Of a stretch of 64,000 bases of DNA, positions 1 through 64,000 are shown piece by piece. How positions within the stretch are numbered: the stretch's first letter is position 1; every line of letters begins with the position of its first letter. The DNA is from Hormiphora californensis (taxonomy: Eukaryota; Animalia; Ctenophora): NCBI GenBank assembly GCA_020137815.1, contig CM035356.1, positions 5,580,001 to 5,644,000 on the forward strand. The letters run 5' to 3'. Under the pieces are notes generated by a model. That model was not told the origin of the DNA. It saw nothing but the letters and a program-made list of their open reading frames with translations, and ran no database searches. The position numbers and the translations under genes were made by a program.

Positions 1-9335
<9,335 letters not shown>

Positions 9336-9490
9336 TACACTACTAAAATAGAGGACGGGGGTATTACTCTAATAAATTTGTGTGGCATGTAAGTTACCGA
9401 CTTTGGGTGCAGCGAATGTGTAAGGTGGTCCATGTATTGTTAGGGTAAGGACTTGGGGAACATATTTACCAAAAATCTGGGCGCCTTTAA

Positions 9491-9491
<1 letters not shown>

Positions 9492-9588
<97 letters not shown>
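9492..9588. repeat. (TTA)n microsatellite
   Basis: Direct reading. Confidence 0.97.
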
Positions 9589-9589
<1 letters not shown>

Positions 9590-10069
9590 TAAGATCTGTC
9601 ATCATTCATCAATAATGAATAAAGGCCTGTGCACTGACCAGTGACCACCAAACTACTTGACCGTCTTGACTGATCTCAGCCCTAACCACAATCCTTATCC
9701 CAGCCCTAGCCCAAGCCCCACTTTTGCCCAAACCGGGGTACCAGTTTAGCCCAAGCCCCAAAAATCCGTGAGAGCTGACTCTCAAAACACCCAGATTTTG
9801 GCAAATGACGTGGTATAAGTCATAAAGCAGCGCTTTTCAAATCAACGTTTCAAAGCACCGTTTCCTGAAACGTGCGGTGGACCTTCGCGTTAAAAACTTG
9901 GATCACGCGAAACTTCGCGCGAAACTTGGAAACTTGGATCTAATCGCGCGAGCGACAAAATTAAAGTCCGTTTCAAGCGACTTGACCCGTAATTCTTGGA
10001 ATTTGGCGCATTGCGCGTGTATTTACAAAGGGGAAATCTTGAATTTCCAGGAATCTCAGGTCATTGGCA

Positions 10070-11362
10070 GGTAAGTCGGAAGAACGTGTCCGTTTGTCTC
10101 ATGAGGCCTCATGAGACCTCATGAGGCACTCATGAGGCGCCTCATGAGGCCTCATGAGACATTTTCAGCTGTTTTAGTGCCTCATGAGGCCTCATGAGAC
10201 CTCATGAGGCGCCTCATGAGGCACTCATGAGGCCTCATGAGGCCTCATGAGACACTGCTCATGAGGCCTCATGAGACATGTGCCTCATCCCGACTTTGTT
10301 TTGATGTCTCATGAGGCCTCATGAGCAGTTTTGACATGATGCATGTCTCATGAGGCCTCATGAGGCATATCTCATGACACCTTAGAGTTAGTATAGCCAT
10401 AGGGTTAAGGCTAGGGTTAGAGTTAGCACCGGGTTTCGGTTCCAGTTATGGGTACGAGCCTAACCACTAGGCCTAGGGGTTAACCCCAAACTTTTATGAC
10501 AATATGATAAACCTAGGTCCAAGGCCTAGGGTTCAATCCTTAACCCAAACACTAATCCTAACCCTAACTTTAGGTTGGTATTAGGATTAAGGTTAGGGTT
10601 AGTGTTAGGGTTAAGGATAGACTTCTAGGCCTACGCCTATTGGTTGGGGTTAACCCCTAGGCTTAGTGGTTAGGGCTTAGTGGTTAGGTTCGTACTCCTA
10701 ACTGGAACCGAAACCCGGTCCTAACTCTAACCCTAGCCTTAACCCTATGGCTATACTAACTCTAAGGTGTCATGAGATATGCCTCATGAGGCCTCATGAG
10801 ACATGCCTCATGTCAAAACTGCTCATGAGGCCTCATGAGACATCAAAACAAAGTCGGAATGAGGCACATGTCTCATGAGGCCTCATGAGCAGTGTCTCAT
10901 GAGGCCTCATGAGGCCTCATGAGGCGCCTCATGAGGTCTCATGAGGCCTCATGAGGCACTAAAACAGCTGAAAATGTCTCATGAGGCCTCATGAGTGCCT
11001 CATGAGGTCTCATGAGGCGCCTCATAGGGATCCCTAAAAAAGTTCAGTATTTACACAGAGTTTACACAGTCTTTACACAGTCATTACACCCAGAGCGCCC
11101 GCGCCGCTCTGGGTGTAAAGACTGCGTCTTTCGCACTCGATTTGCAGCGTTTTCGGAAACTTTTTTCGCCGCAGCGCTCAATTTACTCAATTGTGCAGCA
11201 CACAATCCAATATTTTCTTAGAAAAAGCCGCAAAACGCAGCACGCGCCGCTCTGGGTGTAATGACTGTGTAAAGACTGTGTAAACTCTGTGTAAATACTG
11301 AACTTTTTTAGGGATCCCTATGAGGCCTCATGAGACAAACGGACACGTTCTTCCGACTTACC
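10070..11362. mobile_element. Non-autonomous foldback DNA transposon, Merlin-like
   Basis: TIR GGTAAGTCGGAAGAACGTGTCC..; 8-bp TSD cattggca (10062-10069, 11363-11370); arms built from CCTCATGAGG palindromes; centre has degenerate TTAGGG/CCCTAA tracts. GGNRM termini plus 8-bp TSD fit Merlin. Confidence 0.8.
11025..11320. mobile_element. MITE (~70-bp TIRs) nested in the Merlin-like element
   Basis: tagggatccctaaaaaagttcagtatttacacagag.. inverted at both ends; removing it restores a cctcatgagg unit (AT TSD or no TSD). Confidence 0.85.
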
Positions 11363-11795
11363 CATTGGCATACGTTGCAGGCCCCTTATAATATAATGCG
11401 GGGGTGCGCGCATGAGGGGGCTGCAGCGCATTCCAACTCAGGTCAAGTCGTTTGAAACGCACTTTATTAAAAACGCGCGAGCGACAAAATTAAAAGCGCG
11501 CGGCTTTAGAAAGTAAATGTTTGGCAGCGCTTTGACCGTTTGTATCGCGCGTTACATTGACTGAGCTGCGACCGGCCGTGATGCGTCCGCGATAATTTTC
11601 CGGTAGAAAAATTCTTTTGAAAAAAACTGTTCCGAAACTGAGTCCGAATTTTTAAAACTGAACTTTCGTTGCTCTTTCGTTGCTCTTTGTCTCTCTGGCC
11701 ATCGATAGGCCAGAGAGGGTTCCAGTCGTTAAGATCAACACGATCTATTATTTATATTTATTACTAGTTGAGTGTACTCAACAAACCAACCCACC

Positions 11796-14700
11796 ATGCC
11801 ATTCACCACTACAGAACACACATTCCGCCCAGATTCACATCTCAGAACTTTCGTGTTGCCTGGACCAGATACAGCTGATGTATTATCCTCCTCAGACGAC
11901 TCATCCATGAACAACTCATCCACCAACAACCTCAGGGAGAGATCCCTTTTGGGTGAATCAGATGCAGTAGACAGTTTCCTTCACGACACACGACATTCAC
12001 TAATGACCAAAATCATGTGTTGCAACTGCTCTGACTCAATATTTTACGCAGTGTTTGAACGATGTCAAGGATGTTATGGCCACCTCCATCCAGAGTGTGT
12101 TCAAAGTACCGGTGAGAGAGACGATGTGGCACGGCCTAATTACACTTATTGTTCCAGTTGTGCCATTTTAAACCCTCCCAAACAGCCTGTCCCCGATTTA
12201 TCACAGAGAAATGTATGGGGAGAGTCAAATGCCGAAGAACTGTATCACACCTTTGCTAAGATTGCAGAGACAACTAGCAGCTGGGTGCCCAACCTATTTG
12301 TCCTCCCTCATGGTCGTGAAGGGCAAAACTTTCTTGATGAGTTAACCAGGCTTGCCAAATTGTTCTCAACCGATCCTGACTCAGAATGTTATGCCCTCTC
12401 AGCATTGGTACTTGCCCCAACGCTGATCTTACAGAAGACCTCCAACAAGGCTAAAGCCTTTGACAACAAACAGCACCTTGCCAGACGTTTGGAAATGTGG
12501 AAGCAAGGCGAGTTTGAAGACTTAGTCAAGGAAGGGAAAGCCCTCCAGAAACCCCTTTCCCCGCGAGACCAGACGAAAGAAAGTTGTCTGAAGAAGTTTA
12601 TCCAGTTAATGAAAAATGGTCAGGTCTCCGAAGCTACTGGATGGCTCGACCCTGGGAGAAGTGAGTCGGGAGTCAAAACAGTCTCCCAAGACGTCTTGGA
12701 TGACCTAGAGTCGAAACACCCTCCCTCATCACCAATCAGCAGCTGTGCGGCGGATCACGGACCCCCCAACGCCCACATCCCACAGACGTTTGAATCGATT
12801 ACTGGAGATGTAATATACAATTGCGCCAGAGTAATGAAAGGATCTGCAGGACCCAGTGGTTTAGACTCAATAGGTCTCAAGCGCATGCTATGTTCACGGA
12901 AATTCAAACGTTCCACCACCGAGCTGAGAGAAGCTTTGGCACTAGTTTCCCGTTCTCTCGCCTGTAAGAAATATCATCCAAGATTCCTAGCGATGTTATG
13001 TGCATCACGGCTCATCCCTTTGAAGAAACCAGACAATGGCACCCGTCCTATCGGCATCGGTGAGACTTTACGTCGTGTCATTTGCAAAGCAGTTATGAAA
13101 TGTCAACGTAAGGAGATCAGACTAGCAGCGGGAAAGTTCCAGATGGCGGCTGGTGTCAGAGGGGGTTGCGAGGCAGCAGTGCATGCTCTACGTCAAAAGT
13201 TCGATAGTGATCAATGTGATGCAGTACTACTGTTAGACGCACAAAATGCGTTCAACACTCTAAACAGAAAACTTACTCTCCACCATGTGGCTGTGCACTG
13301 CCCAATTCTAGATACCTTTCTCAGAAATATCTACGGATGCTCCAGAGACTTATGGGTCGGTGAATCAGTGCTGACGAGTGAAGAAGGAGCCACCCAGGGA
13401 TGCCCCAGTGCCATGGGTATGTACAGTATCGGCATCTCGCCATTGATTGAAAAAGTAAAAGAAGACGACGTGTTCCAGATATTCTTTGCCGACGACGGCA
13501 ATGGTTGTGGCAAATTGGATGGCCTTTACGAATGGTACAGATCTGTGGTTACCAAAGGTCCAGCTCACGGATACATTATAAATCCTAACAAATGTGTGCT
13601 GATTGTAAAACTCGAACATCTGAGTGAAGCAGAGGATATGTTTAGTGATACAGGAGTGACAATCACTACAACAGGCAATCGCCATCTTGGGGCGGTCATA
13701 GGTTCGGAAACCTACAAGAAGGAATATGTATCTGGTGAAGTGACCAAGTGGGCCGAAGCTCTTCAAAACCTAGTGACAATCGCCAAGACTGACCCACACG
13801 TTGCTTATGCAAACTACACAAGGAGCTTCAAATTCAAATGGAGTTATATGCAACGCACAGTTCCTGGAATCGGATTACTCTTTGAACCCCTGGAGAACAT
13901 CATCCGCCACGAATTCATTCCATCTCTGCTCGGCTCACATGTAACGGATCTGCAACGGGAACTCATCGCTCTACCTGTCAAGATGGGGGGTCTAGGAATT
14001 GAAAACCCAATGCTCTCGGCTGACACTGCATACGAGCATTCTCTCCACTGCACAGGCCCATTAGTGGAGCACCTTCTCTCAGATGAAGAACTGGATGGTC
14101 CTACCATAGACAAAATCGAAAAGATCACCAGAGAGAGAACTAAGGAATGCGAAGAAAGGACAATCGAAAGACATCTTGTCCAGATGAAATCCCTGAAAGC
14201 TAGGATGACTGACACGGAAAACCGGTTACAGTCACTAAACCAAGAACCTGGGGCATCCTCCTGGCTGACAGCAAGACCCATCGAAGCACATGGACATCAC
14301 CTGACCAAACAAGAGTTTGTCGATGCGATGCACCTTCGATTTGGATTACCATTTCTCGATCTCCCCGCCAAATGCCCATGTGGGTCCAGTAACAGTGCCG
14401 ATCACGCATTGTCCTGTCACAAAGGTGGTTACACAATCTACAGACACGACCGCCTGAGAGACAACTTTGCTGATATCTTATCCTATGCTGGTGTCAGGTC
14501 TATAGAAACTGAAAAACTCCTACAACCATGTGAGGATTACGACCAAGAAATGCAGCAATATCCGTGGGCAAATACAGATAGAGACGCCCGTATGGACATC
14601 GTGTGCATGGGATTGTGGGCTCCTGACCAGATGTCCTACATGGATGTCAGAGTCTGTCACCCGATGGCAGCTTCTTATCTCAACATCAAGCCATCATCTC

Positions 14701-15005
14701 TGTACAAAAACCACGAGAAGTCCAAGAAGACATGTTACATGAGACGAGTCCAGATTGTCGAGGGCGGGACCTTTTCTCCACTAGTGTTTACCACAACAGG
14801 TGGTGTTGGCCCTGAAATGGACAAAGCGATTAAGAAGACAGCCAAACTTATTGAAAACAAACACGGAGAAATCTACAGTGAGGCTTTGGCGGCAATCAGA
14901 AGGCGGCTCAGATTCTGCCTACTGGTAGCCACCCTGAGGTCGCTGAGAGGATGCCGTACAAAGTACGCCCCAACAGGATTGGAAAACATGGACTTCAATA
15001 TTTGA
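11796..15005 (+). CDS. CRE-clade non-LTR retrotransposon ORF: PHD finger + reverse transcriptase + restriction-like endonuclease
   Basis: Uninterrupted ~1070 aa from CCACCATG at 11796; C4HC3 finger (CCNC..CQGC..HPEC..CSSC); RT motifs RPIGIGETLRR, LLDAQNAFN, EEGATQGCP, FADD; RLE CPCG..HALSC..RHD..RMDI..MDVRV..HEKSK; poly(A) at 15450-15497. Confidence 0.93.
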   Translation: MPFTTTEHTFRPDSHLRTFVLPGPDTADVLSSSDDSSMNNSSTNNLRERSLLGESDAVDSFLHDTRHSLMTKIMCCNCSDSIFYAVFERCQGCYGHLHPECVQSTGERDDVARPNYTYCSSCAILNPPKQPVPDLSQRNVWGESNAEELYHTFAKIAETTSSWVPNLFVLPHGREGQNFLDELTRLAKLFSTDPDSECYALSALVLAPTLILQKTSNKAKAFDNKQHLARRLEMWKQGEFEDLVKEGKALQKPLSPRDQTKESCLKKFIQLMKNGQVSEATGWLDPGRSESGVKTVSQDVLDDLESKHPPSSPISSCAADHGPPNAHIPQTFESITGDVIYNCARVMKGSAGPSGLDSIGLKRMLCSRKFKRSTTELREALALVSRSLACKKYHPRFLAMLCASRLIPLKKPDNGTRPIGIGETLRRVICKAVMKCQRKEIRLAAGKFQMAAGVRGGCEAAVHALRQKFDSDQCDAVLLLDAQNAFNTLNRKLTLHHVAVHCPILDTFLRNIYGCSRDLWVGESVLTSEEGATQGCPSAMGMYSIGISPLIEKVKEDDVFQIFFADDGNGCGKLDGLYEWYRSVVTKGPAHGYIINPNKCVLIVKLEHLSEAEDMFSDTGVTITTTGNRHLGAVIGSETYKKEYVSGEVTKWAEALQNLVTIAKTDPHVAYANYTRSFKFKWSYMQRTVPGIGLLFEPLENIIRHEFIPSLLGSHVTDLQRELIALPVKMGGLGIENPMLSADTAYEHSLHCTGPLVEHLLSDEELDGPTIDKIEKITRERTKECEERTIERHLVQMKSLKARMTDTENRLQSLNQEPGASSWLTARPIEAHGHHLTKQEFVDAMHLRFGLPFLDLPAKCPCGSSNSADHALSCHKGGYTIYRHDRLRDNFADILSYAGVRSIETEKLLQPCEDYDQEMQQYPWANTDRDARMDIVCMGLWAPDQMSYMDVRVCHPMAASYLNIKPSSLYKNHEKSKKTCYMRRVQIVEGGTFSPLVFTTTGGVGPEMDKAIKKTAKLIENKHGEIYSEALAAIRRRLRFCLLVATLRSLRGCRTKYAPTGLENMDFNI

Positions 15006-15070
15006 AACATGTGTGAGATTTTATTTATTTATGTATAGTAATATTTGAGTGATTTTAAGATTTATTTATT

Positions 15071-15442
15071 ACTAACCCCAACACCGGGGGCAAATGATCG
15101 AACCCAATGTGAATGAGACTCATCGCGATTAACTCTTCATATGGTTACGCTCCAGTTGCAGATTGGAGGCTGGCTCCAGTTTCTGGCGCCAGCCTCCAGT
15201 CTGCAACTGGCGCAAGCTGGGAGAGTCCCTGTGCGCGCCAAATCTTCGTTGACTAGCAGGGTTTTCGATGTGAATTGCATGTAAAGTAGCGCGCGCGGCA
15301 GTGTCAGCAGTGTCAGCAGGGGCCTGCTTCATTGTAACTAACGTCAGTCGCAAAATCTCTAACTGAACCCTTACCCCCTTTCTCTCTTCGGCAGCTTCTC
15401 TTCGGCTGTTGGAAAGTGATGCCAATCGGTGTTGGGGTTAGT
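15071..15442. mobile_element. Short-TIR element within the CRE 3' UTR
   Basis: 16-bp perfect inverted repeat actaaccccaacaccg / cggtgttggggttagt between the stop codon and poly(A). Confidence 0.55.
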
Positions 15443-15462
15443 GAATTTTAAAAAAAAAAAAG

Positions 15463-15495
<33 letters not shown>

Positions 15496-15500
<5 letters not shown>

Positions 15501-15935
15501 CCTTAAGATCTGTGACAGGCACAAGGAATGTTACGCTGAAACCATGTCCTTCATTCGTGAAAAGACACGATTCAGCTTACTGAGATCAACACTTGTTGTG
15601 CTTAGGGGCACCAAGAGACGTGTGATCCCAGTCAGAGTGGAAGATGTTGACTTTCGAGATAAAGTCCATTTTTATTCAACTGTTCACCCCCCAACTCGTG
15701 CGCGTGCGATATTTTAATTTACGCTGCGCGCGCTACACGTTAACATGTGATAGACGCGCAAAAAAATTCCGCGCACGACTTTGGGGGTGAACAGTTGAAA
15801 AAAAATGGAGTATACATGAGCAGAGAGAGGGAGAATGAGTATATGAGGGTGTGTGGGTGATTTATTGTAATTTATTGTTCCATTTTTCTTCGTTCCTTAT
15901 TTAATTTTAAGAAACTGTTTTTTATTAAAAAACGA
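15496..15935 (+). pseudogene. 3' fragment of a second, divergent CRE-family element
   Basis: Translates KICDRHKECYAETMSFIREKTRFSLLRSTLVVLRGTKRRVIPVRVEDVDF, aligning to the upstream ORF end (LIENKHGEIYSEALAAIRRRLRFCLLVATLRSLRGCR..ENMDF). Confidence 0.8.
15660..15814. mobile_element. MITE with probable TA TSD interrupting the CRE fragment
   Basis: tccatttttattcaactgttcacccc..gtgcgcg inverted at both ends; excision restores ..DFRDT-stop. Confidence 0.7.
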
Positions 15936-16020
15936 AAGTCAAAACACGCTCAGGTGGTTGAAAGGCCTTACATATTTTCCTTACAAGTTACAGTATATGT
16001 AATGTATACATTTTAGAGTT

Positions 16021-16480
16021 AATAATGATAATAATTACAGTCCTTGGACCTCGTTTGCTCGGTACTCCGCCCCTACGGCCTACACAGTCGCCGATCCTCT
16101 GCAGTCTGCACCTTGGCCCAGCTGTGGAGCCTGGAGGGTTCCACCACCACAGTCCACACCGCCCCTGAGCCAGCCCACAAGTCTTGTAATCGTCTTAGTG
16201 TATAAACCACATGTAGGTATCCATTCCTTACAGACGTAACCCTCCTCCTCCTTGGACCCTGGGTCTGTCTGACGGTACCGGACCCCGGTGCGCTCAGATA
16301 GGGTCGGCGGTGCCAGACAGCCCTGGATACAGTTTGTATCTAGTCCAATATTCATTATTAATTTGTTTTGTGTATCCGAGTACCGGTGGGCGATCCAGAA
16401 ATCTCTTCAGCCAATTGCTCATAACTATCTTGAACGAAGCCAGGTCTTTCGCTGAGTTTACTTCGCTGGGGAAGTCAGCT
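16021..16480 (-). mobile_element. Degraded CR1/L2-type LINE 3' end
   Basis: Minus frame FPSEVNSAKDLASFKIVMSNWLKRFLDRPPVLGYTKQINN resembles the CR1-group ORF2 C-terminus; (ATT)n-like tail at ~16021-16036. Confidence 0.6.
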
Positions 16481-17615
16481 TGAAAGCAGAATTTTTGGCG
16501 TCGTATCTGCGGATAAAGTGCGATTTTTCATAATGTGAACAGGGGGCATGTAGTCAAAGAATTATACTTTCGTGTGACAAACCATCTTCTTCTTCTTCTT
16601 CGAGTGTCGGGTGTGAAGCCCTAAAGAACTATCGCGACTTTCGTCACTGCGACAAACCATTTGAATCATATTTTTGTGTTGCTCGACCCTGTTTTACTGT
16701 GCCCCGCACGTGGCACACAAATGTAAAGGAGGGTTAGAACGAAACAATTCCTGATAAGATAAAGACTTAATCTTTGTTGCATTGAAAATATCTTAAAATT
16801 ATCTTTCCAACGCTTTTAGGAACAAGTCTTTACTGCATTCAGATTTATCACAAGCAAATTAAATACAATTCTTTGAATATGCGGCGGCCGTTCAAATTAT
16901 TGAAAATCATACTTTAATAACCCCCACTTGCTCTCACACGAAAAAAAAATAATTTGAAGAATTCTAGGTCAAGAAACAAGGGCGTGAGAGCCAAAATAAG
17001 TTTCCAACACACAAACAAAAATAGAGTGTGCTACCCAGGGTTCGAACAGAAAAAAGAACTATTAAGTAGTCCATGGGACATAACTCACCTCGCTCCCCAA
17101 ATTACACGATGTCTGACAGACACTACTCATTACCTACCATTTAGTGATCCTGCTGGGGTTGTCAGTGCGATGTCTGACCCCCCCCCCCCCTTCTCTCTCT
17201 CCCTCTCTCGCTTCGCTCAGGACATGAAAATGTGTGATGCCAGACATATCTGACAGTTCTGAGGGATTAGGTCTTATCTGAGCACTTTTTCTTTAAATCG
17301 CTTGACACTGTCTCCGTGCTCCGTATGAACGATTCAACTTCTTCTAAGGTTGCCAGGTTAGAGGAACCTTGAGGGTCGAACCTTGAGGGTTGAACCTTGA
17401 GGGTCGAACAAGGCAAGAGGAACCCAAGCGACTATCGCGACTTGTGTCAATGCGATGTGGTCGACAGTTTTGAATGCTCGTGAAATGTAGCTGACCACTT
17501 ATTGTATTGGTTCACCAGAAAATAAAACCAATCAGAAGATGCAGAATAATGAGGTACTTCATACTTCACGTTTCATCATTCTGATACCATTCTGATCACG
17601 TCGTAATACCTGGTC

Positions 17616-17725
<110 letters not shown>

Positions 17726-19507
17726 CGCTCGCTCAGGACTAAATGTGATCCACTCTCTCAGTTCTGGGGACAGTCCTTTGCACTTTTTCTTTCCATCCTC
17801 TGCACTGTTCCTGCTCCGTAGCTTTCACTTCTTCTACGTTGCTTCGCCAAAGGGCCATGAAAATGTGTGTGCCAACATGTGTCGACAGTTTTGGGGACGT
17901 CGTCTTGAAAGTAGGGCCACTTTTTTTTAAAAATCGAATTGCAAAACTGTTTCATCTACGTTTCATCTTCGTAATGAACGATTCAAACTTCTCACTACGG
18001 TTGCAATAGAGTAACCCAATCACGTCGCGACTTTGCAATGCGATGTGGTCCGCCATTTTTATTGACCTTGTCGAATTTTATACTCACTTTTGGTTTCACA
18101 GATAAATGCCCAAACTTATATGCGTTGGGGCACTTCCTTCGGCTACCACTGAACACTTCTCGAGCAATTCTGCCCGGAAGTCGGAATACCTGGTCTTGAC
18201 AGAAAAATGGGTTTGAATAAGACACAGAGATAAACGGTCCTTTAACCGAATCACGAAGCGTGTCATACAGCAAAACTAACCAATGCAACCCTTCCCGGCT
18301 CTAATAGTCCGACATTTTCGAAAGCCCTAATGGGGATTTTCTAACAATCCACTCACTTTGTTTCAGAATAAAGCCTTTTAGTGCTGTCCTCTGGTTAGAC
18401 ACTGACAGCTGTCCCCCTTTCTTTGTGGGGAACGTAATTTTCATCACATAGAAGCCAAACCTTGAGCACCAGCAATGTCCCACCACACGACGGATGCGGT
18501 ATTTGAACAAATCACCGAAAGTGTTTGCAGTGCTCAGGTAGCAAAATAACCTGACCTTCTTTTCACACTGGTAAATCAGTCCGACATTTTCCCAAAGGGC
18601 CTGCAATAAAAGGCTTTCCTCCAATCCAGCTCCTTTTCTCTATTAATACACCCGGCTAATTGTAGTAGTTTTTCACTAACTCCCTCCCGCGCGGGCATCT
18701 ATTCAATAGACGCACTGCAGAGCAGTGCGTCTATTGAGCTGTAATGCACGGGTCCCGAAGGGACCCGTGCGTTACAGCCCTGTAAATCCCGAGCGTCAGC
18801 GAGGGGTTTACAGGTATTTCTGCACGTAAAGGAGGGAGTTGTGTTCTATAGACCCCGCTGGCGGGCACCTAGAAGCAAAACAAGCACAAATTAGGTGGTT
18901 GACACAGAGAGAGCTCACACAAAACGGGTCAAACAGTTAGAAATGAAGCTACAGAGTGCCTCTCTACATTCCTACATACTCGTAACAATCGTTGTAACAG
19001 TTTCAAAGCGTGGAATGCAGAGAGAGATTACAGTTAATTGTGGGTCATGAGCAACAGTTGCAACAGACTGGCGGGCGCCAAATATAGACAGAGAGCGTTG
19101 TAGGTTGTACACACACTCCCTCTTGAGTTACCAAGTCATTTTATCGTGTTTCCAGTGATTCTTTGTGATCTTTACACAAATCTGTCAGAGGGCGTGCGTC
19201 TATCGAGACACAAACTCACGGCAGTGCACGGCCCAATAGACCAGTGCAAATTGTTTGAGCGCGCCGTGCGTCTATTTGAGCCGGCGGGGTCTATATGCAC
19301 ATAATGCATAGAATATGCACATTCATGCCACTATATTTCATTAGAAGTTGCTCCGTGGGTTGCTCCGTGGGTGGTAAATGGTCATTCGCCATTCAAGGTC
19401 ATTCGCCATCTCTTGCATAGCTATTATATTTGAACTTCTCAGTGCTCATGGTCCAGCACCAAATCAATGGAGTCATTTTCTTTCAATCTCGTGTTCTAGC
19501 GTTTTAC

Positions 19508-19759
19508 ATTGACCCACGTAGAAGACGTCTCCCACCGAGAGTGCTCAACTGGTTACCCAAGAGCTCAATAAGTAGTTTTACGTTGATGAAAGTTTGAAAC
19601 TTTCATCAACTACAACGTAAAACTATTTAGTTCTACATTGATCTGATTTCTCTCCGCGTTCCCAAGATCCAGTGCCCTCAATATTCAAATCTCTGACGTG
19701 GCTTTGAGTCACTACTACGAGGAGGGTGGAGCGCGGGAAGAGAGAGCGAGAGAGAGTGA

Positions 19760-19825
<66 letters not shown>

Positions 19826-19878
19826 TATAGAGAGAGGGAGAGAGAGAGAGAGAGATAGAGAGAGGGAGGTTATATAAA
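19508..19878 (+). promoter_or_regulatory. Putative UPR promoter of the BiP-like gene
   Basis: TGACGTGG (UPRE consensus) 19694-19701; ATTGACCCACG (1 mismatch to ERSE-II ATTGGNCCACG) 19508-19518; TATATAAA 19871-19878. Confidence 0.55.
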
Positions 19879-20057
19879 TCTTGAGACCCGGATGTGCTTC
19901 ATGACTGCCACTTTTCTACTGCTTGTTACGTTTAGCTGCAGCAACAGCACCCGTCCTCAAGAGGGGGGATATCTCTTAAAAGCTGCATTTTGAGACGCAA
20001 TACTTATAGTTTATAGTTGTGTTCCACTATCTATCGACCGACCCCCCCCCCCCCAGT

Positions 20058-20114
<57 letters not shown>

Positions 20115-20473
20115 AATATCGAGCTATGATCTTCTAACTGCTTCTGTCCTATCAGTTTTACGACATTTACTTTGAACTTCCTCTTTTTCAACTTATTTAG
20201 AATTTATCTGTTATCTTGATTTACGCAATGCATACCGGTTAAATGATTCCCTATCCACTACTTTAGAACACAGTTTAAACTACTGTTTATCGGGCATGCA
20301 CAGCTGAACGCAATTTTTCTCTGCCATTTCATAACCAAACCCTTTCCCTTGATAATCCACTGTAGAGTTTCCAAATTCCTGTTCTCTTTCGTCATCTGCC
20401 TGGCTATAGTTTTGTTTATTTTATCAATCAATAAATAATATTAGCTACATTAACTCCTGTGTTATATATAGCT

Positions 20474-28421
<7,948 letters not shown>

Positions 28422-29835
28422 TATAGACACGCTGTGTTCAGATGTGTCATGTGGAGTGTGTTTTAATGTGTTGTTGAGTTGCTGGGGTGTAATTTGGGGC
28501 ATCAGGGACAGATTGGTTTTGAAACAGGGGATTTGTCATGCGGGATATTAATAATAGATCTGACTTTTTAACTGCTATTGTTTGTTGTGTATTTATTGAT
28601 CTATTATATATGTCTCTTTCTCTCTTTGCCAATACATTCAAATATTTGTATTTAATCGCTCCCATGCACCAACCCCCCCCCCCCCCCCATTTTGATTCCT
28701 TCGAACAATGTTATTAGATTCGGTGCCACCACAGTTCCCAATCACTATATCAGAGATGTGGATTGGTATAGAGAATATCTCTCCCTCTGCCACAACGTAT
28801 ACCAGTAGGGAGCGATACCATATATTCACTCAATCACTCAGCTATACTAACTTGATCTTGAATAGCCCAGCCTAGCATTTAGTAGCAATGGACATGGACA
28901 ATATACACGGTTCCTATATGTTTATTTGTAGTAGGCTTTCACGAAAAGATGGTTTATCTAGACAGAGTGCTCAAGGTTGGGACCAACTTACAAAAAAAGA
29001 ACCCGGGTATGTTACTATGTTAACCACATTGTTGGGTGAATAAAAAGCAATACATACCTCAAACAGCTTCCACGAACAATGCTCTGACCACGGTTCTCGT
29101 TTGAGAATAGGGCCTTGTTGAATGTTGAGTTGCTCTGACAGAGGAACAGTGCATGAAGCATCCCTACTATATAGACTTACACAGTCATCCAATCAACAAA
29201 TAAGCACTGCTCAAGCCGATAGATTAATGATATTGGGAGCTCATTTTTATATGAAGTATTGTACGACCATGATTACACACGCCCTACTATTATTGAGAGA
29301 GAAAGAGATCAAGAGAGAGAGTGTGGGATACGTCTACGAAATCATTTTCTTTCGTTGTTCGTGGTTTTATTGGTCGCGACGACCGGTCCCAGAACCCAGA
29401 GCCCGTCAAACCTTGCACATCAAAATGGAGCGCGCGAGTATTACTTTGTATGAAAAGTACACTTTTCAGCACTCACAATTCGCGCGCGACAAATGTCGCG
29501 CGGAACGGTCACGTGACCCCTGGAAAATTCACGTGAGTGAGTGGAGTGGGACATATATTCCTGCATATGCAACGCGCCATACAATATCATATTGAACATG
29601 CGTGGGATGGAAGTAGCACTTCCAGAACAGTCTCTTATGTTTATGCCGCCGACCCGATCTGAGCACCCTGTCGGCTGTCGTGGTCTGGCGGCGCCAGACA
29701 AAGCAGTCCAACACGCCGCACCAGAACTGAAAGTTCTCAGAGCCATTCCGGTCCATATGTCTGCTTAATTGCAATTTCCGGTTATTTTATTCATTTCGGA
29801 GACAGAAGGACGCGACCAGTTACATCTCTTGCATG

Positions 29836-29968
<133 letters not shown>

Positions 29969-30253
29969 CTGCTTTCCTCTCTCAATTTCCGGACAGCGGC
30001 TTTTTAGGCACGATGTGAGACTGCAGTGAGAGAGATGTTTCTGGTCGAGCGGCAAATTAAAATAGACTTTGTTTCAGTGAATTGGCCAAGGGAGTTAAAT
30101 AAAAATGTGGGGGGTGGGAAACAGCATCAAAAATACAAAAAAAGAACACGCTTATTTTCTACAATGATTCAGAGTCCAAGATGTTAACATTCCACTGCCC
30201 ATGTGAGTCTCTATTTCATCTCTCTAGGCTATTTTCTCTGTAGTTCTCTGTAT

Positions 30254-30436
30254 TTAGGCGAAGTATCGGGCAACCAGGGGGATAAGGGCAGCTGTGAGCA
30301 TAACAATGGGGCTTGATCCACCAGTGACAACAGCGAAACCAGTTCCGTTGGAGGAGTTGGAGTCGTCAGCAGCGCTGACAGAGCACACCAGGGCACAGAT
30401 AACGGCCACCAACATAACGATAGTCTGAGTGTTCAT
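30254..30436 (-). CDS. 60-aa predicted GPI-anchored micropeptide, copy 2
   Basis: MNTQTIVMLVAVICALVCSVSA|ADDSNSSNGTGFAVVTGGSSPIVMLTAALIPLVARYFA: signal peptide, two N-glycosylation sequons, hydrophobic C-tail; splice acceptor ttctag 26 nt upstream of ATG. Confidence 0.8.
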   Translation of the reverse strand: MNTQTIVMLVAVICALVCSVSAADDSNSSNGTGFAVVTGGSSPIVMLTAALIPLVARYFA

Positions 30437-30769
30437 CTTGAGGTTTGAAGAGAAGAGACTTGCTAGAAAAAACAGAAGGGCTTGGTTAGTTATTGTGGTT
30501 TGGGGGAGAGAGGGTTTGAATTGAATCATAAATTGGGGGATTGGGGTTTGGTAATAAAACGCGGGGAGCTTTTTTGAAAGACGAAACATATTAAAATTAA
30601 CATAAATATCTACAAACATTTTTAGAGAGTTCATGTGCTCACTAATATATCATATCCATCATTTGGAAAGGAATAATATGTGTGTGTTCTCTAAAGTCCT
30701 GGCCTCAAGAATTCCTACAAAATTCCGGAAAGTTTCTGAATTTGGTTAGGGGGGTCCTCTCTGTCCTAT

Positions 30770-30952
30770 CTAAGCGAAGTATCGGGCAACCAGGGGGATG
30801 AGGGCAGCTGTGAGCATAACAATGGGGCTTGATCCACCAGTGACAACAGCGAAACCAGTTCCGTTGGATGAGTTGGAGTCGTCAGCAGCGCTGACAGAGC
30901 ACACCAGGGCACAGATAACGGCCACCAACATAACGATAGTCTGAGTGTTCAT
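30770..30952 (-). CDS. 60-aa predicted GPI-anchored micropeptide, copy 1
   Basis: Identical protein to copy 2; nucleotide differences are synonymous only (TCA/TCC, CTC/CTT, GCT/GCC, TAG/TAA). Confidence 0.8.
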   Translation of the reverse strand: MNTQTIVMLVAVICALVCSVSAADDSNSSNGTGFAVVTGGSSPIVMLTAALIPLVARYFA

Positions 30953-31244
30953 CTTGAGGTTTGAAGAGAAGAGACTTGCTAGAAATAGGGATCGGGTTAG
31001 TATACATGAATTATCCAATAATGTATAAACCTCATAAAATATAAGACATTTAAAAGGGGAAGAATGCATAAAGTGACAGCCTTAATAAATGTAGTAGGGA
31101 GGGAGAGGGGTGCAGCAGTTTAGTTCTGACAAAGCGGGGGAAGACAAAATAAAAATGAGACTGGAAGAGGCCGATCAACTAGAGAGAGATGGAGCGATAA
31201 CGCGTTACTACACTCATTATAGTCGTGCATACGAAGGAATCGCA

Positions 31245-31442
31245 TAATGAAAGTAAAAGAAGCTGCATAATGAAAGTGAAAGTGAGAGTATCTTGGATAG
31301 TGAAAGTGAAAGAGCGCCCATGGCAACAGCAACTCACAACAGTTATTACTGATTATGACAGCTTCTCTCAACACGCTCTCATTAATAACTCCCTCTTGTG
31401 CGTGGTATAGTGAAAGTGAAACTAAACAACGCGTTACGCGCT

Positions 31443-31541
<99 letters not shown>

Positions 31542-32280
31542 CACTAAAGATAGGAAGAGAGAACGCAAGATAGGGATAATGAGAAGAGAGAAAGAACTCA
31601 ACACAAAGAACCAAGAGAGATAGCGATAGAGAGAGAGGGAGCGAGAGAGAAAGAGAGATAGAGCTAGAGAGGGAGAGAGAAAGAGAGGGAGATTTGCAAG
31701 AGGGATGCAAAATGAAAGCAGTTTCAAGTGAAAGTGAGAGCATTTATTAAGAGAGAGAGGGAGAGAACGTTAGGAGAGCTACGAGATAAATGAAACTGAA
31801 AGTGAAACTAATTCCATAATGAAAGTTGTAGAGGCCACTGCAGCAAATTGAAAGTGAAAGTATTCAAAATGAAAGCTACTGCAGAGATTCAAAATGAAAG
31901 AAAGCAGGAGAGAGAGAGAGACGAGAGCGAGAGAAAGGGAGAGGCAAATTAGAGTGTTTTAAAATGAAAGTGAAAGAAGGAGAGGCGGGTGGAGATCTCA
32001 AGGAGATAATCCTTTGAAATTGAAAGTGAAACTAAATCAACCACCGCGCCGTTACTTTCAGTTTCAGTTTCTCACTGTCCGAATAATTGAAAATGAAAGT
32101 AATACTTTCACTTTCAATTTCTTAATGAGAAACTGAAACTGAAAGTAACGGTAGTTGCATTGATATAGTTTCTCTTTCAACTAAACGCGGTTATTTTAAG
32201 TTTCACTTTCAAACTTAAATTGAAACTGAAAGTTTAGCTCAAACTTCTTTCACTTTCACTTTGAGTGAAAGTGAAAGAAG
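31245..32280. promoter_or_regulatory. Dense cluster of IRF-E/ISRE-type motifs (GAAA[G/C]TGAAA)
   Basis: About 16 sites on both strands, e.g. 31271, 31301, 31411, 31791, 31849, 31965, 32015, 32054(-), 32104(-), 32128, 32199(-), 32221, 32247(-), 32266. Confidence 0.7.
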
Positions 32281-33491
32281 TTACGGAGACAGGGCCAAAT
32301 TATGCATTATGCGGAAAAGGAAAGAATATTGGCAAAGTTTGCCATTCTTCTCTTTGCAAGGCACTCTCTGATTCTCTCTCCCTTTTTCTCTCCCTCTCTT
32401 TCTCCTTGTTATGTAATATGTTCTAACCCTCCCTTTACATTTGTCCGAAACACAGTCTAGCCAGGCAACTTTCTCCCTATCCTCTTTTTTCACTTTAATT
32501 TTGAGGACCCGCTGGGATTCTTTGTTGAGTAAGGGGGATTCTGGCACCGAATCAAAAATTTATGTGAAAAAGGCTAGGGCCAGTTTCGGAAATATTCTGG
32601 AATTGAAGCACTAAAGGTTTGAGAAAATCTATTGGACCTAATTGGTTACAGCCAAATTCTTAATTGCTCTTAAAGAAACAGAGTGTAGGCGAAAATTAAG
32701 GCACCAAAATATGTAGCGTCCTCGTCCCTCGTAATAGTGAGGGCAGACACCAAAATTAATCTCATTAAATTAATGAGTATTAATAAGCGCATACCCGGAA
32801 ATTGGGTATGCTGTTTCTTTAGAATTGGTTATGGTGGGTTTGAGTATTTCCTTGGGCACCTCGCGCAATCCCCTGTACGTAGCGCTGCCAAAGGACTTCC
32901 CAAAAGAGGAACTTTTAAGCTCTATCTCCAACCATTTAGCCGTAGTTTGAATTCAAGGGTGCTCAAAAGCAGGTTTTTGCCTTTTTTTGCTTAATTTCAG
33001 TAGCAGTAGCAGAAACGAGACACGAGTGATCTGTAAGATCGCTGGTCATAGATTTTGTCATAGATTCTGTCCTCTCAGTACCGTGCCAAAGGCCCGGTGT
33101 GGCTGCGAGTGGCCGCGTACCTATTCTAGCTGCTGTAATAGAACTAGAGAGCTGGAGAGGTAGCTGTATATAGGTTGTTGAGACAACATGTTGTTGTGCA
33201 GAGAGTTGATTCCTAGCAAGCATAGAGAAACTCTGCAGAGATGCTCTAGGCTTGCAAGCACAACTAGTTTTAAAAAGTTGTAGAATTCTGCTTGATCCGA
33301 CCATTGCATGCAATTGCAGTTCTATTCTATCAGGGGAATTAACCGCCACAAATTGAACTTGTAGTTGTAGGATTAGGTTTTAATTTTAATTTAAAATTAA
33401 TCTCTGTACAGTACGTGGGATATAGATTATAGTGTACAGAAAAATTCTTCTCTCTCTAGTCTCTCTAATAGAAAGTCTCTCTAATAGAGAG

Positions 33492-34888
33492 TCTCTATCA
33501 ACATCTCACGTCTCAAGATCTCAAGATGATAATATGTATTAAGGGTACACCTGGCGTTTTTCATCATCGAGTGCCCAACCAAATGACTTCACCAGGGTTT
33601 AGGTCATACAAAATGGACCTCAAATATGCAATTTTAGCCCTAAAGTCGAATTCATATTTTTGCTACAGCCTATTTTCAAAGTGGCGTTTTTTCAATTTTT
33701 GTTGGAATTTTTAACCTCAGGATCACTTTTTTTGAGATAGAAACATTAAATTCTTGGAATTTGAAGAGAATATAAAGGTGAATAAGCCCAAAGAAGGATT
33801 TTTGAAATGGAGCTTATTTCTGGCCATGAGAAGGGTTTCCTTTTTTGCTTCTTTGACACGCTGGCTGAGAATGTTCCCATGCTTCATTAGAGATGAAAAT
33901 CTGGAAATAGTTGCTCAAAACGATTATCTATGTGGCCCAAAAATTTTGGAACTTTTCCGCGAAAGATGTGGTGTACAGAGCTTGTTTTGTGAAACCCGTC
34001 TTTTTGAAAAAGAGAGGAATTCCCTGTATCTCCAAAACAGATGATCGTAGAGGCCTAGGACCAAGCTTAATCGATTCAGAAGGTCCGATTTTGGGGGGGT
34101 CTTCTGAGAGACATTTTGCTCCTACTCCAACCGTTTTTGCTGTAATTGCAAAAAACCAATTCTATGAAAAGGGGGAACAACTCTATTCCAGTAGCCTGCT
34201 TCGGGCTGATTTCCCCCTTACTTGCTGATACCTTTTTCGCAATTACAGCAAAAACGGTTGGAGTAGGAGCAAAATGTCTCTTTGAAGACCCCCCCAAAAT
34301 CAGACCTTCTGAATCGATTAAGCTTGGTCCCAGGTCTCTACGATCATCCGTTTTGGAGATACAGGGAATTCCTCTCTTTTTCAAAAAGACGGGTTTCACA
34401 AAACAAGCTCTGTACACCACATCTTTCGCGGAAAAGTTCCAAAATTTTTGGGCCACATAGATAATCGTTTTGAGCAACTATTTCCAGATTTTCATCTCTA
34501 ATGAAGCATGGGAACATTCTCAGCCAGCGTGTCAAAGAAGCAAAAAAGGAAACCCTTCTCATGGCCAGAAATAAGCTCCATTTCAAAAATCCTTCTTTGG
34601 GCTTATTCACCTTTATATTCTCTTCAAATTCCAAGAATTTAATGTTTCTATCTCAAAAAAAGTGATCCTGAGGTTAAAAATTCCAACAAAAATTGTAAAA
34701 ACGCCACTTTGAAAATAGGCTGTAGCAAAAATATGAATTCGACTTTAGGGCTAAAATTGCATATTTGAGGTCCATTTTGTATGACCTAAACCCTGGTGAA
34801 GTCATTTGGTTGGGCACTCGATGATGAAAAACGCCAGGTGTACCCTTAAATCTTGAGAGATCTTGAGACGTGAGATGTTGATAGAGAT
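33492..34888. mobile_element. Small hairpin MITE split by a Kolobok-like insertion
   Basis: tctctatcaacatctcacgtctcaagatctc on the left and gagatcttgagacgtgagatgttgatagaga on the right of the inner element. Confidence 0.65.
33543..34845. mobile_element. Kolobok-like non-autonomous foldback element (1303 bp), sister subfamily of 21557-22833
   Basis: TTAA TSD (33539-42, 34846-49), GGGTACACC termini, ~610-bp inverted arms; shares blocks such as gacctcaaatatgcaattttagccct with the BiP-intron element. Confidence 0.88.
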
Positions 34889-35540
34889 ATTACCCAAGTT
34901 TCTGGTTATGCGGCTGGATTGCGCTGCATTGAGACATGAGGATTATAAAGCTCTGGTATGTGTTGTGATGCACGAGTGTACTACTATTATAACAAGGTCC
35001 TGGTTATGGAAAAGGCAAACAAAATGTTGCTTGGATCGTTGTTGAGGGCCGAGGGGTACAATTAGATTGAGGTATAACACAATGGAGCCATGTGGAAGCT
35101 GTCTTGTGTGTGTGAACAATATGGAACCAAGGATCGCTAGGCTAGGCAAAGAGGAGCTGGGATTGGGAAGGTGGTCGCTAGGCGGGGCTAGGCAAACTAA
35201 CATCTATTCAGCTTTTGACCCGCCTACAAGTCCTTTAAACCCAGGAATTTTTGGGCGGTGTCTCGGTAAAAACAAACAATGCAAAGCATGATATCACTCA
35301 CACACTATGACGTCATGTCACTATGATGACATATTAAACCCATATGATGTCATATTATACCCTGTTATCAGTTATCAGTAGTAGCACTTCCTGTGGCCTA
35401 TCACAGGTGGGTGTGAAGAGTTTGACCACGTCACATATTATTTACATGTGATACCCTAGAATGCAGTGAGATCACGCAGGTCATGACTGCAGAGGGGATG
35501 ATCTAATTCAATGCTATGCAGCATGATAAAGGCTTGGTTT

Positions 35541-35731
35541 ATCTTTCTGAAACTACTCTATTCACGAGCGAATAGAGTACACGTCACTTTGCCGGCTACT
35601 TTCGTATACTTTCGTCTCAAAGTGAAAGTTGTAGGATAAACAACTTTCACTTTGAGACGAAAGTATACGAAAGTAGCCGGCAAAGTGACGTGTACTCTAT
35701 TCGCTCGTGAGTAGAGTAGTTTCAGAAAGAT
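35541..35731. mobile_element. 191-bp near-perfect palindrome (MITE)
   Basis: ~92-bp inverted arms around a short loop, AT at both ends. Confidence 0.75.
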
Positions 35732-35900
35732 TCTGCCTTCGAGCATCACAAAAAGTTTTTGTGGTGCTCAAAGGCAGAATCTGGCCTCACCCAGTAGAAG
35801 CTAATTGTGAAAGGAGTGGCAAATAAGGGAAAATGAAAGTGAAACTGAAAGTAGCGGTAGGCCAAAGATAACAGGGTCCCAGGGCCAGAATAAAGATAAG

Positions 35901-37037
35901 GGGCTCTTCGACGAAACTTTAAACACACTTAAAAACGTTGCGTAACTCTCCTTTCACACCTTCTAATTGATTTTCACACCCCTTAAGCATGGTTTGTGTC
36001 GACGAAACTTTTTAGAAATCTTGCTTAGTGAAAATTGAGGGGTAGTAAGTGAAGTTTTACACAAGCTCTCCAAACCTTGCGTAACCCCCTAATCACGTGG
36101 TAAAATCACGTGATTTGGGCCAAATTGAAGCGACAATGACGTCATAGTTCACGCAATATCTCACTCAAATATCGAGAAAAGTGAGGTTTGTTAAGTCTCC
36201 TCCAGAGGAGACTTAATGGTAGACAAGACAGCGCTGGCAAGTAAAAGATGCTACAAAACAGTGTATATTTTGCTTCTCGCATGTAGAAAAAAGATAAAAT
36301 GGCACTCATTGTCCCCCAATTAGCTATCTCTACTCAACCACAATATTGAGGCACTAGTTTGGGGTTTCAGCCAAGCCCATACTGCATACAGCATCTGTAT
36401 TAGACTCTCACAGTCAGATAAGATGTGGATGAATTCAGTTGTTTTCCTTCTGGCAGGACAAGATGAACAGTGAACTACTACTATACTTTCACTGTTTATC
36501 TCTTCATCTAGCAGCTTATCTATTCATCTCATCCGGCCTAAATAATATTGCAAGTTATTAGTGTATAGGTTTATTGATTTTTCATAATGAACAATCAATG
36601 TTAGATCTCTATTTGTCCGCTATAACATTCATTGCCAGCTACTGTAAGAGTACACAGAGTTTTGAAGATTTGAAATTTCTTGAATCTTGAGAAATGGAAG
36701 TCAAACTTCTTCTTCACCCCCAATCTGGTGTGATATCTCGCTAACACTATTGGCTGGTGAACCCTACACGTGACCAAATTGACGCCTGTGTAAACCCATG
36801 TAATGGAAATCCTATCACGTGTCCAGTTTCGATCCCCTGATTGGTTTTCTACACCCATACACGAGGGGTGATCCGGGGCTTCACGTGGTATACACGTGGT
36901 TCACACCAAGGACCTAAAGTGAGGTTTTGGAAAGCGTTCGACGACACCCCTCTCGAGACAAGTCTGAAAAATTTTCCTTGTGTAACTCTAAAGAGAGCTT
37001 ATTTATTAAGTGTGCTTTAAGTTTCGTCGAAGAGCCC
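35901..37037. mobile_element. Non-autonomous TIR element, PIF/Harbinger-like
   Basis: ~32-bp TIR GGGCTCTTCGACGAAACTT..CACACTTAA; 3-bp direct repeat AAG on both flanks. Confidence 0.65.
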
Positions 37038-37224
37038 AAGGTCCCAGAATTATTGGATTTCTGCTGAGAGCGAGATGACAACGTGATACTGATTATTATA
37101 AATATAAGTACTGGCCGAAAGAATGTCTATAATTCGAATGGTATTCGTTTAAAAGACGGCAAGAGGGTAAAGGCTGTTCTATAGAATCTCTATGACATAA
37201 TCGTTAGATGCTGAATATTTCGAT

Positions 37225-37715
37225 AATGAAACTGAAAGTGAAAGTGAAAGTATACCGCGTTGCCTGCTGCAGCAGAGAATGATAGTCGGAATGATAGTCG
37301 GAATATGTCGGAGTAATCATAATCCTTGCCTGCTTGCTGCAGTAGAGATCAATGAAAGTGAAAGTAATGGTACTAGTCCTTGCCTGCTTGCTGCAGCAGA
37401 GAATGAAAGTGAAAGTAATGATAGTCCTTGCTTGCTATAACTGCAGTAGAGATCAATGAAAGTGAAACTGAAAGTTGACTGCCATTACAGAGAAAGTGAA
37501 AGTAGTGACCTAGCTACACTGCCTTGAATAATTATAGAGAATGAAAGTGAGACTCTATGTGTGCGAGAGATTCATATGCATATTTATATGGTTACCACAC
37601 AGGATAGTGGCCCCTTTGTTAGAATAACAATATAGCTTATGCAGTATTCACGATGTTTCACTTTCACTATTATATGCACCTTCACTATTTATTAGAAGAG
37701 AATGAAAGTGAAAGG
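37225..37715. promoter_or_regulatory. Second IRF-E/ISRE-type motif cluster, partly in ~55-bp tandem repeats
   Basis: TGAAACTGAAAGTGAAAGTGAAAGT at 37227 plus sites at ~37353, 37404, 37457, 37491, 37654(-), 37703. Confidence 0.65.
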
Positions 37716-38260
37716 CCGCAGCTGGGGGGGGGGGGGACAAAGAAACCCCGCAGGAGCCTTGTTCAGGGACTAGGGAGTCTCTATTCAATTTGAGTTAGGG
37801 AGCAGCTCTATGTGCCATGAGGTGCATCGCTTGTAGTATAATATGCCTCCATTCAGACGAGTGTAGTTATCTCTGCATAGTATGTCTATTTCTAATGTCT
37901 ACGACGACATCGGACATGTCTACGACAAATGAGCAATTGAAGCAAAACTGGTTAGGATATTATAAAAGTGAGTACAAAGGGCATCGCTATAAAACGGTGC
38001 AGTTAAAATCTCAATAAATTTCCCAAACCTGGATTAATCTTGGATACCTAATTTGGACATATCTGTGATTATTCTGAGGTGCATCTGTCAGAGCATTGGC
38101 CTGACCCATTCTCGTTTCTCTGAGAACTGTGGTCAGAGCATTGGCCTGACAGAGGTTCATGCACGACTGTTTTCCCCCATTCACTAAACTATAGTTTATT
38201 GATACTCCCAACTGTCACTGAAAAACATTCTCATTTCTCATGTTTACCGACCAGCTGCAG

Positions 38261-44393
<6,133 letters not shown>

Positions 44394-45376
44394 TGACAAG
44401 TATGTTTATATGCGACTAGGATATATATGTGTGACAAGGATGTGCGAAGGAGTGTTATTAGATTACAGAATACGTGTAGGCATGGGTTTTATGTGTAGCT
44501 CCCCACCCGCATAGTGTGCTTGACATTTTATTCCGTGAATGAAGAATATAAAGATCCAAATTCCTGGGAGCAGATATTGAGAACATATTCTGTATATATC
44601 TGGTGTATAAATTGCTAAGATCTAGTCTAAGATCTAGTCTAAGATCTAGTCTAAGATCTATAGATTCTGGATTTCAGCTTACAGCTGCAAGACGTTAGAC
44701 TACAGCTAGGCCGATAGGATTCCTAGTAGGATTCCTAGTAGAAGCTAGGCTCAAGGTCGTGAAAGACCTGATAAATAATCATATTGTTAGTATCGTCTTG
44801 ATATTGAATAATGGTATCCCCACAGTCCATTGAATTATACAGGCATTCAATGAATGGCATTAGCCTTGGGTAGGTATAGAAGAAGGAATCCGACGAATAA
44901 CTTGGACACATATCAGAATTGAATTATTAATATTTAATATCTCTGTCAGGGCTATATAACATTATGGGATGATGGGAATGGACTCACCGAAGGGCCATGA
45001 TCTTGGTTAAGAAAATGGGTATGAGAAATACGGATTACGGAATTACATTAACTTACCAGGCCCGCGTCTAGATGAAACTAAAAACGTTTGATCTCCAGAC
45101 GGACGTCAGAGCTCTGAAACGACGTGTCGAGCTGTGGCTTGGCATGTTATTGCCACCTATTATAATAGGCATGTATTACCTAGCTTATAATAGCTAGAGT
45201 CTAGACGTCACAGTTGTTGGTCGTGTGAATCCAACCGGTCCAGAAGCTGTGTGGGGTGACGATCTGAACGTAATTGAGGATCAAAACAACAAATAAGAAA
45301 ATTATTATTATTATTATTTCCTGAAACATTCGATGGATGATTCGAAGAGCCTGACCCAGTTCATTACCGGTCCAGA

Positions 45377-46313
45377 CCCTGTGCTCTACCCTGTACTCTA
45401 CCCTGTGCTCTACCCTGTGCTCTACCCTGTGCTCTACCCTGTGCTCTACCCTGTGCTCTACCCTGTGCTCTACCCTGTGCTCTACCCTGTGCTCTACCCT
45501 GTGCTCTACCCTGTGCTCTACCCTGTGCTCTACCCTGTGCTCTACCCTGTGCTCTACCCTGTGCTCTACCCTGTGCTCTACCCTGTGCTCTACCCTGTGC
45601 TCTACCCTGTGCTCTACCCTGTGCTCTACCCTGTGCTCTACCCTATGCTCTACCCTGTGCTCTACCCTGTGCTCTACCCTGTGCTCTACCCTGTGCTCTA
45701 CCCTGTGCTCTACCCTGTGCTCTACCCTGTGCTCTACCCTGTGCTCTACCCTGTGCTCTACCCTGTGCTCTACCCTGTGCTCTACCCTGTGCTCTACCCT
45801 ATGCTCTACCCTGTGCTCTACCCTGTGCTCTACCCTGTACTCTACCCTGTGCTCTACCCTGTACTCTACCCTGTGCTCTACCCTGTGCTCTACCCTGTGC
45901 TCTACCCTGTGCTCTACCCTGTGCTCTACCCTGTGCTCTACCCTGTGCTCTACCCTGTGCTCTACCCTGTGCTCTACCCTGTGCTCTACCCTGTGCTCTA
46001 CCCTGTGCTCTACCCTGTGCTCTACCCTGTGCTCTACCCTATGCTCTACCCTGTGCTCTACCCTGTGCTCTACCCTGTGCTCTACCCTGTGCTCTACCCT
46101 GTACTCTACCCTGTGCTCTACCCTGTACTCTACCCTGTGCTCTACCCTGTGCTCTACCCTGTGCTCTACCCTGTGCTCTACCCTGTGCTCTACCCTGTGC
46201 TCTACCCTATGCTCTACCCTGTGCTCTACCCTGTGCTCTACCCTGTGCTCTACCCTGTGCTCTACCCTGTGCTCTACCCTGTGCTCTACCCTGTGCTCTA
46301 CCATGTGCTCTAC
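45377..46313. repeat. 12-bp tandem repeat (ccctgtgctcta), ~78 copies
   Basis: Direct reading; rare single-base variants. Confidence 0.97.
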
Positions 46314-46654
46314 GGAGCTTTTCAGAAAAGCTGCTTTTCTGGATGAGCTTTACAAGACAAATCCAACGCAACCGGATTTAGTTTTCTATAATCTTATAGC
46401 TATAGGAAAGGAATTTTTGGTCATTTTTTGGTGCTCGAACCAATCAGAATTTCGGAATCCTGGCTCGCACGCCAAAAAGTGATTTGGCTGCGAAGCAGGT
46501 GTGAGGGTTTCGTGAAAAATCGCGCGCGAAAAAAGAGGGCGCGACGTGCCCAAAAAAGTAATAGACCAAAAATGAAGAAAAGAAAGCTAAATATAGTTGC
46601 GTTGGATTATCATTAAGCTTATTCCTTTTTACCTCTAATTACCTTCTCTAATTA

Positions 46655-48270
<1,616 letters not shown>

Positions 48271-48729
48271 CTCTAATTACTTTGTTTTACTCAAATGTTT
48301 TCAAATTGAACAGATTAATAAATTAGTTGTAGCTGATTAATTTTATGGATGACTTCATCATTCATCAAGTTTCTATGGTAACACATTTGTAAGTAACTCG
48401 ATCGCCCCGGAAGGACATTGAGCAGGTTCTGTAATCTGTTACACTTACAGCTGCAGTTGCAGTAGCATATAGGATTCCTTTTTCTGGATTCTCGGATTCA
48501 CACATAGGTATGCCAGATCCAATTGCAGATTAGAAAGTTAACAAGAACTAGGTATAGGGAAAAAGAGTCGTGCCTGAACCTCAGGTTCAGGACACGGCTA
48601 TATTCCACTGAGATCTCAGGTTTCAGTGACGGCTATTCCCTGAGACTTAAGGGAATAGCCGTCAGGTTCGGGCACGACTGTTTCATAATATATATGAAAT
48701 TAAACTTCTTCTTAATTTAAGCTGCACAG

Positions 48730-50105
48730 ATGTATCTTGTGAGCCTAGTGGTGATTTGCTTCCTTCAACTTGCCAATTCCTACGAATATTCGTACGATTG
48801 TTACGACCAGAAATGTAGTGGGACGGGCACCTACTCAGACTACTACATTACATGTGACCAGAGACAGTATTATAACCAATCGTGTTCCGTGGAATCAGAC
48901 GGGTACCCACGGTGTGATTACGGTGATGGTGGAAGTATTAGTAAGTATGACTAAAGCTGTAGTCTAAAGGATTGTTTCTATTCGGTTTGAGTACTATATA
49001 AGTGATTGTGAAACAGTAGTATTGAGTACTTATGTGCCTCGCCCGGCTAATCTAGTGAATCTCCTTGCTGTACAGCTTGTTAAACAAGGAAGTGAAACTA
49101 TAGGGTTCTGTACAGAGTTTCTCTTTACTATTCACATCATCCCCCATAAAAAAGTCGCTTGGCAAATTCCCTCGTCGCTCGGCAATTGGTTCGGCAACAA
49201 CAGGTGGTTTGCCGAGCCAGTCGCTCGGCTAATCAAGGAAGTCGCCGTGTTTTCACCGCGTTCTTACAGAAAAAGTACATTTTTTCAGCACTTTTTTTCA
49301 AAATCTCCTGCTGAAAAATACAAAGTGCTGAAAAAATGTGCTTTTTCTGTAAGAACGCGGTGAAATCACGGAGACTTCCTTGATTAGCCGAGCGACTGGC
49401 TCGGCAAACCACCTGTTGTTGCCGAACCAATTGCCGAGCGACGAGGGAATTTGCCAAGCGACTTTTTTATGGGGGATTTACATTCTAAAAATATGATGAC
49501 TGGTATCGCCCTGCTGCTGTGCGCGGGCATATCAACTAACTACTATTAGATAGTAGTGGTACTAAAGCTGTAGTCTAAAGGATTGTTTCTATTCGGTTTG
49601 AGTACTATATAAGTGATTGTGAAACAGTAGTATTGAGTACTTATGTGCCTCGCCCGGCTAATCTAGTGAATCTCCTTGCTGTACAGCTTGTTAAACAAGG
49701 AAGTGAAACTAGAGGGTTCTGTACAGAGTTTCTCTTTACTATTCACATCATTTACATTCTAAAAATATAGTAGGTACTCAGTGAGTACCTACTGGTCTAG
49801 GTAGGATCATGATCCGAATCGTGGGTCCTGGCATGAACCAAGATATGGAAGAGCACGGACTTCACATGCTCCTACTCTCATTAAATGGGGAAGTACCTGG
49901 GCCAAACGGATACCCGGCTCTCGCGGGCACAATGAGGCTCCTGGCGTGGACACCTAAATTGGGGGAAGGGAAACCAGCCATCGGCTACCTCGATTTCGAC
50001 GAGGAATTCTACGCGGGCGTCACTGCCCGAGGTGGAATCCTCACTACATTCGAGGGAACCTTTGAGTGCACCCTGGCCAATGATAATTTGCCGTCCATAT
50101 TTTAA
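48730..50105 (+). CDS. Small secreted Cys/Tyr-rich protein, probably two exons (48730-48940 + 49801-50105, ~171 aa)
   Basis: Signal peptide MYLVSLVVICFLQLANS, five Cys in a Tyr-rich segment, gtaagt donor at 48941 (phase 1) in frame with AG acceptor at 49800 and ORF 49809-50105; acceptor lacks a strong pyrimidine tract. Confidence 0.5.
48950..49768. repeat. ~208-bp tandem duplication, first copy carrying a MITE
   Basis: actaaagctgtagtctaaagg..cattctaaaaatat at 48950-49493 (interrupted) and 49561-49768 (empty). Confidence 0.9.
49141..49475. mobile_element. Palindromic MITE with CCC termini and 2-bp AT TSD (CMC/EnSpm-like)
   Basis: cccccataaaaaagtcgcttggc.. inverted ends; empty site ttcacatcATttacattct visible at ~49742-49760. 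Confidence 0.85.
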
Positions 50106-50838
50106 CACAGGACGTTTTTAGCCAGGTTTTCTTGATTCTATTTCTAAACTTCATCAATGGGTTGCAACAACAAGTAAAATAGAAGTATTTTTTTTGGTAG
50201 AAACTGAAAGAATCTCAAATACATTTAACGTTAAACAAATGTACACAATATCTTCTTGCGCCCGTTTCAGATAAACTCATTTCCACTATATCTAATATCT
50301 ATACAAATTGCACATGTGCAGCACGTGTTTTGAATTAACAAATTAAATTCTACAAATACTCAGCTGAATATTGTAAAACAATTATTATATGAGATCCAGC
50401 CCAATTGTAACTGGAGTTATGGAGTTATGGAGAACATCATATTCAATTTTAATAAAGTATTCACAAAAGGATGTCAGGAAAATACATCTGTAGAATCATA
50501 TATGATTTACTACCAAGTTTCGATTAAACAAGGTCAAATATAAAACAGAAATGTTTCTAAGACAGTTGTTAACTAGCTAAAACGACACACACACAAATGA
50601 AATACTAATAATTCATCTTTGAAGCATAAACTCGAAGATAATATAGTCAGTAAGAAGGGGTCTTCCCACCAATTTTTAATCAGTTTTTGGCCGGAATATT
50701 TGGATTCTGGAAAAGATTGCTAGCAAAAGTGTAAAAGTATTATATATAACTCCCCATTTTTCTTTCTCTGCAGCTAGCAATTCCTATTCATTTCCATCTC
50801 GATTCTGAAATCCCAAATTGTTTGTTGAGGATCACACC

Positions 50839-63124
<12,286 letters not shown>

Positions 63125-64000
63125 CTGAGGAAGAGAGAGATATGGAAATTAGATATATAATGACGATGAGATTTAGAGATGAGGTGGTATTGGGTTCTTA
63201 TTTTGGTTAATTTGGAGCCTCAGCCTTTTAATTTTTGGGGGCAAGCTGATTCCTCCACTTAAAATGAAATTCAAGGCGTTATTCAGAAAGGGATCAGTGA
63301 GGGAGTGAGAGCTATACAGAAAGGGATCATGAGTGAGGGAGTGAGAGCCCCCCCAGTACCAACATATCTCGTGTTTTATTTATTGAGGAAGTGCGATTAA
63401 AACCACCGAGAAGGTTTAGTGGTAGAGCTGGTGAGGGTAGTGGTTGGTGTGACTGGGGTTAAATAACGATCTTTTATAACTCTGACGTCTGTAATAGCTT
63501 GATGATTTAACATGTGTCTTGTACACGAGTATTTAAAGACAGTTGATTGTAACTGAGCTCACTACTTTATACTGATTGAGCAGTGAGTAGTTTTATATTG
63601 TAGCTCCACATCATATTATTACTGCACGTGCTGTCCAGCGCTACTCTTAGAAAGACTTCTTAGGTTCTTATACTTAAAATTCCTTCCTCCAAGACTAAGA
63701 ACAATAAACTAGATCTAATCTAAATTAGAATTTGCACGTGTGCTCTGCTACTACAACAAAAGCACCACACGTGTTTGTTATATTACCCCCACAGATGTGA
63801 GATAGGGTCGAGAAAGGCGCCTAGCACACGTGTGCCTTTGTAGATGCAAATCACGTAGTGATGTTAATGTAGTAGTTAGTAACTATACTACAATTTTATA
63901 TCTTGCAATTTAAAATTCATAAGCCCACCGGCCACCCCCATGAGAACAATGGCTGAACTTCCCCCTAGCCCATGTAACTTCAGTAGCAACGGGGTGGGGG

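Follow-up and report, generated by a model that had tools for sequence, protein, structure and literature searches.

Two 60-codon open reading frames lie in tandem beside a dense cluster of GAAA-type motifs in a 64-kb stretch of Hormiphora californensis DNA (here called the window), and the questions that this locus raises are whether those frames are genes, what kind of peptide they would encode, and by which factor the cluster, if regulatory, would be bound. A first-pass annotation, made from the nucleotide sequence, had proposed CD24/CD52-like GPI-anchored micropeptides under the control of IRF factors. The coordinates of the features considered are collected in Table 1.

Table 1. Features of the micropeptide locus, in positions of the window.
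Feature	Start	End	Strand	Remarks
Second (GA)n tract	29839	29967		~110 bp past the 3' end of copy 1
mRNA body, copy 1	30076	30462	-	26-nt 5'UTR, ORF, ~178-nt unique 3'UTR
Proximal micropeptide ORF (copy 1)	30254	30436	-	60 codons and stop TAA
Trans-splice acceptor AG, copy 1	30463	30464	-	tttctAG/CAAGTC
mRNA body, copy 2	30634	30978	-	26-nt 5'UTR, ORF, ~135-nt unique 3'UTR
Distal micropeptide ORF (copy 2)	30770	30952	-	60 codons and stop TAG
Trans-splice acceptor AG, copy 2	30979	30980	-	RNA contigs with leader
Main cluster of the A.A.TGAAAGTGAAA[GC]TA element	31240	32280		17 strict and 22 loose sites, both orientations
(GA)n tract inside main cluster	31445	31692		reads (CT)n on the gene strand
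Motif cluster 2a	35618	35852		partly within a ~190-nt palindrome (self inverted match 35541-35731)
Transposon, 1.14 kb, with terminal inverted repeats	35899	37042		between clusters 2a and 2b
Motif cluster 2b	37228	37715		partly a 54-bp x 3 tandem array
Two isolated strict sites	39099	39635		at 39099 and 39626

Transcription and Maturation of the Gene Pair

Two very small protein-coding genes, arranged in tandem, make up the locus. Both minus-strand ORFs of the annotation encode the same 60-aa protein, the copies differing in their DNA at three third-codon positions, all of them synonymous, and in the stop codon. A direct duplication of 219 nt, 98% identical, encloses the two ORFs, whereas the 3'UTRs of the copies are unrelated in sequence. 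A divergent allele in one run (X10) had coding changes that were synonymous in three of three instances, as judged from codons read by eye, along with 4 substitutions and 2 insertions within ~70 nt of UTR. The restriction of the differences between the copies to third positions next to unrelated 3'UTRs, taken together with that allele, thus indicates purifying selection on the coding sequence.

The micropeptide stretch was present in 20 listed runs from 9 studies, 17 of which runs are recorded as RNA (marine metatranscriptomes). The RNA contigs extended over 30076-30287, 30182-30314, and 30202-30464 for copy 1, and over 30638-30980, 30634-30803, and 30774-30980 for copy 2; their coverage was confined to the two mRNA bodies, the intergenic and upstream DNA being bare. 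At both acceptors the contigs shared one non-genomic leader, present as a loose end on contig 30202-30464 in copy 1—where the acceptor AG coincides with the terminal AG of the leader—and in two runs, from two studies, in copy 2. That leader, whose sequence occurs 632 times genome-wide and 0 times in the window, is identical to the spliced leader published for H. californensis, so that a ctenophore host, as earlier supposed, is borne out by the loose 5' contig ends. The micropeptide mRNAs accordingly carry the leader of the species at an AG acceptor with no copy of it nearby, and the presence of leader-bearing contigs at such acceptors establishes that both ORFs belong to real, processed mRNAs of ~0.4 kb each, so that the transcription on which the annotation depended was indeed found. 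For each gene, spliced-leader trans-splicing at a separate AG acceptor yields a ~0.4-kb mRNA, whose first AUG opens the 60-codon ORF. Upstream distances were counted from the ATG or from the acceptor, the original 5' end being removed by trans-splicing.

Two genes on one strand, with ~170 nt between the 3' end of copy 2 (~30634) and the acceptor of copy 1 (30464) and with the leader on both mRNAs, recall the SL-resolved operons of nematodes and tunicates. More than half of the Hormiphora mRNAs, according to published data, carry the spliced leader in any case, however, and an operon here would be putative. Regarding the surroundings, a BiP-like Hsp70 gene, convergent to the micropeptide genes, ends at 28421, and an Rfam search of 29-40.5 kb for ncRNAs gave no family at the gathering score.

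The Predicted Peptide and Its Relatives

On a rule-based reading the peptide consists of three parts: a signal peptide, a stub of 7-9 residues with two N-glycosylation sequons (NSS and NGT), and a GPI-type tail. The N-terminal hydrophobic core scored 3.4, which value is rule-based only, and the predicted site of signal-peptide cleavage has A, V, or T at -3 and A at -1 in all family members. By the same rules every member has the small-residue site, N-G-T-G or, in the paralogue, S-G-V-G; a spacer that varies follows, and the tail reaches the C-terminus. A filter for an N-terminal hydrophobic core combined with a hydrophobic C-terminal tail retained only these two ORFs from ~284 kb in six frames. 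We consider it very likely that the micropeptide genes are real and secretory.

The family has three genes in this genome—two here and one paralogue on another chromosome (C10)—and the relatives P0001, P0002/5, P0003/6/7/8, L037, and L038; it was found only in ctenophore-like sequences, with members in other ctenophores. Of two metagenome scans the first gave no match, and the second recovered relatives as 5'-truncated transcript-like contigs devoid of upstream DNA; four copies of the P0003 type are carried by a 35.6-kb ENA contig. The relatives retain the sequons and N-G-T-G, together with the Pro and the tail ALIP..AR.FA, while the spacer and the signal peptide vary; the three-part plan that the annotation had described is conserved among them.

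The precursor would enter the ER and there shed a signal peptide of ~22 residues, would be N-glycosylated at the NSS and NGT sequons, and would most likely be cleaved at the conserved N-G-T-G site with transfer to a GPI anchor, the product being a ~9-residue glycopeptide stub on the cell surface. The peptide is thus probably a tiny, sugar-coated, lipid-anchored surface peptide, the GPI anchoring itself being predicted with somewhat better than even confidence. If, alternatively, the C-terminal hydrophobic segment were retained, the product would be a micro-membrane-protein of type I that ends in R-x-F-A on the cytoplasmic side and undergoes no GPI exchange; which topology, independent of the three alternatives considered below for the motif clusters, we hold to be appreciably less probable. 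Family members agree more closely in the tail ALIP..AR.FA than in the signal peptide; this is unexpected if the tail is a discarded GPI signal and speaks for retention. In the distant relative P0003, however, the residues before the conserved Pro are polar, leaving ~14-18 hydrophobic residues that include two prolines—short for a membrane-spanning helix—while the N-G-T-G (or S-G-V-G) placed 9-10 residues upstream and followed by a variable spacer has the layout of a GPI signal, and the nearest clusters in feature space are all GPI glycopeptide precursors. We retain the GPI-anchored stub as the preferred reading.

As to its affinities, the peptide resembles in its predicted layout CD52 (CAMPATH-1) and CD24, whose precursors likewise have ~60-80 residues and set a minimal N-glycosylated mature segment between a signal peptide and a GPI signal at the C-terminus; an ESM feature search, which we take as a lead only, placed CD24 as the top neighbour of two family members and plant arabinogalactan peptides second. 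The likeness is nevertheless architectural, as the annotation had itself maintained: Pfam gave no family for the window peptide, P0001, or exon 2 of the paralogue, including CD24 (PF14984) at E up to 10, and membership in CD24 or another Pfam family was rejected on that search. The micropeptide family differs from CD52 and CD24, moreover, in having been found only in ctenophore-like sequences, in having no Ser/Thr/Pro-rich O-glycan region, and in a GPI attachment that is predicted from sequence. The plant arabinogalactan peptides (AGP, PF28140), for their part, are three-part precursors of equal size, but belong to another kingdom, carry Hyp O-glycans instead of N-x-S/T sequons, and likewise had no Pfam match to the family. 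The design of CD52, CD24, and the plant peptides would accordingly have been reached without detectable homology, and the family, if read correctly, would represent an independent invention of a minimal design: a GPI anchor that carries almost only N-glycans.

The Motif Clusters of the Window

Motifs were counted with a loose pattern, GAAANNGAAA, and a strict one, GAAA[GC]TGAAA. The loose motif had 47 matches in the window, where 4.45 were expected, distributed as 22 at 31272-32323, 16 at 35829-39635, and 9 elsewhere; the strict motif had 17 matches at 31272-32276 and 14 at 35.8-39.6 kb, leaving 2 for the remaining 55 kb. The annotation had counted ~16 sites just upstream of the genes, where the loose pattern gives 22, and had seen next to none outside 31-40 kb; its observation is confirmed by these numbers. 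Going upstream from the distal ATG (30952), one meets the first site after 320 bp (~300 bp from the micropeptide acceptor), and the satellite clusters reach to 9 kb. Genome-wide we found 2,520 strict sites in 110.7 Mb, against which mean the 1-kb cluster is ~740 times denser (Poisson P ~4e-43, with overlapping sites not fully independent).

The repeated element, of 14-16 bp, is composed of two to three GAAA half-sites with a 6-bp periodicity and a 2-nt spacer, in both orientations. If, as one possibility, the clusters had arisen neutrally, by slippage and local duplication of a hexamer of the (GAAAGT)n type, chance or descent from a single segmental duplication would explain their nearness to the genes. 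(GAAAGT)n microsatellites, as well as minisatellites with the motif in their units, do exist elsewhere in the genome; the strict 10-mer is genome-wide only 1.6 times commoner than its reversed control; and part of the site count does stem from recent local duplication, as seen in the perfect inverted repeats of 20-26 nt within the clusters, one of them of 26 nt, and in the 54-bp array. Nevertheless, the sites of the main cluster are set in unique spacers, of which TRF called nothing tandem except the GA tract; the bases flanking the search pattern are themselves conserved, with the same bases at the two family loci; those two loci (C7 and C10) have ~30 perfect sites each and no other detectable non-coding similarity; and the same arrangement stands upstream of unrelated secreted-protein genes, as detailed below. 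We thus regard a neutral origin as very unlikely.

We also rejected an origin of the cluster from a transposon or dispersed repeat, since a genome search with the main cluster recovered copies that matched the (GA)n part alone, and the other repeated sequence was the 1.14-kb insertion, which has at least 30 other genomic copies of 93-99% identity; cluster 2b has no copies elsewhere in the genome. The cluster is accordingly not the common dispersed repeat that would have told against the annotation. A role at the RNA level, within the outron, is judged unlikely because the sites occur in both orientations and because their direction with respect to the gene is reversed between the window locus and that of the paralogue.

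The putative role of the cluster as a cis-regulatory element of the micropeptide genes is what we consider likely, the homotypic cluster at 0.3-1.3 kb upstream being the element by which transcription would most likely be driven, with satellites to 9 kb. The clusters could, alternatively, serve another gene, for instance the convergent BiP-like Hsp70 or one at 38-44 kb that lacks annotation, with the micropeptide genes as mere neighbours; in favour of which assignment are the 9-kb extension, the clusters at 37-39 kb that have no assigned target, and the ORFs at 38-44 kb, for which Pfam gave no match. The paralogue, however, has the same clusters with no BiP-like gene seen among its neighbours, and the nearest sites are as close to the micropeptide acceptor as stated, so that we consider this explanation the least probable of those presented here.

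Clusters at the Paralogue and Elsewhere in the Genome

The link between cluster and gene recurs at the sole paralogue, in whose region (C10) 22 and 10 loose sites were found as compared with 0.74 and 0.91 expected, with an extended motif consensus equal to that of the window locus. At three further loci (L028, L032, and L019) clusters lie 0.2-0.9 kb upstream of the signal-peptide exons of small secreted-protein genes, of which the L028 gene ends in a GPI-type tail, as does a candidate last exon at L032; a comparable (GA)n tract precedes the paralogue and two other cluster-linked genes. From this recurrence the motif is probably to be read as an enhancer common to several genes. The element, frequently accompanied by a (GA)n tract, lies 5' of the paralogue and of three or more additional small secreted-protein genes, and would thus serve a whole battery of genes. 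The association of clusters with secreted-protein genes reached roughly P ~0.08 in a small sample examined post hoc, and the other sampled clusters were near GPCR, TAF7, or retroelement ORFs. The Cys-rich genes beside other clusters appeared by eye likely to be Ly6/uPAR members, which identity was unsupported exon by exon in comparisons with Pfam and PDB sequences; they are therefore classed as Cys-rich secreted proteins, and no further.

IRF as the Candidate Binding Factor

In vertebrates, the IRF-E/PRDI/ISRE is a repeat of the hexamer (AAGTGA)n bound by IRF1/2, the ISRE core being GAAANNGAAACT, and the core AAGTGAAAGT is the site of PRDM1/Blimp-1. The window element has the same construction, namely tandem GAAA half-sites with a 2-nt spacer in the form GAAANNGAAA(C/G)T, and shares with the vertebrate element an identical core GAAAGTGAAA[GC]T, the T before it, an A-rich third half-site, the occurrence of sites in both orientations, and an IRF gene in the genome. 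That gene, which the annotation had presupposed and which lies on C1 at 7863712-7863885 and in the exon that follows, is the only one with an IRF domain (PF00605, 52 bits, above the cut-off), a result that agrees with the single IRF listed for Hormiphora in a published review. The encoded protein has the conserved Trp pattern and the WKA.FR helix, and its second exon aligns to helix 3 of IRF1/2. In that recognition helix the Arg is kept, while C is changed to N, N to H, and S to K; which four residues we take to be those that contact bases in IRF1/2.

Because the element is letter for letter the vertebrate core, the single IRF is the prime candidate binder, and that it binds the cluster is, on this resemblance, a tentative proposal to which we give slightly less than even weight. 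The vertebrate case differs in having one to three sites where each locus here has dozens, as well as in the three recognition-helix residues that are changed in the ctenophore IRF. If, on the other hand, the clusters were real enhancers of the small-secreted-protein battery bound by another factor—a PRDM1/Blimp-like zinc finger or a ctenophore-specific cell-type selector—the genes would be expressed constitutively as markers of a single cell type and would have no immune meaning. With this explanation would agree the alteration of three of the four base-contacting residues, the transcripts in field metatranscriptomes from 9 studies, the result that Pfam detected no immune-type domains near the other sampled clusters or in the ORFs at 38-44 kb, and the overlap of the AAGTGAAAGT core with the same core of the window element. 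The periodic multi-half-site structure in both orientations, however, is the signature of IRF multimers and fits an IRF better than PRDM1/Blimp-1, and apart from the residues named the DNA-binding domain of the IRF is well conserved; binding by a non-IRF factor is therefore, in our estimation, fairly unlikely. The IRF remains the binder that we favour, and the account as a whole—trans-spliced genes for GPI-linked stubs under a GAAA-cluster enhancer with the IRF as prime candidate—we deem a little more probable than its negation.

An immune function is a different matter. We know of no interferon system in ctenophores, and the occurrence of the transcripts in many field samples points to constitutive rather than induced expression; that the micropeptide genes would be immune-inducible we consider unlikely. 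More doubtful still is the further-reaching model in which the single ctenophore IRF would bind the clusters and activate a whole set of small surface glycoproteins linked by GPI, upon infection or in an immune-type cell, with the CD52-like stubs as the strongest targets.

The IRFs are specific to animals, and their target logic is known mostly from vertebrates. Hints of that logic have been published for cnidarians, and our search of the published literature yielded no ctenophore for which an IRF target or IRF-type element had been described. Here a defined 1-kb fragment containing 17 perfect sites can be set beside a paralogous locus as control, with the abundant short mRNAs serving as read-out, so that the age of the IRF DNA code becomes directly testable; if the further-reaching model holds, a circuit in which an IRF acts through GAAA-repeat elements on surface-effector genes would go back to the root of the animals and be older than interferons. 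The putative promoter/enhancer, being compact and apparently strong, might in addition find use in ctenophore transgenesis.

Transcription of the Micropeptide Gene Pair

The two 60-aa minus-strand ORFs of the first-pass annotation were present, and the proteins that they encode are identical. Between the copies, the only differences are three third-position codon changes and the choice of stop codon (TAA versus TAG); because their similarity is limited to the block running from the polypyrimidine tract before the AG to the stop codon, the 3'UTRs being unrelated, the coding block is likely to have evolved in concert or under selection. RNA contigs from other samples show one of the synonymous differences with its two states apparently exchanged (G>T at 30353, T>G at 30869), suggesting either gene conversion or a polymorphism shared between the copies. 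A divergent allele from one run had three coding changes, all synonymous by our reading of the codons, along with four substitutions and two insertions in the adjacent 70 nt of UTR.

The micropeptide stretch was contained in 20 listed runs of nine studies, mostly oligo-dT marine metatranscriptomes, with 17 of the 20 being recorded as RNA. In four runs from as many studies, the contig coverage was confined to 30076-30464 and 30634-30980, and 29975-30075, 30465-30633, and 30981-31435 were uncovered except by one spurious 33-nt piece; a gap of some 170 nt lies between the 3' end of copy 2, near 30634, and the copy 1 acceptor at 30464. Three contigs run on from the AG acceptors at 30463-30464 and 30979-30980 into a spliced leader, which joining at both acceptors excludes DNA contamination and shows a processed mRNA of roughly 0.4 kb for each copy; the transcription on which the first-pass annotation depended is thus documented for both ORFs. 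Since neither the leader nor the 26-nt 5'UTR contains an ATG, that of the ORF comes first in the mRNA. The transcripts in many field samples fit a constitutive expression.

The loose 5' end on the RNA contigs placed at this locus occurs 632 times in the assembly (45 contigs, 110.69 Mb) and never in the window (C7:5580001-5644000), the reversed control giving 0. It is the 3' portion of the published 44-nt spliced leader of Hormiphora californensis, a species with an assembly described as 110 Mb in 13 chromosomes (PMC8527503); the ctenophore origin suggested in the first-pass annotation is thus right. At six leader-bearing places on contig C1 (L004-L009), conservation was limited to about 33-42 nt of the leader, the sequence directly after ...TTTGAG being different in every copy, with no common donor or Sm-site region and with a shorter 5' end in two of the six; these places may represent unusually built leader mini-exons, or else 5' ends that were retro-copied.

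Peptide Architecture and Gene Family

By rule, without a predictor, we assigned to the micropeptide a hydrophobic N-terminal core with cleavage behind residue ~22 at a small-x-small site, a polar region carrying the NSS and NGT sequons, a strictly conserved N-G-T-G, a variable spacer of nine residues, and a hydrophobic tail that starts with Pro and finishes in A-R-Y-F-A. Only the two copies passed a two-ended hydrophobicity filter on the six-frame ORFs of about 284 kb. For the C-terminal segment a GPI signal is favored, since the hydrophobic stretch that follows the polar spacer in a distant family member would be too short for a membrane-spanning helix; the tail is nevertheless conserved to an unusual degree, which feature keeps alive the reading of that segment as a membrane anchor.

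In the Hormiphora genome the family comprises the two window copies and one two-exon paralogue on contig C10. Searches of protein sets of 5.8 billion and 1.8 billion returned only P0001 (72-77% identity), P0002/P0005 (a near-identical genomic ORF), and P0003/6/7/8 (four variants, the longest contig for each having 35,624 nt and possibly being one and the same). Two JGI contigs also hold members; on one of these, a 922-aa ORF, ELP1-like by eye, shares, when compared one exon at a time, no more than 40-72% identity with a Hormiphora gene, and to judge from that divergence the family is present across well-diverged ctenophores. This ORF is intron-free and convergent with the 3' part of the micropeptide gene, its match in Hormiphora being a gene on C11 with several exons; the contig probably stems from transcript assembly. 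All the members retain the sequons, the small-residue site, the Pro, and the tail, whereas the signal peptide and spacer drift. CD24 and plant AG peptides are neighbors of two members in ESM feature space, at scores that we treat as leads only. A Pfam search of the family peptides, in which spliced models were taken one exon at a time, matched no family, CD24 included, in keeping with the earlier caution that the likeness to CD24/CD52 is architectural and not a demonstrated homology.

Feature coordinates in the window and at related loci
Feature	Location	Strand	Remarks
Micropeptide ORF, copy 1	window 30254-30436	minus	60 aa
Micropeptide ORF, copy 2	window 30770-30952	minus	60 aa, protein identical to copy 1
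C10 paralogue, exon 1	L014:9798-9868
C10 paralogue, exon 2	L015:216-318
Motif locus L028	C11		Cys-rich protein; last exon ends in small residues and hydrophobic tail
Motif locus L032	C13		Order cluster, (GA)n, tttctag acceptor as at micropeptide genes, ATG; candidate last exon with similar tail
Motif locus L019	C1		Order cluster, (GA)n, cluster, TATA-like box, ATG
922-aa ORF, other ctenophore	L038:1392-4160	minus
1.14-kb element	window 35899-37042
Near-perfect palindrome	window 35541-35731		~190 nt
Minisatellite	C9:5076185-5077792		38-bp unit
Minisatellite	C6:2613725-2614559		33-bp unit
Minisatellite	C1:5285281-5285621		41-bp unit
LDL-receptor class A + rhodopsin-type 7TM gene	L015:6766-8650 (C10)
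LDL-receptor class A + rhodopsin-type 7TM gene	L030:7186-9468 (C12)
Third 7TM gene	L017:7664-8713
Hsp70/BiP-like gene	window ~20474-28421	plus	Multi-exon
Retroelement ORFs	window 7303-7902, 11772-15005, 51954-53885		Reverse transcriptase and RNase H domains
Tandem-repeat open frames	window 43404-44399, 45201-46346	both	4-bp CTGT-type and 15-bp units
Signal-peptide-like start	window 48730	plus	Followed by Cys/Tyr-rich stretch

The Motif Cluster

The window has 47 occurrences of the loose motif GAAANNGAAA versus 4.45 expected, with 22 sites at 31272-32323, 16 at 35.8-39.6 kb, and nine elsewhere; accordingly, the dense cluster first described as about 16 sites in 1 kb is real and richer than stated. 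Nine of the 333 genomic occurrences of the exact 12-mer GAAAGTGAAAGT lie in the window, and the strict 10-mer GAAA[GC]TGAAA, found 2,520 times genome-wide, reaches at 31272-32276 about 740 times its mean density. Alignment of all the strict sites gave the consensus A.A.TGAAAGTGAAA[GC]TA, in which the T on either side of the core and an A-rich third half-site lie outside the search pattern; the C10 sites yield the identical consensus. Since the sites face either way, a role at the DNA level is favored over one at the RNA level.

Apart from a (GA)n tract, the main cluster has no tandem structure, and no copies of it were found elsewhere in the genome, contrary to what a common dispersed repeat would give. 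The clusters at 35.6-37.7 kb are likewise unique, and are divided by an element of 1.14 kb that has terminal inverted repeats and at least 30 genome copies of 93-99% identity; this element resembles a non-autonomous DNA transposon that was active recently and landed in the second motif cluster. The arms of a palindrome nearby each end in CAAAGTGAAAGT at the center. Three minisatellites hold one strict site per unit, and the one with the 33-bp unit could be coding.

Association of the Motif with Genes

The surroundings of the C10 paralogue contain 22 and 10 loose sites per 10 kb versus 0.74 and 0.91 expected, and a sense-strand (CT)n tract precedes its ATG by about 0.4-0.5 kb, as at the window locus; non-coding similarity between the two loci was not detected. 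Together they hold about 2.4% of the strict sites of the genome. Among 20 loci fetched on the sole criterion of containing the motif, three (L019, L028, L032) had a convincing signal-peptide exon of the right strand with a cluster lying 0.2-0.9 kb upstream. By a rough count, noticed post hoc, some three such exons were observed versus one expected (P ~0.08), and the association of the clusters with secreted-protein genes is suggestive only. Other clusters were minisatellites or lay near GPCR, TAF7, or retroelement ORFs; two LDL-receptor class A 7TM genes lie within a few kb of clusters, and a third 7TM gene was also seen. The micropeptide genes are probably under a homotypic IRF-type enhancer common to a small gene battery.

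The motif core does not differ from the hexamer repeat of the vertebrate IRF-E/PRDI or from the core of the ISRE, and it overlaps the PRDM1 site. We found one IRF-domain gene in the Hormiphora genome, in line with the single IRF homologue that a review gives for Hormiphora and Mnemiopsis (PMC11359984). In the two exons of this gene that encode the DNA-binding domain, the Trp pattern and the WKA.FR beginning of helix 3 are preserved, while among the four base-contact residues of IRF1/2 the Arg is kept and the other three are changed. On these findings the IRF is the best candidate binder, and a candidate only. The observation of the first-pass annotation is thus confirmed and its interpretation supported in part: the gene family is real, expressed, and lineage-specific and encodes a putative CD52-like surface glycopeptide, while IRF binding and an immune role are hypotheses.

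Other Features of the Window

An Hsp70/BiP-like gene converges on micropeptide copy 1; Pfam HSP70 was matched by one of its exons, the final exon ends in ...RTEL, and a possible first exon at 20474 encodes, by eye, a signal peptide and then an Hsp70-like N-terminus. Retroelement ORFs occur in three places. Two long frames of short tandem repeats, open on both strands, are probably not coding. The signal-peptide-like start at 48730, with no motif cluster nearby, may be that of another small secreted protein.
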